Shown one piece after another: positions 1-64,000 of a stretch of DNA of 64,000 bases. Source of the stretch: Candidatus Omnitrophota bacterium (GTDB taxonomy: Bacteria > Omnitrophota > Gorgyraeia > Duberdicusellales > 4484-171); contig JBDRDJ010000005.1 of the NCBI GenBank assembly GCA_043820815.1, positions 105,517-169,516 on the forward strand, given 5' to 3'. Below the pieces are notes generated by a model. That model saw only the letters and a program-made list of their open reading frames with translations. It was not told where the DNA came from and did not search any database. Each line of letters begins with the position of its first letter. Positions within the stretch are counted from its first letter, which is position 1. The position numbers and the translations under genes are program-made.

Positions 1-13
1 CTGCGTAAATTTC

Positions 14-38
14 GAGGATTTCGAACCCACCAAAGGTG
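14..38 (-). terminator. Hairpin (ACCCACC-TTT-GGTGGGT) followed by a U-rich stretch, immediately 3' of the GIY-YIG ORF
   Basis: Minus-strand inverted repeat cacccacctttggtgggt, then tcgaaatcctcgaaattt, just downstream of the stop at 50. Confidence 0.3.
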
Positions 39-49
39 GGTGAGAAATC

Positions 50-316
50 TTATTTGCCTTTTGAATCAATTAACGCCAATTTCTTATCACGACGCCATCT
101 TTTTATCTCGGCTTCACGTTTAAGCGCACTTGAACGATCACAAAATTGTTCACAATATAGCAATCTTACCGGCTTACGAAACCTAGTATATCGGCACTTA
201 ACAGTAGTATTGTGTTCTTTTATACGCCTATTTACATCATTTGAAATGCCAACGTATAGTTCTCCATTCCTACATTTGGCGATATAAACATTCCAAATAT
301 TAAGATCCTTCGTCAC
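50..316 (-). CDS. GIY-YIG nuclease family protein (small stand-alone GIY-YIG domain, 88 aa)
   Basis: Translation contains the GIY-YIG hallmark: ...ELYVGISNDVNRRIKEH...REAEIKRWRRDKK (GIY...YIG...R...E...N-type layout). Confidence 0.7.
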   Translation of the reverse strand: MTKDLNIWNVYIAKCRNGELYVGISNDVNRRIKEHNTTVKCRYTRFRKPVRLLYCEQFCDRSSALKREAEIKRWRRDKKLALIDSKGK

Positions 317-459
317 TTTCGTTCCTCAGGACTAATTCGACTACAGGCTTTTTTGCCTTCGGCTTCAAAAGCCTAAGTCTCATTGAGCTCTGCCACCCCT
401 CCTAAATGGCAAATCGTAAGATGCATAATTATAGCATGCTTTGGGGGTTTTTCAAGAAG

Positions 460-527
460 GTAAAAGGGGTCACACCTATTTTTGATGCTTAGAGAAATTT
501 AGAAAAATAGGTGTGACCCCTTTTACT
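460..527. terminator. Long perfect hairpin (about 22-bp stem, TAAAAGGGGTCACACCTATTTTT / AAAAATAGGTGTGACCCCTTTTA) overlapping the stop of the receiver gene
   Basis: Inverted repeat read directly. Same AAAAGGGGTCAC core as the hairpins at 21244-21272 and 30008-30037, which sit downstream of minus-strand genes. Confidence 0.45.
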
Positions 528-910
528 CAGTCAGGCGGGATTAATCTTTCAATCATTAGAATAAGTTCATCAACTATAACCGGCTTTGCCATGATATGGT
601 GCTTACCACAGCGCTCCATAGTCCTTGCTTCTGACTTATTCATAATTCCCGTTAGAAACAAAATAGGAATATTCGAGGTTTTGGGATTTTTCGATAAAAG
701 CGAAGCGACCTCGCCTCCGGATAGATCAGGCATAACTATGTCAAGGATTATGAGGTCAGGCTTTTTAGAAAGGGCTAAATCAAAAGCATCCTTGCCTTTA
801 GAAGTTACAACGACCTTATAATTGTGGCGCGAAAGTATATTCTTTAGATACTCTAAAATGCCGGCTTCATCATCAACCACCAATATAGTTTTCTTTGCTT
901 CACTTTGCAT
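527..910 (-). CDS. Single-domain response regulator (CheY-like receiver)
   Basis: ILVVDDE...DLIILDIVMPDLSG...PILFLTG...K receiver-domain motifs with the phospho-acceptor Asp context. Confidence 0.85.
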   Translation of the reverse strand: MQSEAKKTILVVDDEAGILEYLKNILSRHNYKVVVTSKGKDAFDLALSKKPDLIILDIVMPDLSGGEVASLLSKNPKTSNIPILFLTGIMNKSEARTMERCGKHHIMAKPVIVDELILMIERLIPPD

Positions 911-970
911 ATGCTATAAATACCACAATTAATTTTGCTTGTCAAGCAAGCTGTAAAATGGCATAAATTC

Positions 971-1567
971 CTATCTAAGAGCCTGGGTAAAAACATCCTG
1001 AATCAGGATTGCTCCGTTTTTCATGCCCTCCAATATTACTTTTCCGGTGTATATATTAAAACCTATGCGTAAATACAGGCTCAAAATAATAAGATTAAGA
1101 ATAAACAGGATGCTGAACATAAACAAGTAATTTACACTTGAAGAGAATGAACTGCCTTTTATCTGGCGGGCGATAAAGATAAGATGCATGCAAAAAGAAA
1201 AACCGCCCACAAAGATAAAAATGTCTTTATTGATTGAAGTGTTGGTAATTTTTGGCACAAAGAAATAACCAATACTCAAAATAACCAATAAAGAGGGAGA
1301 AAACAAAGATACATACTGGGCGCGGAAAAAGAAATTCTGGATTTTCTTATAGAATCCGTCTAAATCGGATATAAAAGTATAAAACGCAAAAGTTGAAATT
1401 ATCGATAAGACTAAAATATCCAGGTTGAAAGCGTCCTGGGAACGCAGTTCACCCCAAAGCCGGGCTGTCAACTTTACGAGAAAACAAAGAATAAAAAGAA
1501 AAAGAATAAGCTTTATAACGGTAAAGAAATAATTACTGCGTAAACTGTGCTCTTCCATTTCTTTCAT
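971..1567 (-). CDS. Hypothetical polytopic membrane protein
   Basis: 198-aa ORF dominated by hydrophobic helices; no recognisable catalytic motif. Confidence 0.4.
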   Translation of the reverse strand: MKEMEEHSLRSNYFFTVIKLILFLFILCFLVKLTARLWGELRSQDAFNLDILVLSIISTFAFYTFISDLDGFYKKIQNFFFRAQYVSLFSPSLLVILSIGYFFVPKITNTSINKDIFIFVGGFSFCMHLIFIARQIKGSSFSSSVNYLFMFSILFILNLIILSLYLRIGFNIYTGKVILEGMKNGAILIQDVFTQALR

Positions 1568-1623
1568 TCTTCGTTATCAATCTAATAATGGATTCCGCCC
1601 TTCGGCCGCATTCCGAAACAAAG

Positions 1624-2895
1624 CTATTTCTTTATACAATCTTTGCCCCCCATATACTTTCTCAAAGCCTGGGGGATAACAACAGAACCGTCTCTTTGCT
1701 GGTAATTTTCCAATATTGCCACCACTAATCGTGCAAGAGCAACACCTGAGCCGTTAAGAGTATGGACAAAAATATTCTTTCCTGATTCTTTATCTCTGTA
1801 TTTTATATTGGCCCGCCGGGCTTGAAAATCCTCAAAATTGGAACAGCTTGAAACCTCAAGCCATTTATCAATTCCCGGTGCATAAATTTCTATATCATAA
1901 CATTTTGCTGCGGCAAAACTTATATCTCCGGTTGCAAGAAGAATAACCCTGTAAGGTATATCGAGAATCTCAAGTACTTTTAAAGCATTCTCGAGAAGAT
2001 TATCAAGCTCATCATAAGAGTTTTGAGGCTTAACGAATTTAACAAGTTCAACTTTGTCAAACTGATGCACCCGCATAAGCCCGCGGGTATCTTTGCCGTA
2101 AGATCCGGCTTCTCTTCTAAAACAAGGAGTGTATGCCGTATAGCAAATAGGCAAATCATCTTCGTTCAGAATTTCGTCTCGGTGGATATTAGTCAACGGA
2201 ACCTCGGCCGTAGGAATCAAAAATAAATCGTCATCTTTTGTTACGTACATATCTTCTTCAAGGTTGGGGAGCTGGCCGGTTGCGCGCATAGAATGCCTGT
2301 TTACCAAAACCGGTGAGAAAATCTCTCGATAACCATGCTCATTAACATGTAAATCAAGCATAAGATTTATAAGAGCGCGTTCCAGACAGGCACCGTCACC
2401 TTTGAAAAGCGCAAAGTTAGAACCGGCTATCTTTGCTGCCCTTTTAAAATCAATAATATCGTGGCTTTGCGCCAGCTCTATATGGTCAACGGGCTTGAAA
2501 TCGAATTTCTTTAACTCCTGAGGTTCCTTTATGATCTCATTGCAAAACGCACTGCCCACAGGAACAGACTGGTGAGGAATATTGGGGATTCTATCACAAT
2601 CCTCTCTAAACTTAACATCTAATTTATCGAATTCTTCCTGCAGTTGGTTAATCTCTGATTTTATCGCCTTGCTTTCATCTATCTTTTGGCCGGGGTCTTT
2701 TTTTTCCTTAAGGATAGCCTTAACATCAACATCTATTCTGTTTTGTGCGGCATTAAGCTCCTCTATTTTAGCAAGGATAGTTTTACGGTCATGGTCAAGC
2801 AGGAGAAATGAATCTAAATCAAAGCGGTAATTGCGGTTTTTAAGCGCGGCTCTGACAACCTCGTGATTCTGACGGATAAATTTTGGGTCTAACAT
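1624..2895 (-). CDS. serS: Seryl-tRNA synthetase
   Basis: 423 aa. N-terminal coiled-coil arm, then class II aaRS core (FSPVLVN, GLMRVHQFDKVE, GSGVALARL motif-3-like). Confidence 0.9.
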   Translation of the reverse strand: MLDPKFIRQNHEVVRAALKNRNYRFDLDSFLLLDHDRKTILAKIEELNAAQNRIDVDVKAILKEKKDPGQKIDESKAIKSEINQLQEEFDKLDVKFREDCDRIPNIPHQSVPVGSAFCNEIIKEPQELKKFDFKPVDHIELAQSHDIIDFKRAAKIAGSNFALFKGDGACLERALINLMLDLHVNEHGYREIFSPVLVNRHSMRATGQLPNLEEDMYVTKDDDLFLIPTAEVPLTNIHRDEILNEDDLPICYTAYTPCFRREAGSYGKDTRGLMRVHQFDKVELVKFVKPQNSYDELDNLLENALKVLEILDIPYRVILLATGDISFAAAKCYDIEIYAPGIDKWLEVSSCSNFEDFQARRANIKYRDKESGKNIFVHTLNGSGVALARLVVAILENYQQRDGSVVIPQALRKYMGGKDCIKK

Positions 2896-2924
2896 ATTTT
2901 AAATGATTACACAGATATTAAATA

Positions 2925-2945
2925 TAATACAATATTATACATGGG
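2925..2945 (-). promoter_or_regulatory. Putative extended -10 promoter (TGTATAAT) for serS
   Basis: Minus-strand TGTATAAT about 40 nt upstream of the serS ATG; no clear -35. Confidence 0.3.
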
Positions 2946-2987
2946 TTCTTGAAAAAATCTATATTATTATGATAAATCGTATTAATA

Positions 2988-3010
2988 ACGGGCGGCCACA
3001 AGGGCCGCCT
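2988..3010. repeat. GC-rich hairpin repeat, copy 1 (ACGGGCGGCCACAAGGGCCGCC)
   Basis: Member of the 4-copy family ACGGGCGGCCRCAAGGGCCGCCCGT with an AT-rich TTATTA leader; intergenic between serS and the permease gene. Confidence 0.7.
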
Positions 3011-4649
3011 AATATTCCTTCTTCTCCAACTTCCAAAGCCCTATCCAGCTTACCGCTATTGCCGTGCTTATGCTGACAACTACCCAAATCAATAATGCCT
3101 TATTTAGGGTATTATGAAAATAAAGAGATTTACCTTTAAAATAAAGATGTGTTATTGTACCAAATAAAAAAACAGTTATGAAAGTATACCCCACATTAAT
3201 AATAAGTGCTACAAATCCCCCCAGGCTTTCAACAGCCTCAAGGTAATACGGCTGGGTAAAATCGGCAAAATATGCACCCAAGCCCAAAGAATAACTCGAC
3301 ATTGTTAATGTAGAGACTAAAGTGACAAACAAGGCAAGTTTTAAAAAGGCCGGATCAATATCAAGCATGCGGCTGGATGTATAAATAAGCAATCCTGCTA
3401 TAAAAGCGATCGTAGTAAACGAAAGAAAAAACTTTTCAATAAACACTTTCTTTAAAGATACGGGCGCAAGCTTTAAAATCCAGAAATTGCTTCCCTCAAG
3501 GCTCCATTGCGGATAAATAAACCGTATGCCAATGGCTGAAATTATACAAAGAATACTGAACATATTTAAAAATGTTAAAATATTCTTCCATACAGGGACC
3601 AAAAGATGATAAGACATTCTGCGTATATTCAAGAAATAAAAGAACAATATTCCGAAAAAAAGGAAAAACTGAAGCCACTGGCTGGGCTCACGCACAAAAA
3701 GCTTTATATCTTTAGCTATAAAAGCACGCATCTTTATGGGAATAACTTTAAGATAACCGATAACAATTCCTAAATAATCAGTATTAGTTTTCTTATGTAT
3801 AAGCCAGCGGTGCCTATGATAAATAAAAAGAAATGTTTTTGAGGGCAGGCTGATTAGGCTAAGCAAAAGAAAAGAAAGCCCCCAGAGGTTGACAAGGTAT
3901 AAAAGAGATTTCTTAATATTTCCATCCTCGAAATAGGTTAAACCGTACCCCGGCCAAGAAGATGGAAAAAACCAAACTCTGGAAGTTTTTAAGAATGCGA
4001 CTTCCTCGGAAAGAAAATAAAATAAATCTTTTCCTTGATGAAGGCTGCTGTATTTCAAATAAAGAGCAATGAAAATAGCCGGCACAACGGTTACGCTTGC
4101 GATAACAATTTTCTTTAAGCTAAGCCGCCGAAGAATCCAAAGCGCAAGAAAATATCCTGTTGCACACGATATGATAAAAAACGGGACAGAATAAAATATG
4201 CATGCCAACGAAAGTTTAACTCCGATTCCGCCAACTTGAGAGTAAGCCGTGATAAACAGAATTACCCCAAAAAAAGGAATCCAGCAGGTCATAAAAAGAG
4301 ATTCGGCGAACTTATAAAGAATAATGTTTGCTGAATCAACCGGAAGGCTCAACAGGTATTGTGTTTCCTTACTCCTGAATGTTACCCCGTAGAAAAATAC
4401 CCCGAAGCTTAAAGCCACCATACAAAAAAGAATAAAAAACAAAATAAAGATTATTTTCTTGACTATGACCGTGCCCAAACCGCCAAGCACAATAAGAAAC
4501 CTTAGCCCCTCCCAAATTCCGATATATATCCCGAATATCGCAAAAAGAAGAAACAAACAAATAGCAAAAAATCTGAAAGGCGACTTATTATAGATTGATA
4601 TGATGTGATTTAGAAAACTATTCAGGCGCTGAACAAATAAAGGCTTCAT
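3009..4649 (-). CDS. Polytopic membrane protein, probable ABC transporter permease partner
   Basis: 546 aa with about 12 hydrophobic segments, immediately downstream of and translationally coupled to an ABC ATPase. Confidence 0.5.
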   Translation of the reverse strand: MKPLFVQRLNSFLNHIISIYNKSPFRFFAICLFLLFAIFGIYIGIWEGLRFLIVLGGLGTVIVKKIIFILFFILFCMVALSFGVFFYGVTFRSKETQYLLSLPVDSANIILYKFAESLFMTCWIPFFGVILFITAYSQVGGIGVKLSLACIFYSVPFFIISCATGYFLALWILRRLSLKKIVIASVTVVPAIFIALYLKYSSLHQGKDLFYFLSEEVAFLKTSRVWFFPSSWPGYGLTYFEDGNIKKSLLYLVNLWGLSFLLLSLISLPSKTFLFIYHRHRWLIHKKTNTDYLGIVIGYLKVIPIKMRAFIAKDIKLFVREPSQWLQFFLFFGILFFYFLNIRRMSYHLLVPVWKNILTFLNMFSILCIISAIGIRFIYPQWSLEGSNFWILKLAPVSLKKVFIEKFFLSFTTIAFIAGLLIYTSSRMLDIDPAFLKLALFVTLVSTLTMSSYSLGLGAYFADFTQPYYLEAVESLGGFVALIINVGYTFITVFLFGTITHLYFKGKSLYFHNTLNKALLIWVVVSISTAIAVSWIGLWKLEKKEY

Positions 4650-4652
4650 TAA

Positions 4653-5372
4653 TTAAGCGGTTAGTTTCAAAAATGCCTCTTCCAGCGAATTGGCAGATAG
4701 TTGGGTCCTTAATTCATGCGGAGAGCCTTCTGCGATGAGCTTACCGCCATAAATAATACCCGCGCAATCAGCCAGCTCTTCGGCAATTGAAAGTATGTGG
4801 GTGCATAAGAGTATGCTTTTACCTTCTAAGGTTTCTTGCTTTAGGATCTTTTTTAGAGTATGTATGCTGTAAGGGTCGAGGCCGACAAGCGGTTCATCTA
4901 TTAGATAAACTTTGGGAGAATGGATAAAATTAGAAATATATACTATCTTCTGCCTCATTCCGTGAGAAAGGCCCTTTATAAGATTGTTGCGGCTTTCGCC
5001 TAATTTAAAAAGATCAAAATAATAATCTATCTTCTCATAAAGATCTTTCCTTAAAATGCCGAAGACATCTCCTACAAACTCTAAAAACTCAACGCATGTC
5101 AAATTGTCGTATAAAAAAGGGGTATCGGGAATAAAACCAAGTATACTTTTTACGGAAAGATAATCACCGGGCGCGCTCACGTCTAACCCATCAACAAAAA
5201 CTTTACCTTCTGTCGGCCTCATTAATCCTGTAATGATTTTAAGGGTTGTGGTTTTTCCGGCTCCATTGGGCCCCAAAAGACAATAAAACTCGCCTTTCTT
5301 TACTTGGAGGTTTAAGTTCTTTATCGCCCAGAAATCGCCAAACTGTTTGGATAAATTCTCTATTTTTATCAT
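4653..5372 (-). CDS. ABC transporter ATP-binding protein
   Basis: Walker A GPNGAGKTT, signature LSHGMRQK, Walker B LIDEPLVGLD. Confidence 0.85.
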   Translation of the reverse strand: MIKIENLSKQFGDFWAIKNLNLQVKKGEFYCLLGPNGAGKTTTLKIITGLMRPTEGKVFVDGLDVSAPGDYLSVKSILGFIPDTPFLYDNLTCVEFLEFVGDVFGILRKDLYEKIDYYFDLFKLGESRNNLIKGLSHGMRQKIVYISNFIHSPKVYLIDEPLVGLDPYSIHTLKKILKQETLEGKSILLCTHILSIAEELADCAGIIYGGKLIAEGSPHELRTQLSANSLEEAFLKLTA

Positions 5373-5374
5373 TG

Positions 5375-6844
5375 TTATTTATATTCTAACACATCAATTT
5401 TTAGATTATCAATAATTTTAGAAATTTCAAATTGATTCTTTAACCCTTTAAACAATTTTATGTGCGTTGCATCAGCAACAATCTGCCCTAAGGCAGGGTC
5501 GGTATCAAACCAATTTCCCGCATACACGGAAACCCAGGCATGGTAAAAGAACTTTTCTTTTTCATATACAATACCGACATTAACATACGAAGGAATGCCT
5601 AAGCTGCGCAAAAAACCAACAAGAAGAGCGCTTAATTCAGAGCAATCACCACTCTTAATTGCTAAGGTATCAAGCGTATTTGGAAGGGATAAAGTAGGTA
5701 TCTTTTCAATATTATTATCTATCCACTCCGAGAGTTTTCTTACAGCAGATACGGGATTCGTTATATCCTTTACTATAGAATAAGCAGTTTCCCTGATAAT
5801 AGGAGAATTTACATGGATATACCCGTCTTCTCTTAGATATTTTGAAAATCTTTCCTTATCGATTAAATCAATATCAATTATATCGGAAGGCGTATTTTTA
5901 AACACCTCTACAACAAAGCCATCATCTGTAATCACAGCTTTCTGGTTAAAGTCATTAAGTGTATCAACTGAATCGATCCCGCTCAGCTTAACTTTTAAAT
6001 ACGAGATATTTTCTTTTCCAGGTATAGCTTTTGACTTAACAGCGAAATATTCTATTATGTCTTTTTTGCCGGGATTTAACCGCCGGCTGAAAAGCTTATC
6101 AGGGTCTTCCTTGACAAATGAAAACCCCAAAAGCTCTTCCTTTATCATTCTACCCCTATCGTCAACATACATTGTTCCAGAAATACCTTCAGTGTCGATT
6201 TTAATAACATTGAGTTTTTGTAATCTGCCGCTTACGGTAATTTCTTTTTTGCCTTCGTTATACAAAGTAACCGATGTCTTTCTGTCAAGAAACGGATCAT
6301 AAAAAGATAGGTTGGTTTGCCGGTTAAGGGGGACATAGTTAAGAGACATAGGCGCAAGCATTGAATTAATTAATTCACCTTTAATTGTAAGGGCTTTGCT
6401 GGATTTCTGAAAAGGTGTTTTTGTTGTAATTGTATAATTATCACCTCTTGATTGTTTTATAGACCCTTCAAAAAAGTAATTTCCTGAATTTACTTTAAAT
6501 GCCGCGTCTTTAAGTTTGTAATTATTATGAAGATTAATACTGGCGTCTATGTTAAGCGGGGTAATATGCCCCAACAAAGGCAAAGCAAGACGGGAAGTTG
6601 TTTTCATAAGATATCCGCCGCCCTCTTCAACATCCTTTAATTTCATTAGATAATTTAAATATCCTATGAAATTATCTCTGAAATAAACTGCATACCACGA
6701 ATCTTCGATAAGAAGATCCGGGGGCACAAGAGATGAAAAATTATTGACTTTTGACCTGTTTCTAAAGGGCCCTTCGGTGATGAAAAGAAGGCTGAATGAT
6801 ACGATGAAGAACACCAAGAAAATGAGCCTTTTGTTTATTTTCAA
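5375..6844 (-). CDS. Secreted/membrane-anchored transglutaminase-like cysteine protease domain protein
   Basis: N-terminal signal/TM, then the C-terminal transglutaminase core GDCSELSALLVGFLRSLGIP...HAWVSVY...WFDTDP (Cys-His-Asp). Confidence 0.7.
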   Translation of the reverse strand: MKINKRLIFLVFFIVSFSLLFITEGPFRNRSKVNNFSSLVPPDLLIEDSWYAVYFRDNFIGYLNYLMKLKDVEEGGGYLMKTTSRLALPLLGHITPLNIDASINLHNNYKLKDAAFKVNSGNYFFEGSIKQSRGDNYTITTKTPFQKSSKALTIKGELINSMLAPMSLNYVPLNRQTNLSFYDPFLDRKTSVTLYNEGKKEITVSGRLQKLNVIKIDTEGISGTMYVDDRGRMIKEELLGFSFVKEDPDKLFSRRLNPGKKDIIEYFAVKSKAIPGKENISYLKVKLSGIDSVDTLNDFNQKAVITDDGFVVEVFKNTPSDIIDIDLIDKERFSKYLREDGYIHVNSPIIRETAYSIVKDITNPVSAVRKLSEWIDNNIEKIPTLSLPNTLDTLAIKSGDCSELSALLVGFLRSLGIPSYVNVGIVYEKEKFFYHAWVSVYAGNWFDTDPALGQIVADATHIKLFKGLKNQFEISKIIDNLKIDVLEYK

Positions 6845-6846
6845 AG

Positions 6847-8298
6847 TTAGCCTTTAACCACGCACAGCGGCCTCATGCGGCAAACTTTCTTTGAAAGGCC
6901 TGCATTGTGCACGACGTCTATGACTTGATCTATGTCTTTATATGCCGAAGGCGCTTCTTCAACTATGGTTTTTTTACCTGTTGCCCTTACTTCAATCCCC
7001 TTTTGTTTTAATTCATTAATCAGTTTATCTAGGCTTATTGTTTTTAAAGCCTCATGGCGCGATTTTATCCTTCCGGCTCCGTGGCACGTAGAACTAAATG
7101 ATTCTTCCTCAGCTTTCTTCGTGCCGGCCAAAAGATAAGAACCTGTTCCCATATCTCCCGGAATAATCACCGGCTGGCCGATATCACGGTATCTGTCGGG
7201 CAATTCAGGATGGCCAATGCCCAATGCGCGGGTTGCCCCTTTTCTGTGGACACATAACGCCTTTTCAATGCCGAAAATCTCATGTTTCTCAATCTTAGCT
7301 ATATTATGCGCAACATCGTAAATTAAACTCATACCCAGAGACTGCCAGCTTTTGGAAAATATTTTTTCGAAACTCTGGCGCGTAAGATGCATTAAAACCT
7401 GCCTGTTTGCCCAGGCATAATTAGCCGCCGCGCGCATTGCACCTATGTAGCGTTTGCCTTCCGGGCTATTTACAGGTGCACAGACAAGCTGCCTGTCAGG
7501 GACATTGATTGAATATTTCGAAAGGCACTTAACCATGCCTTTTACGCTGTCATCGCAAACCTGATAGCCAAAACCCCGTGAACCAGAATGAATCATGACT
7601 GTGATTTGCCCTATATATAAACCTAAGCTTTGTGCTATTTTATCATCGAAAATATCTTCAATAACCTGAACTTCCAAGAAGTGGTTGCCGCTTCCCAGCG
7701 TTCCTGCCTGGGGCTTTCCTCTTTCATACGCCCTATCGGATACGCAATCAGGGTCAGCGCCTTCTATGGCACCATATTCTTCACAACACTCCAAATCTTC
7801 TTTTACTCCATACCCCCGTGAAACAGCCCACTTAGCTCCATCAATAAGAAGTCTTTTTTCCTCGCTAAAAGACATCTTAACATCGCCTTTTGAGCCTACG
7901 CCTGAAGGAACATTCTGGAAAAGGCTGTTTACAATCCTTGGAATCTTATCTTTTATGTCTTTTAAATCTAAATTTGTTTTAAGCAGCCTGATGCCGCAGT
8001 TGATATCATATCCTACTCCTCCGGGAGAAATAACTCCTCCATTTTCAGGGTCAGTTGCCGCAACGCCTCCTATTGAAAACCCGTAACCCCAGTGAATATC
8101 AGGCATGGCAAGGGAATTTTTAACAATCCCCGGTAAATGTGCAACATTAGCTACCTGTTCAAGAGCGCGGTCTTTTTTTATGCCTTCGATAAGTTTATCG
8201 TCAGCATATATAATACCATCGACGCGCATCCCCGCTTTGTAACTTTTAGGAATCCGGAATTTGTAATCACCGATTTTCTCTAAAGGACCATCCCACAT
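6847..8298 (-). CDS. rtcB: RNA-splicing ligase RtcB (3'-phosphate/5'-hydroxyl RNA ligase)
   Basis: 483 aa; conserved RtcB segments (GYDINCG, HSGSRGFG, STCHGAGR). Confidence 0.9.
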   Translation of the reverse strand: MWDGPLEKIGDYKFRIPKSYKAGMRVDGIIYADDKLIEGIKKDRALEQVANVAHLPGIVKNSLAMPDIHWGYGFSIGGVAATDPENGGVISPGGVGYDINCGIRLLKTNLDLKDIKDKIPRIVNSLFQNVPSGVGSKGDVKMSFSEEKRLLIDGAKWAVSRGYGVKEDLECCEEYGAIEGADPDCVSDRAYERGKPQAGTLGSGNHFLEVQVIEDIFDDKIAQSLGLYIGQITVMIHSGSRGFGYQVCDDSVKGMVKCLSKYSINVPDRQLVCAPVNSPEGKRYIGAMRAAANYAWANRQVLMHLTRQSFEKIFSKSWQSLGMSLIYDVAHNIAKIEKHEIFGIEKALCVHRKGATRALGIGHPELPDRYRDIGQPVIIPGDMGTGSYLLAGTKKAEEESFSSTCHGAGRIKSRHEALKTISLDKLINELKQKGIEVRATGKKTIVEEAPSAYKDIDQVIDVVHNAGLSKKVCRMRPLCVVKG

Positions 8299-8554
8299 AC
8301 AAGCAACGGGCCGACACAGGTCGGCCCCTCCATATTTGATAAATTCTTCGGGCGATTACACGGAATCGCCTCTACAATATTATTTTATATTTTTCCTCTG
8401 TTTCTGGTTACTTTTTATACGCATTCCGCATTCCGCACACCGCATTCCGAAACTGCGGACTTTCTCTGTCTGGTTTCTGCCCAGCACCAGAACAAGTTCG
8501 ATGCTGGGCGGCCCCGAACCGAACTATGTTCTGGTTCGGGGCTGGTTACTGTAG

Positions 8555-8977
8555 TCAGGTATCAAAAATTACCTCCACTATATATCCGTCTTCGCTATGA
8601 TCAATTTTTAAATTATGAAAAGTTGCGGCTTTTATCTCCATATCGAGCTTGTTACTATATGGGTCAAAATCCTGGCCGGACACTACGGCGTTTAACAGCT
8701 TCTGGCCTTCTCTATCATCAATTGTGATAACGTATTCGGAAGGAAGAAAGTTTTCGGTGTAAAGAATTGAAATAAGTTCGTTTAGCCAGAAAACCAGCAA
8801 ATCTTCGAGAGTTTCTGCTTCAACAATAATATTTTTCTGAATCTCTTTTAAAGGTTTGATTTCGATTATAATGGAAAAGAGCGCGCAGGCTGTATTTTGA
8901 AACAATTCGGCAAGAGTCGTTGCGCGGACACGTATTCCGATATCAGCAGTATGTTCGATGAATTCAAAATTTACCAT
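8555..8977 (-). CDS. Archease (RtcB activator)
   Basis: 140 aa beginning FEFIEHTADIGIRVRATTLAELF, the archease N-terminal signature; directly upstream of rtcB. Confidence 0.8.
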   Translation of the reverse strand: MVNFEFIEHTADIGIRVRATTLAELFQNTACALFSIIIEIKPLKEIQKNIIVEAETLEDLLVFWLNELISILYTENFLPSEYVITIDDREGQKLLNAVVSGQDFDPYSNKLDMEIKAATFHNLKIDHSEDGYIVEVIFDT

Positions 8978-9089
8978 GATTTGTATTGCGTTGTGCGTAT
9001 TGCGTATTGCGTAAATTAATCATCTCATAACGGACATGGTAACGCGAAAACAATTGAGTTAAAAAATATTATAACGCAATACGAGAAAG

Positions 9090-9163
9090 TGGGCCATGAA
9101 GGACTTGAACCTTCAACCTCCGGATTAAGAGTCCGCTGCTCTGCCGAATTGAGCTAATGGCCC
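9090..9163 (-). tRNA. tRNA-Lys (anticodon CUU); CCA not encoded
   Basis: The reverse complement folds as a cloverleaf: acceptor GGGCCAT/ATGGCCC, T-loop GGTTCAAGTCC, anticodon loop CT-CTT-AA with U33. Confidence 0.8.
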
Positions 9164-9283
9164 TATTATACGTTTTGCGGGGTGCGGGTTGCGGAATTCA
9201 ATAGCAGAAAAAAGTCAAGAAATAATAATGAACACGAGCCCCGGATAAATCTATTTTGCATAACATCAAAAATTACGCATAGG

Positions 9284-9667
9284 CTAGCTTTTTACCTTAT
9301 GCGATAGAGACTCGCGGACGGTGTGTTTTAATTCTTCGTTATCCCATGGCTTCTGAATAAATCTAAAGATCTCTCCTTTGTTAACGGCATCTACTAATCC
9401 GTTAAAATCATTATATCCTGAAAATAAAATCCGGATAACTTTAGGGTATTTTTGATTGACGATTTTTAACATTTGCGAACCGCTCATGTCAGGCATTTTT
9501 TGATCAACCATAACAAGGTCAATCTTTTCCTTTTCTAAAATTTCCAAACCCTCTTTTGCCGACCTGGCAGAATGAACCGCATAACCTTCTTTTTTGAAAA
9601 TCTTTTCTAAGCCAGTAACGACTATCGCCTCATCATCAACGCATAAAATAGAATGTTCCTTTTCCAT
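9284..9667 (-). CDS. Single-domain response regulator (CheY-like receiver)
   Basis: ILCVDDE...DLVMVDQKMPDMSG...ILFSG...K receiver motifs. Confidence 0.8.
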   Translation of the reverse strand: MEKEHSILCVDDEAIVVTGLEKIFKKEGYAVHSARSAKEGLEILEKEKIDLVMVDQKMPDMSGSQMLKIVNQKYPKVIRILFSGYNDFNGLVDAVNKGEIFRFIQKPWDNEELKHTVRESLSHKVKS

Positions 9668-9895
9668 AAACCACCTCCAGCTTCATGAATCAATTTAGAT
9701 AACATAAGAATACCATGCAAATATTTTAAACCCGATAAGAACAGGTGGCAAGAGTAATTTTTGGCCACTTCTCACATTTGCGAAAAAAGAGAAAGAACCT
9801 GATTGCACAGATTTTTTATTTATTTACAATGAAAATAATTTTGTCCCGATGGAAGTTTCTGATTTTTTTTAAAGCGGCGAAGAGGAATAAAAAAA

Positions 9896-9936
9896 CCCGG
9901 CAACTACCTACTCTCCCACAACCTTGCGATTGCAGT
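9896..9936 (-). repeat. Exact 41-nt duplicate of the 3' end of 5S rRNA, followed by a T-run (partial 5S copy)
   Basis: Identical to 10015-10055; the next bases are the inverted repeat GGTTCGACTTCG. Confidence 0.8.
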
Positions 9937-10014
9937 GGTTCGACTTCGTCCTTCGACTCGTTTCACTCGCTCAGAACGACTCTGAGCGAAGCGAGAAATG
10001 GCATATAAAAAAAG

Positions 10015-10131
10015 CCCGGCAACTACCTACTCTCCCACAACCTTGCGATTGCAGTACCATCGGCCTCGGAGGACTTAACGGCCGTATTCGGAATGGGAAC
10101 GGGTGTGGCCCCTCCAGTTTGGTCACCGGAC
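10015..10131 (-). rRNA. rrf: 5S ribosomal RNA
   Basis: The reverse complement matches 5S landmarks (CCCGTTCCCATTCCGAAC, GGGAGAGTAGGTAGTTGCC); helix I pairs the two termini. Confidence 0.85.
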
Positions 10132-10602
10132 AATATTTTTATAATAAACCAAATTATCAATTAGAACGGGTGTCATTTCAAGCGAAGTCGAACCATGGCC
10201 CCTCCAGTATAGACACCGGGATTTTTTCTTTTTTCTTGGTTCGTATTTCGCAGGGGATAAAACCCAGAACGAAACACGAACCAAGAAAAAAGTGGTTGGA
10301 TATCAAGCCTATTGGCTTATTAGTAGTGCTCGGCTAAACATATTACTATGCGTACACCTGCACCCTATCAGGTGGTAGTCTCCCACCAGCCTTCATCCCG
10401 GGCGAACCCGGAAAGGGATTCTTAGTTTCGGGGTTAGCTTCCCGCTTAGATGCATTCAGCGGTTATCCGAAAGGAACATAGCTACCCAGCCTTTACTCCT
10501 GGCGGAATAACTGGTACACCAGAGGTTCCTCTGTCCCGGTCCTCTCGTACTAGGGACAGCTCCCCTTCAAGAATCCTAACACCCACAGTGGATAGAGACC
10601 GA

Positions 10603-11362
10603 CAGTTTTGTTACTCTTATCCGATTTTCATTGGATAAAGGGCTAATCATTTCTGTTAGCCTCTGCACGTCGCCGTGCAGCTCGGACTGTATCTTCCTTT
10701 GACATCTTTGATGTCAAAGGTCCGGCGTACAGTCTCTGAGGGTTACAAAGAAGCAATTAGTTCCTTAAGAGACAACTTTCTATATTTGCCTCTACTATTC
10801 ATAGAAAAAGCGATCTTAAGGATTTGTATTAATCCATCTTTGGCGAGGTGATTTTTCTCAAACATCATATTCACTACTTTCTTAAATTTAAGAAAATCTT
10901 GATGCTTACAAATCAACGGATAGCTATGGAAAAAAGGTATCACTCTATCTCTTAAGTTTTTTAAATCCCTCACCACAAAAACCCATGTCAAATCATAAGG
11001 ATTTTTACTGTGATTTGGCTTTAAATAACCACAGTCAAGAGTTACCTTAATAAATTCCAATACTTGTGTGCGATTGCCATGCTGTGAAACATGAAATTCA
11101 GGAATAATCTGAATACCTAATCGCACGTTCTTGCTTCGTTGGATTGTGATAGAAAAACTACCTTCACCATCTACAAATCCCGCAATATAATCGCCAGTTT
11201 GCCTCTTTGTCCTTCCCTGCTGATTGTCTGCACCCATATATTGTCACTCCTAACTAATGTTAATCAATATATTTTACACTATAGAGACTAAATAGTCAAA
11301 TAGTAATATGGGATACCCAGATTTTCCAGCATATAGCCAGATTTAAAGACAGCAAATCTCTT
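10603..11362 (-). mobile_element. Group I intron in 23S rRNA domain V (inserted after ...GTGAGACAGT, before TCGGTC)
   Basis: Exon 1 ends GAGACAGU and the intron contains GCUGUC nearby, giving P1 with the U.G wobble. The intron ends in G. R-like (TCAGAGACTG) and S-like (AAGATACAGTCC) core elements lie in the 3' part. The exons rejoin to the conserved ...GAGACAGTTCGGTC. Confidence 0.8.
10743..11237 (-). CDS. Intron-encoded LAGLIDADG homing endonuclease (single-motif, I-CreI-like size, 164 aa)
   Basis: The motif YIAGFVDGEGSF near the N-terminus is the LAGLIDADG signature; the ORF lies wholly inside the group I intron. Confidence 0.85.
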   Translation of the reverse strand: MGADNQQGRTKRQTGDYIAGFVDGEGSFSITIQRSKNVRLGIQIIPEFHVSQHGNRTQVLEFIKVTLDCGYLKPNHSKNPYDLTWVFVVRDLKNLRDRVIPFFHSYPLICKHQDFLKFKKVVNMMFEKNHLAKDGLIQILKIAFSMNSRGKYRKLSLKELIASL

Positions 11363-11502
11363 ACTGTCTCACGACGTTCTGAACCCAGCTCACGTACCCT
11401 TTTAACCGACGAACAGTCGGACCCTTGGGACCTTCTCCAGCCCCAGGATAGGATGAGCCGACATCGAGGTGCCAAACCGCGCCGTCGATGTGAACTCTCG
11501 GG

Positions 11503-11552
<50 letters not shown>

Positions 11553-12015
11553 GCTCCCACGCGCAACCACCGGATCATTAGGCCCTGCTTTCGCATCTGC
11601 TTGGCTTGTCAGCCTCGCAGTCAAGCACCCTTGTGCCCTTACACTCACCGTCCGATTTCCAAACGGACTGAGGGTACCTTTGGGCCCCTCCGTTACTCTT
11701 TAGGAGGGAACTGCCCCAGTTAAACTGCCCAACTGGCACGGTTCTCTGCACAACACAGAGTTAGAATCTTAACATAATAAGGGTGGTATTTCACCGGTGG
11801 CTCCTCCCGACCTAGCGGCCGAAACTCAAAGCCTCCCACCTATGCTACACATATTAGGCCAAAATTCAATACCAGCCTACAGTAAAGGTTCCGGGGTCTT
11901 TTCGTCCTACTGCGGGTAGACGGCATCTGAACCGCCACTACAATTTCGCCGAGAGCCTCGCTGAGACAGTGTTCCCATGGTTTTACCTTTCGTGCGGGTC
12001 GGAAATTACCCGACT

Positions 12016-12056
<41 letters not shown>

Positions 12057-13457
12057 ATTCACCAGGGCTTCGGTTCAAAGCTTCTTCTGACGAATCAGAA
12101 TAACCTTTTCCCTTAACCTTCCGGCATTGGGCAGGTCTCAGTCCCTATACATCCTCTTGCGAGTTAGCAGGGACATGTGTTTTTGCTAAACAGTCCCAGG
12201 AACCATTTCTCTGCGCCCATGACATAAATGTCAAGGGACCCCTTCTCGCGAACTTACGGGGTTATTTTGCCGAGTTCCTTAGCGAGGTTTATCTCGAGCG
12301 CCTTACCATACTATGGCAGCCTACCTGTGTCGGATTCCGGTACGGTCACCTATAGACAACTTAAGAAACTGTTTCTTGGCACTCAATCCTGATGGGTTCG
12401 CCCGCGCCGTAGCTTGGACTCCTGCCGGTCCCTTACGGAACCGAAAACGGACACATCCAACAGTCCGACCATCGCATCTTGTGCGTCATCTCTTAAGTTA
12501 ACGCCTATAGGTGGGGGGTGAACTATTAACACCCTTACCCATCGCCTACTCCCGTTAAACCGGGATTTGACTTAGGGACCGCCTAACCTCCGTTTGACGA
12601 ACATTGACGGAGAAACCTTAGGCTTTCGGCGCACCGATTTTTCATCGGTGTTTTCGCTACTCATTCCAGGATACTCACTTCTATGCGCTCCAGCTTGATT
12701 TACATCAAACCTTCAGTGCGCGTAGAACGCTCCCCTACCCCTTCCGATTATTCATCGGAAAGCCGCGGTTTCGGTAACAGGCTTGAGCCCCGATCATTTT
12801 CGGCGCAAAATCACTCGATCGGTGAGCTATTACGCACTCTTTAAATGATGGCTGCCTCTAAGCCAACATCCCGACTGTCTTAGCAACTTCACATCCTTTA
12901 ACACTTAGCCTGTGTTTTGGGACCTTAACCGGCGGTCTGGGCTGTTTCCCTTTCGACTATGGAGCTTAGCCCCCACAGTCTCACTCCTCGGGTAAGAACA
13001 GTAAAGATTCGGAGTTAGGTTGGGTTTGGTATGGACTCTGTCCACCCTAGCCCATCCTGTGCTCTACCCTCTACGTCCAATCCCGAAGGCTGACCCTAAA
13101 GTCATTTCGGGGAGAACCAGCTATCACCAATCTTGATTAGCCTTTCACTCCAACCCACAGCTCATCCGAGCCTTTTTCAACAGACACCAGTTCGGGCCTC
13201 TATCCCGCTTTCGCGGGACTTCACCCTGGCCATGGGTAGATCGACTGGCTTCGGGTCTATTTCCTACCACTAAAACGCCCTGTTAGGACTCGGTTTCCCT
13301 ACGCCTGCCCCTTATTAGTTACAATAAGGGTTAAACTCGTGATAAAAAATAACTCCCTGGACCATTATGCAAAAGGTACGCCGTCGCCACGCCATTGCTG
13401 ACGGGCTTCGACCGCTTTGTAAACTTATGGTTTCAGATTCTATTTCACTCCCCTCAC

Positions 13458-13494
<37 letters not shown>

Positions 13495-14070
13495 ACTATC
13501 GGTCTGATGCGAGTATTTAGCCTTGCCCCGTGGTCAGGGCGAATTCCCACAAAGTTTCTCGTGCTCCGTGGTACTTGGGAATACATGCCAGAGAGTTTTT
13601 TCCATTTTGCTTACAGGACTATCACCCTCTATGGTGCCGCTTTCCAGCAGCTTCTGCTATAGAAAAAATTTTTGACTCTCCGAGAGCACTGCCGCGCTCT
13701 CCACTTGTACCCCGTAACTCTCAAAAAGCAACACCGGCAGGCTTATAAACTTTTTGAGTTTGGGCTGTTCCCTTTTCGCTCGCCGCTACTGGGGGAATAC
13801 TGTACGGTTTCTCTTCCTCCGGCTACTGAGATGTTTCACTTCACCGGGTTAGTCCCCTTGATATTGTCATACCAAGGGTTTCCAGGCATTACCCTGGAAG
13901 GGTTACCCCATTCGGGAATCTGCGGATCAAAGAAAGCTTGCCTCTCCCCGCAGCTTATCGCAGCTTGCCACGCCCTTCATCACCTGCATCAACCAAGCCA
14001 TCCTCCATAAGCTCTTAGTAGCTTGATACCCAACCAAATTTTCAAAGACCAAATTTATTTTTTTCCTCAA

Positions 14071-14143
14071 TGGACCTGAGGAGACTTGAACTCCTGACCC
14101 CCTGCGTGCAAAGCAGGTGCTCTCCCAGCTGAGCTACAGGCCC
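14071..14143 (-). tRNA. tRNA-Ala (anticodon UGC) with a G3:U70 identity pair; CCA not encoded
   Basis: The reverse complement is GGGCCTGTAGCTCAGCTGGGAGAGC...CTTTGCACG...GGTTCAAGTCTCC...CAGGTCCA; located in the 16S-23S spacer. Confidence 0.9.
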
Positions 14144-14153
14144 TAATAGCTAA

Positions 14154-14226
14154 TGGGCTCAGGTGGGATTGAACCACCGACCCCCGCGTTATCAGCACGG
14201 TGCTCTTCCAACTGAGCTATGAGCCC
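14154..14226 (-). tRNA. tRNA-Ile (anticodon GAU); CCA not encoded
   Basis: The reverse complement is GGGCTCATAGCTCAGTTGGAAGAGC...CTGATAACG...GGTTCAATCCCACCTGAGCCCA; in the spacer. Confidence 0.9.
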
Positions 14227-14306
14227 ACTTTAACATTGGAACAGCTTCCCAGCACTGACCCTGAACAAGCCCAAGCTCTGTTTATGTGAATGGGCGCGTC
14301 GAAGGG

Positions 14307-14341
14307 TCAGCACGGTGCTCTTCCAACTGAGCTATGAACCC
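14307..14341 (-). pseudogene. Duplicated 5' half of tRNA-Ile (35 nt, 34/35 identical; ends inside the anticodon loop after CUGA)
   Basis: GGGTTCATAGCTCAGTTGGAAGAGCACCGTGCTGA on the minus strand, 80 nt upstream (in transcript sense) of the intact tRNA-Ile. Confidence 0.7.
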
Positions 14342-14576
14342 AGAACCACGGAATCGCGGAAAAAAACGGAAATACTTGAAATAATTACTTCTAAGTATTT
14401 CCGTTTTTCCACATTTTTCTGTGGTTCCGTGATATAAAGACAAAAGCCTTTGAAGGGGTGTCCTTCATGTATTTTTTTACCTCGTTCCTTCGAGGTCATT
14501 TTCTAGCCGCAGAAAGAAAGTTAAGATTTCTCGCTTTCGCTCGAAATCATTTCCTTTATCTACGATAAAGAAAATG

Positions 14577-16165
<1,589 letters not shown>

Positions 16166-16349
16166 CAAAGGCTATTTTTCCATAATTAGAAAGAGCAAAA
16201 AAATATAAACCTCCCTTACAGAATAAGGGGGTTTCCTTATCTTGCCAACTAACATTAAGATGTTAACTAATTCGCTATCTTAGGTAAGCAGGTTTTGATT
16301 TAGATATAGTTTTCCCACTCCGAATAGTCAAACTTACTTTTAAAATGAG

Positions 16350-16385
16350 CATATAATATATACTATTAATGAATGTTTTTGTCAA
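16350..16385 (-). promoter_or_regulatory. Sigma70-type promoter for the rRNA operon (TTGACA, 17 nt, TATATA)
   Basis: Minus-strand TTGACAaaaacattcattaatagTATATA about 185 nt upstream of the 16S 5' end. Confidence 0.5.
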
Positions 16386-16413
16386 GATATTTTTTTAAAA
16401 ACTTTTATGCTAT

Positions 16414-17160
16414 TTATTTAAAAAGAAATATGCTGACTATCGAAATAAAAAAACAGTAGTACCCGAACATGTAAAAGCGTTGATTTTCCATTAATTTTCT
16501 TAGGATTGCCAAAGCAGATATCCCGGTAATAAGCGCGGCAAAGAAACCAGCGAAAAGCCCGCTAAAAGCGATATTTGGCGGTTTAAAAATTTCACTTGAT
16601 TTAAGAATAAACGCTCCCGCGGTTGCCGGTATTGCCATAAGAAACGAAACGAAAAAAGCATCCTTGGGCCTTAAACCCCGCAGCAGCAGGCCAGAAATAG
16701 TAATGCCTGAACGCGAAAGCCCGGGCAAAACAGATAAGCCCTGAAGAACCCCTAAAAAAATAGAGTCCTTAAAGCAAAGTTTAAGGCTGTCTCTTTTTAT
16801 GGATAATTTCTTTGTAGAAAGAACGAGCGCACCTGTCACACCAAGGCATATTGGGACAAGCAGCCTGCTTTCAAAAAACGGCTCTATGAATTTATCAATA
16901 CAAAGGCCTATCACTGCTGTAATAAAAGTAATTATTGCGATATGTAAAATAAAGTTTTTATCTTTTAGGGCAAGGGGAAGTTTCTTTCTTAAAAAAATAA
17001 AGATGGCAAGAAGAGTTGCGATGTGCAGAAAAATAAAAAAATAAAGATAATCCCCTTTGGCACCGAATAGCTTCTTTAATAAATAAAGATGTCCCGAGCT
17101 TGAAACCGGAAAAAATTCCGTAACGCCTTGAATAAAACCGTATAAAAAGAAATCTGACAT
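16414..17160 (-). CDS. uppP: Undecaprenyl-diphosphatase
   Basis: 248-aa polytopic protein with BacA/UppP motifs (GFIQGVTEFFPVSSSGH, SRSGITISG). Confidence 0.9.
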   Translation of the reverse strand: MSDFFLYGFIQGVTEFFPVSSSGHLYLLKKLFGAKGDYLYFFIFLHIATLLAIFIFLRKKLPLALKDKNFILHIAIITFITAVIGLCIDKFIEPFFESRLLVPICLGVTGALVLSTKKLSIKRDSLKLCFKDSIFLGVLQGLSVLPGLSRSGITISGLLLRGLRPKDAFFVSFLMAIPATAGAFILKSSEIFKPPNIAFSGLFAGFFAALITGISALAILRKLMENQRFYMFGYYCFFISIVSIFLFK

Positions 17161-17172
17161 GTCAGGGTATTT

Positions 17173-17451
17173 TTATCTTTTGAAGAGCAGGGAGAGGAAA
17201 AATAAAATAGCGATGATACAACAAAAGGCGATTATATACTCCCACGAACCTGCTTTAGAAGAAACCGCCGGCTTAGTCGGTTTTTCAGTTTGGCTCGGAA
17301 TAGGAGCCTGCGGCTGATCCATAATCTGGCTCAGAAGCTTACGGCACAGGTCACAAACACAGAGGTGCTCCTCTACGCTCTTAACCTCGCCGTCAACGGC
17401 CCTGTGATTAATATAACGGGGTATTATTTCCTTTATCTCTTGACACTGCAT
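17173..17451 (-). CDS. Putative membrane-anchored anti-sigma factor (zf-HC2 zinc-finger type)
   Basis: The H-x3-C-x2-C motif (EEHLCVCDLC) follows a conserved N-terminal helix; single C-terminal TM helix; its start overlaps the rpsU stop (TAATG). Confidence 0.45.
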   Translation of the reverse strand: MQCQEIKEIIPRYINHRAVDGEVKSVEEHLCVCDLCRKLLSQIMDQPQAPIPSQTEKPTKPAVSSKAGSWEYIIAFCCIIAILFFLSLLFKR

Positions 17452-17612
17452 TACCGCTTTTTCTTGTTCTTCTCCCTGCGTTTCTGGGAAGGCTTTGTAT
17501 AATACTGGCGGTCTTTACAACGTTTTAGAATTCCTTCTTTCTTGCATTGCGCTTTAAATTTCCGTAAAGCTCTTTCAAAATCCTCTTTTTTTTCTATTCT
17601 GACTTCTGCCAT
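17451..17612 (-). CDS. rpsU: 30S ribosomal protein S21
   Basis: A 53-aa ORF, too short for the ORF track: MAEVRIEKKEDFERALRKFKAQCKKEGILKRCKDRQYYTKPSQKRREKNKKKR. It matches S21 (FKR.C.K.G.....RRR.YEKP...R). Strong RBS GGAGGAGAAATG. Confidence 0.8.
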   Translation of the reverse strand: MAEVRIEKKEDFERALRKFKAQCKKEGILKRCKDRQYYTKPSQKRREKNKKKR

Positions 17613-17804
17613 TTCTCCTCCTAATTTTTTTTATTTTTGCAGATTGCATTATATCATGTTTGGATGATTGCACAAGAATAATTTCCCACACAGAAAAGGT
17701 AATAAATTTCGGGATGGTTTAAAAAATGGGTTTTTTTGAAAGAGTTATAAAGGGTAATTATAAAGGCTTAAATAATTTCGGAAAATTAGGTGTGCCCCTT
17801 TTTG

Positions 17805-18206
17805 CTAATCAGGGGTACAGCAGAGGTAAGACGGGCTGCAACCCATGGGAACTCCTCCATTATTCCACCATTGGCTGGTTGACTGAGCACAGCCGGATCC
17901 TGAAGGATGATGGAAAGATGCCAAACTACTGAAGGTATCTTTGCATTCCCCTGTATATCCTAAATACTTCTTTTGAACAAAATTGAGCGGACAAAAATCG
18001 TATTCCGGCAAAGCAGCCTTATTCACACAAGGCTGGGATGCTACGCCATTATTAGTGCCGCAGTGATAGACAAAACAAAAACCCGAAGCTGTGCCGCCTT
18101 GTTGACTTTCATCACTCAAACCTTTTGAACCCAAAACAAAAAATATTGCAATAAAGAATATTGCAAAAACACTGCCGATAAACAAACGTGAAATTTTTCT
18201 TCTCAT
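17805..18206 (-). CDS. Small secreted Cys-rich protein: stand-alone copy of the C-terminal Cys-rich module of the paralog family
   Basis: Signal peptide/TM, then FCFVYHCG...PCVNKAALPEYDFCP...YLGYTGEC...HPSGSGC...YLCC; this aligns with the C-termini of the proteins at 18299-21148. RBS AAAGGAGG. Confidence 0.65.
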   Translation of the reverse strand: MRRKISRLFIGSVFAIFFIAIFFVLGSKGLSDESQQGGTASGFCFVYHCGTNNGVASQPCVNKAALPEYDFCPLNFVQKKYLGYTGECKDTFSSLASFHHPSGSGCAQSTSQWWNNGGVPMGCSPSYLCCTPD

Positions 18207-18298
18207 TACAGCCTCCTTTTATCCATTCGCCAGAAGACCACGCGCATGCGCGCGGGACTCCATTTACAGCCAAACTTTAATAAACTTAAAAAATACGA
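18207..18298. promoter_or_regulatory. Intergenic region with a GC-rich palindrome CCCGCGCGCATGCGCGTGG upstream of the 17805-18206 gene
   Basis: A perfect 12-bp palindrome CGCGCATGCGCG in an otherwise AT-rich spacer, about 20 nt upstream of the RBS. Confidence 0.3.
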
Positions 18299-19258
18299 TT
18301 ATTTTATACAAATATAAACACGGTCTCCGGGATAATATGTGAAACCGGCAAGACAGTTTCCCCCGGGCGGCGTATAATGAAAATCAGAGCCTTTTTGGCA
18401 GAGGCCCCAAGTACCAAGATAAACCCTCTGTTTATATTCACCGGGACAAAAATCCTCTGCCGGAAATACCGCTTTATTAACACAAGCAGGCGCATATGAA
18501 CCGCCGCAGTAATAAGTAAAATATATTCCTTCTTCTCCTATGGCCGCCACCCATTTTTTCTCATCACCGTCATAAACCTTAAGCATATAGTAATCCGGCG
18601 GGGATATAATTGCCGGTTTCCCTGCTAAAATATTTGCAGGGCAATCCCCATTATCATCAACCGGCACAATTACCATATCACCTGTTTCTGGATTCTGAGG
18701 ATAAATTGCCGTACAATGATCGGGACTCAAAAGTTGATTTAAAATGGGGAGCGGCTGAATACGGATACCATCAGAAGTCTTAATATGGAGTGTTCTTTGA
18801 GGGCCTCCTTCTGAAATATCAAGGCCAATACCTACTCTTCCCTTATCGCTCACGGATAAAATATCCATGTCACTTCCGGCATTACGCACTCTTAAAGCAT
18901 ACGTATCTGCATTATTGCCGCTGTTCTCACCCCTTATATCAAAACGAGCCAATTGAGCCGGGTCGGTTCCCGCAGACACACCAACAGCAACCTGGCCGCT
19001 AACTGTAAGGCCTCCCGGTATTAGGTCTCCGGCCTGGGCATGATTGGCAGGATATGTCGGCCTCTGGATTTCACCAATACTTTGGCTTTCAACAACAACG
19101 AGATCTTGATATGAACCATAGGGTATAGGGTAATAAGTAGTTAAGGTAATTTCTTTATATCCCTTGGATTTTACCTGGCTTAAAACCGGAAAAATTATTA
19201 ATGCGTTAACAGCTAAGAGTAAAACCGCAACAATAACAAAAATTTTCTTTTTCATCAT
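18299..19258 (-). CDS. Secreted paralog family protein P1 (N-terminal ITLTTYYPIPYG motif, Gly-rich GIG repeats, C-terminal Cys-rich module)
   Basis: Signal peptide; KEITLTTYYPIPYGSYQDL; GRVGIGLD...RTLHI; C-terminus YFTYYCGGSYAPACVNKAVFPAEDFCPGEYKQRVYLGTWGLC...PPGGNC...YICIK. Confidence 0.7.
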   Translation of the reverse strand: MMKKKIFVIVAVLLLAVNALIIFPVLSQVKSKGYKEITLTTYYPIPYGSYQDLVVVESQSIGEIQRPTYPANHAQAGDLIPGGLTVSGQVAVGVSAGTDPAQLARFDIRGENSGNNADTYALRVRNAGSDMDILSVSDKGRVGIGLDISEGGPQRTLHIKTSDGIRIQPLPILNQLLSPDHCTAIYPQNPETGDMVIVPVDDNGDCPANILAGKPAIISPPDYYMLKVYDGDEKKWVAAIGEEGIYFTYYCGGSYAPACVNKAVFPAEDFCPGEYKQRVYLGTWGLCQKGSDFHYTPPGGNCLAGFTYYPGDRVYICIK

Positions 19259-19279
19259 AACTGCCTTGGTTAAATTATT

Positions 19280-20248
19280 TTACTTCTTCTCAATGATGTA
19301 GCCGCCGGGAACACACAGATAAGCTTCTCCGATATTTTCTAAACCCATGTGTTTTCGGCAGCCTCCGCCGGGAGGACGATAAAAATAATCCTTAACAACA
19401 AAGCTACCCTCCTTATGGCAATAGCCCCAATTGCCAAGAGGCATTACTTGTTTAAAACCAACAGGGCAATACTTTTGAGGCTCACCTGCATCAATACAAA
19501 GACGTCCGCCTTGACCGCCGCAATAGTATGTAAAGGCATACCCTTTGCTTCCGGCCTTAGGAGTCATCCATACAGCCGGCTTCTCTAAGTTTGGATCAGC
19601 GTCTGGAACCGATTCCTGATATAGCCACTTAAGCTTATTTTTATCGCTTTTATCAATTAAGATATCGCCGGGCTTGCCGTCAGGCTTATTGCCTACAAGG
19701 GGAAATACATTAACATCGCTTAGGTCTGAATGTTCAATCCTCATGCCGTTATCACCAAAAATATCAAGCCGCCTTCTAGGCTGTTCATTAAACACATTAA
19801 CGCCAAATCCAATCATAGAGTTATTTCCAACTGCCAAAGCATATTTACCGCTGTTACTGCTATCGCGCACACCAAATACATATTCACCGGCTGAATCATT
19901 TTGCCTGGACACATGAACAGTTGTAACAGGCCTATCCACGCCAACGCCTACTCTTCCCGAAACAGCTAAAAGGCCTCCGTTATTAGGCATAACAATTGGA
20001 ACAACCGCAGGCAAATCATCCCTGTCAACAACACCGTCATCATTAACATCGCCAATAACCTGCCTGGTAACATACAAATCTTTATAAACTCCGTAAGGAG
20101 CAGGATAAAATGTTGTTAATGTAATATTTTCGCTCTGATTTTGAGTAAATCCGGGCAAACTTATAATAGAAATAAAACACAAAATATAAATTATTCTTCT
20201 CACAAAATAGCTCCTAAAATAAAAATATTTGTTATCAAAATTCTCCAC
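19280..20248 (-). CDS. Secreted paralog family protein P2 (ITLTTFYPAPYG motif, dockerin-like DVNDDGVVDRDD loop, Cys-rich C-terminus)
   Basis: Signal peptide; NITLTTFYPAPYGVYKDL; GDVNDDGVVDRDD; C-terminus FTYYCGGQGGRLC...YCP...LGNWGYC...PPGGGC...YLC. Confidence 0.7.
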   Translation of the reverse strand: MENFDNKYFYFRSYFVRRIIYILCFISIISLPGFTQNQSENITLTTFYPAPYGVYKDLYVTRQVIGDVNDDGVVDRDDLPAVVPIVMPNNGGLLAVSGRVGVGVDRPVTTVHVSRQNDSAGEYVFGVRDSSNSGKYALAVGNNSMIGFGVNVFNEQPRRRLDIFGDNGMRIEHSDLSDVNVFPLVGNKPDGKPGDILIDKSDKNKLKWLYQESVPDADPNLEKPAVWMTPKAGSKGYAFTYYCGGQGGRLCIDAGEPQKYCPVGFKQVMPLGNWGYCHKEGSFVVKDYFYRPPGGGCRKHMGLENIGEAYLCVPGGYIIEKK

Positions 20249-21148
20249 AGATATACGCCTTGCCTATAGGAAGAGATTTAGTGTCCCCTGGAAAACAGCC
20301 TCCGCCGGGAGGATGATAATAGGAATAAGCCGGCGGCCACCCCCAGGGTCCCTTCGGAACTTCACAATTACCCCATTCCCCCAGATAAACTTTTTCTTTA
20401 AATTGTATATTGTTTATAACCGGGCAATGGTTCTCAATAGGAGGGTTATCAGGTGGACAAAGCCTGCACGTTTCATTTTGCCCGGTACAATTATAACTGC
20501 AGTAATAATCAAAATGGACATTAGTTCTTCCTGCGCTTCTCCATTTTTCTCCGTCGTGCCAGCTAAGCGCATTGCCATTGCTTAAATCAACTACAATATC
20601 GCCGGTATCGCCTTCAGGTTGGTTGTTTACGCGGGGAAAGCTGTTAAGGTCAGCGGCCTTGAGCCTTATTCCGTTAACACCGCCGACATGAAGGGTCCTT
20701 TCTGCATCGTTAACACCAATGCCTATTCTACCGTTGCTATTTATAAACATTGCAAAATCAGCTTTGCCTGGGCTGCTGCCAATACCAAGAGGAAATTGTC
20801 CGTGGACACTATTTATACCGGTATCTCTTACAATATCTAAAGTAGCGGCAGGGGAAGTTGTGCCAATACCTAATCTTGAGGCAACAGTCAAGCCTCCAGG
20901 TGTTGGCTGGCCTGCGCTTGGATGGCCAGGGGGTATCTAAGCATATCCTCGGAATCAACATCGCCGTCACCGTCAACATCCCCTATGACTTCGTGGTTGG
21001 TAACGATTATTTCTCTATATAATCCGTAAGGCGAGGGGTAATAGGTAGTAAGGGTTATTTTTTCATCAGCCTGCTGGCAGAAAAGAGAGGATTGAAAGGA
21101 AAAACATAAAAAAGATACGAATAAAATAAAAGCAAACTGTCTTAACAT
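20235..21148 (-). pseudogene. Paralog P3 broken by a frameshift in a G5 (plus-strand) homopolymer at 20929-20933; one extra G restores a single ORF of about 304 aa
   Basis: The ORF at 20888-21148 encodes signal peptide + EKITLTTYYPSPYGLY + GDVDGDGDVDSEDMLRY. The frame of 20235-20891 continues upstream as IPPGHPSAGQPTPGGLTVASRLGIGTTSP..., matching the neighbours. The two frames meet in the CCCCC run. Confidence 0.65.
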
Positions 21149-21243
21149 TCCTGCGTCTCCCCTGAATATCAGCTAAATTAGTAAATATGAGTACCATATA
21201 AGTGTAACATATTTTTTAATTAAAAACCACCTTTTTTTATGAA

Positions 21244-21272
21244 CTAATAGCGTAAAAGGGGTCAGTGTGACC
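21244..21272 (-). terminator. Hairpin GTAAAAGGGGTCACACTGACCCCTTTTAC downstream of btuD
   Basis: Perfect inverted repeat plus a U-rich tail on the minus strand, immediately after the stop at 21277. Confidence 0.5.
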
Positions 21273-21276
21273 CCTT

Positions 21277-22053
21277 TTACGCAAGAAAAACATAAGGGGT
21301 ATTAGAAGACGGGTGATTTCCAATTTCGACATTAGTTTGATAAACATCTTCGATTATTGCCTTGGTGATAACTTGGCCGGGCAAGCCTTGTGAATGGGCT
21401 TTTCCCTTATTAAGAAGAACCAATCTGTCACAATATTGAGATGCAAGGTTTAAATCATGTAAAATCACAATAACCGTAAACCCTTTTTCTTTATGCAGCC
21501 TTTTTAGAAGGTTTAAAATCTTAACTTGATTGCCTATGTCAAGATGGCTTGTTGGTTCATCTAAAAGTAAAAGCAAAGGTTCCTGGGCCAGAGCTGCGGC
21601 AATGCTCGCAAGCTGCCTCTCGCCTGAGCTGATCTCAAGCAAAGACTTACCTTTAATATGTTCCGTATGAGTGCCTCTAAGAGCAGAATGAACTGCGGCT
21701 AAATCATTTTTAGTCTCAAAAAACTGAAATCTTCTAAAATGAGGGGTTCTTCCAAGCAGTACATATTCTTCAACTGTTATGGGAATATGCTCTTCAGTTT
21801 GGCTTACAACCGCGATTTTCTTTGCAAGCTTAGTTCTCTTTATATTAATTAAATCCTCATCGTCGAAAATAATCTTGCCCGATTTTATTTTAAGAATCCC
21901 TGCGACTGCCTTGAGCATGGTTGTTTTGCCGGAACCGTTTGGGCCGATTATTCCTATAAAACCCCCCTTCTGAACAGTTAAATTGATCCCTGATAGAGAA
22001 AAATTATCATAACCGCACTCAAGATCAAATATTTCAAGTAATTTAGAGCTCAT
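21277..22053 (-). CDS. btuD: ABC transporter ATP-binding protein (iron-siderophore/cobalamin family, BtuD/FepC-like)
   Basis: Walker A GPNGSGKTT, signature SGERQ, Walker B LLLDEPTSHLD; adjacent to a FecCD permease and a binding protein. Confidence 0.8.
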   Translation of the reverse strand: MSSKLLEIFDLECGYDNFSLSGINLTVQKGGFIGIIGPNGSGKTTMLKAVAGILKIKSGKIIFDDEDLINIKRTKLAKKIAVVSQTEEHIPITVEEYVLLGRTPHFRRFQFFETKNDLAAVHSALRGTHTEHIKGKSLLEISSGERQLASIAAALAQEPLLLLLDEPTSHLDIGNQVKILNLLKRLHKEKGFTVIVILHDLNLASQYCDRLVLLNKGKAHSQGLPGQVITKAIIEDVYQTNVEIGNHPSSNTPYVFLA

Positions 22054-23057
22054 AAATATCTCTTTTTGCCCAAAGCATATATAAAAACTGAACCGCCGAT
22101 TATTCCCGTAATTACCCCTACGGGAAGCTCAAGAGGTAAAATAATTGTCCGGGCAGCTATATCGCAGGAAATAAGAAATATTGCCCCTGCCAGATAAGAA
22201 GATAATAAAAGTATCCTGTGGTCACGGCCGCAAACTATTCGCATAAAATGAGGAACAACTAACCCGACAAAGCCTACGATTCCGCAGACAGAGACAAAAA
22301 CTCCCGTTAAAAGGCTTGCCATAAGAAAAATTATCTTTTTTAATCTCTCAACATTTAAACCTAAATAAGCGGCCTGTTCTTCCCCCAAAGACAAAGCGTT
22401 CAACCGCACAGATAAAAAGCAAGCTGTTATCAGCCCGAGGAATGAACACAAAGCGGCAAGCTGCGTTAATTTCCAATCGGCCTTGCCCAAATAACCCATT
22501 GTCCACATAACAATACCGTGTAAATCTTCTGTCTTTGAAAGCGCCATTACAAGCATAATCAACGACGAACTTATATAGCTTACCATGACTCCTGAAAGCA
22601 ATACGCCTTTTAATTCAAGCAGGCCTTTTCGCAGGCTGATAGAATATAGAAAACAAACAACCAAAAGCGAGCCCAGAAATCCGGATATAGCAAGAGAGGC
22701 ATTGCCTAATATGGCAAAACTTCCTCTTAACCCCAAGCTTAAGCTGACCCCCAGACAAGCGCCCCCTGAAATACCTAAGGTGTAAGGCTCAACAAGCGGG
22801 TTTCTAAACATCGCCTGAAGCATAACACCGACAAGGCTTAATCCCCCTCCCACAGCTAAACCTAAGACAATCCGCTGAAAACGCAAATTCCATATAATAC
22901 TGAAGGCAATAGAATCATGTCTGCCAAATAATGAAGCTATAACTTCTCTTGCAGAATATCCTATCGTGCCTGTTTTTAAGGAAACAAAACAAACTCCTAA
23001 AAGTATTAGCAAAAGCGTAATTATACAAAAAGCGTAGCGGATTATCTTTTTATTCAT
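22050..23057 (-). CDS. btuC: FecCD-family ABC permease (BtuC-like)
   Basis: 335-aa polytopic protein with the typical FecCD layout (..GLAVGGGLSLVG.., ..TGIIGG..); translationally coupled. Confidence 0.8.
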   Translation of the reverse strand: MNKKIIRYAFCIITLLLILLGVCFVSLKTGTIGYSAREVIASLFGRHDSIAFSIIWNLRFQRIVLGLAVGGGLSLVGVMLQAMFRNPLVEPYTLGISGGACLGVSLSLGLRGSFAILGNASLAISGFLGSLLVVCFLYSISLRKGLLELKGVLLSGVMVSYISSSLIMLVMALSKTEDLHGIVMWTMGYLGKADWKLTQLAALCSFLGLITACFLSVRLNALSLGEEQAAYLGLNVERLKKIIFLMASLLTGVFVSVCGIVGFVGLVVPHFMRIVCGRDHRILLLSSYLAGAIFLISCDIAARTIILPLELPVGVITGIIGGSVFIYALGKKRYL

Positions 23058-23913
23058 TGTCAGGATGAATTATTTTCACAAATTCCTTTAATGCCTGTAA
23101 GAACGCAGCCGGGTTCGGCCTGGTTACAACATCGGCGCAAACGAAGTGTATCCGATTGTTCTTTACCGCACCAATAGATTCAAAACTCCTCCACAGCTTC
23201 ATTTCTTCTTCCTGGATGATACCCATTGACGCAATAATGATAATATCGGGGTTTTTCCTAAGAACTTCTTCGCGTGAATAAATCCCCTGGGGGCTGTCTT
23301 TGGCAATATTTACTGCCCCGGAAAATTCAATAAGGTCATTAACAAAAGAGTTCTTATTAACGGTAAAAAGGGGCTTTGCGCCGATTTGAACGAAAACCTT
23401 CGGGCCTGCTTTACTTGATACAGAACCGCGTATTTCATTGATTTCGTTTTTTACATCACCTATCATTTCTTCTGCTTCTGCTCTTTTTCCTATTAACCCG
23501 CCAAGGCGGATAAACTGTTCACAGAGATCATCGAAATTAACAGGCTCGGCAAATACTGCCGTATTGATATTAAAATTTCTAAGAAGATTCTTATCATTAT
23601 CAGAAAGCATAGTTGTAACCAAAACTAAATCCGGCTTCATGGCCAAAACCTTCTCTATATTGATACCGGTGAGAGTGCCAATTTTTTCTTTTTCTTTAGC
23701 AAAAGCCGGACGCGTGCAGTATATCGTGTCAGCAATAAGTTTATCTTGGGCACCAAGAGCATAAATTCCTTCGGTCAATGCCGGGCTTAATGAGATTATT
23801 CGCGAAGGCAATTTATCCTGTGTGTAACCGTAATCACACAAAAAAATGAAAATAGCTGCATAAATAAAATTTAATTTTGATAAATTCATAACGGAAGAAA
23901 ATCGCAATAGCAA
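23050..23913 (-). CDS. btuF: Periplasmic substrate-binding protein (BtuF/iron-siderophore class III)
   Basis: Signal peptide, RIISLSPALTE...KPDLVL motifs typical of BtuF-like binding proteins. Confidence 0.75.
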   Translation of the reverse strand: MLLRFSSVMNLSKLNFIYAAIFIFLCDYGYTQDKLPSRIISLSPALTEGIYALGAQDKLIADTIYCTRPAFAKEKEKIGTLTGINIEKVLAMKPDLVLVTTMLSDNDKNLLRNFNINTAVFAEPVNFDDLCEQFIRLGGLIGKRAEAEEMIGDVKNEINEIRGSVSSKAGPKVFVQIGAKPLFTVNKNSFVNDLIEFSGAVNIAKDSPQGIYSREEVLRKNPDIIIIASMGIIQEEEMKLWRSFESIGAVKNNRIHFVCADVVTRPNPAAFLQALKEFVKIIHPDNE

Positions 23914-24554
23914 AACCTGTCGTCTCTTAACACAATTTCACCTTTGACAAAGGCAACCGGCTCTTTAAAAATTGGCCCGTCAAAGACAAAAGAGTGGAAT
24001 TCTCCGTTTTCACCGCAATGGTCAACTCCCTCTGGCAATTCAGAAACAAGGCCTTTTGAAAATAACCTCCCGGTGAATTTCTTATCAAGCCTTTTTGTAT
24101 CTACACAAGATAAAGCAGCCTTGAACCCATAATTTATAAACGAATCAGCAAGCTTTTTTGTATCCTTTCCCCAAAGAGGAAAGATTGCTTTTAAGCCTGC
24201 CTCGCTTAATTTATCCTCCCGGTAACGCCTTAAATCCTCAAGAAAAATATCGCCGACAACAACAGATTCAACCCCGTTTTTCTTGTAATTTAAAAGGGTA
24301 TTTTTCATTTGCGCTTCATAATCTCCGTTTGCAGCGTCTTTGGTAATGAAAACTTTTTCAAGACAAATACCTAAGCTTAGGGCTTGCTGTTCAAGAAGAG
24401 ACGTTCTTACGCCGTGCATGCTTATTCTGTCATAATCGCGGGTAACTGTTGTAAGCAGGGCGGCGACTTCATATTGTTTTGTTTTTATTATTTCATAAAG
24501 CGCGAACGCAGAATCTTTACCGCCACTCCAAGAAATTAGGACCTTTTCTCGCAT
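23886..24554 (-). CDS. PP-loop ATP pyrophosphatase, Dph6/MJ0570-related (COG2102-like)
   Basis: N-terminal SWSGGKDS PP-loop; overall pattern of diphthine-ammonia-ligase-like alpha/beta ATPases; embedded in the riboswitch-controlled btu operon. Confidence 0.65.
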   Translation of the reverse strand: MREKVLISWSGGKDSAFALYEIIKTKQYEVAALLTTVTRDYDRISMHGVRTSLLEQQALSLGICLEKVFITKDAANGDYEAQMKNTLLNYKKNGVESVVVGDIFLEDLRRYREDKLSEAGLKAIFPLWGKDTKKLADSFINYGFKAALSCVDTKRLDKKFTGRLFSKGLVSELPEGVDHCGENGEFHSFVFDGPIFKEPVAFVKGEIVLRDDRFCYCDFLPL

Positions 24555-24599
24555 GATTAATTAACGGTGCAGGCAGGCCTGCACCCTACAATCCAATTA

Positions 24600-26555
24600 T
24601 TAGAATTCGCATTTAAAACCGGTGTAGAGAGATAGTTTTTCTTCCTGATAACCCTTGATTCTTTCGTAATCTTTATTTAATAAATTATTCACCTTTATAA
24701 ACAACGTTGATTTATCATTAAGCCGGTAGTTGCAATTTAAATTAACTAGAGTGTAAGGCTTCATAGGAACAAAACTATCCACTGCCCCAACCCATATTCT
24801 ATCAGTTCTCGAGCCTGCGTAAATAAAATCTAAAATTGTTTTTAATTTCTTAAATTCCCATGTAATATTAAAATATGCCTTATGCCTGGGCACGCGGATT
24901 AAGGCACGGCTGAAAATATCCACTAAATTATCGTCAACAAAATCCTGCTCACCGTTTAAATGCGTATATCCGGTTTCAATTTTTAAGGCTTCATCGGGCT
25001 TATAATCAAAAGAAATCTCAACTCCCCTCATTTTCTGCTTAGCGGCATTTTTGTATTCTCCCTGATAAAGCGAAGGATTTGTAAATACAAAATCAATTAA
25101 TCCTTTCAAATTGGAGTGAAAGTAGGCAAAATTAAGCGATATTTTATCGCCAAAGGCTTGCTTGAAGCCGGCCTCCCAGGTTTTTGACTCTTCCGGTTCA
25201 AGATTGCGGTTTCCGTTTGATGAAAACAGCTGATACAAAGACGGTGCTTTAAACCCCTCTCCGTAAGAAAAGAATAGATTAGAATTATCAATAGGGCTGT
25301 AAGAAACTCCTGATTTCACAACAGAATGATATTTAAAAAGAGGGCTGTATTCACGCCGGTATGAAAAATCTACATTTAGATTTTCCCATGGGTTTATAAT
25401 CTGCTCAACAAACCACCCCTTGGCATAGCTGCTTACCTTAGGCGAATCAGAAGCATACCCAAAAGCCCAGGCGTAATCATAGGTATACCTGTAGCTGTCC
25501 ATATGCTCCTGGGTATAATCAAAGCCTACGAGAGTCCTGTATTCATTTAAAGGCCGCAGCTCGAAATGGTTTGACAGCTGATAAGTGCTGCCTTTATACC
25601 AACCTCTTGTATATTCATCAGCGCCGCCCTCATTGTCATCAAAAACTTTCCTGTAAATCCTGGTATAGCCGGCCTGGATTTTATAATCAAGGCAATCGAG
25701 TAAATTTTTCTTAATGTAAGTAGTGCCAAAAAACTCATTACCTATATTTAGATTATCAGGGTCATCTTCGGGAAATCCGTCTAAGTTATCGTCATCATCT
25801 ATCTCAGTTCTGGAATGTGAGCCTCTCATATAAAGGGCCATCTCAAGATTTTGCGGTTCTTGATAATTTAACCCCAGTGTAAGATTTGTATTCTGGTAGG
25901 GGTCACGTTCAGGGTTGTTATTCTTTTCTTTTGCTTTTGAAATACCTTTTGAATCAACCCGGGCAATATTAAAAAGATAGGATAAATTATTTGATTCTCC
26001 GCCTAATTCTAAGCTTTCTTGAAATGTATCGTGAGAACCGGATAAAGATGAAATATTGATATGCGGCCGGCCAGCAGGCCTTTTAACAAGAAAATTAACC
26101 GCACCTCCTATAGGAGAAGATCCGTAAAGGGATGAAAGGGGGAATTTTACAATCTCTATTTTATTGAGGCCGGTTGCGAGAAAGTCCGAAGGCACGTAGT
26201 AGGCTGATGTATTTGAAGGGTCATAGATTTTTAATCCTTCAAATAAATAGGCAGTATGCCTTGTTCTTGCTCCTCTTATATAGATTCCCTCAGAGGAACT
26301 TCCGAGCCTACCTCCGCCTATAACATCAACGCCGGTTATGCCTGAAAGAGTTTCGCCGGCAGTAAACAGGTTTTTGCCTTCAATATTCTCTTGGCCTAAA
26401 ACATTAACATGAATATCGTGATATTTTGACTCTACCTCAGTCTTTGAAGGCGTGATTACTAAATTGCCCAGGTCAACGGGATCCTGGCTGTAACAGACCA
26501 GGGATACAAGACACAAGACCGCAGGCAATAATAATTTTTTTAATAATTTTGGCAT
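24600..26555 (-). CDS. btuB: TonB-dependent outer-membrane receptor (cobalamin receptor BtuB-like)
   Basis: Signal peptide, TonB-box-like DLGNLVITPSKTE, plug and barrel, C-terminal ...FKCEF ending in Phe; first gene after a cobalamin riboswitch. Confidence 0.8.
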   Translation of the reverse strand: MPKLLKKLLLPAVLCLVSLVCYSQDPVDLGNLVITPSKTEVESKYHDIHVNVLGQENIEGKNLFTAGETLSGITGVDVIGGGRLGSSSEGIYIRGARTRHTAYLFEGLKIYDPSNTSAYYVPSDFLATGLNKIEIVKFPLSSLYGSSPIGGAVNFLVKRPAGRPHINISSLSGSHDTFQESLELGGESNNLSYLFNIARVDSKGISKAKEKNNNPERDPYQNTNLTLGLNYQEPQNLEMALYMRGSHSRTEIDDDDNLDGFPEDDPDNLNIGNEFFGTTYIKKNLLDCLDYKIQAGYTRIYRKVFDDNEGGADEYTRGWYKGSTYQLSNHFELRPLNEYRTLVGFDYTQEHMDSYRYTYDYAWAFGYASDSPKVSSYAKGWFVEQIINPWENLNVDFSYRREYSPLFKYHSVVKSGVSYSPIDNSNLFFSYGEGFKAPSLYQLFSSNGNRNLEPEESKTWEAGFKQAFGDKISLNFAYFHSNLKGLIDFVFTNPSLYQGEYKNAAKQKMRGVEISFDYKPDEALKIETGYTHLNGEQDFVDDNLVDIFSRALIRVPRHKAYFNITWEFKKLKTILDFIYAGSRTDRIWVGAVDSFVPMKPYTLVNLNCNYRLNDKSTLFIKVNNLLNKDYERIKGYQEEKLSLYTGFKCEF

Positions 26556-26585
26556 GTTAACCTCCTTTATTTGTTGTTATTTATT

Positions 26586-26610
26586 ACGGGCGGCCGCAAG
26601 GGCCGCCCGT
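26586..26610. repeat. GC-rich hairpin repeat, copy 2 (ACGGGCGGCCGCAAGGGCCGCCCGT, perfect 10-bp stem)
   Basis: Same family as 2988, 46831 and 48046; lies between the riboswitch terminator and the btuB RBS. Confidence 0.7.
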
Positions 26611-26613
26611 ACA

Positions 26614-26660
26614 ATAAAAAACCCCCTATACCGCTCGCTTTCACAAGTGATATAGGGGTG
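26614..26660 (-). terminator. Intrinsic terminator of the riboswitch expression platform
   Basis: Minus strand CCCCTATA...TATAGGGGG followed by TTTTTTATT, just downstream of the aptamer. Confidence 0.6.
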
Positions 26661-26694
26661 CACCCTTATTTACTTTGCCCTATAATTAAAAAAA

Positions 26695-26895
26695 TTTAGG
26701 TTCTATTTCCGCGCAAAACCTAAAGTCACATACTTATTCAGCAGGTCTTCTGACTTACCCGCTCTTTTAACGCCTTCCCATCCTAATTTATTCGGAAAGT
26801 GGCTTAAGTGTTAAAAGAGTTTTCTCATCTTAAGAGAAACAGGATCACAGCTCCGGGAGAGCTGCCGAATTTCACGGCATTCCCTTTTAATCCAT
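26695..26895 (-). promoter_or_regulatory. Cobalamin (AdoCbl) riboswitch
   Basis: Minus strand carries GGGAATGCCGTGAAATTCGGCAGC...CCCGGAGCTGTGATCC...GCCACT...GGGAAGGCG...AGTCAGAAGACCTGCTG. This matches the cobalamin aptamer core (GGGAA..GGTGAAA.TCC..GC.G.CCC.GC.ACTGT) and B12 box (AGYCAGGAGACCTGCC). Confidence 0.8.
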
Positions 26896-27088
26896 ATGGC
26901 ACTGAATCAGTAAATTAATCAAATTTTTAAAGAGCTGATTTATTTTACATGAAGGAGATGTTGTGTCAAGCTTTTTCGGAATACGGATAGCGACCGAAGG
27001 GAGTCCTGAGCGAGACCGAAGGTCGAGTCGAAGGGCGGATTGCGTGATGCGTTATTGTTCGGTGTTGGTTATTTGCAGGCACGCATTA

Positions 27089-27511
27089 TCAAGCACCAGA
27101 AAGGTAAGACTTTACCGTTTTAAGATAATCGCTAATTACTGCGGGGATATTTTGAAGTTTATCGTAAACAATTTCGTGGTCTAAAGCCGCGTATTCGTGA
27201 ACAAGTATATTTCTGAACCGGGCCAGGTCGATAAGTTTTTCTTTTAACTCACTGTCAATAATATTATTTTCAAATAAGATTCTTGGTATCTCAGCATAAG
27301 TATCGGGCTTGCGAAACTTCTTTTCGCTGATAATTATTTCTCCGATAGTTAGATATGCTTCCAAAGCTAAATGAAGCTCCCTTTCGGCCAAATCATGAAT
27401 CTTCCAATCAGAAAGAAATTTATCACGTGAACATTTCTTAAGCTCATTCAGCTGTTTTGCATAACGCTCTAACTCTAATAAATACTTGGCTATTTTTTCC
27501 TGATCAACCAT
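27089..27511 (-). CDS. hepT: HEPN-domain toxin HepT (DUF86)
   Basis: 140 aa with the C-terminal R-x4-HxY motif (RNILVHEY); directly downstream of an MNT-type nucleotidyltransferase. Confidence 0.8.
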   Translation of the reverse strand: MVDQEKIAKYLLELERYAKQLNELKKCSRDKFLSDWKIHDLAERELHLALEAYLTIGEIIISEKKFRKPDTYAEIPRILFENNIIDSELKEKLIDLARFRNILVHEYAALDHEIVYDKLQNIPAVISDYLKTVKSYLSGA

Positions 27512-27516
27512 AAAAG

Positions 27517-27927
27517 TTAACCATCTTTTATCGCCTGCCTTGTATATTTATCAAGATAAGGCTTCCAGTCCAGATATTTAAGTATAGTTATCTGCTCATA
27601 ATCAAGTCTCAGTTTTTCATCGGCGCAGTAAATAAGTTTGCCGTCACGCAGAATTCTTTGCGCTAAGAAAGGGCTTGCATTGTTTAAAAGCACAAGGTCT
27701 ATCTCGTCAGTCTTAAGGGCATCGTTTAACCGGCCAAGCAGTTCTAATTTCTTTCCGGAATATTCCTTCCTATCCAATCCTCCTATATACAAAGCAATGT
27801 CAATATCACTCAAAGGACCGGTTGAGCCTTTTGCCTGTGAGCCAAAAAGATAAGCAAACACAACACCGCTATCTCTACATACAGCGTTTATCTTCTCCCC
27901 GATCTCTTCTCTGTTATGCTTTGCCAT
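27517..27927 (-). CDS. mntA: Minimal nucleotidyltransferase MntA (antitoxin, pol-beta-type NTase)
   Basis: GS-x10-SDID motif (FGSQAKGSTGPLSDIDIAL) of the pol-beta NTase fold; 136 aa; 5-nt gap to hepT. Confidence 0.8.
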   Translation of the reverse strand: MAKHNREEIGEKINAVCRDSGVVFAYLFGSQAKGSTGPLSDIDIALYIGGLDRKEYSGKKLELLGRLNDALKTDEIDLVLLNNASPFLAQRILRDGKLIYCADEKLRLDYEQITILKYLDWKPYLDKYTRQAIKDG

Positions 27928-27933
27928 ACAGAG

Positions 27934-27968
27934 AATATACCATATTTTAATGGGGACATCAATGAAAA
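27934..27968 (-). promoter_or_regulatory. Putative sigma70 promoter for mntA-hepT (TTGATG, 17 nt, TATATT)
   Basis: Minus strand TTGATGtccccattaaaatatggTATATTctctgtATG. Confidence 0.4.
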
Positions 27969-28029
27969 AGGAACGCGATTACGGGAATGGGAAGAGACAT
28001 TGTACCCCCCTCCCCGTGAGGCCGCTGAA

Positions 28030-28810
28030 ACCACAGAGGCCGCAGGGTGTAGGTCGAGTAGACCCGTATTTCAGAGCCCCTCACAGAACCGTACGTGCGG
28101 ATTTCCCGCATACGGCTCTTGAGTAAATTTCCATCAGTATACGATTATGCGTATCACATTATCAACCCCTACCGCTTTATTCCTGTCAAGCGTATAGAAG
28201 CTCGCCTTTAAGGATTCCTTGTTAACATGTTGCATTATGTTGACAAACTTTCGCTTAGAATCCCTTGCGGCATACTGACTTAGTGTGGTTAATTTCGTTC
28301 CCACTGTTTTCCTTTGAACTTTGAGTTCATACAATGTTTCCTTAACCACATTCAACTTACTCCTAACCCCTTCGAGCAGCTTTAAGCTTTAGCGGCGTTA
28401 CCCGCTATTGACTCTAATATGGATTAGTCCGACTACCATTCATGTCGTACTATTGCCTTACTTCTTCAGCTTAAGCACTAGCTTAATTGGAAACATGATG
28501 GTCATCCCAAGTTCCAATGCAAACATTCGATAACCCACGGTGGCTTACTACCCCGGCAGGACAACATATCCTTGCCATAGCGTTTATGCTGTTACTGGTT
28601 TCCAGCACTTGAAAACTTTAACCCACTGCTACATGTCTATTTCGGGGCTAAAAATCCTTCACTTGTGTTACCGTTGATTATCTCCTTCCCCTTGGCTTTG
28701 CACGATTTGTTACCGCCTCGTACACAAGGTTCAGTACCTCCCTGATGGCTAATCTTTAAGAGAGTTAGCTTTTACATACTAACCTGTCTGCATCAGCTTT
28801 CTTGGCGCAC
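28030..28810 (-). mobile_element. ORF-degenerate group II intron (about 0.78 kb), probably class C: inserted in intergenic DNA immediately after a stem-loop
   Basis: 5' end GTGCGCC (revcomp of 28804-28810). Domain V GAGCCGTATGCGGGAAATCCGCACGTACGGTTC (revcomp of 28086-28118) matches the DV consensus. A 73-aa RT N-terminal remnant sits between. The exon flank just 5' of the insertion forms the hairpin TCAAGTCTCAACTTGA. The 3' boundary is approximate; D6 was not resolved. Confidence 0.75.
28134..28355 (-). pseudogene. Remnant of the group II intron-encoded reverse transcriptase/maturase (N-terminal 73 aa only)
   Basis: The translation ...LYELKVQRKTV...FVNIMQHVNKESLKASFYTLDRNKAVGVDNV resembles the RT0/N-terminal region of intron-encoded proteins (..L...I...NL..A...V..NKGAAGVDG..). 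The ORF stops 16 nt before DV. Confidence 0.6.
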
Positions 28811-28940
28811 TCAAGTTGAGACTTGACCCCCATTTTCTAAGGCACAAAGACACAAAGGCTTAAAAGTAATATATTTTAATAACAAAAAATCTTCGTGATC
28901 TTTGTGCGAGCATAGACAGCGTAATTCTTCAAATACATTT

Positions 28941-28971
28941 TTCGTGTCAATTCGTGTTATTCGTGGTTAAA
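28941..28971 (+). repeat. TTCGTG direct-repeat element ending in TTCGTGGTTAAAAAA
   Basis: TTCGTGTCAATTCGTGTTATTCGTGGTTAA with a 9-10 bp period. Related copies lie at 31198-31226 (+) and 29892-29906 (-); the latter is immediately upstream of the RBS of the 29116-29883 gene. Confidence 0.5.
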
Positions 28972-29115
28972 AAATGAGAGGTTTCCTCATCGGCTTGGTG
29001 CCTTGGCAATAGAGAAAAATTGCGGTTACGGATTTTAAACTCAGTGGCTACTGTATGCCCTGTGGTTAAATAGGCTAATTTCGAGGCTTTGTCTCCATTG
29101 TTTCATCAAACATGA

Positions 29116-29883
29116 TTAAAAACAAGGTTCCTTTAGACCGGAACAACTCAGCGATATCGTACGTATACCACCTACCGCACAACTATTTTGACGTTGCCAA
29201 CCACTAGCATTGGTATAATACCAAACCCAATTATCAGTACAGGAAACCCATTGTTTAGTCTTTATAGCATCAACCTTGGTATAACCTTCAAGTTCGCATA
29301 AATGCTTAGCAGTTGTATTGTCGGCCCTTGTCTGTTCCGAATCATCAGCTACTGGTAGACCTGCACCCTCGCTGCCTGCAAGTTGATTAATTCTACTTTC
29401 ACCAAGAACAACATTCTCCGGTGGGCACCAACACGGAATCCATACTGCTTTTCCAGCGCCATCTGACTTAAGACAATCACCTTTCTTGCCCTCTGCAACC
29501 GGCAACTCATATCCAACCCCAGGGGCACCAATATTTACCTGCCCTTCTAAGAGAGCTGTACCGACAACATCAAGATTCTCTCTAGGTTCACGAGTCCCTA
29601 TGCCCAAACTGCCAGATAGTGCCAAACTTCCCGGCAAAGGATCACCGTTTATGTCAACAGCCATGTCTGCATTAGTAACTTTACCGTCTCCATCAACATC
29701 TCCAAGAACAACGGTGTTGGTAATAATGAGATCTTTATACACCCCGTAAGGTGCCGGGTAATAGGTTGTAAGTGAAATTTTCTCGCCATCAGGCTCCTCT
29801 GCCTTAGGCTTAGAAAAACCGGTAAACACCACTGAAACAGCGAGAAACAAAAATGCAATTAGAATAAAGGCTCTTTTTGACAT
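29116..29883 (-). CDS. Secreted paralog family protein P4 (ISLTTYYPAPYG motif, dockerin-like DVDGDGKVTNAD loop; divergent Cys-rich C-terminus)
   Basis: Probable start MSKRAF (RBS AAGGAGG), not the upstream ATG at 29913. Signal peptide; EKISLTTYYPAPYGVYKDLII; GDVDGDGKVTNADMAVDINGD; SLGIGTREPRENLDV; 10 Cys in the C-terminal 110 aa. Confidence 0.65.
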   Translation of the reverse strand: MSKRAFILIAFLFLAVSVVFTGFSKPKAEEPDGEKISLTTYYPAPYGVYKDLIITNTVVLGDVDGDGKVTNADMAVDINGDPLPGSLALSGSLGIGTREPRENLDVVGTALLEGQVNIGAPGVGYELPVAEGKKGDCLKSDGAGKAVWIPCWCPPENVVLGESRINQLAGSEGAGLPVADDSEQTRADNTTAKHLCELEGYTKVDAIKTKQWVSCTDNWVWYYTNASGWQRQNSCAVGGIRTISLSCSGLKEPCF

Positions 29884-30007
29884 ATTCCCCTCCTTTTTAA
29901 CCACGAAATCCAATATTTGAATACTACATATTTATGAAAACTATACCATATAAATATACCATATTTTCGGCGGAAAAACCACCTTTTTCGGAGAAAAAGG
30001 AAAAAGG

Positions 30008-30037
30008 GGAAGTTCAGTGCAACCCCTTTAATACTCG
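30008..30037 (-). terminator. Intrinsic terminator after cobO (AGGGGTTGCACTGAACTTCCCCT + TTTTTCC)
   Basis: Hairpin and U-run on the minus strand overlapping the stop codon at 30028. Confidence 0.55.
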
Positions 30038-30552
30038 ATGCCTTTGCGGGCGATAAGTTTTCTGTCAAAGGGGTGTTTGATCTTCTGAATATAGGAGACA
30101 TAATCGGCCATGGCGATTATTGATTTAGGGGCTTCTCTTCCGGTTAGAACAAGCTCAACTTCTCTCGCTTTTCTGATTAATTCCTTAATTCTTTGCTGTT
30201 TTACAATTCCCAGCTCAAGGCCGTTTAAAAGCTCGTCCAGTATAAACACATCGAATCTCTGTATATTGAGGTCATATTCAATTTTTTCCAAGGCTTGCCT
30301 TACGGATTCCTCTGTCTTTTCTTTATCAAAATCACCGTCTTTTAAAAACATGGGGTGTGTCTGGTATTCAAAACGCTCTATCTTAAAAGGAAGCTTATAT
30401 TCCTTAACAATATTCAGCTCACCGCAAGAAGAATCCAAACTTTTTAGAAACTGAGCAATATAAACAGACTTCTTCCAGCCTGCCGCCCTTAGAGCCAACC
30501 CTAAAATCGACGTTGTCTTTCCTTTTCCGTCACCTATGTATAAATGTATCAT
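30028..30552 (-). CDS. cobO: Cob(I)yrinic acid a,c-diamide / corrinoid adenosyltransferase (CobO/BtuR family)
   Basis: 174 aa. P-loop GDGKGKTT, ...VYIAQFLK..., ...FILDEL..., ...LTGREAP... typical of the BtuR/CobA family. Confidence 0.75.
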   Translation of the reverse strand: MIHLYIGDGKGKTTSILGLALRAAGWKKSVYIAQFLKSLDSSCGELNIVKEYKLPFKIERFEYQTHPMFLKDGDFDKEKTEESVRQALEKIEYDLNIQRFDVFILDELLNGLELGIVKQQRIKELIRKAREVELVLTGREAPKSIIAMADYVSYIQKIKHPFDRKLIARKGIEY

Positions 30553-30582
30553 TTTATTATTATTTTGTTTCGTATTGCGTTT

Positions 30583-31065
30583 TTAATTCAAGAATTTAAA
30601 TATCCCAAGTGTTCCGAGCGTTACAAGGATGCCGGCGATTATCATTCCTATTAATATAGCAAGAAAGGCTCTTTTTAGTTTAAATTCGAATAAAGTTGCC
30701 GCAACCGCGCCTGACCATATGCCTGAGCCGGGAACCGGGATTGCAACGAATAAAGCCAGGCCCCAGAACCCGTAAACCTGCACAATTTTTGACTTTTTAT
30801 GGACTTTATCAAACCACCATCTAAGCCCCTTACCTATATACCTTATATTCTCAAGCCTTTTTTCTGCCCAGCGTAAAAAAACCAATAAAGGAACAATCGG
30901 GATAAAATTTCCTAAGAAAGAATAAAAACAAACGCTCTGCCATGGCATTTTAAACGAAAGTATGCCTAATGGTATTGAACCGCGAAGCTCAAAAACAGGC
31001 AATGCCGCAACCACGGCAACTGCAAATTCTTTCGGCAAAGCTAAAATCCACTCAGGGACACCCAT
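30583..31065 (-). CDS. Small integral membrane protein (COG2426-like, putative small exporter family)
   Basis: 160 aa, 4-5 hydrophobic helices; weak resemblance only. Confidence 0.35.
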   Translation of the reverse strand: MGVPEWILALPKEFAVAVVAALPVFELRGSIPLGILSFKMPWQSVCFYSFLGNFIPIVPLLVFLRWAEKRLENIRYIGKGLRWWFDKVHKKSKIVQVYGFWGLALFVAIPVPGSGIWSGAVAATLFEFKLKRAFLAILIGMIIAGILVTLGTLGIFKFLN

Positions 31066-31254
31066 TTAATATTTAATCCAATTCTTCTGCCACCAAGGCC
31101 TTTTAGAATCTGTAATCTCCCATCACGGTTTCGCATTTTAGATATCACATGTTTTCTTGAAACAGGATGAACTTTGTGGCTTAGTGTGAGATTATTATTC
31201 GTGAATATTTGTGCAATTCGTGGTTAAGAAAACATATAAAAGTCCCTATAAAAT

Positions 31255-31896
31255 TCATTTTGCGTTTTCTTCGCTGATGAGAGGGACGAAAATGCAGCCG
31301 CCGGCTCTTTCTTGTTTTACGCAGCCGTGCGCATCTTTATTCACAACAATTAAATCTTGATGAAACCTTTCTCCAACAGGTATTACCATTATGCCGGGGC
31401 TCTCAAGCTGTTCAATAAGCGCAGGTGGAATAGCCGAGGCTCCTGCAGCCACGATAATCCTGTCATAGGGGGCATATTCAGGCCAGCCCAGGGTGCCGTC
31501 GGCAACTTTCATATCAAAGGTATAACCCCGGGAATTTAAAATTTCCTTAGCCTTCTTCGCCAGCACGCCAATGCGCTCAACGCTGAATACTTTTGCTCCT
31601 AAACTGCATAGAACCGCTGTCTGGTAACCGCTTCCTGTTCCTATCTCTAAAACCTTGCTATCGGCATTTACGTTTAATAGCTCACTCATCAGCGCGACCA
31701 TGTAAGGCTGAGATATTGTCTGGTCTTTACCTATTGACAGGGGCCGGTCATGATATGCGTATTGCCTTTGAAACCTGGGGACAAAAAGATGACGGGGAAC
31801 TTCTTTCATCGCCCGCAAAACAGACTTATTTACTATGCCGCGGCAGCATATTTGATCATCAACCATTTGAAATCTTTGTTTGTTATAATCAGTCAT
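31255..31896 (-). CDS. pcm: Protein-L-isoaspartate O-methyltransferase
   Basis: SAM-binding motif VLEIGTGSGYQTAVL and the PIMT pre-/post-motifs (SQPYMVA, RIIVAAGA). Confidence 0.85.
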   Translation of the reverse strand: MTDYNKQRFQMVDDQICCRGIVNKSVLRAMKEVPRHLFVPRFQRQYAYHDRPLSIGKDQTISQPYMVALMSELLNVNADSKVLEIGTGSGYQTAVLCSLGAKVFSVERIGVLAKKAKEILNSRGYTFDMKVADGTLGWPEYAPYDRIIVAAGASAIPPALIEQLESPGIMVIPVGERFHQDLIVVNKDAHGCVKQERAGGCIFVPLISEENAK

Positions 31897-31914
31897 TTAC
31901 ATATACGGTGTGAA

Positions 31915-32601
31915 TCAAACATTTCTTGATATTTGATTTTCTTTATTAATGCTGATTGCGAAACGTATAAATCGAATAGTATCGATAATCGGATTGATCT
32001 TGCTCGGGCGGTTTTTAAAATAAATACTTTTTATTGGTACGCTTTCAATCGTAAAATTGCCTCTTGCGGCTTTAATAATGATTTCTGATTCCATTTCAAA
32101 CTTATGAGTCGTAATCTCAATATGCTCAAGGACATCTCTTTTGATAAGCCTAAAGCCGCACTGGGTATCAGGTATGCTCTGGCCGGCCAGCTTTGAAATA
32201 AACCAGGACATAAAAGTATTTGTAATTACCCTGATCTTAGGCATATCCTTTGGGTCATCCATGCGGTTACCCACGACAAATTCACAATTTTCCTTTGCCT
32301 TCTGTATGAAAAATTCAATATCAGCCGGGGAATGCTGGCCGTCGGCATCCATAGTTACAATATGGGTAACCGCGGGATTCTTAAGGAGGCAATTTATCCC
32401 CTTAAGCAGCGCCGAACCCTTCCCAAGATTATGATTATTCCTAACCACATCGGTTGCGTGAGTTTTTGCAACCTCATATGTCTTATCAGTCGAACCGTCA
32501 TCGATTACAAGGACAGAAATTTTAAGCGACGAGAGTTCTAGAAGTAAATTTTTTAAAGATTCAGCTTCGTTATAGGCCGGAATTAATACCCAGATATTCA
32601 T
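31915..32601 (-). CDS. Family 2 glycosyltransferase (polyprenyl-phosphate sugar transferase-like)
   Basis: IPAYNE...VIDDGSTD...MDADGQH...GFRL motifs of the GT2 DPM1-like family. Confidence 0.75.
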   Translation of the reverse strand: MNIWVLIPAYNEAESLKNLLLELSSLKISVLVIDDGSTDKTYEVAKTHATDVVRNNHNLGKGSALLKGINCLLKNPAVTHIVTMDADGQHSPADIEFFIQKAKENCEFVVGNRMDDPKDMPKIRVITNTFMSWFISKLAGQSIPDTQCGFRLIKRDVLEHIEITTHKFEMESEIIIKAARGNFTIESVPIKSIYFKNRPSKINPIIDTIRFIRFAISINKENQISRNV

Positions 32602-32609
32602 ATTACCTG

Positions 32610-33569
32610 TTACGTGTGACGTGATACATTTTTTTCATCTGACGCCTGCCCTCTGACTTCAGAGGTTTGCCCCTCATGCGGTTCGTCGAGCCAGTACTTA
32701 TCAAACATAAACCACTGATCAGGGTACTTTCTGATAAACCTCTCTAAAACAGGTACGTAGTGTTCAATTATCTTAATTTGATCTGACTCAGAACGGCCGT
32801 CTTTATTTGAATCCCCTTTGGATGAATTATCATTTATATCATTTAAGTCATTTGTGAGAGGTTCTCCTAAAATAAACTTGAAATTGAATTTGTTTTCTCT
32901 GACAACAAAAGCCGGAACTATATAGGCGCCGGTTTTAAGCGCAAAATAAGCAAGCCCCTTAGGAAGACAGACGCTTCGCGAAAACATCTTGGTTCTTAAT
33001 CCGTTACCTGAGAAATCTTTATCTCCTAAGAAAGCAACAAACTCGCCCTTTTTAAGGGCCTGGTAACATTTTTTGACGGCAACGCTTGTGGGGATAACCT
33101 TTATACCGAAAAAACGGCGCTGATTATTGAAAAGCCGATTCGTTCTTCTGTCTGTGTGGGTTAAAGCCACAACACTAATGGGATACCCCAATAAAGAAGT
33201 AACAACCCCTCCAAGCTCGTAACTGCCAAGATGAGCTGAAAGAACAATAACTCCTTTTCCTTCAGAAAGCGGTTTATTTAAATTATGGATACCTTCAACC
33301 TTAATATACTTTTCTACAAATCCTTTATCGATCTTTGAAAAGCTCAAAAAATCAACGAGGTAATACGAAAAGTTAATAAATACCCTTTTCGCGCAGCGCA
33401 GGCGCTCTTTTCTATCGCCTATTATAGCCGAAAGATTGTATAAAACATATTTTCTATCATTTGGACAGAAATAAAAATGCAAAATTGCGCAGAATTTAGC
33501 TAATGAATAAGAGATATTTCGCGGTAAAACAACACTGATAAACCTTCCTAAAACGAATAGATAATACAT
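32610..33569 (-). CDS. Lysophospholipid/lipid A acyltransferase (LPLAT, HtrB/LpxL-like)
   Basis: 319 aa with the HtrB-like N-terminal TM and an acyltransferase core (SAHLGSYE..., FLGDKD...). Confidence 0.55.
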   Translation of the reverse strand: MYYLFVLGRFISVVLPRNISYSLAKFCAILHFYFCPNDRKYVLYNLSAIIGDRKERLRCAKRVFINFSYYLVDFLSFSKIDKGFVEKYIKVEGIHNLNKPLSEGKGVIVLSAHLGSYELGGVVTSLLGYPISVVALTHTDRRTNRLFNNQRRFFGIKVIPTSVAVKKCYQALKKGEFVAFLGDKDFSGNGLRTKMFSRSVCLPKGLAYFALKTGAYIVPAFVVRENKFNFKFILGEPLTNDLNDINDNSSKGDSNKDGRSESDQIKIIEHYVPVLERFIRKYPDQWFMFDKYWLDEPHEGQTSEVRGQASDEKNVSRHT

Positions 33570-33596
33570 AACCTTTTATCAATACAGTTAGAAAAA

Positions 33597-34712
33597 TCAG
33601 CCGAGCAATCCTGAAATTAAATCGTAAATCCGTAAAGATGAATCGATAAAAGATATAGTCTTTGCGTTTTCCTTAAGGTTATACATCTTTTTTTTATCGA
33701 GTATAAGCGATTTAACTAACTCTGCTGAGTGATGCGGGTTGTCAGCTTCGACAATAGCCTCTTTCTTAAGCAAATATCCTACATTCCTCTCTTCCTGGCC
33801 GGGTATTGGACGGGTTATTATTATACTTAAGCCTTTTGCGAGAGCTTCAGATACGGTTATCCCACCGGCTTTGGTTATTATAATATTGGAAAAATCCATG
33901 ATTTTGTTGACACACTCTATGTAACTAAAATAAAAAAGGTGCTTTTTAAATTTTCGCTTGTTTCGCGAAAACCACTTATAAAGTTTCTTATTTCTGCCGC
34001 ACAGGACTATGATCTGAAAATCTAAATCTAACCTCTCTAATTCCCGTGATACTTTTTGTATAGGCCCAAACCCTGAGCCTCCTCCCATAAGCAAAACGGC
34101 GGGTTTAATTTTATCCATACCAAAAGAAACAGCGGTTTCAGAGCGGGAAAACGTACCCATAAACTTAACCGATATAGGGATTCCTAAAAGTTTTATCTTA
34201 GATTTATCAACGCCTTCTTGAACTAAAACTTCTTTTGCTTCAGGGCAGGCAACAACATATTTATCAATAGTTTTATGAATCCAGAATTTATGAGGGTAAT
34301 AATCAGTTACGACTGCAACGAGAGGGATATCAAGGGATAACTTCTGCTTATAGTCAGCTACCAACCCGCAGGGAAAAGCCTGGGTCGCAATGATGCAGTC
34401 AGGCTTAATTTTATTTATAAGACGGGAAAGCTTTTTAAACGCAAGTATGCTTACGAACTTGCGGCAGGGGGTCAATCTCCTTACTACCGGCTCTCTGTCG
34501 TAAATTTTACCCCATACTGAAGGAATGTGTTTGATTACTGCGGTATATAAAAAATCAATAATTTTCTCCCAGTATGGAAAAAAATATCCTAAACCGTTCA
34601 TGGTTATGACCTGGGCTTGCGGGTCGCGGTATTTAAAAGCTTCCTTTATATTATCCGCGGCTTTACTGTGGCCTCCGCCGTCAGATATGTAAAATATCAG
34701 TATTTTCTTCAT
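33597..34712 (-). CDS. GT28-family glycosyltransferase (MGDG synthase / diacylglycerol glycosyltransferase-like)
   Basis: N-terminal ILIFYISDGGGHSKAA and C-terminal ...MGGGSGFGP...ITKAGGITVSEA... typical of the MGDG-synthase/UgtP family. Confidence 0.7.
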   Translation of the reverse strand: MKKILIFYISDGGGHSKAADNIKEAFKYRDPQAQVITMNGLGYFFPYWEKIIDFLYTAVIKHIPSVWGKIYDREPVVRRLTPCRKFVSILAFKKLSRLINKIKPDCIIATQAFPCGLVADYKQKLSLDIPLVAVVTDYYPHKFWIHKTIDKYVVACPEAKEVLVQEGVDKSKIKLLGIPISVKFMGTFSRSETAVSFGMDKIKPAVLLMGGGSGFGPIQKVSRELERLDLDFQIIVLCGRNKKLYKWFSRNKRKFKKHLFYFSYIECVNKIMDFSNIIITKAGGITVSEALAKGLSIIITRPIPGQEERNVGYLLKKEAIVEADNPHHSAELVKSLILDKKKMYNLKENAKTISFIDSSLRIYDLISGLLG

Positions 34713-35868
34713 CTATCTCCTTTATCGCCTTAAGAAAAGCATCTACTACAGGTGGTGAAAATTGCTTTTTCCGGTTTTTCTTAATCTCTTCCAGAGCCTT
34801 AGCTTTGGTTAATGCTTTACGGTAAGGCCTATCGGTTGTCATAGCATCGTAGGCATCAGCAAGCGCTATAATTGAGGCTATGAGGGGGATTTTTCTGCCC
34901 TTTAGGCCATAAGGATACCCCCCGCCGTCGTAACGCTCATGATGATACTGGATACCATGCTGAACTTCCCCGAACCCCTTAACGTGGTCGATAATTTGAA
35001 GCCCTATCAGAGGATGAACTTGAACAATTTTCAACTCTTTTTCGTCGAGCGGCGTAGTCTTATTAAGAATATTTTCGGGGATGCCAATTTTTCCGATATC
35101 GTGAAGAAGAGCTGATATTCTCACATCTTCATGAAACTTTTCCCAATCGGAGGCGATTTTTTTTCTTTTTAAATTCCTTACTATTGCCAGAGAATATTCA
35201 ACCACGCGGCTCGTATGCCCGCTGGTATACCTATCCTTGGCCTCGATGCTCGAGGCAAGGGCTGAAACTATCTGCAAGAATAAACGTTTATTAATCTCAA
35301 GCTGTTTATTTAAATCTTCAATGAGCCAGGCATTCTTTAACGCCATCACAACATCTGAAGCCAAAACAGATAAAAACCCTATCTCTTCTTCTCTAATAGG
35401 TTTTTTATTAATTTTCTCGCCTAAGAACAATACCCCTATAAGGTCTTTTCTAAAGAAACCCGGTATGCACACTTTAGCCTGATACAAGAAAAGATTTGTT
35501 TTCAGGTTTTCGATAAACCGCTTAAGCCTTTTGTTTTTCTTAACCGAAGATGTCCGGGCATAACTCTCAATCGCCTTATAAGTTAATATGTCTTTTGGAA
35601 ACTTAAGATTTCTATCGGTAAAATAGCGTATAACCGGGTTTTCAACGCTAACCTTTACAAATCCGGAAGGTATTCTAAAGCCCGGATGGCCGCGGGATAT
35701 TCTTACGATATAGGCATCTTTATCAGAATCGTAAATTAAAATCCCGGCATGTTTAACCCTGATAGTCCTTATAACAGTCCTTAGAATTATTTTAACGAGA
35801 GTATCGGCATTATGTATGGCAATCATTTGCCGGGCTGCCTGTTCTAGCTTTTTTCGATAGTTAACCAT
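34681..35868 (-). CDS. GAF domain + HD-GYP phosphohydrolase (putative c-di-GMP phosphodiesterase)
   Basis: C-terminal HD-GYP core (HTSRVVEYS, LHDIGKIGIP, HHERYDGGGYPYGL); N-terminal GAF-like region. Confidence 0.7.
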   Translation of the reverse strand: MVNYRKKLEQAARQMIAIHNADTLVKIILRTVIRTIRVKHAGILIYDSDKDAYIVRISRGHPGFRIPSGFVKVSVENPVIRYFTDRNLKFPKDILTYKAIESYARTSSVKKNKRLKRFIENLKTNLFLYQAKVCIPGFFRKDLIGVLFLGEKINKKPIREEEIGFLSVLASDVVMALKNAWLIEDLNKQLEINKRLFLQIVSALASSIEAKDRYTSGHTSRVVEYSLAIVRNLKRKKIASDWEKFHEDVRISALLHDIGKIGIPENILNKTTPLDEKELKIVQVHPLIGLQIIDHVKGFGEVQHGIQYHHERYDGGGYPYGLKGRKIPLIASIIALADAYDAMTTDRPYRKALTKAKALEEIKKNRKKQFSPPVVDAFLKAIKEIDEENTDILHI

Positions 35869-35879
35869 GTTTAAATTCT

Positions 35880-36239
35880 TTAAAGAACATATTTATTTAT
35901 CTTCCTTCGTAACTGCTCAAGGTCTATGGGTTTAGTTATATAATCAACCGCACCGTACTTTTTTGCATTATCCTGAGATTTCTTATCATCCCTTGCGGTC
36001 AACATTATTACTTTGCAGCGGCTGTTTCTTTTTTTCATTTCTTTAAGCACAGTAAGGCCGTCCTTATCAGGCATGCATATATCAAGAAAAACCCACGCAG
36101 GGATTTCCTTATCATATAAATCCAACGCGGCAACCCCTCCTGTAGCTTTTACAACCACCAGGTTAAAACGCCCCAGAAATTTCTCCATAAAATCAACAAT
36201 TTCTTTCTCATCATCAACAACAAGAACTTTTTTGCTCAT
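35880..36239 (-). CDS. Single-domain response regulator (receiver)
   Basis: VLVVDDE...WVFLDICMPDKDG...VIMLTA...K motifs. Confidence 0.8.
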   Translation of the reverse strand: MSKKVLVVDDEKEIVDFMEKFLGRFNLVVVKATGGVAALDLYDKEIPAWVFLDICMPDKDGLTVLKEMKKRNSRCKVIMLTARDDKKSQDNAKKYGAVDYITKPIDLEQLRRKINKYVL

Positions 36240-36396
36240 TTATACCTCCTCGGTATTACCTTCGTATTGTCTAAAGGTTTTTCTTTTATCCTATTTACCA
36301 CTCTTTTTTTATATACTTTCATATTATTCTTGATAAAATCTTTAGTATATGTGTACAAATAAATATAATACCATAAATACCTTGATGGGTAAACTG

Positions 36397-37710
36397 TTAC
36401 ATCTTAAGGCTTATAACATATTCTATTTTTACTGAATCCCCAACCTTGCTTAAATCTAAGATTTCCTTTTTATCATGGGGAAAAATTACTTCAACGCGTG
36501 GGGCAAAAATATTATCGGGATTGATCTCCCGGACAACTGCGGTTCTGCCGTCGTTTAAATGCACGATTGTCCCAACCGGCCAAACACCTATAATTTTAAA
36601 AAAACCTTCGAGCAGGTCAGGGCTAAACATACGCCCTCTTTCTTTCATCATTAGCCTGTATATCGCATCAGGAGGATAATCCTGCTTATAAGTCCTTCTC
36701 TGGATTAACGCGTCATAAACATCACAAATAGAAACAATCGACGAAAACACATGGGGCCGCTGCGAAAAATAAGTTTTGGGATACCCCTTCATGTCAAAAC
36801 GCATATGGTGTTCAAAAACTACAACTATAGGCACTATGCCTAAAGAATCCTTGTATTTTAAAAGAATTTCCGCTCCAACAACAGCATGGCTTTTCATGGT
36901 ATCGAATTCTTCATCGGTTAACCTGTCGGGCTTCTGAACTATTTTTCTCGAAATATAAAGTTTTCCGATATCATGAAATAACGCTGCAATTCCGATATCT
37001 AAAACATCTTCTTTGGCAAAACCGAGCTTTGAGGAAAAATACATAGATAAAATAGATACATTTAAAAGGTGATTAAATGTTAATTTATCATAACTTTTAG
37101 CGGTGGCAAGGCGCAAAAACTCATGATAACTGCCAATAAGTTTCTCCATAACATTTGTTACGGTAAGCCTTAGCCCCAGATAATCAACCGCATCATCCTC
37201 AAGCGTCGCGTTAATCGATTTAGAAAGTTCACCAATTGTATCTTCGTAATATTTAAGGTTACTTACGGTTTCTGATATATCTATTTCGGCTGCCTGAGTG
37301 GATGCCTTAAGTTTACTCACTGAAACGTTACGGATTCCAAGACGGTTAAATAATTTTTGTAAACTTTCTTCAGGATTTAAGTTGTATTTAATTATTGTGT
37401 TAATGCACCTTGCCGTCTCATCTTTATCAATACCCTGAGAAAACGCTAAACGCTCTATGCCTTTTTCCTTTAAATAGGTAATCATTGCGCTTAGGCGTTG
37501 GCTTAAATCAAAGAATATCTCTTTTTCAAAAGCAAACTCACTGCCTATTATGCCTATAACGACTTCCGGCCTTTCAGTAAGAATTTCCTGAAGTTTCTCA
37601 AAAACATTATCAACGGATTCGTTAAATTTCGGGTGTTGTGAAGTATAAATACGCCCGACCTGCAAGCTTAAAATAAACTGCTTTAAGAATTGTTCGATTT
37701 CTTTATGCAT
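36397..37710 (-). CDS. HD-GYP domain protein with N-terminal sensor-like region
   Basis: HD-GYP core (LFHDIGKLYIS, HHMRFDMKGYP). Start moved to MHKEIEQF (RBS GAGGGG), which removes the 77-nt overlap with the upstream gene. Confidence 0.65.
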   Translation of the reverse strand: MHKEIEQFLKQFILSLQVGRIYTSQHPKFNESVDNVFEKLQEILTERPEVVIGIIGSEFAFEKEIFFDLSQRLSAMITYLKEKGIERLAFSQGIDKDETARCINTIIKYNLNPEESLQKLFNRLGIRNVSVSKLKASTQAAEIDISETVSNLKYYEDTIGELSKSINATLEDDAVDYLGLRLTVTNVMEKLIGSYHEFLRLATAKSYDKLTFNHLLNVSILSMYFSSKLGFAKEDVLDIGIAALFHDIGKLYISRKIVQKPDRLTDEEFDTMKSHAVVGAEILLKYKDSLGIVPIVVVFEHHMRFDMKGYPKTYFSQRPHVFSSIVSICDVYDALIQRRTYKQDYPPDAIYRLMMKERGRMFSPDLLEGFFKIIGVWPVGTIVHLNDGRTAVVREINPDNIFAPRVEVIFPHDKKEILDLSKVGDSVKIEYVISLKM

Positions 37711-39637
37711 TCCACCCCTCAATAATTTCTTTTGCCTTATCCCGGATAGGTTTATTCCAGAAAAACCGGCACCTGGCAAGTGAATTAATAAATGGTTCTG
37801 CCTGGGCTAATTTGATATCCTGAATAATGCGTAAATGAGTAAGGATAATTCTGTTTCGAAAACCTAAAAAGTTATTAATTCCAAGGAGTAATTTGGCCGC
37901 TGTTTCGCTCTCCGGCTTATATCTTGAGATAATTTTTAAGGCCTCTTTCTTTACAAAAGGGTTACTTTTTCTAACAACCGAAAATAAAAAACCTTTATCT
38001 ATGCAGGATAGATTGCCCATCGCTTTTATGACTTCAACCTTAACAAAGGTATTTGAAACTGAATAGATATATTTAAGAATTATAAGGCTGGAATCAAGGT
38101 TTACATCCATTAGGTATGCGAGAACTTCCTCTATAAATGCAACATCATGGATCACCTTCTCAAGCCTGGCGCAAAAATCATTTATTTTTCCGGGAAAAAT
38201 ATTCAGAAACAAAAAAAGTGAATTGTGCGCCATTTTTCTTTCTTCGAAAAATTTCTTAAGGTAGAATTCATAACCAAAGGCGCTTTCAGTAAGTGAGCCA
38301 ACAAATGCGCTTATATCATATGCGATATCTTCGTCAAACACCAAATCTTCCACAAACTCCGATATACGCCTGCTTAATCCGTCAAATACAACTGAAAGGT
38401 GAGGGTTTTCTTCTCTGCGCTTATTAACTAAGGCCAAAATGCTGGCAAGGTATTCAAAATCTTTCGTTTCAATGATTTCATCCCATTCTTTAAGTATTGC
38501 ATCTAAAATAGTATTGACACGTTTTTCCATATTTTCAATAGCAAGAATGTTAAGCAGCACATAACGGTAATTACTCCTTAAAAGATTACGGTCAAAACGT
38601 ATGCCTTCACCAGCAGAGATATCCTCAAGCAGTTTCAAAAGCGTATACCGGTAAGATCCTGAAGAAACGCCTCCTTCAATAGTAAATAACCCCTTTATTT
38701 TTCTCTGGATAGATGAGTTCTTAAACAATGTCTCATCGGTGCTTATCCTCTCTGCTAATGCGGAGGCAATATTTTCCTGCTTCCCTTCGTCAATAAACTG
38801 AGAAAAGAATTTAAGAGTGAGGGGATCCCATTTGTCTTCGGTTACAATCTCACCCCAAAGAACATCCACAAGATCTTCTTCGCTTACCCCCTCAAAAATA
38901 TTTTTTAACCTTCCTATGTTTTCCGAGGTTGGAAGAGATTTATTCTTCAAGATAACTTTAATCAATACTTTCGAACAACGGCGGAATTTAGCGGTATCAA
39001 TATTTTGCAGATAATTGAGAAAATTATGCAGGTTTTTCTGTAATTTACTTTCGCTTAATATGTCACGGATATTAAATTTACTGACTACCTTATCGAAATT
39101 ATTTACAAGCTCATCTAACTCGCCAACGTTATAACTGCTTACGGCTTCTTTGAGAAGATACGCCCAGACATCGGCAACGCTTTCTCCTTTATCTTTTAAT
39201 AATACCGAATAATCAAGCTCTTCTATCAGAATATGCGGATTTAAAGACAGGGATAAAACGCTCAGGATGCCGCCGCGTTTATCGATATCTTGAGGTGTCA
39301 TAGAAACTGCAATAATAAAATTTATCAGCTCTTCAGTAGTAATCCCGGCCCTCAGCTCTATGCTCTTAATTTTTTTTTGATGAAGCATAAGGGCAAACCT
39401 TTTATGAAATGCTTCTTTCTCGAGATATTCACCCTCTATCAATAAGGCTTGCGGAGCAACCGAAAGTTTAAACGGGTTTACAAACGAAAACATATTTTCT
39501 AGGTTAGCTTGCAAAACTTTTAGTGATTGTTTAAGGGTAGGGTGATCTTCGGGATAAAATGCGGCTTGATTTATCGCAATTCTTAGGCAATTAAGCAAAT
39601 CTAAAAGGATATGTTTCTTATCTAGCGTATCTGCCAT
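37703..39637 (-). CDS. Large hypothetical protein (644 aa, helical repeat-like), operonic with the HD-GYP/receiver genes
   Basis: Long ORF with strong coding periodicity; no recognisable motif. Confidence 0.4.
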   Translation of the reverse strand: MADTLDKKHILLDLLNCLRIAINQAAFYPEDHPTLKQSLKVLQANLENMFSFVNPFKLSVAPQALLIEGEYLEKEAFHKRFALMLHQKKIKSIELRAGITTEELINFIIAVSMTPQDIDKRGGILSVLSLSLNPHILIEELDYSVLLKDKGESVADVWAYLLKEAVSSYNVGELDELVNNFDKVVSKFNIRDILSESKLQKNLHNFLNYLQNIDTAKFRRCSKVLIKVILKNKSLPTSENIGRLKNIFEGVSEEDLVDVLWGEIVTEDKWDPLTLKFFSQFIDEGKQENIASALAERISTDETLFKNSSIQRKIKGLFTIEGGVSSGSYRYTLLKLLEDISAGEGIRFDRNLLRSNYRYVLLNILAIENMEKRVNTILDAILKEWDEIIETKDFEYLASILALVNKRREENPHLSVVFDGLSRRISEFVEDLVFDEDIAYDISAFVGSLTESAFGYEFYLKKFFEERKMAHNSLFLFLNIFPGKINDFCARLEKVIHDVAFIEEVLAYLMDVNLDSSLIILKYIYSVSNTFVKVEVIKAMGNLSCIDKGFLFSVVRKSNPFVKKEALKIISRYKPESETAAKLLLGINNFLGFRNRIILTHLRIIQDIKLAQAEPFINSLARCRFFWNKPIRDKAKEIIEGWNA

Positions 39638-39648
39638 AACTCGTATTA

Positions 39649-40809
39649 TTAAAAATAATCTCTTAAAACTATCGCAACACGATCAGCAAACGAGTGTCTT
39701 TTAATTCTTATCTTTTCAAACGTCTTAAAGACAGCATAATTCAGGCATCCAACGGCAAGGGAAGATCCTCTATCGGCAAAAATTTTATAAATAGAATCGG
39801 AAATCAATTCATGTGAAAATTTCTCAAAACCATCTTGAGAATTAAGCCTGCCGGTAAAATGAATTTGGTATTCGCTGCTCTCTGCCATTGAACATACTTT
39901 ATCAAATATTTCTCTAATTCTGCGCTCAACGTAATTACAAACCAGAGAGTTTAAGCTCCGTATGCTTATTTTGATATAGCCATAATCTTGGCGCATAACA
40001 ATTTCCTTATCTAAACTGTTTGCGTTATTAGGTTCATAACTAAAATTAACATAACGCTCAAACAGCTCCTTTGCCAGATCTAATTCCAAGGAGAACTTGC
40101 CTTTAATTATTTCCAGGACATGCTCTAATCCAAAATCGATGCTCATAACATTATTTATTCTGCCGTTTCTAACCATCACAATGTCGCTTTCGTAAAAGCG
40201 AATATTTATAATTGCCAGATTATCCAGGTTATTTTTAAGTACGGAAGAAAACGCCGCAAGAGTATGTACAACAATACCATCGAGTTTCAAGTGATACTCA
40301 TCTAATATATTGCAAATATCATGATAGTCTTTTTGCTTTATCCAAACCAAATATAACCGTAATTTTATTCTGTCAGCCAAAACGCCTGCCGGCGGGCTGT
40401 AGTATACTGTTTTATTTACTGTAAAATTACTTATGCAGCTATGAATACATAAATCATCCCAGCCTAAAACCTTTTCTTCTATTTCTCCCTTAGCATAAAA
40501 TATGTCCTTGCTTGAAATTTCTCTCCTCTTCGGAAGACATACGGTTTCTTCAACAAAGCCACTGGACAGGTGAGATGGCGACAGGCAAAGAAAGGTTTTT
40601 TCGAACTTTAAACGATGTTTGTTTTCTTTTTCTTTAATACAGCCTGCTATTCTAAATCCGTTATTCTTAAATAGCTCAATTACCCCCTTAGGACTGCTTA
40701 AGCTGTAATGCTCTTTGTCCAATAAGCTGATTTTAGGCCCTCTCAATGAAGCAAAGCATAAAGAAACAACATCTGAGTCAATCGCTATAGAGCAAACACC
40801 TTTCATCAT
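39649..40809 (-). CDS. Hypothetical protein at the ftsA position of the dcw cluster (possibly a very divergent actin-like ATPase)
   Basis: 386 aa, immediately downstream of ftsQ; only weak actin-like hints (SIAIDSD, MSIDFG); no canonical FtsA phosphate motifs. Confidence 0.3.
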   Translation of the reverse strand: MMKGVCSIAIDSDVVSLCFASLRGPKISLLDKEHYSLSSPKGVIELFKNNGFRIAGCIKEKENKHRLKFEKTFLCLSPSHLSSGFVEETVCLPKRREISSKDIFYAKGEIEEKVLGWDDLCIHSCISNFTVNKTVYYSPPAGVLADRIKLRLYLVWIKQKDYHDICNILDEYHLKLDGIVVHTLAAFSSVLKNNLDNLAIINIRFYESDIVMVRNGRINNVMSIDFGLEHVLEIIKGKFSLELDLAKELFERYVNFSYEPNNANSLDKEIVMRQDYGYIKISIRSLNSLVCNYVERRIREIFDKVCSMAESSEYQIHFTGRLNSQDGFEKFSHELISDSIYKIFADRGSSLAVGCLNYAVFKTFEKIRIKRHSFADRVAIVLRDYF

Positions 40810-40816
40810 TAATTTC

Positions 40817-41608
40817 CTAACGCTTATATCCTATAAAAACCCGCTTAAACCTAAGGTCTATACGGTCGATTAAAGTAAGGTCATTATTTAACTTCTTTTC
40901 TAAAACCTGTATCAAACGATTTATTTTCGTTTCAGAGTCATGCTTGCCTACAAAAACTTTTGTGCTTCCGATAAAAAAATGCAGGTCATTGATTGTAGCT
41001 GCATTAACAAAATTTATGCCGTAAGATTCTAGTAAATTATATTTCATTAACGAATCAATCAGCTTAAATGAATATTCCAATCTATCATCATTAAGCCTAT
41101 TTCCTGTTTTCAAATCTCCCCTGATATCTCCTATGCTAACTACAACCAAAGAGTCAAGCTTCTCTATGCTGCCGGAATCGAGAACTACGCCTTCCCTGTC
41201 TATGGGGAAAAAGATCTTCCCTTCTAACTGGGCGAAGGGTTTTCTTTTTGTAACTTGCACCCTCAAGGTTGACGGCAGTTCCTTGTAGATAATAACATCT
41301 TTATATTCAGGGTAATCTTTCAATATCGAGGAATAGAATTTCTTTATATCAAGGTTCAATATGGGTTTGCCTTTTACTATTTTGTGAATATTTTTGTTAA
41401 GGGGCTCATTGGAATTTATTGCCTTTACGGTAAACAAATCAGATTCATGAAAATACTTGACGCAAAACACGCCGGCAAACGCCGCAAGCAATAGCATCCC
41501 TGCAATACTCAACACGCGCTTTGGAGGCGGTGTTTTCTTTGAGTTTTTATTAAATTTACCGCGGAGGTAGTTATTGCGCTTTAATTTCTTGATTTTTCTT
41601 CGATTCAT
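40817..41608 (-). CDS. ftsQ: Cell division protein FtsQ/DivIB (POTRA + beta domain)
   Basis: N-terminal TM, 263 aa, directly downstream of ddl as in canonical dcw clusters. Confidence 0.55.
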   Translation of the reverse strand: MNRRKIKKLKRNNYLRGKFNKNSKKTPPPKRVLSIAGMLLLAAFAGVFCVKYFHESDLFTVKAINSNEPLNKNIHKIVKGKPILNLDIKKFYSSILKDYPEYKDVIIYKELPSTLRVQVTKRKPFAQLEGKIFFPIDREGVVLDSGSIEKLDSLVVVSIGDIRGDLKTGNRLNDDRLEYSFKLIDSLMKYNLLESYGINFVNAATINDLHFFIGSTKVFVGKHDSETKINRLIQVLEKKLNNDLTLIDRIDLRFKRVFIGYKR

Positions 41609-42563
41609 CGTTAGCTATCTGTAAAATACTAAGAATTAATTCATCAAAATTAATACCCGATGCTTTTGCCGAAAAAGGCAAAAGGCTGTGTGAAGTAAAA
41701 CCCGGAATGGAATTTGCCTCTAAAACATAAGCAATGCCGTCATCGCTAAGCCTGAAGTCTACCCGGGAGAAATGGCGGCACCCTAAAGCTAAGTGTGTTC
41801 GCAAAGCAAGGCCTTGAATCATATGATATTTATCAGAATCAATATTTGCCGGAGCTATAAATTTAGTATTTGGGTCGTTATATTTTGCAAAATAATCATA
41901 GCACCCGCTTTCCGGTATTATTTCCACGACAGAAAGAGGCTTTGAACCAAGTATGCCAACGGTTAATTCTCTGCCAGAAATAAATTCTTCTACGATAACT
42001 GCTTCTGTACGAGGTAAGCCATGTAAACCTTTCTTGCTTATATTCATGGCTTTATAAGCAATATCTATAGCCGGCAGCAACTGCAAGCTGTCACGGACAA
42101 TGGTTACCCCTAAACTTGAACCGGAATAATTAGGTTTTACGACAACAGGCTTGGAAAACTCTATATTTGCTTCTAAGCTGCTGGCTAAGAAAAACTCAGG
42201 GGTTGGTATAGATTCTCTAAGAAATATTTCCTTAGACGATATTTTGTCCATTGCCAGCAAGCTGGGCTTAGGCCTTGAACCTGTGTAAAGAACTTCCAAT
42301 CTTTCAAGAATAGCCTGAATCCTGCCATCCTCACCGAAATAACCGTGAAGGGCAATAAAGGCAATATCTATGCCTTCAGAAAAAATCATCTGCTTAATTG
42401 CATTTTCATCTTCGGTATTAATATCAATAAAAACCGAATCAATTCCGCTGCCTTTTAATGAGGCAAGGATATTATTTGCAGACATTAGGGAAACTTCCCT
42501 CTCGGAAGATACACCCCCTCCTAGGACACCGACCCTCATGTTTTTTAATGAATTTTTAATCAT
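41571..42563 (-). CDS. ddl: D-alanine--D-alanine ligase
   Basis: ATP-grasp ligase: N-terminal GGVSSEREVSLMS, ...LHGYFGEDG..., C-terminal ...EANSIPGFTSHS.... Confidence 0.85.
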   Translation of the reverse strand: MIKNSLKNMRVGVLGGGVSSEREVSLMSANNILASLKGSGIDSVFIDINTEDENAIKQMIFSEGIDIAFIALHGYFGEDGRIQAILERLEVLYTGSRPKPSLLAMDKISSKEIFLRESIPTPEFFLASSLEANIEFSKPVVVKPNYSGSSLGVTIVRDSLQLLPAIDIAYKAMNISKKGLHGLPRTEAVIVEEFISGRELTVGILGSKPLSVVEIIPESGCYDYFAKYNDPNTKFIAPANIDSDKYHMIQGLALRTHLALGCRHFSRVDFRLSDDGIAYVLEANSIPGFTSHSLLPFSAKASGINFDELILSILQIANDESKKNQEIKAQ

Positions 42564-42607
42564 ATACTTTTTAAGCGGGCAGGGTAAACCCTGCCCCTGC
42601 TTCTGGA

Positions 42608-43462
42608 TTACGTCCAGCGCACAATTTCTTCTTCCAGAACGACTCCGTGTTTTGCGTAAACTTTATCTTTAATCTTCGCGATAAGGTAATCCACATCACC
42701 GTAGCCAGCCTTACCTTTGTTGATTATAAAGTTAGCGTGTTTACCGGACACCTGAGCATCATTGCAAGATAAGCCCTTAAGCCCGCAGGATTCGATTAAA
42801 AAACCTGCAGGAATATCATTATGGTTTTTAAAAATACATCCGCAGCTGGGAAAATCAAAATCCTGGCTCATTATTCGTAATTGTATAAATTTAAGTATAT
42901 TATTTTTAATATCGGTGTTTTTTCTTAAACGAAACCATGCCCTGAGGATAAAGAAATCAGAAAGAGATGAATTTCTGTAACTGAATTCAATATCTTTCCT
43001 ATCTATGACATCGATTTTACCTTCCTTATCGATTACCTGAACCCTTACAAGGACGGAAAATAAAGAACTGCCGTATGAAGAAGCCCCCGTAGCCAAAAGC
43101 CCGCCAATCGTTGCGGGTATGCCGGATAAGTTTTCAACGCCGGAAAGTAAATTTTTACTGCAGAAACCCAAAAGAGAATTAAAAGGAATGGCGGCGCCGG
43201 CCTCAACCAAATCACCATATTGCCTTACATAATTAAATTCACCGCAAAGTTTTACAACCGGTTTTTCAATGACTCCGTCCTTTATTAGAAGATTGGACCC
43301 CGCGCCAAGAATATAAAAAGGCCGGTTGAGCTCTCTTATGATTGAAAATAAATCTTCGGTGTTTCTAACATGGAAAAAATATTCGGCATAACCGCCTATT
43401 TTTATTGTAGAGTATTCTCTCAAGCTAATACCACGGCTTACTTTAGATAATATTGCTTTCAT
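42608..43462 (-). CDS. murB: UDP-N-acetylenolpyruvoylglucosamine reductase
   Basis: FAD-binding ILGAGSNLL, ...GLKGLS..., MurB C-terminal domain. Confidence 0.8.
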   Translation of the reverse strand: MKAILSKVSRGISLREYSTIKIGGYAEYFFHVRNTEDLFSIIRELNRPFYILGAGSNLLIKDGVIEKPVVKLCGEFNYVRQYGDLVEAGAAIPFNSLLGFCSKNLLSGVENLSGIPATIGGLLATGASSYGSSLFSVLVRVQVIDKEGKIDVIDRKDIEFSYRNSSLSDFFILRAWFRLRKNTDIKNNILKFIQLRIMSQDFDFPSCGCIFKNHNDIPAGFLIESCGLKGLSCNDAQVSGKHANFIINKGKAGYGDVDYLIAKIKDKVYAKHGVVLEEEIVRWT

Positions 43463-43518
43463 TTTCTTTTAAAGATATTTATTTTTAATTCATTGTAGAA
43501 ACGCAATTAATCACGCCT

Positions 43519-44910
43519 CTACGCTCTGCTACAATTCTGACCTCGAGATTTCTGCATAAACGCATGCCTAACCTCTGCCATTATGTTGTTGATATCACCT
43601 GCCCCTAAGGCTAAAACTAAATCCCCTTCCTCAATAAGCTCCGGTAAATATTGCGCCAATTCGCTCCCGGGAATATAAATAGCTTTGGGAAAATAATTAC
43701 GTGTATCCTCCCAGAGCAGCTTTCCATTGATTCCGGAAATTTCGGCTTCACCTGCACTATAAATATCGGTGATTACCAACTCATCGGCAAGTTTAAAACA
43801 ATTAATGAACTCACCCCAGAGTATCTTCACGCGGGAGAAACGATGGGGTTGAAAAATCGCAAAAATCCTCTTTGGTTTTAAATAGGCAGCGGCTTCTAAA
43901 ACCGCCCTTATCTCTGAAGGGTGATGCGCATAATCATCAATGAATTTAACCCCGCCTATATTTGCTTTAACTTCAAAACGCCTCGCAGTCCCCTTGAATT
44001 TACTTAAAGCAGCTTTTACCCTGGCCACATCATATCCTAAGTAGTTAAAAAAAGCCAGAGCAGAAAGAGCATTTAAACAGTTATGCTTACCCAGCATAGG
44101 AAGTTTAAATAATCCTTTTTTTGTATTGTTGATTAAAAGCTCAAAACACATATAGCCTTTATCGTAAATAATATTATCTGCGCGGATATAATTATGAGGC
44201 TTAACCCCGTAGCTTATGCCGCCGAATTCCTCTAATATATGCATTACATAAGGATCATCACCGCATCCTATTATTTTTGATTTTGTTCTTAGCGCAAACT
44301 CCTTAAAACTATCCCTTAGGTGTTCGATGCTTCGGTAATAGTCCAAATGCTCAAAATCAATATTGGTAATTATTGAAACCCAGGGAGAACAAAACAGAAA
44401 ACTTCCGTCGCTCTCATCAGTTTCTACGACAAAATAATCACTTCCCCACCAGGCATTACGACGGCAATCGACAGGCAATCCTCCGACAAATACAGCAGGC
44501 GCATAACCTAATGAAATTAATATATGGCTTACGAGAGATGAAATTGTAGTTTTGCCGTGGCTTCCGCTAACCGCAATTGTCCTTTTACCATGGCAAAGCT
44601 CTGCTAAAAGCTGCCCTCTTTTTATAACAGGGATTTCCCGCTTTCTTGCCTCTAATATCTCAGGGTTATTATCTTTAACTGCGGAAGAGCAGCACAAAAG
44701 ATCTATGCGTGAATCAATATGATCGCTTTTGTGGCCTATATGAATCTCTATTCCGGCCTCCGTAAGAGCCGTTATGCGCGAATTCATGCATTGATCCGAG
44801 CCTTTAACGCAATAGCCTCTTTCGTTGAGCAAAAAAGCTAAACCGCTCATGCCCACACCGCCGATACCTACCAGGTATATATTCTTTACTTTGTGTAAAA
44901 TTCCTTCCAT
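43519..44910 (-). CDS. murC: UDP-N-acetylmuramate--L-alanine ligase
   Basis: N-terminal Rossmann YLVGIGGVGMSGLA; P-loop AVSGSHGKTT; Mur ligase C-domain. Confidence 0.9.
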   Translation of the reverse strand: MEGILHKVKNIYLVGIGGVGMSGLAFLLNERGYCVKGSDQCMNSRITALTEAGIEIHIGHKSDHIDSRIDLLCCSSAVKDNNPEILEARKREIPVIKRGQLLAELCHGKRTIAVSGSHGKTTISSLVSHILISLGYAPAVFVGGLPVDCRRNAWWGSDYFVVETDESDGSFLFCSPWVSIITNIDFEHLDYYRSIEHLRDSFKEFALRTKSKIIGCGDDPYVMHILEEFGGISYGVKPHNYIRADNIIYDKGYMCFELLINNTKKGLFKLPMLGKHNCLNALSALAFFNYLGYDVARVKAALSKFKGTARRFEVKANIGGVKFIDDYAHHPSEIRAVLEAAAYLKPKRIFAIFQPHRFSRVKILWGEFINCFKLADELVITDIYSAGEAEISGINGKLLWEDTRNYFPKAIYIPGSELAQYLPELIEEGDLVLALGAGDINNIMAEVRHAFMQKSRGQNCSRA

Positions 44911-45758
44911 TGCTTTTCAAAATTAACTCTGTTACGAAAAGAATGATGAAAACCTTTGGCAAGGGCTTCATCTACTCCGTGATCCCTCCTTAAAAAAAAG
45001 AGAAAACGGGAGAAATTGTCATTGCCGTATTTTTCAACCAAGAAGTTGATAATAGAAAATGACTGAATATAAAATAAGTTAACATAATCCGAAGAAACAT
45101 TTCTAAGGTCTGTTCCCGTTATAACCTCAAGGTCAGAAAAAATAATATAACGGTCTTCGGTGATAACTCTTTTAAGCCACGGAATTCTTTTCTTATGGCG
45201 GCCGTCTGAATATTTATCTTCAATGTAAGATGCAATAGCTTCATCCAGCCATAAAGGCACCCTTCCAGAATTAACATATTCCCGGAAAATAATATGCGTC
45301 ATCTCGTGCGCAAAAAGCGACTTAAAATTATTTTGATGAGGGTATGTGTAGATGATTTTGGAATCATACTCGACACAAGCGCCAGACCAAGAGGGACAGC
45401 TGAAACGATTGAGATAATCTTCGCTATCCTTAGCGATAAATACCCGCGCCCTGTTTTCCCACAGCCAAAGCTTATCTCTTATAAGCCTGAATTCCTCGGT
45501 AATTTTCCGATAAAGGTCTTCAGACAGGCTCTTAATTTCATTTACATAACCAGTGTCAACATCGCTATGATATTTAATTATGAAATGTTCTGAACGTAAT
45601 TCTTTAAAATCATTATGATCAGCAAAGCAAATTCCGGCTGACAAAAAAAACACAAAAATTAATATAGTAAAAAATTGAAATTTCTTCTTCAAATTATTCA
45701 TGCAGATAAAACTATTAAGACCCCGACAGCGGTATAATGCCAGAACCAGCGAAATCAC
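44886..45758 (-). CDS. Secreted HExxH zinc-metallopeptidase-like protein inserted in the dcw cluster
   Basis: Signal peptide (probable start MNNLKKK), motif AHEMTHIIF with downstream Glu-containing segments; sits between murG and murC. Confidence 0.45.
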   Translation of the reverse strand: MISLVLALYRCRGLNSFICMNNLKKKFQFFTILIFVFFLSAGICFADHNDFKELRSEHFIIKYHSDVDTGYVNEIKSLSEDLYRKITEEFRLIRDKLWLWENRARVFIAKDSEDYLNRFSCPSWSGACVEYDSKIIYTYPHQNNFKSLFAHEMTHIIFREYVNSGRVPLWLDEAIASYIEDKYSDGRHKKRIPWLKRVITEDRYIIFSDLEVITGTDLRNVSSDYVNLFYIQSFSIINFLVEKYGNDNFSRFLFFLRRDHGVDEALAKGFHHSFRNRVNFEKQWKEFYTK

Positions 45759-45780
45759 AAATCGCCGGCCATAAGGGAAT

Positions 45781-46809
45781 TTACCTTGGCCCGAGGTGTT
45801 CCCTGAGCATGAATTCTTGCGGGCTGAAACCCAACTTTATACGGCTAAGATTTCCCGCCAAAACATCTCTTCTTGCTCTATCAAATAAAAGGCCTTCTAT
45901 TGACCTTCCTAACTCTTTAAAAGAAAAATTGCCTTCTTCAAACATTAAAGCTGCGCCCCGCTTAACGAAAAATAAGGCATTTTCTTTCTGGTGGCTTCGG
46001 GCCCCGGAAAAAGGAATTAATACTGCCGGGATTCTAAAGAAAGTTACCTCGGCAAGTGTAGAGGCACCGCTTCGGCAAACGACAACATCAGCGGCGCTAT
46101 ATAAAACTTCGGCCGATAAATAGAAATCACAGACAAAAATAGACCCCTCTATTTTATTATAGAATGATCGAATTGAAAAGTATTCTCTTTGGCCTGTTAT
46201 ATGAATTATCTGAATTTTAGAGGCGGTATTTATGGCAAACTTCTTGCAAATACGGTTTATAAAAGAACATCCCTGGCTGCCGCCAAGAAACAAAATAGTC
46301 GGTAAATCTTTAAGGTTAAGCCTGCGGCGGGCATTAAACTTATCAATTCTGAGTATATTTTGACGCAGCGGCACTCCGACGAATTCACTCTTTTTATCAT
46401 GTTTATCTTCAGGAAAACCGCGTAAAACCTTAGGCACCAATAATGATAATATTTTATTGGCTTTTCCCAATCTTACGTTAGCCTCGTATATCACAACATT
46501 AAGCAGAAATAACCGGCTAAAAAGAACTAAAAATAAACTATCTCTACCTCCAAGGCCGACCACATGGGTGGGCCTGATTTTAAAAATAATAAAAAATGCC
46601 TCGGGAATTCTGTAAATGAGTTCGATAAAAGCATTTCTTTTTGAAAAACACCTGCCAAGCACCTCATACCCTTCCTGCTCGATATATCTTTTAAGCTTCG
46701 GTGCCGTAACAAAGAAATATATTTCGTTATTTTTACCTATGCTTTGGGCCATAGAAAGAGCGGGAAAAATATGGCCTGCACTGCGCTCGCAAACAAATAG
46801 GATTCTCAT
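45781..46809 (-). CDS. murG: UDP-N-acetylglucosamine--N-acetylmuramyl-(pentapeptide) pyrophosphoryl-undecaprenol GlcNAc transferase
   Basis: GT28 fold: N-terminal ..SAGHIFPAL.., C-terminal ..FLGGSQG... and ..CRSGASTLAE... Confidence 0.85.
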   Translation of the reverse strand: MRILFVCERSAGHIFPALSMAQSIGKNNEIYFFVTAPKLKRYIEQEGYEVLGRCFSKRNAFIELIYRIPEAFFIIFKIRPTHVVGLGGRDSLFLVLFSRLFLLNVVIYEANVRLGKANKILSLLVPKVLRGFPEDKHDKKSEFVGVPLRQNILRIDKFNARRRLNLKDLPTILFLGGSQGCSFINRICKKFAINTASKIQIIHITGQREYFSIRSFYNKIEGSIFVCDFYLSAEVLYSAADVVVCRSGASTLAEVTFFRIPAVLIPFSGARSHQKENALFFVKRGAALMFEEGNFSFKELGRSIEGLLFDRARRDVLAGNLSRIKLGFSPQEFMLREHLGPR

Positions 46810-46830
46810 GTATTATTGGAAATATTTATT

Positions 46831-46854
46831 ACGGGCGGCCACAAGGGCCGCCCC
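46831..46854. repeat. GC-rich hairpin repeat, copy 3 (ACGGGCGGCCACAAGGGCCGCCCC), abutting the ftsW stop
   Basis: Same 18-nt leader TATTTATTACGGGCGGCC as copies 2 and 4. Confidence 0.7.
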
Positions 46855-48023
46855 TACTTCTGACTTCTGACCTCTGACATCTGGCGTCTGGGTTCTGGCT
46901 TTTGGCGGGAGGCGTTAAAAAATAATCCTAAAAGCATATAATGCACAATTAGATTACTGCCCCCGTAGCTGACAAAAGGCAATGAAAGCCCTTTTGTGGG
47001 CAGAAGCCCGCAGCTAACACCGATGTTTATGGTTATTTCCAGGAAAAAGATAAGTATTACTCCCCATAAAATACTATTTTCATACGAAAAATGATCTGAT
47101 GAGGCGGAGTTTTTCCTAATCAGCATTATATAATAATTCGTCGCTACATAAAACATTTTATAAAATAATAAAGCGAATATGAAAAGCATAAAAAAAGACC
47201 CTGTTATACCGAACTCTTCTGCGATTATTGAGAAAATAAAATCAGTGTGGGCAGCAGGAAGAAAAAATAACTTCTGTTTACCCTCTCCGAACCCTGTACC
47301 CCATAAGCCGCCCTCACCGTAAGCTATCTGTGATTGTATTGATTGGAATCCCGAACCTTTGGGGTCGGAAAAAGGATCAAGGTAGGCAGCCATCCTGCGT
47401 ATGCGGTAAGGGTATATAACTATGAGGATTAAGCAAAGAAAAGTAGCTAAAGCGATAAAATATCCCAAGTGGCGTTTTCGTGCATTATGAAGGAAAAGAA
47501 ACAGAAAAACAAATAGAATCCAGAATATTATCGTCCCTAAATCAGGCTGCAAAACAAGAAGAAGGCATATCAAACCAAGGACTATACCCAGAGGCACAAG
47601 GCCTTTAATGTTTCTTATAGCTGCCCCCTTGTTTTTAAGGTAACTGGAACAATAAAAAAGAAAAGAAATTTTCAGCAATTCTGAAGGCTGAAATCCAAAA
47701 CTGTAAAAATAAAACCATCTTTTTGCCCCTCCGGTTCTCTTGCCTACAACAAGAACAAGAAAAAGCAGAAAAATAGTAAATGTAAGAATTTTTGCGCTGT
47801 GTTGGCGCAAAGTTTCTAAATTTGTAAAGAGAGCGAGGAAAAAGAAAACCAATGCTAAAGAAAAAGAAATAATCTGGCGCTTGAAGAAATAAGCGGAGTC
47901 GGAAAATGCGTTAAAAGCATGAATGCCAGAGGCTTCATAAATCATAAGGGAACCTAAAAGGGTAAGCCCCAGAACTATTAGAAAAATTGTCCGCCTTTCT
48001 TTTCTAAAATATATTTTCTCCAT
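46854..48023 (-). CDS. ftsW: Peptidoglycan glycosyltransferase FtsW (SEDS family)
   Basis: 389 aa; 10 TM helices with SEDS motifs (..PSELLKI.., ..LPAAHTDFIFS.., ..GGSNL..). Confidence 0.85.
   Translation of the reverse strand: MEKIYFRKERRTIFLIVLGLTLLGSLMIYEASGIHAFNAFSDSAYFFKRQIISFSLALVFFFLALFTNLETLRQHSAKILTFTIFLLFLVLVVGKRTGGAKRWFYFYSFGFQPSELLKISFLFYCSSYLKNKGAAIRNIKGLVPLGIVLGLICLLLVLQPDLGTIIFWILFVFLFLFLHNARKRHLGYFIALATFLCLILIVIYPYRIRRMAAYLDPFSDPKGSGFQSIQSQIAYGEGGLWGTGFGEGKQKLFFLPAAHTDFIFSIIAEEFGITGSFFMLFIFALLFYKMFYVATNYYIMLIRKNSASSDHFSYENSILWGVILIFFLEITINIGVSCGLLPTKGLSLPFVSYGGSNLIVHYMLLGLFFNASRQKPEPRRQMSEVRSQK
46855..46905. repeat. Degenerating heptanucleotide tandem repeat (CTTCTGA x2, then CCTCTGA, CATCTGG, CGTCTGG, GTTCTGG, CTTTTGG) that encodes the extreme C-terminus of FtsW
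   Basis: Seven consecutive 7-mers visible on the plus strand; translated in-frame as ...RQKPEPRRQMSEVRSQK*. Confidence 0.6.
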
Positions 48024-48045
48024 ATTTAATCTCGGTGTTCGTATT

Positions 48046-48066
48046 TATTACGGGCGGCCGCCCCTA
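48046..48066. repeat. GC-rich hairpin repeat, copy 4 (loop-less derivative TTATTACGGGCGGCCGCCC), just upstream of the ftsW start
   Basis: Shares the TATTTATTACGGGCGGCC leader; the self-complementary GGGCGGCCGCCC. Confidence 0.6.
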
Positions 48067-49317
48067 CTTGCCAAGGGCATTGACTATCTCAACGAATCTT
48101 CCGCCTCTCTCCTTGTAATTAGAAAACATATCAAAACTTGAGCACATGGGAGAAAAAAGGACAACATCACCGCCTCGGGCATATTGAAAAGAATTAAATA
48201 CTGCTTCTCTTAACGAAGTGAAGGCATCTATATCTACGCTTTTACCCAAGGAATCTTTTATCCTTTGCGATGCCTCTCCGAAAAGATTTATCTTTCTTAC
48301 TTTTGATAAAAACTTTTTTGTCTCAGAGTAATCCAGCCCTTTATCGCGCCCGCCTGCAATAAGAACAATGGGCTGGTCAATATTCTTTAACGCCCATACG
48401 GTTGAAGATGGGTTTGTGGCTTTAGAATCATTGATAAATTTTATACCATTTATTTCCCGCACAAACTGCATACGGTGCGGCAAACCTTTAAATTTGGAAA
48501 AAACAGACCGGCAATCATCCTTGCTAACGCCTAATATTTCAGCTATTCTAAAAGCGCAGGAGAAATTTTCGTTGTTAAATTCATCTGAGAAATAAACTTT
48601 TCCGGCATTGACCCGGCTTTCAATATCAAAACTTACCGGGCTAATTTTATTTAAAACGGCCCAATCATCTTTTGTCTGATTTCGGAATATATTCATTTTT
48701 GCCTCAAGATATTGATCCAATTGAGAATACCGGTCAAGATGGTCACAATTGAAATTGAGAAGCGAAGCGATATAGGGCTTAAAATCAATAATCGTTTCCA
48801 GCTGGAAAGAACTAACTTCAAGAATAATAATATCGCCTTCTTTGGTTTTATCTACGAATGAGGAAAGGGAAATTCCAATATTGCCTCCCAGAAAAACCCT
48901 ATCGACCCTCTGCTTTATTGCCTGATATGTAATAAATGTTGTGGTTGTCTTGCCGTTGGTTCCGGTTATGGCAATAAACTTTGCCGGAGTCAACCACGAT
49001 GCAAATTCTATTTCTCCAACACATTGGATATTGTTAGTGTTAGCGATTTCTAAAATATTTGAATTATTTAAATTTACCCCCGGGCTTACAACTATCAAGC
49101 CGGCGTCTTTTATAATATTATTGCTATGGCCGCCAAAATCAAAAATTACCCCGTAAGAGATAAAACGGTTTATGATAGAGCTATTAAACGATTTTCGATC
49201 CTTGAGTTCTGTAACTATGACCTCTTTTTTTAGCGACAGTAAAAGCTCACAAAGGGACCTTCCTGTTATGCCCCAGCCGACAACGCATACTTTTTTAATA
49301 TTGTCTAAATTTACCAT
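48064..49317 (-). CDS. murD: UDP-N-acetylmuramoylalanine--D-glutamate ligase
   Basis: P-loop GTNGKTTTT; Mur ligase middle and C domains; position between mraY and ftsW. Confidence 0.85.
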   Translation of the reverse strand: MVNLDNIKKVCVVGWGITGRSLCELLLSLKKEVIVTELKDRKSFNSSIINRFISYGVIFDFGGHSNNIIKDAGLIVVSPGVNLNNSNILEIANTNNIQCVGEIEFASWLTPAKFIAITGTNGKTTTTFITYQAIKQRVDRVFLGGNIGISLSSFVDKTKEGDIIILEVSSFQLETIIDFKPYIASLLNFNCDHLDRYSQLDQYLEAKMNIFRNQTKDDWAVLNKISPVSFDIESRVNAGKVYFSDEFNNENFSCAFRIAEILGVSKDDCRSVFSKFKGLPHRMQFVREINGIKFINDSKATNPSSTVWALKNIDQPIVLIAGGRDKGLDYSETKKFLSKVRKINLFGEASQRIKDSLGKSVDIDAFTSLREAVFNSFQYARGGDVVLFSPMCSSFDMFSNYKERGGRFVEIVNALGK

Positions 49318-49377
49318 ATTAAAACCTTTATAATACCACCGGCAAGAGCCTGCTGCGTTTCTAACGGGGTAAATATC

Positions 49378-50460
49378 TTATCTAAGCTTAAGGGTGAGCA
49401 ATGCAGTAATAACACACAAAATTGACACAATCCAGAACCTTACGATAATTTTCGATTCATGCCATCCTTTTATTTGAAAATGATGATGCAGGGGTGCTGC
49501 AAGAAATATTTTTTTCTTACAAAACCGCACAGAACATATTTGCAGAATAACACTCAGGGCTTCCATAACAAATAGGCCGCCGCTTAGAAAAAGGAGAAAT
49601 TCTTTCTTGATAATCAAAGCTATAACGCCTATTACACCCCCCAGAGCCAAAGCGCCCACGTCACCCATGAAAATCTCTGCCGGATGAGCATTAAACCATA
49701 AGAAACCCAAGCCCGCCCCTGCAATAGCAAGACAGATGACTGCCAGCTCTCCGGCACCGTTTACATACGGTATGAATAAATAATTTGAGAACTTTATATG
49801 GCCGACAATATAGCTCAAGAAAGCAAAAAGTAAAAAGTTAATAATCAATGTGCCTACCGCTAAACCATCTAACCCATCGGTAAAATTAACGGCATTACAG
49901 GTAGCTACAATTATCAGAGCAGCCCAGAAAACATAAAAGTAACCCAAATCAAGGGCAAGGTGCTTAAAGAATGGGAAATCCCAGGTGGTAGAAAGATTAT
50001 TATTAAGCGCTATCCAAAACCCTAAACTTATTCCTACTGCACATTGCATTATTAGCTTATCGCGGCGGCTTAAGCCATAGGTTCTTTTTATCTTTAAGAA
50101 GTCATCGATAAACCCTATCAGGCCTAAAGCCAACATAATTGATATACAAAGCCAAATCAAATGGTTATCCCACCGCCCCCAGAGAAACACCGTAGATAAT
50201 ACCGAAAATAGTATAAGCACGCCCCCCATAGTAGGAGTCCCCTTTTTGGCGCCATGAAGCAATTCAAGCCCGGCATGTCCATACATGTTTATATTTTCTA
50301 AATATTTAAGATTTCTTAATTTTTTTAAAACCGGTTTAGCAAACAACATTACAAGAAAAAAAGAAGTTACAAAAGCACAGCCTCCGCGGAAAGTAATATA
50401 CCTGGTAACATTAAAAAAAGAAAAATATTCGGTTAATGGGTAAAAAAGATGATAAATCAT
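49378..50460 (-). CDS. mraY: Phospho-N-acetylmuramoyl-pentapeptide transferase
   Basis: 360 aa, 10 TM; motifs ..NAVNFTDGLDGLA.., ..MGDVGALALGG.., ..APLHHH.. Confidence 0.9.
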   Translation of the reverse strand: MIYHLFYPLTEYFSFFNVTRYITFRGGCAFVTSFFLVMLFAKPVLKKLRNLKYLENINMYGHAGLELLHGAKKGTPTMGGVLILFSVLSTVFLWGRWDNHLIWLCISIMLALGLIGFIDDFLKIKRTYGLSRRDKLIMQCAVGISLGFWIALNNNLSTTWDFPFFKHLALDLGYFYVFWAALIIVATCNAVNFTDGLDGLAVGTLIINFLLFAFLSYIVGHIKFSNYLFIPYVNGAGELAVICLAIAGAGLGFLWFNAHPAEIFMGDVGALALGGVIGVIALIIKKEFLLFLSGGLFVMEALSVILQICSVRFCKKKIFLAAPLHHHFQIKGWHESKIIVRFWIVSILCVITALLTLKLR

Positions 50461-50466
50461 TTTAAT

Positions 50467-51804
50467 TTACTTTAAGTATTTTATTATTTTATCTAATTGC
50501 ATTGCACGCGAACCTTTTAGAAAAATGACTGTACCTTCAGGAAATTTTCTATCAATACATTTTGCCATGTCTTTAAGTTTCTTGAAATGAGTGAAATTTC
50601 TAAACCCTTTGTTTTTTAACTCACCCTTAAGAAATTGAGTATATTTTCCGACAGCCAAACAGCTCATTACTCCAGACTTTATTATATCGCCGGAAAGCAA
50701 TTTGTGATAATAAATACTTTTATTGCCTAATTCCAGCATATCTCCTATGACGGCGGCTTTGGGATTCGGAAATTGTTTAAGAATGCTTAACGCCTGTTTA
50801 AAAGAATAAGGATTTGCATTATATGCATCATTGATGACGATAAAACGGCCCTTTCTTACAAATTGCATCCGGGATTCCAAATAGCCTTTAAAATTATTCA
50901 TTTTACAAACCAGATCTTTAATTTCCAACTTTTTAATACTCGCCGCAAGCAGGGCAGCCAATACATTATTTATAAAACCCTCATAAACAAAAGGCATATT
51001 AAGCCGGTATTTGTTACATACCTTAAAGACACTCTCTTTGCAGTTTCGCCTTACCAGCCTGGCATATACATTTGAATCAAAAGAACTGCCGAACCACAGG
51101 GCTTTTTTAGAATTTACTTTACCAAGGTATCTATCGTTACTGTTAAGCACGGGAATAATTGCGTTATGGCTCCTAATCAAAGAAATCTTTTCGTTAAAAA
51201 TACCTCTTAGGGATTTAAATTTCTCAAGATGGACAGGCTTAATCGCAGTAATTATACCCACATCGGGAGTGGTAATTGATGCTAAATCCCCTATTTCGCC
51301 GGGAGAATTTGTACCGAGTTCAATAATAACAGTTTTTTCGTTTCTTAAGGCGAACATCGTTTTAGCTACTCCAAAAATATTGTTTTCGGTGCCGATGTTC
51401 TTAATATGAGGGTATTTATCCTCAATAAGAAAACTCAACATTTCTTTTGTCGTACTTTTACCGACTGAGCCGGTTATGGCAAATATAAAAGGCCTTTTAA
51501 TCCTGCGGATAAACTTAATTAGACTGCGCAAACAGGCAAAAGAATCCTCTACTACAAAAAAAGCTGTTTTAGGACGATGGGGAAGATAGCGCTCTGCGAT
51601 AATGCATGAAGCTCCTTTTCTAACAGCTTCAGAAATAAAGTTGTGGCCGTCGGCGCGGCTCCCTTTAAGAGCTATAAAACAATACCCTTTGCTGATTTTG
51701 CGCGAATCAATTGAAAATCCTTCAATGCCCCGGAAATGATAAAGATTATAAATATTTACCGGTTTTACTATGCACTCTAACTGTTTAAAATCTGATATTA
51801 ACAT
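50467..51804 (-). CDS. murF: UDP-N-acetylmuramoyl-tripeptide--D-alanyl-D-alanine ligase
   Basis: P-loop ITGSVGKSTTKEML; Mur ligase domains; synteny. Confidence 0.85.
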   Translation of the reverse strand: MLISDFKQLECIVKPVNIYNLYHFRGIEGFSIDSRKISKGYCFIALKGSRADGHNFISEAVRKGASCIIAERYLPHRPKTAFFVVEDSFACLRSLIKFIRRIKRPFIFAITGSVGKSTTKEMLSFLIEDKYPHIKNIGTENNIFGVAKTMFALRNEKTVIIELGTNSPGEIGDLASITTPDVGIITAIKPVHLEKFKSLRGIFNEKISLIRSHNAIIPVLNSNDRYLGKVNSKKALWFGSSFDSNVYARLVRRNCKESVFKVCNKYRLNMPFVYEGFINNVLAALLAASIKKLEIKDLVCKMNNFKGYLESRMQFVRKGRFIVINDAYNANPYSFKQALSILKQFPNPKAAVIGDMLELGNKSIYYHKLLSGDIIKSGVMSCLAVGKYTQFLKGELKNKGFRNFTHFKKLKDMAKCIDRKFPEGTVIFLKGSRAMQLDKIIKYLK

Positions 51805-51815
51805 TAGTTTCGTGG

Positions 51816-53309
51816 TTAGCGGCTAGTGGTTCGTGTTTCGTTATCTCTAATATTTCGCAGCAGCGAGCGTATTGCATCCTTATCCTTAAATTTAATTTTT
51901 TTATTGCCGATTATCTGATAATCTTCATGGCCCTTGCCGGCTACAAGAACGCATGAATTCTTATATTTACGGCTAAATATCATTGCCTTGTTTATAGCAA
52001 CTTTCCGGCTAAGGATAACCGAATAATTATTTTTATTAAAACCTTTCTCTATTTCTTTGCATATTTCTGAGGCCGATTCTGTTCTGGGATTATCAGATGT
52101 TATAAAAGTAAAGTCTGCCATAGTGCTTGCTACTTTACCCATGAGCTTACGCTTGCCCCTGTCCCTATCGCCGCCGCAGCCAAAAACACAAACTATCTTA
52201 TCATAGTTTACTTTCCTTAAAGTCCGTAATACATTTTTAAGGGCATCGGGGCTGTGTGCATAATCAACAAATACATTTGCCTCTATGCGCTCAAGCCTTC
52301 CTTCAACAGCCTTGGCAAAAGGAAGGCAGCTAACAATATCTTTTAAGCCGGCACCTAAAGATAAAAGAACTCCGGTAGATGCAAGAGTATTGAAAACATT
52401 ATGGGTGCCTAAGAATTTTGATTTTACCCTTATGGAATCCCCTTTGTATAAAAGGTCAAAGAAAGTCCCGTTTTTTGTAAAAGTTAAATTTACGGCCCGG
52501 ATATCGGCATCCTTGTTTAAGCCATACGATAATGCCGAGGGGAATTCCCTAATGAGCCTCTTTCCGTAATTGTCATCGGCATTTAAGATCAAGGCTGCTT
52601 TTGGATTAGCGATAAATAACTGCCTTTTAGCTTTAAAGTAGGCAGGAATTCCCCCGTGATAATCTAAATGATCCCTTGATAAATTTGTAAAAACACAACA
52701 GGAAAATTCAATTCCCTTTATTCGCTTCTGGTCAATTGCATGGGAAGAGACTTCGATTACGGCATATTCACACCCAAATACTGAGGATTGATACAGAAGT
52801 TTTCTAAGAGTTAAGAAATCAGGGGTGGTATGGGTTGCTTTATATCTTATTTTACCTATGAAGTATCCCGTTGTTCCGATGAGTGAGGCGGTTTTGCCTA
52901 AACGCTTAAGTAAAGAGTGGATGAGATATGTTGTTGTTGTTTTACCGTTTGTGCCGGTTATCCCGATTATCTTAAGAGGCCGGCCGCAAATACCATAGTA
53001 AACTTCAGCTGCGTCAGTTAAGGCGTTATCTATGTTATCGACTGGCACAACCGGCTTTCGCAAGTCTTTTAATCTGGCGGCGTCTTTGCGTTCTATCACG
53101 AATGCAGCGACTTTACTCTCAACCCCTTTTAGCGCGGAGAAAATATCAAAATTATTTGTCTTTTTGACAAAAAAAACTTCTTCTCTGGCGGCTAAACGCG
53201 TATCATCGCTGATTCCCTTGATTTTCAAATTGCCTATGCCACCTTCGACGATTTGATTAGGTAAAATATCGCGAATTTTCATAAAGTTAATTATCGTTAT
53301 TCCCGACAC
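51816..53309 (-). CDS. murE: UDP-N-acetylmuramoyl-L-alanyl-D-glutamate--2,6-diaminopimelate (or L-Lys) ligase
   Basis: P-loop GITGTNGKTTTT; ...DNPR... motif region (TSDNPRTES). Confidence 0.85.
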   Translation of the reverse strand: MSGITIINFMKIRDILPNQIVEGGIGNLKIKGISDDTRLAAREEVFFVKKTNNFDIFSALKGVESKVAAFVIERKDAARLKDLRKPVVPVDNIDNALTDAAEVYYGICGRPLKIIGITGTNGKTTTTYLIHSLLKRLGKTASLIGTTGYFIGKIRYKATHTTPDFLTLRKLLYQSSVFGCEYAVIEVSSHAIDQKRIKGIEFSCCVFTNLSRDHLDYHGGIPAYFKAKRQLFIANPKAALILNADDNYGKRLIREFPSALSYGLNKDADIRAVNLTFTKNGTFFDLLYKGDSIRVKSKFLGTHNVFNTLASTGVLLSLGAGLKDIVSCLPFAKAVEGRLERIEANVFVDYAHSPDALKNVLRTLRKVNYDKIVCVFGCGGDRDRGKRKLMGKVASTMADFTFITSDNPRTESASEICKEIEKGFNKNNYSVILSRKVAINKAMIFSRKYKNSCVLVAGKGHEDYQIIGNKKIKFKDKDAIRSLLRNIRDNETRTTSR

Positions 53310-55017
53310 CGGATAAACTAACTTCTTCGGCTCTCTCGTCAGGCTTTAGCGTTTTGGCTAAATCAGATACGTTTAACTGATAGGCTAAAACTTTTGATGC
53401 AATCTTCTTAAAAACCGGTGCGGCAACAACGCCCCCGAAATGCGACTTTTGAGGCTCATCAACGCTTACGCCTATGACAACGGGCGGGTCCATACTGCTT
53501 ATAAAACCTATAAAGGTAGCCCGGTAATTTTTCGGAGAATAACGCTTGATAGCGGGGTCGTACTTTTGAGCTGTTCCGGTTTTTCCGCCTATCTTCTGTC
53601 CTTCTATAAAAGCACCTTTTCCTGTTCCGTCTTCAACTACTTCAATTAAAATATCCTTAGCTATTGCGGCAACGTCTTCGGAAAACACCCTGCTTCTTAT
53701 GTCTTCTGTTTTTCGCACAACGAGCTGGGTACGAATGTCTTTGGCGATATAAGGCTTAACTAAATAACCCCCGTTACAGACAGAAGCAAGCATCCTTACA
53801 AGCTGAAGCAGATTAACTCCTACTTCCTGGCCCACTGGTATAATGTATCTTGACGTATTTGACCACTCTCTCACAGGCCTTATTTTACCCGCAGCCTCAC
53901 CGGGCAAATCTATGCCTGTTTTTTTGCCAAAACCTAATTTTAGAATATATCTGTAGAAATCATGCTCTCCTATCGCGGCTGCGATTTTACTGACACCGAT
54001 ATTGCTCGATTTCTTAAATACTTCACGAAAAGTAAGATTACCGTAAGGCCTGAAGTCATGAAGCACGCTTCCCGGTATCTTTAGCTTGCCGTTCTCGCAA
54101 AATATTATATCGTCTTGATTAAATTTGTTATTTTCGATTGCCGCAAGCAGGGTTACAACTTTAAAAACTGACCCCGGCTCAAACATATCACATATCGCAG
54201 CATTCCTGGTAACCCTGCTAACCGCAGCTTCGCTTATTTTTCCTTTCTTATGACTTGCTATCGCGAGCAGCTGGCCTGAGTTAGCATCCATTACTATTGC
54301 ATCAGCTCCGCTGGCATCAAACTCTTCTAAAACTTCCTGCAAATAGGTCTCAAGCCAATACTGAATCTGCCCGTCTATGGTCAGCGCCACATCAGTCCCG
54401 CACTGAGGATCAATAACCTGCGGAGATAAAATAATATCCCTTGAAGCTGAATCTTTTAGAACCTCAACCCATCCGTTTTTGCCTCTTAAATAGCTGTCAT
54501 AAATAAATTCAAGCCCTTCTATCCCTATATTGTCAATATTTACTGCACCAATTATCGATAAAGCCAGCTTTCCCTGGGGATAAAAACGCATTTCCTCGCG
54601 TATGAAACCGATTCCTTTTAAACCCAACGATTTTATTTCCTCTTTCTCCTGCCAGGAAATTTTACGTTTTATCCATACAAAACGTTTTCCGGAATTTAGC
54701 TTGCTGAAAAGTTTCTTTTTAGGTAAATCAATATGCTGTAAAAGAATATCGGCGGTTTTCAAGGGGTTTTCAATAAGCAGCGGTTCACAATAAACAGAAT
54801 ATACATTTATGCCGGTGGCCAAAAGCATACCGTTACGGTCAAAGATCTTCCCGCGCTTACTTTCAAAGGGAATTCTTTTGTAATATTGGCTTTTGGAAAG
54901 TTTTCGCAAGAATGTTTTCCTGAAAATCTGAAGGTAATAAATTCTAAACGACAAGGCCAAGAACAAGAAAGTGAAGAAATACAGAACTAAATGTATTCGA
55001 ATTAACCTATTCTTCAA
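53287..55017 (-). CDS. ftsI: Penicillin-binding protein (FtsI/PBP3-type transpeptidase)
   Basis: N-terminal TM, dimerisation domain, transpeptidase motifs (SxxK: ..EPGSVFK..; SxN: ..SSN..; KTG: ..GKTGTAQ..). Confidence 0.85.
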   Translation of the reverse strand: MKNRLIRIHLVLYFFTFLFLALSFRIYYLQIFRKTFLRKLSKSQYYKRIPFESKRGKIFDRNGMLLATGINVYSVYCEPLLIENPLKTADILLQHIDLPKKKLFSKLNSGKRFVWIKRKISWQEKEEIKSLGLKGIGFIREEMRFYPQGKLALSIIGAVNIDNIGIEGLEFIYDSYLRGKNGWVEVLKDSASRDIILSPQVIDPQCGTDVALTIDGQIQYWLETYLQEVLEEFDASGADAIVMDANSGQLLAIASHKKGKISEAAVSRVTRNAAICDMFEPGSVFKVVTLLAAIENNKFNQDDIIFCENGKLKIPGSVLHDFRPYGNLTFREVFKKSSNIGVSKIAAAIGEHDFYRYILKLGFGKKTGIDLPGEAAGKIRPVREWSNTSRYIIPVGQEVGVNLLQLVRMLASVCNGGYLVKPYIAKDIRTQLVVRKTEDIRSRVFSEDVAAIAKDILIEVVEDGTGKGAFIEGQKIGGKTGTAQKYDPAIKRYSPKNYRATFIGFISSMDPPVVIGVSVDEPQKSHFGGVVAAPVFKKIASKVLAYQLNVSDLAKTLKPDERAEEVSLSGVGNNDN

Positions 55018-55175
55018 GTTTGCAAAATATCTCCCTTAATAAAATATTAAACTAAAAATATACGATCCAGGTTATGGGCCAGAAATCCCGCGGATAAAAT
55101 TAAGGAGGGGCTCTATGTAGATTTTTTAGCCTTTCAATATCTCTGCATTCGAAATATTTCCGAGCCGCTTGCCAG

Positions 55176-55673
55176 CTATTCTTTGTCGTCGGCCAAGACC
55201 GTTGATGTAGCTGCTGGTACTCGCAAGAAACGGTTGATTATCGAAGCTAATTGAGTCTTTACTGCCGGCTTTTCTTTATCTTTATTCAAACGCAAAGCCA
55301 AAACCTTTTCTTTGGCCACGGGGATAAAATTATGGCCTTCTGCCCACTGGTTAATTTTAGACAAAGAAACTTCTTTTTTAAAATTATACACCAAGTAATC
55401 CCTATTATCAACCAATTCGTTATAAACATAAAGATTCTTGCTGAGACGGTATGCCTCAACATAAATACTGATTTTCTGGTGCAGATAAAGAAAAGCTAAA
55501 ATAAAAACTAAAATAAATAATAAACAGATGCCCAAAAAGCTTAGCCGGCTTATATCTTTAATATTTGAACGATAGAGTTTATAGTTATTGCCGGCAAAAG
55601 CATTACCTGCATTAGCCAAATTACCTATATGAATTCCTAGTAGATTATTCTTTTCTGAAATTGTTGTCTTCAT
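55176..55673 (-). CDS. ftsL: FtsL-like septum formation protein (single TM + coiled coil)
   Basis: 165 aa with one TM helix and a short periplasmic helical region, located between rsmH and ftsI. Confidence 0.45.
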   Translation of the reverse strand: MKTTISEKNNLLGIHIGNLANAGNAFAGNNYKLYRSNIKDISRLSFLGICLLFILVFILAFLYLHQKISIYVEAYRLSKNLYVYNELVDNRDYLVYNFKKEVSLSKINQWAEGHNFIPVAKEKVLALRLNKDKEKPAVKTQLASIINRFLRVPAATSTVLADDKE

Positions 55674-55702
55674 ATTTCGAATTAGCTTTGAAAAAATAAC
55701 AT

Positions 55703-56629
55703 TTAATAGCTATTCTCGGCGACTCGAAACTTTGCTGAACGGCTGGGAGGATTTTCTTGTTTCTCTTGATCTTGAGGAGTCAACGGCCGTTTTGTAATTA
55801 TTTTTATTTTGTTGAGCGATGATTTTTCTCTGAATGTGTGTTTTACAATTCTGTCTTCCAGCGAATGGAAAGAAATCACCCCAATCCTTCCTGACGGAGA
55901 AAGGGAATTTACTGCGGTAACTATTCCTTTAGGTAGGGCTTCTAACTCTCTATTTACAGCTATGCGCAAAGCTTGAAACACACGGGTCGCCGGATGTATC
56001 CTTGATGAATGACAGCCAAAACCAATTGCTGAAATAACTGCATTTGACAATTCTAATGTTGTAGAAAATGGCCTTCTATTGCGGGCATTGATTATATACC
56101 GGGCAATCTTTCTGGCATAGCGTTCTTCTCCGAATTTGAAAAATATACCCGCCAGTTCAATCTCACTAAGATTGTTTACTAAATCGGCCGCGCAAAGGAA
56201 ATTTTCTCTGTCCATACGCATATCTAAAGGGCCGGGTTTCAAAAAGCTAAATCCTCTTTCCGTATTAGCCAATTGATACATGGAAATTCCTAAATCAAAG
56301 AAGAAAACATCAGCCGATTTTATCCCTATCGAAGCTAAAGCCCTTTCAAGATGATAAAAGTCATCCTTGATAAGGACGAATCTTCCTTCGTACGCTTTTA
56401 GCCTCTCGCGGCTTAGCCGCAGGGACTCTTCATCCCTGTCAATTCCTATGTAAAAAGAATCCTTTCTCATAACTTCAAGGAACCTTAAAGCATGAGATCC
56501 AGTCCCCATTGTGCAATCGACTATTATTTTCGCCTTGGTTATCGATAGTAAATCTATCGACTCTTGGCACATAACAGGATAATGTTGAAGCTCTGTCATT
56601 TCTTCTACTGTTAATGTCATATTGGTCAT
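55703..56629 (-). CDS. rsmH: 16S rRNA (cytosine1402-N4)-methyltransferase
   Basis: HYPVM...DCTMGTGSH... SAM-binding; ..ISFHSLEDRIVK.. signature of MraW/RsmH. Confidence 0.9.
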   Translation of the reverse strand: MTNMTLTVEEMTELQHYPVMCQESIDLLSITKAKIIVDCTMGTGSHALRFLEVMRKDSFYIGIDRDEESLRLSRERLKAYEGRFVLIKDDFYHLERALASIGIKSADVFFFDLGISMYQLANTERGFSFLKPGPLDMRMDRENFLCAADLVNNLSEIELAGIFFKFGEERYARKIARYIINARNRRPFSTTLELSNAVISAIGFGCHSSRIHPATRVFQALRIAVNRELEALPKGIVTAVNSLSPSGRIGVISFHSLEDRIVKHTFREKSSLNKIKIITKRPLTPQDQEKQENPPSRSAKFRVAENSY

Positions 56630-56664
56630 CGTAGCTTTTTGAATAACAAATTTTACATTAAGCC

Positions 56665-56853
56665 TTAAATATAACGTGTATTACTCAATGTCCACTTTTT
56701 GTATTTAACACTGCGCTGTGCCGGTTTTCTTTCACATATCTCACAGATATGAAAACCGGAAAGAGCCGATAAGGAATGGTTATGAAATTTGGATTTTAAT
56801 GATTTAAAAATAATTTTTTTATCATCGGGGCTCTTTGAAATATTTATTTTCAC
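56665..56853 (-). CDS. Small hypothetical protein (62 aa) between mraZ and rsmH
   Basis: Short ORF with Lys-rich sequence and a CxxC (HICEIC); uncertain. Confidence 0.2.
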   Translation of the reverse strand: MKINISKSPDDKKIIFKSLKSKFHNHSLSALSGFHICEICERKPAQRSVKYKKWTLSNTRYI

Positions 56854-56899
56854 CGGCCACCTCCCATTTTTTTAATGAATTTTTTTTCCCGTGCTCTGC

Positions 56900-57331
56900 C
56901 TAAAACAATTTCTCTGCCAGATTTTCAAAATTTTTCTTATTTTCCTTATAGAATTTTTCCCAAATTTCCTTGCTCCAAATCTCAATGCTTTCAGCCACGC
57001 CAATGATAACTATCTCTTTTTTAATCTGAGCAAATTCCCTTAAATGTTCAGGAAGAGTTATCCTGCCCTGATTGTCAATTTCTACTTCGCATGCACCGCT
57101 AAAAAATAGCCTGTTAAAGGCGCGCGAGTCAGTCTTGGTAAAAGGAAGGGACTTTAATTTTTCTTCCCTTCTTAACCATTCTTCCTCGGCAAATATAGAA
57201 AGGCATCCTTCGAGCCCGCGGGTTATATAAAACTTTTTTCTCTTGAGTTCTTTTGCCTTTTCGCGGAACTTTGCCGGCAGGATAAATCTTTCTTTATTGT
57301 CTAATGTATGTATATATTCGCCATACCACAT
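56900..57331 (-). CDS. mraZ: Transcriptional regulator MraZ
   Basis: 143 aa, two SpoVT/AbrB-like halves with DxxxR motifs (..LDNKERFILPAKFR.. and ..IDNQGRITLPEHLR..). Confidence 0.85.
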   Translation of the reverse strand: MWYGEYIHTLDNKERFILPAKFREKAKELKRKKFYITRGLEGCLSIFAEEEWLRREEKLKSLPFTKTDSRAFNRLFFSGACEVEIDNQGRITLPEHLREFAQIKKEIVIIGVAESIEIWSKEIWEKFYKENKKNFENLAEKLF

Positions 57332-57358
57332 TCCACTTCACTCCACTTTACTCCACAA
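57332..57358 (-). promoter_or_regulatory. Three direct repeats GTGGAGT-AAA-GTGGAGT-GAA-GTGGAAT (10-bp period) between the -10 and the mraZ ATG: candidate MraZ operator boxes
   Basis: Read directly on the reverse complement; MraZ autoregulates by binding direct repeats with about 10-nt periodicity in its own promoter. Confidence 0.45.
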
Positions 57359-57362
57359 CACA

Positions 57363-57391
57363 ACTATAAAGCCCCACATATTTTTTGTCAA
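57363..57391 (-). promoter_or_regulatory. Sigma70 promoter of the dcw cluster (TTGACA, 17 nt, TATAGT)
   Basis: Minus strand cTTGACAaaaaatatgtggggcttTATAGT, about 30 nt upstream of the mraZ ATG. Confidence 0.55.
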
Positions 57392-57478
57392 GCGCTTTAA
57401 TCAAATAAATTCTTATACCACAATAAGTTGTGTAAGTTTTCTGGGGAAGATACTATATATTGAAGAGGATTAAAAGAG

Positions 57479-58405
57479 TTAAATTGTGTGGAAATTGCAG
57501 GCTTTATTGGACATGAGCTGAATATCTTTAGCTATTTGAGCCTTAAGACCATAAACTGAGGAAAACTTCTTTTCGTTTCTTATCCTTTCTAGGAAAATAA
57601 TTTTAACATTGCGGCCTAAGATATTTCTTTGAAAATTAAGTATATGTGCCTCCAGCGTAATTTTATCGTTAAACCCAAAAGTAGGTTTATTGCCGATATT
57701 GACTGCACAGAAGTATTTAGAAGGCCCTAAAATCGCATAAGCACAATAAACCCCGGGGCGGGGAATAGTATGCCCACCCGTATTAATGTTGGCTGTTGGA
57801 AATCCTATTCTGGTACCGAAGCCGCGTCCGGCGGTAACTTGCCCTTTAACCAAATAAGGCCTTCCCAGAAGTTTATTTGCGCGCCTAAAGTCACCTTTAA
57901 AAATATATTCCCTAATACGTGTGCTGCTTACCGGGTGCTTTTGCATTTTCTTTTTTTTGATTACAGAAAGCTTAAAATTATACTTGCGAGAAAAAGTTTT
58001 AAGGTCTGAAATTCCCGATTTACCATGGGATCCAAATCGGAAATCATCTCCCACGATAAGATGCTTTAAGCTAAAATACTTTGCCACAAAAGACAGATAC
58101 TGTTCTGCGGACATTTTAAGCAGTGACGGCGATATCTTCATCGCCCATAGATAATCTATCCCGGTACTCTTAAACAATGATTTCTTTTCTTCTAAATCGG
58201 TGAGGTATCCTCTAAAGCGGCTGGACAACACAAGCTGCGGCGGATAATCAAAAGTAATAACTAAAGAAGGGCTTTCATATTTTGAAGACAAACAGGCAAG
58301 TTTGCTGATGATATAACGGTGGCCCATGTGAACGCCGTCAAAAATACCGATAGTGCCGACGCATCCAATACGCCTAGAAGGTAACTTTCCGTAGATGACT
58401 CTCAT
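57479..58405 (-). CDS. ribF: Bifunctional riboflavin kinase / FMN adenylyltransferase
   Basis: N-terminal FAD-synthetase motifs (GIFDGVHMGH), C-terminal riboflavin kinase (..GFPTANI.., ..E.HIL..). Confidence 0.85.
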   Translation of the reverse strand: MRVIYGKLPSRRIGCVGTIGIFDGVHMGHRYIISKLACLSSKYESPSLVITFDYPPQLVLSSRFRGYLTDLEEKKSLFKSTGIDYLWAMKISPSLLKMSAEQYLSFVAKYFSLKHLIVGDDFRFGSHGKSGISDLKTFSRKYNFKLSVIKKKKMQKHPVSSTRIREYIFKGDFRRANKLLGRPYLVKGQVTAGRGFGTRIGFPTANINTGGHTIPRPGVYCAYAILGPSKYFCAVNIGNKPTFGFNDKITLEAHILNFQRNILGRNVKIIFLERIRNEKKFSSVYGLKAQIAKDIQLMSNKACNFHTI

Positions 58406-59072
58406 TTACGTTATCTAAATCTACTGCCTCATCTAACTTAAATGCCCCTATACTTAGGCGCTTTATGCTTATCATATGGGCTCCGCATCCTAATACTTCC
58501 CCGATATCCTCGGCTAGTTTTCTAATATATGTCCCTTTTGAGCAATATGCATAAAATTCTACATGAGGCAAATCGATTGAACGCAGCTGAAGGGACTTGA
58601 TAACTATTCTACGAGGTGCCCGCTCTATAGCTATACCGCGCCGGGCAAGGCTGTATAGGCGTTTTCCGCCTATACGGATAGCACTGACCATTGGAGGAAC
58701 TTGTTCGATTTCTCCTTCAAAACGCGAGAAGACATCGCGTATATTCGACTGGGTAATTTTTGTGTAACCGGCTTTTTTGGTAACTTTCCCTTCGCTGTCC
58801 CCGGTAGTTGTAATCTCGCCAAGCTTAAGCACGCCTAAATATTCTTTATCGAAATTAGCGAAGCGATTAAAAAGTTTTGTGGCCTTGCCGACCAAAATAA
58901 TCAATAATCCCTCAGCGATGGGATCGAGCGTGCCCGTATGCCCTACCTTACGCATAGACAGCCTGTTGCGGACGATATCCACAACATCATGGGAAGTAAT
59001 GCCTCTGGGCTTGTTAACCAGAATTATACCCTGTTTTGGGATAATATAACCTGACATTTTATCCGCCATCAC
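58374..59072 (-). CDS. truB: tRNA pseudouridine(55) synthase
   Basis: ..GIILVNKPRGITSHDVV.., catalytic Asp in HTGTLDP, PUA-less short form (232 aa). Confidence 0.9.
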   Translation of the reverse strand: MMADKMSGYIIPKQGIILVNKPRGITSHDVVDIVRNRLSMRKVGHTGTLDPIAEGLLIILVGKATKLFNRFANFDKEYLGVLKLGEITTTGDSEGKVTKKAGYTKITQSNIRDVFSRFEGEIEQVPPMVSAIRIGGKRLYSLARRGIAIERAPRRIVIKSLQLRSIDLPHVEFYAYCSKGTYIRKLAEDIGEVLGCGAHMISIKRLSIGAFKLDEAVDLDNVNESHLRKVTF

Positions 59073-59102
59073 ATAAACCCTAATATATTATTCAGTTTCG
59101 TT

Positions 59103-60059
59103 TTACTTGCGTAACCTTGATCCGTTAGTATAGCGCCTAACAAATGTAATGACTTTCTTCTGGGCACTCTCAAGAGTATCTTCCATGGTAGTACCACTTG
59201 CTCTTTTATGCCCTCCGCCGCCAAAAAATTTAGCAACCCTATTAACATCAACAGACGAACGTGACCGAAAATTTACTCTTATCTTATTCTTTCCTGCTTT
59301 CTTAAAAAGAATAAAGACTTCTACTCCTTTGAGCAATCTCATAATTGAAAAAAGAACCTCTGTTAAGTCATAGTTGCCTTCTCGCCATCTGGTTATAGGA
59401 GCCCAGCAAATTCTTCTGCTTATATCAAATTTAAGAGACGAGACCACCTTGCCCATAAATTTCAGGTCTTCGAGCTGACATGAACTATGTAACTTAACAT
59501 AAATATCGTGAGGATTTATATTGTAAGACATAAGCTTTGCCGAAATATTAAGTGTTTCGGGCTTAGTATTAGCATAAGTAAAATTTCCGGTATCGGTATA
59601 GATACCTGTGTATAAACATATTGCGATCCTCCTGTCCATGATCTTTAGATTACTGGCTATTTTATAAATCATTTGAGCCACAGAGCTTGCTGCGGGATCA
59701 ACCCAGTTCATATCGCCGAAATTGGTATTACTTATATGGTGATCGATATTTATTATGCTTTTGGCTCTGCTTAAATAATCCTTTACCCTGCCTGCGCGGG
59801 AAGAATCGGAGCAGTCTAAAACTATTGCCACATCAAACACTTCATCATCTAATGTATTTCTGATAATATTTGCTCTGGGAAGAAATCCGTATATACGGGG
59901 CGTTGGATCATTATTGCATATTATTACTTTCTTCTTAAGCTTCTTAAGGAGCAGGTAGGTTGCAAGCTCTGAACCTAAGGCATCGCCCTCTAAATTCATA
60001 TGAGCCGTGATTAAAAAACTTTTAGAATTGTGAATTTTATCAATTATCTTCTTAATCAT
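59103..60059 (-). CDS. nrnA: DHH-family phosphoesterase (NrnA-like oligoribonuclease/pAp phosphatase)
   Basis: DHH motifs (..ITAHMNLEGDALGS.., ..VLDCSD.., ..NIDHHISN..) and C-terminal DHHA1 GGGH. Confidence 0.8.
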   Translation of the reverse strand: MIKKIIDKIHNSKSFLITAHMNLEGDALGSELATYLLLKKLKKKVIICNNDPTPRIYGFLPRANIIRNTLDDEVFDVAIVLDCSDSSRAGRVKDYLSRAKSIINIDHHISNTNFGDMNWVDPAASSVAQMIYKIASNLKIMDRRIAICLYTGIYTDTGNFTYANTKPETLNISAKLMSYNINPHDIYVKLHSSCQLEDLKFMGKVVSSLKFDISRRICWAPITRWREGNYDLTEVLFSIMRLLKGVEVFILFKKAGKNKIRVNFRSRSSVDVNRVAKFFGGGGHKRASGTTMEDTLESAQKKVITFVRRYTNGSRLRK

Positions 60060-60445
60060 GGAAGATCCTCTTTAAAATCCGGATTTGTTTTGTTTTTTCT
60101 TAATTCTTCCTGAGATCTCACTTCTTCAATTTTCTTATAAATATCTACACTGTATTTTATAGAATCATCATGTATAAATTTTAACTCGGGTATGAACTTA
60201 AGCCTGACTCTCTTTGCTAAATTGAGACGTATAAATTTGTTCATTGCATTAAGGACTGACTGTGCCTTACCTATCTTTGTCTCATCGAGCATACTAAAGT
60301 ATATCTTACTTTCACTCAAATCAGGGATAGTCTTTACGCTGGTTATTGAAATCATTTCGCAAGCGGGGTCATCTATCTCCTCCATGATTATAATTGTTAT
60401 CTGCTTGCGTATTTCGCTGTTAATCTTATCCATCCTTAATGACAT
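60056..60445 (-). CDS. rbfA: Ribosome-binding factor A
   Basis: KH-like RbfA signature near the C-terminus (..KRVRLKFIPELKFIHDDSIKYS..). The likely start is M36 of the longest ORF (MSLRMDKIN); the upstream 35 codons look non-RbfA. Confidence 0.7.
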   Translation of the reverse strand: MSLRMDKINSEIRKQITIIIMEEIDDPACEMISITSVKTIPDLSESKIYFSMLDETKIGKAQSVLNAMNKFIRLNLAKRVRLKFIPELKFIHDDSIKYSVDIYKKIEEVRSQEELRKNKTNPDFKEDLP

Positions 60446-60552
60446 ATCTTCAATCCATGGTTTAGTTTTGTATTGTAAAATAGGAACCCCATAAACATAT
60501 GCTAAGGTAAAGGGGCAAATTATAGCGTAAATTCTCAGAGTTGACAACAATT

Positions 60553-61845
60553 TTAACTGCCGGCATATTTTTTTATTTTTAGCAATCTCTTATATATACA
60601 TTGTGCGGCCTTTAACTCCTGTTTTTTAGTCCTGAAACCTTTATCAATCTTTGTATCGAGCAATTTACCCATTATCTTACTATATATCTTTGTATGTGTC
60701 ACTCCGATTGCCTTAAGATCATGCCCTTTTGTCAAAAGGCGTGCGTGAACGAGCTTGCCTAAATAGCGGTCAATATTATTCCTGATCCTTTTATCCGGAC
60801 AGCAGGCATAAAAAAACAAAATTGCTTCGAGGCTTAAACCCTTTAGAGTTCGGTACACCCTGTGGGGCAAAACCGTTTTATTTAAGCCATTAATCTTAGA
60901 TTTCGACGTTTTCATTGACAGCAGGCGAATACGCTCATTCTTTTTTAAATCAAACCTCTGGAAAAAATATGCCATATTCTTTTTGGAAAGTTTTACGGAA
61001 AGCGCCCCGAGGTACAAAAGCCATCCTTCAATCCTAAGATGCTTTGGAAACTTTTCTTCATACCATAAAAGCGTTTTTTTAATTCGCGACAACAGAGCAT
61101 AGTCATCCTTTGCTAATTTTATCCTGGCGTCTAAAAAAAAGAGTCCATTGAGTTTATCTATACGTTTTATACAATCTAAAGGCATGGGCTCTTTAAGAAT
61201 GAGTATGATTTCGTCCCGCAAACGATGAGGATGAATAAGCCCTAATGCTTCAAGAGAGTTGGCTTCTTTCATCAAAGTAAAGGTGCGGTGCTCAATTTTA
61301 AAGTTAAACCGCTGCTCAAACCGTATTGCTCTTAAGATTCGGGTTGGATCATCAAGAAAACTCTCATTATGAAGGACTCTTATTGTTCCTTTCTTTAAGT
61401 CAGAAAAACCTCCATGGAAATCAACCAATTTACCGTAATTACCGCTGTTTAAACTTATTGCCATGGCATTTATGGTAAAATCCCTGCGAAATAAATCATC
61501 TTTTAATCCTGAAGGTTTAACTTTGGGCAAAGCTCCGCGGTGAGAATACACTTCAGACCGGGCCGTAGTAAAATCTATCTTGTGGCATTTATAAAATACA
61601 GAAGCGGTTCCAAATGCAGGATACTTACGCAAGTTTGCATTAAAATGAATACTCATTTCTTCAGATAATTTTATAGCATCACCCAAAACGGTTATATCTA
61701 AATCGAACACCGCTTTACTTAATAATAAATCCCTGACAACCCCTCCTACGATATAGGATTGAAAACCTAAACGCTCAGAGAACAACGAAGTAGTTTTAAG
61801 AAATTTCCTGAATTCCAAAGGCAAGGTTTTTAACTTATTTCTCAT
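60553..61845 (-). CDS. cca: tRNA nucleotidyltransferase / poly(A) polymerase family protein (CCA-adding enzyme-like)
   Basis: Pol-beta head motif YIVGGVVRDLLL...DLDITV; ..RDFTINAMA..; 430 aa. Confidence 0.75.
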   Translation of the reverse strand: MRNKLKTLPLEFRKFLKTTSLFSERLGFQSYIVGGVVRDLLLSKAVFDLDITVLGDAIKLSEEMSIHFNANLRKYPAFGTASVFYKCHKIDFTTARSEVYSHRGALPKVKPSGLKDDLFRRDFTINAMAISLNSGNYGKLVDFHGGFSDLKKGTIRVLHNESFLDDPTRILRAIRFEQRFNFKIEHRTFTLMKEANSLEALGLIHPHRLRDEIILILKEPMPLDCIKRIDKLNGLFFLDARIKLAKDDYALLSRIKKTLLWYEEKFPKHLRIEGWLLYLGALSVKLSKKNMAYFFQRFDLKKNERIRLLSMKTSKSKINGLNKTVLPHRVYRTLKGLSLEAILFFYACCPDKRIRNNIDRYLGKLVHARLLTKGHDLKAIGVTHTKIYSKIMGKLLDTKIDKGFRTKKQELKAAQCIYKRLLKIKKYAGS

Positions 61846-61886
61846 TTTATTGTTTGTTTTGACAATGATTCAGTATTAACGGCCGG

Positions 61887-62771
61887 CTATGGTCTTGGAT
61901 GAAATTTCCTGTGAATCTCTTTCAGCCGAGAGGCGTTTACATGCGTATAAATCTGGGTTGTAATAATGCTTGCATGGCCGAGCATTTCTTGAACGCTGCG
62001 CAAATCAGCCCCGCCTTCAAGAAGATGCGTTGCGAAAGAATGCCGCAGCGTATGCGGCACAACCGGCTTACGTATGCCTGCTTTCTTAACCGCAGCCTTA
62101 ACAGCCTTCCAAATGCTTTGACGGCTTAGTTTTCTTCCTCCCTGAGCAAGAAAAATATATGAAGAAACTTTCTTTCCCAAAAGCTTATTTCGCGATTCCG
62201 ACAAATATCTCTCTAAGAAATGCCCGGCAACTTTTCCTAAGGGGACAATCCGTTCTTTGGAGCCTTTTCCTGTTGATTTAAGAAAACCTACATCTATATT
62301 TATGTCAGAAACCTTAAGCCCTGACACCTCTGAAACACGCAATCCGCAGGCGTACATTAATTCTATAATTGCCTTATCACGTAAACCTCTGATATCTTTA
62401 ATGTTTGGAGCTTTGAGCAATCGTTTTATCTCCTGGTGCCCTAAAACAGATGGAATGTTCTTTTCTGTTTTAGGTGATTCTATTAATTCTGTAGGATCAG
62501 AAGAAGATATTTTCTCACGTAAAAGAAAACGATGAAAACTCTTTACCGTAGAAAGAACTCTGGAAATGCTTGTTACCGAAGAACAGATGCGCAGAGAGAA
62601 AAGAAAATCAGTAATAATCTTTGGCGTAATATCTTTTGGTTTTATTATAGATTTTTCCTTAACATAATCGAAATATTTCTTTAGGTCACAATTATAAGAA
62701 ATTATAGTGTTGTGAGACAAACCCTTTTCTACTCTTAGAAAATCCAAGAAGGATTCTTGATATATTTGCAT
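61887..62771 (-). CDS. xerD: Tyrosine site-specific recombinase XerD/XerC-type
   Basis: Core-binding N-terminus, catalytic R..HxxR..Y (..GLRVSE.., HTLRHSFATHLL, ..TTQIYTH..). Confidence 0.85.
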   Translation of the reverse strand: MQIYQESFLDFLRVEKGLSHNTIISYNCDLKKYFDYVKEKSIIKPKDITPKIITDFLFSLRICSSVTSISRVLSTVKSFHRFLLREKISSSDPTELIESPKTEKNIPSVLGHQEIKRLLKAPNIKDIRGLRDKAIIELMYACGLRVSEVSGLKVSDINIDVGFLKSTGKGSKERIVPLGKVAGHFLERYLSESRNKLLGKKVSSYIFLAQGGRKLSRQSIWKAVKAAVKKAGIRKPVVPHTLRHSFATHLLEGGADLRSVQEMLGHASIITTQIYTHVNASRLKEIHRKFHPRP

Positions 62772-62827
62772 GTCAAAACTCCAGGCTCAAGAGTGAAAAA
62801 ATCAAGATAAAAGACTAATTCCTGTAA

Positions 62828-63442
62828 CTATAAGTATGGGTTGCTTTTTGCCTCATCGCCTATGGTGGTCGATTCTCCATGGCCGGGATAGACAATTGTA
62901 TCAGGCGGTAAAACAAGTAATTTATCCCTAATAGACTTAATTAAAAGATCATGGGAACCTAAGGGGATATCCGTCCTGCCCACTGACCGGCAAAAGAGCG
63001 CATCGCCGCTAAAAAGCCGATTACCTATATATACAGATATTGAGCCGGGGGTATGTCCGGGAGTATGAATCGTTTTTAGCTCATGGGATTCAAACTGGAT
63101 TATACCATCTGTTTCAATTACATTAGGCTCCCTTTCGATGATAAAGGGCGCGCCAAAGAAAGAAGAGCCATTTAGGGGTGCTTTTCTAAGAAACGGCTTG
63201 TCTTCTTTATGAACATAAAAAGGCACACATATATCACTTAAGCCTCCTATATGGTCAAAGTGGGCATGAGTTAAAACATAGAAACAAATATCTATGTTCG
63301 CTTTTCCGGCAAAATCCTTAACCTCATCTAAAGGACATGGCGCATCAATTACAAATCCTTTTTTCGATAAAGGATTATAGACAAGGTAACAATTAGTTAA
63401 AAGATCGCCAAGGGCAAATTGTTTTAGCTTTAATTGATTCAT
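62828..63442 (-). CDS. MBL-fold metallo-hydrolase (glyoxalase II-like)
   Basis: HxHxDH motif (THAHFDHIGG) and downstream His/Asp ligands. Confidence 0.8.
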   Translation of the reverse strand: MNQLKLKQFALGDLLTNCYLVYNPLSKKGFVIDAPCPLDEVKDFAGKANIDICFYVLTHAHFDHIGGLSDICVPFYVHKEDKPFLRKAPLNGSSFFGAPFIIEREPNVIETDGIIQFESHELKTIHTPGHTPGSISVYIGNRLFSGDALFCRSVGRTDIPLGSHDLLIKSIRDKLLVLPPDTIVYPGHGESTTIGDEAKSNPYL

Positions 63443-63475
63443 TTCTTTGAAATGATTACAGTGATTATATACAGA

Positions 63476-63967
63476 TTACAACGATGAATCTTCAACCCAT
63501 AAATAGCCTTTGCTGGGCCGCAATTTACTTTCAAATTCCCTCTTGAAGATTATTAAGCGATTGATTAATTTATAACGCCCTGTTTCTGTCATGTTTGGCC
63601 GGCGCGAATAATCCTGTATTATAGATACCAATTCAATTTTTAGCCCGTTTACGGCAACTTTTCCGCTATCGGTGAAAAAACTAATCATCTGCTCAAAGAG
63701 AAAAAGCGCTTCCTCCAGTGATTTCTTTTCTCTTTTAAAATTATTACCGCCCTCTAAAGAATTTATACATTCATCAAGCCATGCCTTGATAATGAAATAA
63801 ACCTCCTCATAGGCTTCAAGTGACATACCTTGAGGATAATCCTTTAAATCAAGATAAACAGAGAAATCGGTTCTGGGTTTTCGTTTGCGTATAAATTTCT
63901 TGCGTATATTATAACACCCTGAAGTTAAAAACAAAACTGCGATAAGAAAAATTGTAATAAATCTCAT
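63476..63967 (-). CDS. Putative lipoprotein (signal peptide + lipobox LTSGC)
   Basis: 163 aa, N-terminal hydrophobic segment ending in LTSGC; no other motif. Confidence 0.4.
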   Translation of the reverse strand: MRFITIFLIAVLFLTSGCYNIRKKFIRKRKPRTDFSVYLDLKDYPQGMSLEAYEEVYFIIKAWLDECINSLEGGNNFKREKKSLEEALFLFEQMISFFTDSGKVAVNGLKIELVSIIQDYSRRPNMTETGRYKLINRLIIFKREFESKLRPSKGYLWVEDSSL

Positions 63968-64000
63968 GTATATTCCCTTTGACCGTAAGCATTATATCAT

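Follow-up and report, generated by a model that had tools for sequence, protein, structure and literature searches.

The analysed window is a 64,000-nucleotide stretch of an Omnitrophota genome and contains a 16S-tRNA-tRNA-23S-5S operon in which the 23S rRNA gene is split. The Rfam model LSU_rRNA_bacteria finds this gene with 2380 bits, and the 3' part spanning the insertion scores 525 bits. The model alignment runs to ...GAACGUCGUG, jumps about 762 nt and picks up again at UCGGUCUCUAUCC. BLAST against the E. coli 23S rRNA aligns up to 2604, continues from 2605 after a gap of 760 nt, and reveals no second large insertion in the 23S gene of the window. The 760-nt interruption noted in the first-pass annotation is therefore exact to the nucleotide when read on the minus strand (Table 1). 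The inserted sequence begins with A (window position 11362), ends with G (10603) and has a GC content of 36 % compared to 51 % for the exons.

Mapping to E. coli numbering, checked on the landmarks A2451, U2585, A2602 and C2611, gives 2604/2605 as the exact insertion site (L2604). Domain V had been named correctly at the outset, but the range of about 2590-2600 proposed then does not hold. L2604 is in helix 93, two bases from the catalytic A2602, and falls in the 3' strand of the stem formed by 2588-2594 and 2599-2606 (stem: PMC3315327). An insertion within this stem and so close to A2602 would have to be removed for the ribosome to be functional. Joined together, the 5' exon end and the 3' exon start read GAGACAGU/UCGGUCUC, a pseudo-palindrome with the insertion point at its centre and 6 of 12 positions symmetric; part of this symmetry is imposed by the rRNA helix itself.

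Table 1. Features of the interrupted 23S rRNA gene and its intron (window coordinates)
Feature	Position	Strand	Support or remark
23S rRNA gene, both exons and intron	10312..14028	-	Rfam LSU_rRNA_bacteria
P1 strand contributed by the 5' exon, GACAGU (5' splice-site U = U2604, at 11363)	11363..11368	-	helix 1 paired in 98 % of cells
Group I intron, 760 nt, site L2604	10603..11362	-	E. coli U2604/U2605 junction
P1 loop AGAGAUU, complement of 3' exon GGUCUCU, proposed P10	11355..11361	-	7-bp run
Internal guide sequence GCUGUC, P1 3' strand	11348..11353	-	intron positions 10-15; recovered by MFE folding
P3 5' strand UCUGGC	11336..11341	-	helices 2-3 >99 % paired, 4 pairs changed on both sides
P4 5' strand UGCUG, classic P element AUGCUGGAAA	11327..11331	-	invariant, 100 % paired; MFE
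P5 (UCUG) and P5a (CCCAUAU) 5' strands, start of extended P5 arm	11306..11321	-	MFE and covariation
Variable distal part of P5 arm	11240-11305	-	
Shine-Dalgarno-like GGAG, 9 nt 5' of AUG, distal P5 arm	11247..11250	-	sequence reading
LAGLIDADG homing endonuclease ORF, 164 aa (predicted)	10743..11237	-	Pfam, structure model
P5a (AUAUGGG), P5 (CAGA) and P4 (CAGCA; Q element AAUCAGCAGG) 3' strands	11218..11239	-	
P6 (GGG) and P6a (ACAAAGAGGC) 5' strands	11201..11217	-	P6a, 10/10 pairs changed on both sides
P6a (GCUUCUUUGU) and P6 (CCC) 3' strands, closing ORF-holding L6	10740..10754	-	
R element, beginning with J6/7 UCAGA	10721..10739	-	
P7 5' strand GACUG	10730-10734	-	2 pairs changed on both sides
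P3 3' strand GCCGGA	10721-10726	-	
P8 hairpin	10696..10720	-	covariation and MFE
S element: J8/7 AAGAUA and P7 3' strand CAGUC	10685..10695	-	
P9 (GCGA tetraloop), P9.1 and P9.2 hairpins	10614..10680	-	helices 12-15; MFE z = -7.2
Conserved 3' tail GUAACAAAACUG, ending in omega-G at 10603	10603..10613	-	
3' exon start UCGGUCUCUAUC; U2605 at 10602	10591..10602	-	

The inserted RNA is a group I intron with a P3/P7-pseudoknot core supported by covariation. Our structure model comprises P1 and P3 to P9.2 including the pseudoknot, and all 82 of its pairs are canonical in the window. Across 59 homologous introns 89.3 % of cells are paired compared to 74.3 % after shuffling (0 of 500 shuffles as high), while sliding the partners as a control leaves 35-39 % of cells paired. 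Changes on both sides occur at 55 of 78 pairs (773 cells) and affect P3 (4 pairs), P5 (2 of 4), P5a (7 of 7), P6 (1), P6a (10), P7 (2), P8 (11), P9, P9.1 and P9.2. P7 for instance reads UA/CG in 8 sequences and GC/AU in 25; P4 is uninformative for covariation because it is invariant. This covariation shows ongoing selection on the intron fold. Independent MFE folds recover P1, P4, P5 and P5a at z = -3.5, and P7, P8, P9, P9.1 and P9.2 at z = -7.2.

Several elements recognised by the first-pass annotation find their place in this structure. P1 is formed by GCUGUC and the exon end GACAGU, and its splice-site pair U2604·G10 is the predicted U·G wobble, found as UG in 56 of 58 homologues and as UA in 2. 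The terminal G is shared by all 68 fully bounded homologues, and the R- and S-like core elements, UCAGAGACUG and AAGAUACAGUCC, are nearly invariant in the 59 homologues. Together with the covarying core, these features bear out the proposal that domain V of this bacterial 23S gene contains a group I intron. The spacing of only 6 nt between P1 and P3 leaves no P2, and the gaps between P7 and P3' (3 nt) and between P3' and P8 (none) leave no P7.1/P7.2. For the proposed P10, the C/U polymorphism at exon position +7 is matched by the loop partner in 17 of 17 cases (10 C-G, 7 U-A); the complementary run has a mean of 4.5 compared to 3.6 for shuffled loops, a small excess.

The Rfam scan that had been suggested as a check does find a group I match (RF00028, 40.9 bits, E = 1.4e-8, permissive scan), but one that stays below the gathering score of 50 bits; at that threshold there is no group I match in the window or among the L2604 introns of 16 loci. 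RF00028 models only the 3' half correctly because the true P3-P6 5' strands are about 500 nt upstream and the ORF-filled L6 cannot be spanned. The P3-P6 of the RF00028 alignment, placed inside the 3' end of the ORF, was dropped since the upstream P3, P4 and P5 strands covary. A hand model with AUAUG/CAUAU as P4, GGG/CCC as P5 and the ORF in J6/7 was also rejected: its P4 is broken in homologues such as L011, and the true Q element is found within the ORF.

A rival reading, with which the low Rfam score would agree, is a group I relic kept unspliced in mature 23S rRNA, or a 23S pseudogene, and an unspliced 23S group I intron has reportedly been seen in Simkania. We consider such a relic very unlikely given the 82 canonical pairs of the window, the covariation indicative of selection on the fold, and 23S exons that reach 2380 bits without other disruption. 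Judging from ribosome structure, 760 nt in the A2602-bearing stem would moreover be incompatible with a working peptidyl-transferase centre. Alternatively the insertion may be an intervening sequence (IVS) that RNase III excises to leave an unligated, fragmented 23S rRNA, or one that a protein endonuclease cuts out for rejoining by RtcB. Bacterial 23S IVSs exist (PMC11270868) and an RtcB gene is located at 6847-8298, 1.7 kb downstream. Nevertheless either version is extremely improbable: the insertion has a complete covarying group I core and no simple extended hairpin, breaking the RNA at 2604/2605 would cut through helix 93, and of the surveyed insertion sites 23IS2 and 23IS4 agree with IVSs known to be processed by RNase III but 23IS13, which corresponds to 2604, does not (PMC11270868). 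RtcB was discarded as a part of the system, since just one of the 15 related loci that extend far enough downstream has the gene in this neighbourhood.

Inside the intron, the 164-aa ORF with one LAGLIDADG motif (YIAGFVDGEGSF) is present as first described. It starts in P5a, crosses P5', P4', P6 and P6a, and fills L6; its AUG is within the 3' strand of P5a and its stop codon UAA immediately precedes P6'. The Shine-Dalgarno-like region, AGGAGUGA, is conserved in the intron alignment, and the MFE fold places both GGAG and the AUG in base pairs. Family comparison, another check proposed at the outset, assigns the protein to LAGLIDADG_1 (PF00961, E = 2e-21, 77.2 bits against a cutoff of 23.1) with a single domain at residues 18-122, while NCBIfam has no match for the ORF. 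D23, G24, E25 and G26 are invariant across 30 homologues and belong to the 33 family-invariant columns, which are, by construction, all present in the window protein; D23 and Q52 align with D20 and Q47 of I-CreI. The AlphaFold2 model (pLDDT 89.7, pTM 0.83) has an αββαββα core with predicted elements H3-25, E26-34, E42-53, H54-67, E71-74, E84-89 and H92-105. Foldseek relates it with probability 1.00 to I-TnaI, I-Vdi141I and I-CeuI (query-normalised TM 0.76-0.84), the top match being I-TnaI, a homing endonuclease of a bacterial 23S intron. The ORF encodes an intact single-domain LAGLIDADG_1 protein whose αββαββα core is modelled with confidence.

The identical insertion is found at the identical site in at least 68 other loci. 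The fully bounded homologues are all at L2604, with protein identity to the window down to about 39 %. The window 23S is 73-88 % identical to the 23S loci compared, values that are uninformative for placing the host; its SerRS assigns it to Omnitrophota. The proteins of L013 and L015, both loci from Levybacteria (CPR), share 45-47 % identity with that of the window, and their introns fit its RNA structure; according to MAG labels that need a check, L2604 introns may also be present in Elusimicrobia, Nitrospirota, Armatimonadota and others. The initial statement that bacterial rRNA introns are uncommon is valid for cultured bacteria, but with 575 relatives this lineage is abundant in metagenomes. 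The occupation of one site in many unrelated bacterial lineages requires horizontal homing. One copy of the intron, L016, has a degenerate ORF, as the life cycle of homing endonucleases predicts.

Taken together, these results make it very probable that the element is a mobile group I intron at 23S L2604 of an Omnitrophota bacterium, carrying an intact homing-endonuclease gene. For its splicing, dimerisation and cleavage we infer the following course. The pre-23S rRNA would fold into the group I core, in which U2604 takes part in the U·G pair of P1 and P3-P8 contain the P3/P7 pseudoknot, together with the extended P5 arm and P9-P9.2, and exogenous guanosine would attack after U2604. The terminal G would then dock, the exons would be ligated and helix 93 would be restored beside A2602. 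Translated from the AUG within P5a, the single-domain 164-aa protein would act as a dimer and recognise the intron-less sequence GAGACAGT/TCGGTCTC, pseudo-palindromic about the insertion point. A staggered double-strand cut, repaired from an intron-containing copy, would allow the element to spread by homing.

It is conceivable that the protein is instead chiefly a maturase, or a decaying endonuclease, in an intron that splices and is now inherited essentially vertically. Such a role would agree with I-TnaI as the nearest characterised fold relative, with the maturase-like activity reported for the LAGLIDADG protein of the Thermotoga neapolitana 23S intron (PMC3984707), with an ORF interwoven with P4-P6a and with the occurrence of degenerate copies such as L016. 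We find it improbable nonetheless, as D23, Q52 and all other family-invariant residues are intact and horizontal homing is needed for a single site across many unrelated bacterial lineages; furthermore endonuclease and maturase activities can coexist.

The coding sequence and the ribozyme are tightly interlocked. Codons 1-7 (MGADNQQ) make up the 3' strands of P5a, P5 and P4, the 5' strands of P6 and P6a are within codons 7-13, and the last ORF codons form the P6a 3' strand, so that P6a is coding on both strands. LESSETVRQ, the final 9 codons in most members, corresponds to P6', J6/7, P7 and P3'. This interweaving of the ORF with P4-P6a couples the evolution of the protein to that of the RNA.

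A bolder reading, which we hold to be doubtful, takes the L2604 element for a distinct, widespread and uncharacterised non-CPR lineage with two properties that may be unusual, the interlock of protein and ribozyme and the overlap of its target with that of L2593. As the P5 arm would hide both the Shine-Dalgarno sequence and the AUG, the ribozyme could fold only while the ORF is not translated and vice versa, which would amount to a built-in switch. By analogy to the Thermotoga neapolitana 23S-intron protein, the endonuclease might in addition be a maturase. Because the L2604 target overlaps that of the I-CreI-type L2593 introns, the two lineages would, if this is true, compete for one peptidyl-transferase stretch and immunise it. 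On the mobile-intron reading that we prefer, the element of the window is real but ordinary, and the known workings of such elements are unchanged.

Standard annotation overlooks the L2604 element. Because rRNA genes are passed over in gene calling, its ORF is missing from a collection of 5.8 billion proteins in which the neighbouring gene is found with 100 % identity, and the group I model of Rfam is also under threshold. In Omnitrophota and other lineages, a 760-nt insert at 2604 breaks 23S primers, probes and rRNA callers. A literature search for 'L2604' found nothing, and literature on the target sequence consists of PCR-primer papers, with no endonuclease work among them. The structure described here is apparently the first covariation-tested secondary structure of the L2604 intron class. 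A further outcome is a large family of small LAGLIDADG enzymes of the homodimer type; since their predicted target is near-universal in bacteria and situated at the peptidyl-transferase centre, they are candidate meganuclease scaffolds.

The first-pass annotation had described the endonuclease as I-CreI-like, an affinity that is contradicted by the site, the nearest proteins and the RNA architecture. What the two have in common is a single-motif homodimer-type LAGLIDADG enzyme of equal size, encoded in a peripheral loop of its group I intron, and the location of that intron in the 2588-2606 rRNA stem-loop of the peptidyl-transferase region. The I-CreI/I-MsoI site is n.2593 (PMC3315327), 11 nt upstream of L2604, which falls at positions +8/+9 of the I-CreI target; the two targets overlap. 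At L2593 the sequence ACGU/CGUG runs on without a break in the window, as it does in 14 of 16 related genome loci; of the other two, one carries a point substitution and the other is a truncated locus. I-CreI is only 29 % identical to the window protein over 87 residues and is absent from its top 50 Foldseek matches, and I-CreI derivatives reach only E = 1e-8. While L2593 introns have been described with P7.1/P7.2 and with P5 and P2 both short (PMC1995217), the window intron has an extended P5-P5a arm and neither P2 nor P7.1/P7.2. Membership in the I-CreI/L2593 (IA3-type) family was rejected on these three grounds: insertion after 2604, RNA architecture and protein affinity.

The nearest solved relatives are I-TnaI, I-Vdi141I and the halves of I-OnuI, I-SmaMI and I-LtrI. 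I-TnaI (PDB 5gkk) ranks first in structure, with a Foldseek E of 1.6e-14 at 35 % identity, and first in sequence among single-domain proteins (E = 4e-26). The Thermotoga L1931 intron that encodes it is likewise a group I intron of a bacterial 23S gene, its LAGLIDADG enzyme has a single domain and about 160-170 aa, and L1917/L1931 introns have no P2 and a complex P5 (PMC1995217), both in common with the window intron. However, site 1931 as opposed to 2604 implies another DNA target and another guide, and the proteins are only 35 % identical. The highest PDB sequence scores are those of I-OnuI, I-LtrI and I-SmaMI (E = 1e-36 to 1e-39), each half of which aligns to residues 17-148 with 30-38 % identity. 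Enzymes of the I-OnuI family are fungal mitochondrial two-domain monomers of about 300 aa with asymmetric sites in mitochondrial genes, whereas the window protein has a single domain and would need to dimerise.

The closest known counterpart in position is the '23IS13' insertion at 23S 2604 (Tsurumaki et al. 2024, J Bacteriol; PMC11270868). The paper surveys CPR genomes and notes that no group I introns had been reported at 2604 in other bacteria. These insertions share with the window position 2604, a single-domain LAGLIDADG_1 ORF and group-I-like flanks. For another 23S site, the same survey demonstrates that the CPR enzyme I-ShaI cleaves its site and dimerises (PMC11270868). The survey covered CPR genomes only and gave neither secondary structure nor enzymology for 2604, while the host of the window belongs to Omnitrophota, a phylum that is not part of CPR. 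The known range of insertions at 2604, until now confined to reports on CPR bacteria, is therefore extended to Omnitrophota.

The window contains a single rRNA operon on the minus strand, consisting of the 16S, two tRNAs, the 23S and the 5S. When the bacterial LSU model is applied to the 3' part of the 23S gene alone, the match runs up to ...GGGUUCAGAACGUCGUG, skips about 762 nt, restarts at UCGGUCUCUAUCCACUGUGGG and continues to the end of the gene. An independent BLAST against the E. coli 23S breaks at 2604|2605 with a gap of 760 nt, and no further large insertions were seen in the window 23S gene in this comparison. The final base of the 5' exon is U2604 (window 11363) and the initial base of the 3' exon is U2605 (window 10602), which fixes the insert at the 760 nt reported in the first-pass annotation. 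That annotation placed the site at about 2590-2600; exact mapping gives 2604|2605, using as numbering reference the annotated E. coli 23S gene, in which the landmarks A2451, U2585, A2602 and C2611 are all correct. The GC content is 36 % for the insert versus 51 % for the exons. The 23S-5S spacer holds a long near-perfect hairpin (…CCACUUUUUUCUUGGUUCG…CGAACCAAGAAAAAAG…), presumably a processing stem, which is the source of spurious sub-threshold matches to Phe_leader and several miRNA families.

Features of the window and the matches that define them
Feature	Position	Strand	Match
Seryl-tRNA synthetase gene	1624-2895	-	
RtcB RNA ligase gene	6847-8298	-	Pfam, E = 2e-176
5S rRNA	10130-10014	-	
Hairpin, 23S-5S spacer	10206-10307	-	
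23S rRNA	14028 to 10312	-	Rfam bacterial LSU model
L2604 intron	11362..10603	-	
Intron ORF (164 aa)	11237..10743	-	PF00961, E = 2e-21
16S rRNA	16171-14577	-	
TonB-dependent receptor gene (Plug + beta-barrel domains)	24600-26555	-	
Cobalamin riboswitch	26723-26921	-	94 bits
ORF flanking group II intron	27517-27927		
Group II intron	28053-28773	-	
Group II domains 5-6	28053-28120	-	RF00029, 61.9 bits
Group II domains 1-4	28541-28773	-	RF02005, 110.7 bits
ORF flanking group II intron	29116-29913		

The earlier identification of the insert as a group I intron with a LAGLIDADG homing endonuclease is upheld by the P1 pairing, the terminal G, a covarying core and the PF00961 ORF. The base preceding the intron is U, and exon GACAGU pairs with GCUGUC at intron positions 10-15 to form P1 with a U·G wobble at the splice site. 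The Rfam group I model scores 40.9 bits (E = 1.4e-8), not reaching the gathering score of 50, and the alignment is convincing in the R, P8, S and P9 region only. The rest of the structure comes from homologous insertions, gathered from 16 loci in species-representative genomes and 80 metagenome loci among 575 relatives found. Both exon borders could be located in 68 loci; all 68 introns occupy the identical site and terminate in G, with lengths of 580 to 912 nt. In most of the loci where both borders could not be placed, the ORF is still preceded by the 5' exon motif at the expected spacing.

Alignments of the homologues place the P element AUGCUGGAAA close to the 5' end of the intron and its partner, the Q element AAUCAGCAGG, within the first codons of the ORF. 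In the resulting model P1 is followed 6 nt later by P3, with no P2; P3, P4, P5 and P5a lead to an extended P5 arm, P6 and P6a close the loop containing the ORF, P7 forms a pseudoknot with P3, and P8, P9 (with a GCGA tetraloop), P9.1 and P9.2 precede a conserved 3' tail GUAACAnnnnUG. All 82 model pairs are canonical in the window intron.

Covariation was assessed on 59 aligned full-length introns, counting 78 of the 82 pairs. Standard pairs occupy 89.3 % of cells compared to 74.3 % with shuffled partners (0 of 500 shuffles as high), and sliding the partners by 1-3 columns leaves 35-39 % of cells paired. Both sides have changed in 55 of the 78 pairs (773 cells), and compensatory changes are found in all helices except P4, which is invariant, and P1, which is constrained by the exon. 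The two variable pairs of P7 covary (UA to CG in 8 sequences, GC to AU in 25), as do all four variable pairs of P3. Purifying selection, with compensatory change, acts on the fold of the intron RNA. Unconstrained MFE folding recovers P1/P4/P5/P5a in one half of the intron (z = -3.5) and P7/P8/P9/P9.1/P9.2 in the other (z = -7.2). For a candidate P10, the P1 loop and the 3' exon are complementary over 7 bp in the window; across the family this complementarity shows a small excess (4.5 vs 3.6 for shuffled loops), and the sole polymorphic exon base, +7 C/U, always agrees with its partner in the loop (17 of 17). In the alignment of homologous introns (A2), locus L024 carries about 57 nt of extra, hairpin-rich sequence within P3, and L008, L033, L035 and L041 have an extra 40-50 nt or so within P9.1.

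The sole substantial ORF of the intron encodes a single LAGLIDADG_1 domain. The motif residues D23-G-E-G are among 33 invariant columns of a 30-member family alignment, in which the window protein is the reference row and matches all 33 by construction. The AlphaFold2 model is confident (pLDDT 89.7, pTM 0.83) with an αββαββα core. The closest solved structure is I-TnaI, a Thermotoga 23S-intron enzyme (35 % identity), followed by archaeal I-Vdi141I, then halves of I-SmaMI, I-LtrI, I-OnuI and I-PanMI, plus I-CeuI. By sequence, I-OnuI-family halves score highest and I-TnaI is the best single-domain match (E = 4e-26). I-CreI derivatives reach only E = 1e-8, and the I-CreI affinity proposed earlier does not hold. 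In an alignment with I-CreI, D23 and Q52 correspond to its D20 and Q47.

This ORF is interwoven with the ribozyme. The AUG lies within the 3' strand of P5a, a GGAG is found 9 nt upstream in the distal P5 arm, and the 3' strands of P5a, P5 and P4 correspond to codons 1-7 (MGADNQQ). This double use of the first codons accounts for the invariance of Q6, Q7 and R9 across the protein family. P6 and P6a are built from codons 7-13 on one strand and the last codons on the other, and the strands covary despite both being coding. Most homologous ORFs continue through P6', J6/7, P7 and P3' and end in the recurrent sequence LESSETVRQ; the ORFs of the window and of its closest relatives stop at a UAA immediately before P6'. 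ORFs reaching into the ribozyme core are already known in cyanobacterial 23S introns (PMC1995217), and the overlap is thus a feature of such introns and no novelty alone. The Shine-Dalgarno sequence and AUG are both paired in the MFE fold, suggesting that translation and ribozyme folding may compete.

The insert interrupts the 3' strand of helix 93 two bases away from A2602, and the rest of the 23S gene is intact. Given this location, the intact gene and the selected RNA fold, we infer that the intron self-splices via the standard two-step guanosine-initiated pathway. Three other readings were weighed. The insert could be an unspliced relic or an RNase III-type IVS, or it could be excised by a protein and ligated by RtcB, whose gene lies 1.7 kb downstream of the 5S with a tRNA between. 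The covarying core, the site location and the lack of conserved RtcB synteny disfavour all three. Among the 15 related loci with sufficient sequence downstream, synteny of RtcB is limited to the closest genome (L003, 82 % amino acid identity), and RtcB is thus probably unrelated to the intron. The protein has a single domain and its active-site motif is intact, and 6 of 12 positions of the intron-less site GAGACAGT|TCGGTCTC are symmetric around the insertion point; these features point to a homodimeric endonuclease that would cut the intron-less allele and drive homing. By analogy with the LAGLIDADG protein of the Thermotoga neapolitana 23S intron, for which a maturase role is reported (PMC3984707), such a role is conceivable here too.

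The seryl-tRNA synthetase matches, at 100 % identity, a protein from a MAG listed by NCBI as 'Candidatus Omnitrophota bacterium' (238-kb contig), and the next matches with an organism name are essentially all Omnitrophota. The endonuclease is absent from a 5.8-billion-protein collection (its best match there is 76-78 % identical) in which this neighbouring synthetase is present at 100 %, consistent with gene callers not predicting ORFs in rRNA genes. Such ORFs seem to be systematically uncalled and the L2604 endonuclease family under-counted. Named homologues are in majority Omnitrophota, including a complete 1.27-Mb chromosome (L003); other MAG labels are Elusimicrobia, Nitrospirota, Fimbriimonadales, Planctomycetia, Pseudomonadota, Actinomycetota and Levybacteria (CPR). 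Since rRNA operons are often mis-binned, these labels are individually weak evidence. One contig labelled 'Candidatus Nanoarchaeia archaeon' (L014, DATBWR010000005.1) has the same intron in a bacterial-type 23S (bacterial LSU model, 2066 bits) and is likely mis-binned or mislabelled. Both the taxonomic spread and the conservation of one site are in keeping with horizontal homing. Locus L016 (96-675) has a 580-nt L2604 intron with a degenerate 46-aa ORF, as predicted from the life cycle of homing endonucleases.

Related 23S genes hold large insertions beyond L2604, in loci L012 (around E. coli 1924 and 1951), L013 (1919-1932), L006 (1923/1924) and L003 (upstream of 2501), two of which attain the Rfam group I gathering score (L012 1809-2183, L013 1923-2142). 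Several introns per Omnitrophota-type 23S gene are thus possible, as reported for CPR. Elsewhere in the window, a group II intron without intron-encoded protein lies between two ORFs; no ORF of at least 80 aa is found inside, and about 420 nt separate its RF02005 and RF00029 matches. A cobalamin riboswitch immediately upstream of a TonB-dependent receptor gene forms the usual BtuB-type arrangement.

In Thermotoga, Coxiella and cyanobacteria, single-motif LAGLIDADG group I introns are known in the 23S at L1917, L1931, L1951 and L2593 (PMC1995217). For CPR genomes, a 2024 survey lists LAGLIDADG_1 ORFs at 1917, 1931, 1952, 2593, 2604 and 2657, states that group I introns at 23IS13 (= 2604) were unreported in other bacteria, and assayed a sole enzyme, I-ShaI, from another site (PMC11270868). 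Our literature search found no paper using 'L2604' or treating an endonuclease with this target. The window intron is a non-CPR member of this recently catalogued, uncharacterised class; its mechanism is ordinary, and its value for annotation, rRNA-intron distribution and as an enzyme resource is modest. I-CreI and I-MsoI belong to site n.2593 and their target covers the stem 2588-2594/2599-2606 (PMC3315327). This places the L2604 insertion at +8/+9 of the I-CreI target: the two share a neighbourhood and a stem-loop but not the insertion site. L2593 introns are described with a short P5, a P2 and P7.1/P7.2 (PMC1995217), whereas the window intron has none of these and its P5 is extended; in this it is closer to L1917 and L1931 introns as described (PMC1995217).

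What the first reader, a model, noticed from the sequence alone, without database searches (positions are those of the whole stretch)
17805..21148. Tandem cluster of paralogous secreted Cys-rich proteins with a conserved N-terminal TLTTYYPxPYG motif (candidate novel family)
Four consecutive minus-strand genes (17805-18206, 18299-19258, 19280-20248, 20235-21148), plus a fifth at 29116-29883, share a modular design.
- Each has a signal peptide followed immediately by (E)K-I-[TS]-L-T-T-[YF]-Y-P-x-P-Y-G-x-Y.
- Three of them carry a single dockerin/EF-hand-like loop G-D-V-[DN]-[GD]-D-G-x-V-x-x-x-D.
- A central Gly-rich region has G-[RS]-[VI]-G-[IV]-G-T...R-[TN]-L-[HD]-[VI] repeats, reminiscent of tail-fibre/beta-helix repeats.
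- The C-terminal module of about 90 aa has an invariant cysteine pattern: [FY]-x-Y-Y-C-G-G..C..(F)-C-P..[YF]-[KV]-Q..-L-G-x-W-G-x-C....-P-P-G-G-x-C....Y-[IL]-C.
The smallest member is just signal peptide plus that Cys module, which shows the module is an independent unit. The genes overlap or are translationally coupled; they sit between the B12-uptake operon and rpsU, with a GC-rich palindrome in the spacer. I do not recognise this combination as a described family. A secreted, Ca-binding, disulfide-rich adhesin/toxin-like or cell-surface system under diversifying duplication is plausible.
Basis: partly seen in the sequence, partly recalled or inferred. Interest (0 to 1): 0.8.

Follow-up and report, generated by a model that had tools for sequence, protein, structure and literature searches.

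The report
Secreted mini tail-fibre-like adhesins of Omnitrophota
The cluster encodes small exported proteins built like miniature phage tail fibres, with one conserved end and swappable binding tips, belonging to a large undescribed family that probably helps these ultra-small bacteria recognise other cells or surfaces.

Summary
The window comes from a Candidatus Omnitrophota MAG. It holds four genes with an almost invariant N-terminal module (signal peptide, E-x-ITLTTYYPxPYGxY, usually one EF-hand-like calcium loop) and four copies of a C-terminal six-cysteine module.

Three corrections:
- The fourth gene is broken by a frameshift in a C5 run.
- The fifth gene has a different tip.
- The genes are closely spaced, not overlapping.

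The two modules are independent.
- The N-module defines a large family: over 1,100 proteins, and 507 loci in species-representative genomes, essentially all Omnitrophota. It has no match in Pfam, NCBIfam or the PDB, and none on viral contigs.
- Family members carry VGIGTxxPxxxL capping loops. These are homologous to Bdellovibrio MAT fibres and phage tail fibres.
- The tips vary. They include the S74 intramolecular chaperone (15 of 91 members), a gp53-like tip, and the Cys module.
- The Cys module (about 157 proteins, nearly always C-terminal) gave a confident model with no known fold. In CPR bacteria it sits on PilX-type minor pilins.

Best reading: Sec-exported, probably trimeric, MAT-like mini-fibre adhesins with exchangeable tips. 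All of this is computational. The anchoring partner, the trimer state and the ligand are inferred.

The parts
20888..21148 (-). Gene 4, N-terminal part: signal peptide, EKITLTTYYPSPYGLY (21023-21049), Ca loop GDVDGDGDVDSED (20963-20983). The ORF ends at a stop created by a frameshift.
   Evidence: annotated at NCBI as 86-aa ABH872_01445 (P0009)
20929..20933 (-). C5 homopolymer. One additional C joins the two parts of gene 4 into a 304-aa paralogue (…RYPPGHPSAGQPTPGGLTVASRLGIGT…).
   Evidence: read directly; the repaired protein aligns end to end with genes 2 and 3
20235..20936 (-). Gene 4, C-terminal part in the other frame: two capping loops (SRLGIGTTSPAATLDI, NGRIGIGVNDAERTLHV), a GDIVVD…LSWHDGEKW hairpin motif, and the Cys module (about 20238-20528).
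19280..20203 (-). Gene 3 (P0001, 307 aa): signal peptide, N-module (20090-20116), Ca loop (20033-20053), two capping loops, Cys module (about 19283-19549).
18299..19258 (-). Gene 2 (319 aa): signal peptide, N-module (19115-19141), Ca loop lost, two capping loops, Cys module (about 18302-18535).
17805..18206 (-). Gene 1 (133 aa): hydrophobic N-terminus (signal peptide or membrane anchor) followed directly by the Cys module (about 17808-18089; 9 Cys). No N-module.
29116..29883 (-). Gene 5 (255 aa): signal peptide, N-module (29743-29769), Ca loop (29683-29703), one capping loop (GSLGIGTREPRENLDV), and a different Cys-containing tip with no recognised relatives.
21250..21282 (-). 15-bp GC-rich hairpin at the end of the upstream ABC ATPase gene. 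Terminator-like; it separates the B12-uptake operon from the cluster.

Best explanation
The genes encode Sec-exported, probably trimeric, miniature tail-fibre-like adhesins. They are functionally analogous to the Bdellovibrio 'mosaic adhesive trimer' (MAT) fibres.

Proposed mechanism:
1. A classical signal peptide takes the protein across the inner membrane. It is cut a few residues before a conserved Glu (inferred).
2. The near-invariant N-module (E-x-I-T-I-T-T-Y-Y-P-S/A-P-Y-G-x-Y-x-x-L plus one EF-hand-type Ca2+ loop) is the constant end. It nucleates assembly and holds the fibre on a conserved cell-envelope partner (inferred; partner unknown).
3. One or two VGIGTxxPxxxL capping-loop / beta-helix units form a short shaft. 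Homology is shown for family members and is weak for the window copies.
4. The exchangeable C-terminal tip binds the ligand. In this cluster the tip is a new ~80-aa domain with three or four disulfides.
5. The same tip sits on PilX-type minor pilins of type IV pili in CPR bacteria. That marks it as a displayed binding knob rather than an enzyme or toxin (inferred).
6. Several diverged tips side by side would give the cell several binding specificities, for host or prey cells or for surfaces.
For: Export:
- 234 of 243 family members have a basic n-region plus a hydrophobic stretch.
- The motif starts at median residue 31, after FA/E-E.

Constant end:
- Residues T-T-Y-Y-P-x-P-x-G-x-Y are 92-100% conserved over 243 proteins that otherwise share little.
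- 1,137 proteins match the N-module profile.
- 507 confirmed loci occur in GTDB species representatives. The best 80 are all Omnitrophota or coarsely labelled MAGs, with several scattered copies per genome.

Fibre nature:
- 15 of 91 members end in Peptidase_S74, the intramolecular chaperone of trimeric tail fibres and spikes, and 1 ends in Gp53-like_C.
- P0104 hits PHROG tail-fibre families at about 1e-12.
- Member L080 hits the Bd2133 MAT fibre 8OND (E 2.8e-8), 8OML (1.4e-5), and S74 domains of a T4-type fibre and of MyRF.
- The MAT capping-loop consensus V-G-G/N-pi-x-x-P-x-x-x-L and its listed instances match the window loops.
- The window shaft profile has 8OND as its top PDB hit (E 0.015).

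Cellular, not viral:
- No confirmed hit for either module in 2.9 million viral contigs.
- Neighbours are housekeeping genes, and no conserved partner gene was found.

Tip:
- 154 of 159 domain hits (158 of them significant) end within 12 aa of the C-terminus.
- The tip is attached to the N-module, to PilX_N, to a classical pilin and to other N-termini.
- The PilX and AWTEPT forms come from Moranbacteria and Portnoybacteria.
- There are four invariant Cys plus two co-varying Cys pairs: 113 both / 42 neither / 2 mismatched, and 57 / 97 / 3. 129 of 157 modules have an even number of Cys.
- The AF2 model has pLDDT 89 and pTM 0.77.
Against: - No experiment and no multimer model: trimerisation, surface location, anchoring and ligand binding are all inferred.
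- The window proteins themselves give only weak similarity to solved fibres (E 0.015; hhalign probability 16%) and no PHROG hit.
- The monomer AF2 model is poor for the N-motif and the middle region (pLDDT 38-60).
- These proteins are 130-530 aa, far shorter than the roughly 1,000-aa MAT fibres. How they would cross or project beyond an outer membrane is unexplained.
- No anchoring partner or dedicated secretion genes are linked to them.
- Homology of the N-module to the MAT N-domain could not be tested.
- Gene 1 lacks the N-module altogether.
Confidence: 0.6

Rival explanations
1. Accessory proteins of type IV pili. The N-module docks the protein onto the minor-pilin tip complex of the type IVa pilus that nearly all Omnitrophota encode, so the proteins act as pilus-tip adhesins rather than as free-standing envelope fibres.
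For: The same Cys module is fused directly to PilX_N minor pilins and to a classical GFTLIE pilin in other lineages. Type IVa pili are near-universal in Omnitrophota (PMC10066038). The MAT authors also raise possible interplay between MAT fibres and type IV pili.
Against: The window proteins have a Sec-type signal peptide, not a prepilin signal, and give no NCBIfam pilin hit. No pilus genes are linked in the window or in 80 related loci. S74 and gp53-like tips point to autonomous trimeric fibres.
Confidence: 0.15
2. Envelope-internal proteins (periplasmic, or anchored in the inner membrane by an uncleaved signal-anchor). The conserved N-module sits at the membrane face and binds peptidoglycan or another envelope polymer. 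This would be a structural role, not host recognition.
For: The proteins are short (median 229 aa). No outer-membrane translocation system is linked. The cleavage site is only inferred. Gene 1 has no clear AxA site.
Against: Receptor-binding-type tips (S74-matured fibres, gp53-like, pilus-tip module) and a variable-tip / constant-base design are typical of outward-facing recognition proteins. Many diverged paralogues per genome fit diverse targets.
Confidence: 0.12
3. Secreted bacteriocin- or toxin-like Cys-rich peptides. The amphipathic N-terminal strand (E-x-ITITT) resembles a TonB box and would serve as an import signal into target cells.
For: The proteins are small, exported, Cys-rich and encoded by tandem paralogues. 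The resemblance of E-x-I-T-I-T-T to TonB boxes of the D-T-I-T-V-T-A type is recalled from my own knowledge and was not tested.
Against: No immunity, processing or export genes are adjacent; the neighbouring ABC system is a FecCD/BtuF-type importer behind a B12 riboswitch. The N-module is combined with tail-fibre tips and S74 chaperones. The Cys module is a pilin tip elsewhere. Conservation extends far beyond a TonB box.
Confidence: 0.05
4. Remnant or domesticated phage or tailocin tail fibres that are not used by the cell itself.
For: Capping loops, S74 and gp53-like tips are of phage type. The weak best Foldseek hits include the R2 pyocin fibre.
Against: The proteins carry signal peptides. 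There are no phage genes in the window cluster or in the sampled loci. The N-module is absent from 2.9 million viral contigs. It is conserved phylum-wide, with several copies per genome.
Confidence: 0.05

Closest known systems
Bdellovibrio bacteriovorus MAT (mosaic adhesive trimer) fibres (Bd2133, Bd3182, Bd2439 and others; PMC10769870)
   Same: Both have a signal peptide followed immediately by a family-wide conserved N-terminal module, beta-helix capping loops of the form V-G-G/N-pi-x-x-P-x-x-x-L, and mosaic C-terminal tips with S74 and non-S74 subgroups. Both occur as many paralogues per genome in a (suspected) predatory or host-dependent bacterium. Direct sequence hits of a family member to 8OND and 8OML.
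   Different: The N-module here is about 55 aa (motif plus one Ca loop), against a ~130-aa beta-rich domain in MATs; homology between the two is untested. These proteins are 130-530 aa, against roughly 1,000 aa. The Cys tip is not among the MAT tips described. The window copies are only weakly similar to 8OND (E 0.015).
Phage tail fibres and tailspikes with the S74 intramolecular chaperone (Pfam PF13884; T5 and T4-type fibres, K1F endosialidase), and the gp53-like tip (PF21882)
   Same: Shaft motifs and, in 16 of 91 family members, the tip or chaperone domains.
   Different: These proteins have Sec signal peptides, chromosomal housekeeping context, and no presence on viral contigs. The window copies carry a non-phage Cys tip.
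PilX-type minor pilins of type IV pili (Pfam PF14341) in CPR/Patescibacteria
   Same: They carry the identical C-terminal Cys module. P0002 is 53% identical to the gene 3 module.
   Different: The N-terminal presentation module is entirely different: prepilin-type hydrophobic helix versus cleaved signal peptide plus TTYYPxPYG.
Dockerin type I / EF-hand calcium loops (Pfam PF00404)
   Same: The 12-residue pattern D-x-[DN]-x-D-G-x-[LV]-x-x-x-D follows the motif.
   Different: There is only one loop, whereas dockerins have two. Scores are below the Pfam cut-off (15.4 and 10.7 versus 22.9). No cohesin partner is known.

Membership tests
MAT superfamily (Bdellovibrio) | Signal peptide immediately followed by a conserved N-terminal domain shared by all paralogues | tested here: met
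   The architecture is met: a Sec-like N-terminus in 234 of 243 members, then the near-invariant module.
MAT superfamily (Bdellovibrio) | N-terminal domain homologous to the ~130-aa beta-rich MAT N-domain | not testable with these tools
   PDB entries hold only MAT C-terminal parts. Attempts to retrieve full-length Bd2133 failed. The size difference (about 55 versus 130 aa) argues against simple homology.
MAT superfamily (Bdellovibrio) | Beta-helix shaft with capping loops V-G-G/N-pi-x-x-P-x-x-x-L | tested here: met
   Family member L080 versus 8OND E 2.8e-8, with three loop repeats. The window loops fit the consensus, but the window profile versus 8OND gives only E 0.015.
MAT superfamily (Bdellovibrio) | Mosaic C-terminal tips, with S74 and non-S74 subgroups | tested here: met
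   15 of 91 S74, 1 gp53-like, the rest diverse including the Cys module.
MAT superfamily (Bdellovibrio) | Intertwined homotrimer displayed on the cell surface; long fibre (hundreds of angstroms) | not testable with these tools
   No multimer prediction or experiment was possible. The presence of S74 implies trimers for those members. The lengths (130-530 aa) are much shorter than MATs.
Dockerin type I (PF00404) | Two tandem Ca-binding segments scoring above the Pfam gathering threshold | tested here: not met
   A single loop; 15.4 and 10.7 bits against a cut-off of 22.9, matching profile positions 2-17 only.
Phage or tailocin tail fibre | Encoded with phage structural genes or on viral genomes; no signal peptide | tested here: not met
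   No confirmed hits in viral contigs; housekeeping neighbours; signal peptides present.
Type IV pilin / minor pilin | Prepilin leader G|[FM]TLxE followed by a hydrophobic helix | tested here: not met
   No NCBIfam or Pfam pilin hit for any window protein. The hydrophobic segment precedes the conserved motif. The Cys module alone is shared with PilX_N proteins.

The most novel reading that the evidence does not exclude
The TTYYPxPYG module would be a phylum-specific N-terminal display or sorting signal that defines a previously unknown surface-presentation system of Omnitrophota. In that system, many short trimeric fibres with interchangeable tips serve as the cells' host- or prey-recognition repertoire. 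The disulfide-rich tip would be a new adhesin fold exchanged horizontally between two unrelated groups of ultra-small bacteria (Omnitrophota and CPR), which present it on fibres and on type IV pili respectively.
Probability: 0.3. Interest if true: 0.8.

Novelty: new variant of a known kind. Interest (0 to 1): 0.62.

Why it matters
- Omnitrophota are uncultivated nanobacteria thought to depend on, or prey on, other cells. How they recognise partners is unknown, and attention has so far gone to giant ORFs and pili.
- This family has over 1,000 members and several copies per genome. Its constant base and swappable receptor-binding-type tips make it a concrete, clonable set of candidate recognition proteins.
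- It extends the 'bacteria re-use phage fibre parts as adhesins' principle from Bdellovibrio to another phylum, in a miniaturised form.
- The N-motif is a simple sequence handle (TTYYPxPYG) for cataloguing the repertoire in any Omnitrophota genome.
- The Cys module is a confident model with no known fold. It is shared with CPR pilus-tip proteins, which hints at a common ligand class or at gene exchange among groundwater nanobacteria.

Tried and rejected
- **Pfam, NCBIfam and PHROGs on the six window ORFs:** nothing above threshold.
- **PDB sequence searches:** N-module profile, Cys-module profile, gene 2 and repaired gene 4 gave nothing significant.
- **Fold searches:**
  - The full-length model against the PDB gave E >= 0.12; the model is too poor.
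  - The AFDB library was unavailable.
- **MAT N-domain test:**
  - I tried to fetch full-length Bd2133 from a 97-aa fragment. The protein search found nothing.
  - The metagenome scan returned only generic tail-fibre repeats.
  - The MAT paper's supplement lists the capping loops but no N-terminal sequences.
- **Conserved neighbour or assembly gene:** none. The top non-family clusters occur in at most 13 of the 80 loci and the recognisable ones are housekeeping synteny, e.g. SMC, RecA, ArgH, AlaRS.
- **Dockerin:** rejected (single loop, sub-threshold).
- **Prophage:** rejected.
- **PF26696.1:** this precomputed label on four family members could not be reproduced or named with the local Pfam copy.
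- **Sigma-70 promoter scan of the cluster:** fewer sites than in shuffles, so uninformative.
Full report
**1. What is in the window**

The window is from a Candidatus Omnitrophota MAG: gene 3 is 100% identical to NCBI ABH872_01435.

Five ORFs lie on the minus strand:
- 17805-18206 (133 aa)
- 18299-19258 (319 aa)
- 19280-20203 (307 aa with the NCBI start)
- 20888-21148 together with 20235-20891
- 29116-29883

A six-frame regex scan of all 64 kb finds T[TS][YF]YPxP[YFH]G exactly four times, always about 30 residues into one of these ORFs. The GDVDxDG loop occurs three times. The alignment shows the shared design.

The fourth 'gene' is interrupted. Reading from 21148, the frame stops at 20888. 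The paralogous sequence continues in another frame, which is open from 20936. Adding one C to the C5 run at 20929-20933 gives '…RYPPGHPSAGQPTPGGLTVASRLGIGT…' and a 304-aa protein collinear with genes 2 and 3. I cannot tell whether this is an assembly error, a pseudogene or slippage.

- Upstream lie a cobalamin riboswitch, a TonB-dependent receptor and FecCD / periplasmic-binding-protein / ABC genes.
- A 15-bp hairpin sits at 21250-21282.
- Downstream lie rpsU, BacA and the rRNA operon.

**2. Two independent modules**

*(a) The N-module.*
- A profile of the first ~100 residues finds 1,137 proteins at E <= 0.01. Every one that carries an organism name (among the best 120 listed) is from Omnitrophota, and all are 'hypothetical'.
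- A DNA-pattern scan of one genome per GTDB species finds 593 matches, of which 507 are confirmed. The best 80 are labelled Omnitrophota or carry coarse MAG labels. One complete 1.82-Mb chromosome has at least four scattered loci.
- Over 243 proteins the consensus is: signal peptide, (F)A, E/Q, E (89%), x, I/L, T (97%), I/L, T, T, Y, Y (100%), P (100%), S/A, P (100%), Y/F, G, x, Y (100%), x, x, L. After a short spacer comes [VI]-G-D-x-[ND]-x-D-G-x-L-x-x-x-D-x-P, an EF-hand-type 12-residue loop.
- The motif starts at median residue 31. 234 of 243 have a basic n-region and a hydrophobic core before it.
- Most loci hold one copy: 61 of 76 have one, 14 have two and 1 has three. The window cluster is therefore unusually dense.

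*(b) The Cys module.*
- A profile search of 1.84 billion representative proteins gives about 150 hits.
- After domain extraction, 158 proteins hold it significantly, and 154 of the 159 listed hits end within 12 residues of the C-terminus.
- It is attached to several N-termini: the N-module, PilX_N minor pilins, a classical GFTLIE pilin, and two other N-terminal types ('AWTEPTxxPPGGNV' and 'PNPGH').
- The named examples of the non-Omnitrophota types are CPR bacteria: Moranbacteria and Portnoybacteria.
- Four Cys are essentially invariant. Two further pairs co-vary almost perfectly (113 both / 42 neither / 2 mismatched; 57 / 97 / 3). 129 of 157 modules have an even number of Cys. This is the signature of a disulfide-bonded extracytoplasmic domain.
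- AlphaFold2 with a 67-sequence alignment gives pLDDT 89 and pTM 0.77, with long beta-hairpins.
- The four window copies are only 26-37% identical to each other. The gene 3 copy is 53% identical to a PilX-fused copy.

**3. What kind of protein the N-module family is**

- Among 91 N-module proteins from Omnitrophota genomes, 15 end in Peptidase_S74, the intramolecular chaperone that matures trimeric tail fibres and spikes. One ends in a gp53-like tail-fibre tip.
- A 529-aa member (L080) hits the Bdellovibrio MAT fibre Bd2133 (8OND, E 2.8e-8, three repeats of '…ERMRI..GNVGIGTxAPxxxLxV'), a second MAT (8OML, 1.4e-5), and the S74 regions of a T4-type long tail fibre and of MyRF.
- The MAT paper defines the family as a signal peptide, a conserved N-terminal domain, a trimeric beta-helix with capping loops V-G-G/N-pi-x-x-P-x-x-x-L, and mosaic tips with or without S74. 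Its listed loops, such as NVGIGATSPSAKLQ and LVGIGTATPAAPLH, match the window's SRLGIGTTSPAATLDI, GRVGVGVDRPVTTVHV, GRIGIGVNDAERTLHV and GSLGIGTREPRENLDV.
- For the window proteins themselves the link is weaker. A profile of the three shafts has 8OND as its top PDB hit, but only at E 0.015. hhalign gives E 0.0016 with 16% probability.

**4. Cellular, not viral; no dedicated operon**

- Neither module has a confirmed hit in 2.9 million viral contigs.
- Related loci lie among arginine and lysine biosynthesis genes, ribosomal protein genes, recA and similar.
- Clustering all flanking ORFs of the 80 loci finds no neighbour shared by more than 13 loci, and the recognisable ones are syntenic housekeeping genes.

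**5. Mechanism**

The steps are marked as shown or inferred.
- Shown: a conserved exported-type N-terminus; the modular swap of tips; fibre-type shaft and S74 in the family; the disulfide signature; phylum restriction.
- Inferred:
  - The signal peptide is cleaved just before E-E.
  - The proteins form trimers.
  - The N-module (a beta-strand-prone ITITT segment, an aromatic/proline turn and a Ca loop) forms the base that binds a conserved envelope element.
  - The tip binds a ligand on another cell or surface.
  - Several diverged tips broaden specificity.

The anchoring partner is unknown. A pilus tip complex is one candidate.

**6. Rivals**

The rival readings are: a type IV pilus accessory adhesin, an envelope-internal structural protein, a bacteriocin with a TonB-box-like strand, and a phage or tailocin remnant. 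They are weighed in the Rival explanations section. None fits the tip repertoire and distribution as well as the fibre reading.

**7. Novelty**

- Neither module is in Pfam, NCBIfam or the PDB, and the window proteins have no PHROG match.
- Two Omnitrophota genome papers do not mention the family in keyword searches.
- The general principle (bacterial MAT-type fibres) is known.
- New here are the N-module, the miniature size, the Cys tip and its sharing with CPR pilins.
- I therefore rate it 'new variant of a known kind'.

**8. Limits**

- All evidence is computational.
- The MAT N-domain comparison, multimer modelling and an AFDB fold search could not be done.
- Only the best 80 to 150 hits of each large search were visible, so statements about taxonomic restriction rest on those lists.

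Noticed in passing
window 28053-28773 (-): A compact group II intron: Rfam D1-D4 at 28541-28773 and domains V/VI at 28053-28120. The largest ORF inside is 73 aa, so it has no intron-encoded protein. It lies between gene 5 and the MNT/HepT pair. A 2026 paper reports group II intron RNA of the Omnitrophota predator Velamenicoccus archaeovorus accumulating in dead archaeal cells (PMC13153191, seen).
   Followed up: partly
window 10743-11237 (-): A LAGLIDADG homing-endonuclease ORF (Pfam E 2e-21) lies in the ~1.2-kb gap between the 23S rRNA match (11321-14028) and the 5S rRNA (10014-10130). This suggests an rRNA-operon intron or insertion. The 23S match is also about 200 nt shorter than the model.
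   Followed up: partly
window 27089-27927 (-); L001 10750-11598: An MNT (Polbeta nucleotidyltransferase) / HepT toxin-antitoxin pair lies just downstream of gene 5. A fused Polbeta-HepT gene also sits directly downstream of an N-module gene in another Omnitrophota genome. It was not among the frequent neighbours, so this may be coincidence.
   Followed up: partly
window 20929-20933: The frameshift in gene 4 falls in a C5 homopolymer. It could be an assembly error, a pseudogene or slipped-strand on/off switching of one adhesin paralogue.
   Followed up: partly
proteins P0133, P0145, P0148, P0170, P0182 and others; P0158, P0186, P0190, P0217: Two further recurrent N-terminal modules carry the same Cys tip. 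One is a membrane helix followed by 'AWTEPTxxPPGGNVxAPIN' (the named example, Portnoybacteria, is a CPR bacterium). The other is a membrane helix followed by 'PNPGH'. Both look like additional uncharacterised presentation modules.
   Followed up: no
proteins P0021, P0025, P0069, P0121: The precomputed annotation lists Pfam PF26696.1 on four family members. The local Pfam copy gives no hit for the three re-scanned (P0021, P0025, P0121) even at E <= 10, so the identity of that model is unknown.
   Followed up: partly
window 17173-17451 (-): A 92-aa protein lies between rpsU and BacA. It has an N-terminal Cys/His cluster (CQEI…HLCVCDLC) and a C-terminal membrane helix, which looks anti-sigma-factor-like. 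It has no Pfam hit.
   Followed up: no
window 29116-29500 (-), C-terminal half of gene 5: Gene 5 carries a different Cys-containing tip (…CWCPPENV…AKHLCELEGYTKV…SCSGLKEPCF). It has no significant relatives among about 360 fetched family proteins (best BLAST E 0.009).
   Followed up: partly

Follow-up and report, generated by a model that had tools for sequence, protein, structure and literature searches.

The gene g1, which heads an array of four tandem paralogs in an Omnitrophota genome, is assembled as two overlapping open reading frames (ORFs). This break is most likely that of an ordinary frameshifted copy in a multigene family, either a young pseudogene or a sequencing slip, and not an evolved switch. 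The sequence analyzed was a 64-kb stretch of DNA (64,000 nucleotides; hereafter the window). All four paralogs are on its minus strand, with g1 extending from 21148 to 20235 and followed by g2, g3, and g4 (Table 1); they share 28–41% identity, and a Cys-rich C-terminal domain is common to all of them.

The ORF list and translations placed the two parts of g1, of 86 and 218 aa, in different frames, at the same positions and with the same translations as in the original prediction. Reading the frame of the longer ORF upstream of its TTG gave a stop followed by IPPGHPSAGQPTPGGLTVASRLGIGTTSP, again in agreement with that prediction, and the proposed alignment of this segment with the neighboring genes also held. 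Past the frameshift, the N-terminal ORF continues for 13 out-of-frame codons (LAIQAQASQHLEA) and then ends at a TGA. The 218-aa fragment contains GIGT stalk repeats and the Cys-rich C-terminal domain (YLGEWGNC...HPPGGGC...AYIC). Its TTG "start" reads as an internal Leu codon of the conserved PGGLTV motif, and the GGAGG located only 1 nt 5' of that TTG corresponds to the codons for G-G. The NCBI annotation lists the halves as two separate hypothetical proteins; because the supposed start and its supposed ribosome-binding sequence are accounted for as PGGLTV and G-G codons, this annotation is an artefact of the frameshift. At the other end, the broken gene retains an intact translation start, because a GGGGAG precedes its ATG at a spacing of 8 nt.

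A family profile was built from the paralogs and the first hits. Each half of g1 alone matched this profile in a 1.84-billion-protein library (N-terminal half, P0015, E=3.5e-21; C-terminal half, P0001, E=1.6e-36). Because each half matches the profile, and because the repaired product described below aligns without gaps over the junction, we conclude from the sequence that the two ORFs are one gene divided by a one-base frameshift. Both halves keep every invariant and near-invariant residue of the family, and no stop or frameshift was found in g1 beyond the single break. Because the conserved residues are all kept and there is no second stop or shift, the lesion is probably recent.

Table 1. 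Positions of g1, its break, its paralogs, and the flanking hairpin in the window
Feature	Coordinates	Strand	Description
g1 N-terminal fragment	20888..21148	-	86 aa; signal peptide, EKITLTTYYPSPYGLY motif, dockerin-like DVDGDGDVDSED loop; ABH872_01445 / MFH1771454.1
g1 C-terminal fragment	20235..20891	-	218 aa from TTG; ABH872_01440 / MFH1771453.1 (P0001)
Shine-Dalgarno-like GGGGAG	21157..21162	-	8 nt upstream of g1 ATG; read from sequence
Both frames stop-free	20888..20936	-	Sole overlap of the two stop-free stretches; homology narrows it to 20927-20933
Homopolymer	20929..20933	.	G5 on + strand = C5 on coding strand (taC CCC Ctg); likeliest site of one-base loss
g2, intact paralog	19280..20203	-	307 aa, P0016; GTG start 7 nt after AGGAG; 41% identical to repaired g1
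g3, intact paralog	18299..19258	-	318/319 aa, P0018, ABH872_01430
g4, short paralog	17805..18206	-	133 aa; hydrophobic N-terminus and Cys-rich C-terminal domain only
15-bp hairpin	21250..21282	-	Overlaps stop codon (21277) of upstream ABC-ATPase gene

Because the two stop-free stretches overlap nowhere outside 20888-20936, the frame must switch inside that interval. The coding strand there reads ...GAG GAT ATG CTT AGA TAC CCC CTG GCC ATC..., with the C5 at 20933-20929. Adding one base after TAC CCC produced TAC CCC CCT GGC CAT (Y P P G) and an uninterrupted ORF of 304 aa with the junction sequence YPPGHPSAGQPTPGGLTVASR, which bore out the claim that one extra base at the G5 yields an unbroken paralog of about 304 aa. 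The repaired product aligned gap-free through the junction with the intact paralog P0018, as RYPPGHPSAGQPTPGGLTV versus TYPANHAQAGDLIPGGLTV (BLASTP E=4e-30) and, over a longer stretch, as …RYPPGHPSAGQPTPGGLTVAS versus …TYPANHAQAGDLIPGGLTVSG. The distant relative P0003 (DNDLARYPAG...IPGGLTVAE; …DNDLARYPAG…GQTIPGGLTVAE) likewise aligned gap-free over it. By this homology, the frame changes at 20927-20933, between RYP and GH, either within the run or adjoining it.

For an interval of 7 nt, the estimated probability of overlap with any of the 49 G/C runs of at least 5 nt is ~0.009 in the window (~1%) and ~0.04 within g1 (~4%), so the co-location of switch and run is unlikely to be chance. Loss within the homopolymer itself would thus be the most economical reading, and to that extent the claim that the frames cross exactly at GGGGG stands. 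The missing base need not have been a C, however, because an ancestral GCT codon (YPAG in P0003; YPAN in the paralog) that had lost its G would leave the identical present sequence.

What is observed directly is the split, where it lies, the homology over it, and the lack of a second lesion. On these we base, with moderate confidence, the interpretation that g1 is a young frameshift pseudogene produced by a genuine and recent inactivating deletion. In the proposed course of events, the first gene of the four-gene array would have carried a C6 run, and the deletion of one nucleotide in this run or immediately next to it would have left the present C5. The frame would then shift after codon 71, and translation from the intact start would stop 14 codons later, giving an 86-aa stub with the signal peptide, the anchor motif, and the Ca-loop. 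The remaining 218 codons, which encode the stalk and the Cys-rich tip, would have neither a signal peptide nor a properly spaced ribosome-binding site. Because only a stub would be made and the downstream codons lack both signals, this copy would be an inactive pseudogene, with three paralogs remaining intact. We infer that the sampled population truly carries the deletion in its DNA, that the deletion inactivates the gene, and that replication slippage gave rise to it.

The overlap of the two ORFs leaves room for the alternative that both are functional, the stub and the 218-aa product both being made, with the latter arising by termination-reinitiation at the overlapping TTGA. The TGA of the first ORF does overlap the TTG of the second at 20891-20888, with GGAGG just 5' of it, and both halves are listed by NCBI as proteins. 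However, the relatives carry a signal peptide and an anchor motif at the N-terminus, and the 218-aa product would have neither; the spacing between GGAGG and TTG is 1 nt, and the TTGA belongs to conserved G-G-L-T codons in another frame. Moreover, folding of a Cys-rich extracytoplasmic domain in the cytoplasm is unlikely. We consider this arrangement barely credible.

Equally improbable in our judgment is recoding, in which a programmed -1 ribosomal frameshift or transcriptional slippage at the C run would yield some full-length protein from the G5 allele. The shift required is -1, and a tRNA-Pro in the P site, paired with CCC, can shift to the CCC one base back. The well-known slip of tRNA-Pro at CCC-C, however, is +1, and a +1 slip here would be non-productive, entering a frame that closes after 39 codons (ORF 20809-20979). 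There is also no X XXY YYZ heptamer: the zero-frame sequence is C CCC CUG, and the tRNA at the A-site CUG would need to pair with CCU. The sole local hairpin (CUGGCC-N11-GGCCAG) abuts the run and does not lie 5–9 nt downstream, the predicted RNA fold around the run was no better than that of shuffled sequences (z=-0.58), and the C-run site is not conserved in the paralogs. For transcriptional slippage, the known cases need longer runs.

A more serious competitor of the pseudogene interpretation is a consensus error, in which the genome carries six G's (or a different base there) in an intact gene, and a base went missing in sequencing, assembly, or polishing. A homopolymer is the classic place for an indel error, and apparent pseudogenes in assemblies and databases are often artefacts (Cooley and Wright 2024, PMC11017572). 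The halves of g1 are otherwise perfectly preserved, and this absence of decay would be equally expected of an error or of a reversible state. The source contig is 238 kb long and crosses both an rRNA operon and a group II intron, which would suit long-read data. Against an error, 403 homopolymer runs of at least 5 nt lie inside the 48 intact ORFs of at least 150 aa. They include 40 A/T runs of 7–9 nt, which would fail first if the error depended on length, and no second frame break was seen in the 48 kb of coding sequence in the window. Because so many runs sit in intact ORFs with no other frame break, a systematic homopolymer error is unlikely. Overall, we regard an error at this one site as possible but doubtful.

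No copy of g1 was found in other assemblies when 5.8 billion proteins, cluster look-ups, GTDB genomes, JGI metagenomes, and a contig index were searched, the nearest match being 30% identical. The protein clusters of the two halves have a single member each. Decayed copies also occur in other tandem arrays of the family (L030 3408-3602), and this fits birth-and-death turnover. That array, from another metagenome-assembled genome (MAG), ends in a 64-aa remnant, and within L030 3408-3800 AAAGGGGACAGCGACCTTTT occurs twice just downstream of it (~3641-3660 and ~3769-3788); AAAGGGGACAGCGACCTTTT may be a small repeat element linked to the truncation.

Besides a pseudogene and an assembly error, the two options weighed above, the original prediction had put forward, and stressed, a third: that the homopolymer is an ON/OFF switch of a surface-protein gene. 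Under phase variation, G5/G6 would be a reversible slipped-strand switch, with the fibre gene OFF in the G5 state, as assembled, and ON in the G6 state, varying the surface repertoire. In favor of this, g1 is a probable surface fibre gene and part of a multigene array, its tract is located in the first (5') third of the ORF, and a one-base change toggles the frame. Nevertheless, every test that we ran went against this proposal: the tract is short, the window has no long G/C runs, the paralogs have no tract, and only 1 of 84 relatives is truncated. We consider phase variation of g1 very unlikely.

With regard to length, the cut-off for a phase-variable tract is at least 7 G/C, and tracts that just reach this length may still switch at a rate below 1e-5 (PhasomeIt, PMC6321876); the g1 tract, of 5 nt or of 6 nt if repaired or ON, is below it. 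Among the 49 G/C runs of at least 5 nt in the window (39.9% GC), the longest was 6, and because of this the segment appears to be devoid of hypermutable tracts. No other simple-sequence repeats were found in the array. At the homologous site, g3 has TAT CCT GCC AAT CAT (YPANH) with no homopolymer, and g2 has a different sequence, also with no tract, so the run is not a feature of the family. In addition, the lost base was possibly one other than C.

For the survey of relatives, we examined 78 related loci in other genomes, containing 85 ORFs with the N-terminal motif; one ORF (L070) runs off the end of its contig, which left 84. Phase-variable families usually have many OFF copies visible. Of these 84 complete ORFs, one was truncated, the decayed remnant that ends the tandem array described above. 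Because a switching family should show many OFF copies whereas 1 of 84 was truncated, frameshift switching in this family is unlikely.

In other genomes, G/C runs of at least 7 nt were ~3-fold more common in family genes (5 in 69.5 kb) than in their flanks (10 in 467 kb). All five of the runs in family genes were in frame, with the qualification that the numbers are small and that Gly/Pro-rich genes confound the comparison. We set this excess aside as support for a switch because of the small sample and the Gly/Pro-rich confounding. In other Omnitrophota MAGs, in-frame G7-G8 or C7 runs are present in a few family genes, L064 2714-3262 (two runs in one gene), L045, L052, and L058, and these genes would be better slipped-strand candidates than the G5 of g1.

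The fullest form of the switch proposal is that C5/C6 is a low-rate, selected, reversible switch that varies the displayed tip, similar to that of the mosaic adhesive trimer (MAT) fibres discussed below, of a predatory or parasitic Omnitrophota. We consider this highly improbable; if true, it would be the first contingency-type variation in an uncultured phylum, the Omnitrophota, and with an unusually short tract.

Upstream of g1, the 15-bp hairpin at the end of the ABC-ATPase gene marks the upstream boundary of the transcription unit of the array, and there was no excess of promoter-like signals in the array. The last gene, g4, is without the YYPSPYG motif and the stalk and resembles a stand-alone "tip". 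The neighbors of the array on the source contig are chromosomal housekeeping genes: uppP, rpsU, B12 uptake genes, and an rRNA operon. A prophage tail-fibre origin for the array was considered and rejected on the basis of these neighbors, weak PHROG matches, and the absence of any confirmed member of the N-motif family from 2.9 million viral contigs (IMG/VR).

Other features of the window were recorded in passing. On the minus strand, a cobalamin riboswitch (26723-26921) heads a cluster at 21277-26921 that encodes a TonB-dependent receptor, a Diphthami_syn_2-family protein, a periplasmic binding protein, a permease, and the ABC ATPase; finding a Diphthami_syn_2 gene in a B12-uptake operon is unusual. 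An ORF for a LAGLIDADG_1 homing endonuclease (10743-11237, minus strand; Pfam E=2e-21) occupies the ~1.2-kb spacer between the 23S rRNA (11321-14028) and the 5S rRNA (10014-10130), and the 23S match spans the whole Rfam model in just 2,708 nt. A group II intron at 28053-28773 (minus strand) has domains D1-D4 (28541-28773) and D5/6 (28053-28120); because these are separated by only ~420 nt, there is no space for a reverse-transcriptase ORF. The intron adjoins a nucleotidyltransferase/HepT toxin-antitoxin pair (27089-27927).

Searches of Pfam and NCBIfam gave no family model matching any of the four paralogs. The family profile, in turn, matched 4,205 cluster representatives at E<=1e-3 and 949 at E<=1e-10. 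All of the named relatives belong to the Omnitrophota, as do nearly all of the 205 confirmed loci among GTDB species representatives, with a few carrying third-party 'Planctomycetia' labels. The family is thus large and apparently restricted to the Omnitrophota.

Its members, which are secreted and fibre-like, share a plan of a signal peptide, an ITLTTYYPSPYGxY motif, often a dockerin-like DxDGDG loop, GxVGIGTxxPxxxLxV repeats, and a variable C-terminus. The motif is nearly invariant and directly follows the likely cleavage site; T32, Y36, Y37, P38, and G42 are at least 90% conserved among the relatives. The C-terminus, which in the array is the Cys-rich domain, is elsewhere Peptidase_S74, C1q, Dockerin_1, H_lectin, or YadA-head (the last two from precomputed annotation). 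Because a signal peptide and stalk repeats are held in common with Bdellovibrio surface fibres, it is a reasonable inference that this is a surface-protein family. A monomer model of repaired g1 had a pLDDT of 72 and a pTM of 0.38, with a pLDDT below 50 in the motif region, and Foldseek found no significant neighbor of this model in the PDB.

Family genes often form tandem arrays. In two unrelated Omnitrophota genomes (L001 5698-6522; L002/L003 5486-6585), a short member of 173–194 aa is preceded by a divergently transcribed gene for an HTH_3/XRE-type regulator; the array in the window has no such flanking regulator.

For annotation, these results mean that ABH872_01440 and ABH872_01445 should become a single entry that is flagged as frameshifted; treating them as two genes inflates the numbers of genes and families. 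The gene family is more noteworthy than the frameshift, having 4,205 representatives, no Pfam or NCBIfam model, and stalks like those of Bdellovibrio prey-recognition fibres. If the Omnitrophota are predators or parasites, as proposed, host range may be influenced by how such arrays acquire and lose copies; one broken gene in a single MAG is little evidence for this idea.

Among known systems, g1 is closest in form to homopolymer frameshift pseudogenes and the errors that look like them (PMC11017572): it has a one-base indel, two annotated ORFs, and paralogs that show the frame. Only the undescribed family to which the gene belongs and its occurrence in a single genome set it apart from known frameshift pseudogenes. 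With programmed -1 frameshifting, as in dnaX and IS elements (PMC5009743), it shares two overlapping frames for one protein and the need for a -1 shift, but it has no slippery heptamer, no spaced stimulator, and no conserved arrangement. The contingency loci of Campylobacter, Neisseria, and Haemophilus (PMC6321876) are similar in having an intragenic G/C run near the 5' end and a frame toggled by one base; in g1, however, the tract is 5/6 nt and not at least 7, it is not conserved in the paralogs, and the relatives are almost never OFF.

The comparison with the MAT fibres of Bdellovibrio bacteriovorus concerns the family as a whole. These fibres are trimers displayed on the cell surface; their N-terminal domain is conserved, and their mosaic tips recognize prey (Caulton et al. 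2024, PMC10769870); the structures named are PDB 8ond, 8oml, 8ojn, and 8ol4. The family profile (A3) matched the C-terminal parts of the MAT proteins in the PDB (Bd2133, 2.7e-11; Bd1334, 7.7e-5; Bd3182, 2.1e-3; Bd2439, 5.3e-3), with the matches starting at profile position 75 and running through the stalk repeats. The hosts may also be alike, each being a proposed predator or parasite (PMC10066038).

The order of parts is MAT-like: a signal peptide, a conserved N-terminal module, stalk repeats of the GNVGIGTxxPxxKLxV type, and an interchangeable C-terminal tip. The beta-helix-type stalk repeats of the MAT fibres are present in the Omnitrophota family. Tips are mosaic in both, being S74, TNF/C1q-like, or lectin domains in MAT; in the family, the same N-motif is joined to Peptidase_S74, C1q, Dockerin_1, H_lectin, or YadA-head.

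On the other hand, the ~130-aa beta-rich N-terminal domain of MAT is missing, its place being taken by the ITLTTYYPSPYGxY motif of ~15–30 aa. The family proteins are much shorter, at 180–500 aa versus ~1,000 aa for MAT, and the Cys-rich tip of the array had no match in the PDB. By analogy, then, trimeric surface display of the family is putative and its membership among the MAT fibres partial, and the likeness in overall plan is a good one.

Follow-up and report, generated by a model that had tools for sequence, protein, structure and literature searches.

Which reaction would a PP-loop ATP pyrophosphatase carry out when its gene is embedded among genes for corrinoid import? Most microbes rely on corrinoids from others, and the conversion of imported analogues is only partly understood; to our knowledge just two cobamide-remodelling enzymes, CbiZ and CbiR, have been described. 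The question is raised by a locus in a 64-kb stretch of DNA (hereafter the window) from a 238-kb contig, whose source is annotated as Candidatus Omnitrophota and which carries bacterial 16S, 23S and 5S rRNA genes. We propose that this locus is probably an Omnitrophota corrinoid uptake operon, switched off through a cobalamin riboswitch, that additionally encodes an adenylating enzyme of the DUF71-B12 subgroup acting at a salvage or remodelling step.

An earlier note on this DNA had implied that the link between such an enzyme and B12 was novel. That link was published in 2012, when the DUF71-B12 subgroup of COG2102/PF01902 was defined by the signature ENGEF/YH in place of the EGGE/DxE188 of Dph6 and was predicted to function in B12 salvage (de Crecy-Lagard et al. 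2012, Biol Direct 7:32; PMC3541065). In that study 75 of the 102 members adjoin B12 transporter genes and 18 of the 102 adjoin cbiB, and the subgroup both clusters with btuFCD and displays a strict anticorrelation with bacterial CbiZ (PMC3541065). The window protein bears the signature, and the locus is an additional instance of this known family, whose role is a predicted one. Riboswitch control is absent from the 2012 paper, in which the word occurs 0 times (PMC3541065), and a literature search that extended beyond 2012 turned up no study in which a DUF71-B12 protein had been examined by biochemistry or genetics. The subgroup is large, comprising 666 clusters at 50% identity (E <= 1e-30), and its members in public records, including that of the window, are usually mislabelled 'diphthine-ammonia ligase'.

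Riboswitch, leader and operon

All features described here lie on the minus strand of the window. The region 26723..26921 scores 94.2 bits with the Rfam Cobalamin covariance model (RF00174; gathering score 31.5, E 3.8e-22) and spans model positions 1-189 of 189, which makes it a full-length aptamer; it includes the B12 box expected of the family (AGUCAGAAGACCUGC). The earlier note had rightly placed a cobalamin aptamer here, and the strings that it quoted were found at 26884-26861 (GGGAATGCCGTGAAATTCGGCAGC) and, as the B12 box within the aptamer, at 26755-26739 (AGTCAGAAGACCTGCTG); however, its boundary at 26895 omits the 5' part of the aptamer, which ends at 26921. Just upstream of the riboswitch is a promoter-like site, TTGACA-16 nt-TAAAAT (26942..26969), recognized by a consensus scan only, with 11/12 matches.

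Two hairpins with U tracts directly follow the aptamer on its 3' side. One of these, a putative expression-platform hairpin of 11 bp that begins at the aptamer 3' end, is AU-rich and followed by U7 (26688..26724, stem 26724-26695; -9.4 kcal/mol, z -2.4), and may act as a terminator. The other (CCCCUAUA...UAUAGGGG; 26616..26661, stem 26661-26621; -23.6 kcal/mol, z -4.8) is followed by U6 and is the strongest candidate for an intrinsic terminator in the leader. A further GC-rich hairpin of 11 bp, without a U tract (26585..26611; -24.0 kcal/mol), precedes the receptor gene's Shine-Dalgarno sequence, AAGGAGG, by about 25 nt. A putative alternative pairing that would serve as antiterminator comes solely from visual reading of the leader. 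Going by this anatomy, transcription would start at the sigma-70-like promoter and, with ligand bound, would be expected to stop at one of the two U-tract hairpins, while a single mRNA with all five genes would be made when ligand is missing. The riboswitch would in this way shut the operon off whenever corrinoid cofactor is in ample supply.

The five tightly packed genes 3' of the riboswitch code for a TonB-dependent receptor, the PP-loop protein, a binding protein, a permease and an ATPase; every element that the earlier note had listed for this locus exists. The receptor is a BtuB-like outer-membrane protein of 651 aa (24600..26555) with a Plug (PF07715) and a barrel (PF00593) domain, and its best NCBIfam match is TonB-B12 (TIGR01779; 213.8 bits, cut-off 599.7). 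After the gene for the DUF71-B12 PP-loop ATP pyrophosphatase of 222 aa (23886..24554; PF01902) come those for a BtuF-like periplasmic binding protein (23050..23889; PF01497, 108 bits; BtuF NF002894, 112.5 bits, cut-off 234), a BtuC-like FecCD permease of 335 aa (22050..23057; PF01032, 284 bits; best NCBIfam match BtuC NF003001, 206.1 bits, cut-off 334) and a BtuD-like ABC ATPase of 258 aa (21277..22053; PF00005). The last has haem, F420-0, FecE and corrinoid ABC ATPases as its best NCBIfam matches, all below their cut-offs, and scores 124.2 bits against the BtuD equivalog (cut-off 281). A terminator-like hairpin of 15 bp (21250..21282; -26.0 kcal/mol, z -8.6) closes the operon. The proteins thus include all the architectures of a B12 transporter (Plug plus barrel, Peripla_BP_2, FecCD and ABC_tran), with all four transport proteins below the NCBIfam Btu equivalog cut-offs, and it is the riboswitch context that suggests a corrinoid specificity for receptor and importer. 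Judging from families and context, the receptor would carry corrinoids across the outer membrane, and BtuF together with the FecCD/ABC pair would bring them into the cytoplasm.

Within this array btuC overlaps btuF by 8 nt and btuD overlaps btuC by 4 nt. A spacer of 45 nt separates the receptor gene from the PP-loop gene, whose stop codon in turn overlaps the start codon of btuF (ATGA). A consensus scan of this 45-nt spacer revealed no promoter-like site, and the hairpin found there (24559..24593, core GGUGCAGG-CCUG-CCUGCACC at 24585-24566; -17.8 kcal/mol), which is unique in the window, is without a U tract, was not among the terminators called, and does not have the canonical form of one. 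The PP-loop gene therefore has neither the promoter nor the terminator of its own that would have marked it as an independent unit, and its position inside the riboswitch-controlled import operon, as originally claimed, is upheld.

The sole cob gene in the 64-kb window, which has no cobS, cobT, cobU or cobC, encodes a CobO/BtuR corrinoid adenosyltransferase (30028..30552; PF02572, 164 bits; TIGR00708, 128.7 bits, below the cut-off of 167.75). Since the riboswitch is 3.1 kb downstream of it, with one further gene, a group II intron and a toxin-antitoxin pair in between, it belongs to a separate transcription unit outside the operon.

The PP-loop protein and its relatives

The window protein matches PF01902/COG2102 over its full length (134.9 bits, cut-off 23.2; residues 4-208 against profile positions 2-204 of 219). 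It displays the PP-loop motif SGGKDS at residues 10-15 (within SWSGGKDS, 8-15) and CGENGEFH at residues 180-187, of which GENGEFH (181-187) corresponds to the published ENGEF/YH signature; the motif recurs in about 130 of the 150 representatives in an unbiased sample of the family. A rough neighbour-joining tree of 52 sequences, built with no bootstrap, places the window protein alongside bacterial B12-linked members, grouping with L011, L012 and Planctomycetota btuF-DUF71-btuCD loci in a clade most of whose members are btu-linked. By these sequence features, and by its clustering with B12 transport genes, the protein is a member of the DUF71-B12 subgroup.

Alignment with the archaeal Dph6 PF0828 (PDB 3RJZ; E 1.2e-23, residues 5-205) reveals that the ATP-binding residues are conserved, and that GENGEFH of the window protein corresponds to GEGGEFE188, with a histidine at the E188 position and a cysteine in place of alanine just before the motif. 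The description as 'Dph6-like' therefore stands at the level of fold and family, but does not extend to the catalytic glutamate, which has become histidine, nor to the Dph6 equivalog TIGR03679, against which the protein scores 98.7 bits, below the cut-off of 197.3. Identity with Dph6 diphthine-ammonia ligase was rejected on these two grounds and because the host is bacterial; the NCBI name 'diphthine--ammonia ligase' is a misannotation by homology transfer.

The earlier note had proposed a survey of gene neighbourhoods, and this recovered B12 linkage, with btu contexts among the relatives, in further phyla where the order of the genes varies. DUF71 genes lie downstream of a cobalamin riboswitch in five other loci (L012, L013, L042, L051 and L059), among which L012 has the operon riboswitch-btuF-btuC-DUF71-btuD-cobO-cobT-cobS-cobC-cobU. 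A DUF71::CobT fusion is encoded on 3 contigs in an operon of the form riboswitch-TBDR-DUF6580-BtuF-fusion-CobS-CobC. The five riboswitch operons, that of L012 among them, and the CobT fusion are reported here for the first time. The order is btuF-DUF71-btuCD in Planctomycetota and btuB-DUF71 in the window, L011, L013 and L051, and this variation among phyla argues for selection on the linkage rather than inheritance of one arrangement. Counting against a B12 connection, B12 genes occur close by in no more than about 16-18 of the 55 genome loci. Several of the closest relatives (61-66% identity), from Dadabacteria, Kryptoniota and two other Omnitrophota, stand alone among unrelated neighbours with no riboswitch, and in some relatives the protein is fused to a GNAT acetyltransferase or to another domain with no relation to B12.

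Candidate reactions for the enzyme

Based on the chemistry of the family, the DUF71-B12 enzyme, a cytoplasmic PP-loop ATP pyrophosphatase encoded between the receptor and btuF, would most likely activate the imported corrinoid by ATP-dependent adenylation of an oxygen, whether of a side-chain carboxylate or of an amide carbonyl, with release of PPi, and the second half-reaction would employ the subgroup-specific Cys180 and His187 instead of the Dph6 glutamate. The context of the relatives suggests that incomplete or 'wrong' salvaged cobamides would most likely be processed before nucleotide-loop assembly, in a remodelling or salvage step that would be functionally parallel to bacterial CbiZ.

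The role envisaged in the earlier note was that of an amide synthetase, which would adenylate a free carboxylate of a salvaged corrinoid and re-amidate it with ammonia or an amine, as Dph6 does with diphthine; b-, d- or e-monocarboxylate cobamides and partly amidated precursors would be candidate substrates of such a 'repair'. We consider this rather unlikely. Carboxylate adenylation followed by amidation has been demonstrated for the sister subfamily Dph6, whose ATP-binding residues are shared, and operon packing predicts co-transcription of the PP-loop gene with the importer; nevertheless, the replacement of E188, which lies beside the substrate carboxylate in Dph6, by histidine, along with the added cysteine, argues for a changed reaction. 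No dedicated ammonia-donor gene was seen at any of the B12-context loci, and a class-I glutamine amidotransferase/Peptidase_C26 gene that adjoins the homologue in Dadabacteria and could supply ammonia is a weak pointer, being found in one lineage only and across a 400-nt gap. Nor would re-amidation account for the anticorrelation with CbiZ, for the CobT fusion or for the location of the gene amid nucleotide-loop genes. Those last two contexts could instead point to action on the nucleotide-loop or lower-ligand side, with the enzyme either adenylating cobinamide phosphate in the manner of CobY/CobU or modifying a substrate of CobT or a lower-ligand base. Oxyanions can be adenylated by PP-loop enzymes, as sulfate is by CysD, and both the L012 operon and the operons that combine cobT, cobS and cobC, with no cobU beside the fusion, would agree with such a role. 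However, cobU is already present in the L012 operon and near the Bacillus loci, where a redundant activating enzyme would not be needed, the window operon is without any loop-assembly genes, and the anticorrelation with CbiZ is again unaccounted for, which makes this proposal improbable.

A general function apart from B12, such as amidation or ligation of a common metabolite, with btu operons representing occasional recruitment or hitch-hiking, would account for the sampled loci that mostly have neither B12 genes nor a conserved neighbourhood (the 111 neighbours represent 113 Pfam families), for the frequently stand-alone closest relatives, and for fusions to GNAT, RsmD-like, VanY-like and phosphopantetheinyl transferase domains. 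Yet the same survey of neighbours yielded no alternative conserved context, and B12-operon embedding is seen in loci assigned to seven phyla, in varied orders and in six cases behind a cobalamin riboswitch, in addition to the CobT fusion. B12-linked members are moreover spread across both bacterial clades of the tree, which fits a single function with variable linkage; we hardly expect a general role to be correct.

A remodelling or pre-nucleotide-loop step is favoured because it accommodates the CbiZ anticorrelation, the CobT fusion and the nucleotide-loop operons together, and it is somewhat better supported than re-amidation. Against remodelling, none of cobS, cobT, cobU and cobC occurs in the 64-kb window, PP-loop enzymes are normally synthetases, and we know of no precedent for an ATP-driven cleavage like that of CbiZ. 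It is nonetheless a serious, if tentative, possibility that the subgroup performs an undescribed ATP-dependent, adenylate-forming step of corrinoid salvage by means of its Cys-His pair, as a third remodelling route beside CbiZ and CbiR or as amide repair. If so, the riboswitch operons and the CobT fusion would mark its position in the pathway and provide candidates for biochemistry. The window locus alone does not settle the reaction; considered jointly with the complete L012 salvage operon and the DUF71::CobT fusion, it strengthens the case for B12 salvage and narrows the position in the pathway.

Comparison with known systems

The closest counterparts are the DUF71-B12 proteins described in 2012, such as PF0295 of P. 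furiosus and the homologue from C. perfringens, which share PF01902, SGGxDS, ENGEF/YH and btu clustering; the present locus differs in its Omnitrophota host, in the order riboswitch-btuB-DUF71-btuFCD and in riboswitch control, on which the 2012 paper is silent. Dph6 (EC 6.3.1.14; yeast YLR143W, archaeal PF0828/PH1257, PDB 3RJZ/3RK1/2D13) belongs to the same Pfam family with the same ATP-binding residues, whereas the window protein has His for E188 and Cys for Ala, and a bacterial host without diphthamide. CbiZ, an adenosylcobinamide/pseudo-B12 amidohydrolase, and CbiR, the cobamide phosphodiesterase of Akkermansia, resemble it in the proposed position before loop rebuilding; in contrast, their folds are unrelated and both are ATP-independent hydrolases. 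The equivalence of DUF71-B12 to CbiZ would follow from distribution rather than chemistry.

The import machinery resembles that of E. coli, where a riboswitch likewise controls the TonB-dependent receptor gene btuB, and where a type II ABC importer, BtuFCD, includes a BtuF-like binding protein; the window unites all parts in one operon, with terminator-like leader hairpins, transport proteins below the Btu equivalog cut-offs and an extra embedded enzyme gene. NadE, QueC, LarE and asparagine synthetase, from different families, share SGGxDS and the expected chemistry, in which an oxygen of a carboxylate or carbonyl is adenylated and PPi released, and the catalytic cysteine of LarE offers a parallel, as a lead only, to the DUF71-B12 cysteine.

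A cobalamin riboswitch and the operon downstream of it

Examination of the minus strand of the window reveals a cobalamin riboswitch (26723-26921) that matches the whole Rfam model with 94.2 bits, against a gathering score of 31.5, and contains a canonical B12 box. A promoter-like site (TTGACA-16-TAAAAT) is located 21 nt upstream of the aptamer. The leader contains a weak hairpin with a U7 tract that starts at the 3' end of the aptamer (-9.4 kcal/mol), then a strong hairpin with a U6 tract (-23.6 kcal/mol) and a GC-rich hairpin lacking a U tract (26585-26611, minus; -24.0 kcal/mol), 3' of which an AAGGAGG Shine-Dalgarno sequence precedes the first ATG. Five tightly packed genes follow on the same strand, coding for a TonB-dependent receptor (26555-24600; plug and barrel domains, with a B12 receptor family as the best NCBIfam match), a 222-aa PP-loop protein (24554-23886; PF01902), a BtuF-like binding protein (23889-23050; PF01497), a FecCD permease (23057-22050; PF01032) and an ABC ATPase (22053-21277; PF00005), with a 15-bp terminator-like hairpin (21282-21250, minus; -26 kcal/mol) closing the operon. 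The riboswitch and operon described in the earlier note are therefore real and well formed. Given that none of the four transport proteins reaches the NCBI Btu equivalog cut-offs, the corrinoid specificity of the transporter is one that we infer from the riboswitch.

By every check run, the PP-loop gene is part of this operon. The 45-nt gap that separates it from the receptor gene contains no detectable promoter-like site, and the 8-bp GC hairpin in it (-17.8 kcal/mol) is followed on its 3' side by GUUAAUUAAUC, which lacks a U tract; thus, neither a promoter nor a terminator of its own, which the earlier note had named as evidence against its reading, was found. The PP-loop stop codon overlaps the ATG of the btuF-like gene (ATGA), and the next two junctions are overlaps of 8 nt and 4 nt. 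The hairpins at 26585-26611, just 5' of the receptor ribosome-binding site, and at 24566-24585 (minus), between the receptor and PP-loop genes, are both perfect and very GC-rich within an AT-rich region, and may act in RNA processing or stability, adjusting the expression of the receptor relative to that of the downstream genes.

The cobO gene that had been noted nearby (30552-30028) is genuine, but lies upstream of the operon promoter and is a separate transcription unit. Between the two are a toxin-antitoxin pair, comprised of a HepT-like RNase and an MNT nucleotidyltransferase (27089-27927, minus; directly upstream of the riboswitch promoter), and a group II intron. The RNA domains of the latter span ~720 nt (28053-28773, minus; RF02005 D1-D4 at 28541-28773 and RF00029 D5-D6 at 28053-28120) between the HepT/MNT pair and a secreted-protein gene; no reverse-transcriptase-sized ORF was found between them, and the intron is apparently ORF-less. 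Five paralogous predicted secreted proteins with no Pfam match are encoded at 17805-20891 (minus) and 29116-29913 (minus), four of them in tandem directly downstream of the btu operon. Most display an N-terminal motif, (I/E)(T/S)LTT(Y/F)YPxPYGxYxDL, and a Cys-rich C-terminal region (YYCGG...C...C).

Identity of the PP-loop protein

The PP-loop protein is a member of the PF01902/COG2102 family and aligns to the solved Dph6-type structures PF0828 (PDB 3RJZ; E 1e-23) and PH1257 (E 6e-18), the former match fixing its predicted fold. The earlier description of it as Dph6-type holds to this extent; however, the GEGGEFE188 of PF0828, which includes the Dph6 catalytic glutamate, aligns with GENGEFH in the window protein, and its Dph6 equivalog score is 98.7 bits against a cut-off of 197.3. 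Together with the bacterial host (Candidatus Omnitrophota; bacterial rRNA genes are present in the window), these differences rule out a true Dph6. The public NCBI record of a 100% identical protein, encoded on a 238-kb contig of a metagenome-assembled genome, is named 'diphthine--ammonia ligase'. To our knowledge diphthamide is absent from bacteria; because of this and the differing catalytic motif the name is a misannotation, and it is a systematic one, being carried by most of the retrieved homologs that have an NCBI name.

This distinction has been drawn before. In work by De Crecy-Lagard, Forouhar, Brochier-Armanet, Tong and Hunt (Biol Direct 2012, 7:32; PMC3541065), Dph6 was set apart from a second subgroup, 'DUF71-B12', in which the signature ENGEF/YH replaces EGGE/DxE188, and the authors warned of Dph6-type misannotation of such proteins. 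We consider it probable that the window protein is a DUF71-B12 member that is co-regulated with corrinoid import and acts on corrinoids.

Gene neighborhoods of the relatives

Contextual connections were sought in 55 loci, one genome per species, and in 11 more obtained via exact-protein look-ups; an Rfam scan covered 56 of these. Planctomycetota (L003, L005-L010) show the order btuF-DUF71-btuC-btuD, where DUF71 denotes the PP-loop family gene, with no riboswitch at gathering score in those scanned. Riboswitch control is seen in an Anaerolineae operon (L012; riboswitch-btuF-btuC-DUF71-btuD-cobO-cobT-cobS-cobC-cobU), an unclassified lineage (L013; riboswitch-TonB-dependent receptor-DUF71-DUF6580), Bacteroidota (L042; riboswitch-TonB-dependent receptor-...-DUF71) and Acidobacteriota (L051; riboswitch-btuFCD, then riboswitch-btuB-DUF71-DUF6580). 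In Bacillus and Neobacillus (L015, L017) the gene lies on the opposite strand between two riboswitch-controlled operons, coding for btuFCD with cobU and for an ECF-type transporter. The most informative case emerged from an exhaustive search over 1.84 billion representatives: P0253 (610 aa, 3 contigs; L059:8001-9833, also L060:1275-3107) joins DUF71 (CGENGEFH) in frame to a full-length CobT and is encoded in the operon riboswitch-TonB-dependent receptor-DUF6580-BtuF-DUF71::CobT-CobS-CobC. A chance linkage to B12 is very unlikely, given that the gene orders vary, that DUF71 is fused to CobT in one case and that six cases (the window, L012, L013, L042, L051 and L059) are under riboswitch control.

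Several further features were observed in these neighborhoods. In Planctomycetia (L011; btuB-DUF71-DUF71) tandem paralogs lie directly 3' of the btuB-like gene (2215-2886 and 2896-3570), one with CGENGEFH and SGGKDS, the other divergent, with CGEQGEYH and TGGKDS. A small membrane protein family, DUF6580 (PF20221), recurs beside DUF71 and TonB-dependent receptors in cobalamin-riboswitch operons (L059:6298-6885; L013:4300-4854; L051:8679-9209; L040:429-938; L032:7054-7632), and is absent from the window. As no FecCD/ABC permease was found in the operons of L059 and L013, DUF6580 is a candidate inner-membrane corrinoid permease. The P-loop variants SGGKDS and SSGKDS do not separate B12-linked from unlinked members, in that the Gammaproteobacterial L039 and L040, in which DUF71 adjoins a BtuF-like gene, have SSGKDS. 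A 495-aa ORF at L018, considered as an N-terminal fusion, contains no extra domain and is probably over-extended in GC-rich DNA.

B12 genes are nearby in only ~16-18 of the 55 genome loci. No common neighbor was found among 30 loci without btu genes, whose 111 neighboring genes contain 113 Pfam families, and several genes from among the nearest homologs (61-66% identity; Dadabacteria, Kryptoniota, two other Omnitrophota and Thermodesulfovibrionales) stand alone and lack a riboswitch. In Dadabacteria (L001:9069-9773; L002:2888-3592; L056:9075-9779) the stand-alone homolog (65% identity) is followed after ~400 nt, in this one lineage only, by a Peptidase_C26/class-I glutamine amidotransferase gene, whose product could be an ammonia donor. 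Three close relatives of the window protein are fused to a GNAT acetyltransferase at either terminus (P0121, P0147, P0179; loci L061, L063), and no B12 context was found at the two such loci looked up, hinting at a possible different or broader role for some members; other fusion partners are an RsmD-like methyltransferase, a VanY-like peptidase, a phosphopantetheinyl transferase and DUF2284. In a rough neighbor-joining tree, members linked to B12 are found in each of the two bacterial clades; most members of the clade that contains the window protein are linked. A single function for the whole family, with a B12 linkage that varies, is the simplest reading; the range of substrates may be broader.

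Possible function in relation to Dph6 and CbiZ

PP-loop enzymes adenylate their substrates with release of PPi. The window protein retains an intact SGGKDS and the ATP-binding residues common with Dph6. The family signature is CGE[N/R]GE[F/Y]H; in a set of 150 representatives whose retrieval was not biased by the motif, the histidine is always present where the motif is found and the cysteine in ~90%. In the alignment His187 corresponds to the Dph6 glutamate, which adjoins both the ATP alpha-phosphate and the carboxylate of the substrate; one residue ahead of the motif, Cys180 takes the place of an alanine. The enzyme would adenylate an oxygen on a corrinoid substrate, releasing PPi, and a second half-reaction, unlike simple ammonia attack, would then complete catalysis. 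Since it lacks a signal peptide and needs ATP, it would act in the cytoplasm on imported material.

The strict anticorrelation of DUF71-B12 with CbiZ (PMC3541065), a known bacterial cobamide-remodeling enzyme, along with the fusion to CobT and the position of the gene among cobO/T/S/C/U, suggests a step before or at the entry to nucleotide-loop assembly. A remodeling or salvage-entry role is the most likely specific reading. Re-amidation of corrin-ring carboxylates, as the earlier note proposed for salvaged corrinoids, ranks second; the chemistry that it would require does not match the gene contexts best. Less likely are an activating reaction that acts on the lower ligand or the loop, and a function without B12 specificity.

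As the earlier note stated, the family has no characterized role in B12 salvage: the full-text literature yielded no experimental characterization, only the 2012 paper and its citations, the PDB holds no structure of the subgroup, and a 2016 review still listed it as 'function unknown, B12 salvage'. The B12 link itself is real, but had already been predicted in 2012: of 102 DUF71-B12 members, 75 adjoin genes for B12 transporters (for example btuCDF) and 18 adjoin cbiB, and the proposed role was that of a CbiZ equivalent in pseudo-B12 salvage, 'or another route' (PMC3541065). What the present analysis adds is the riboswitch control seen across several lineages, the fusion of DUF71 to CobT, the L012 operon with its complete set of salvage genes, the conserved cysteine, the patchiness of the linkage and the recurrent DUF6580 neighbor.
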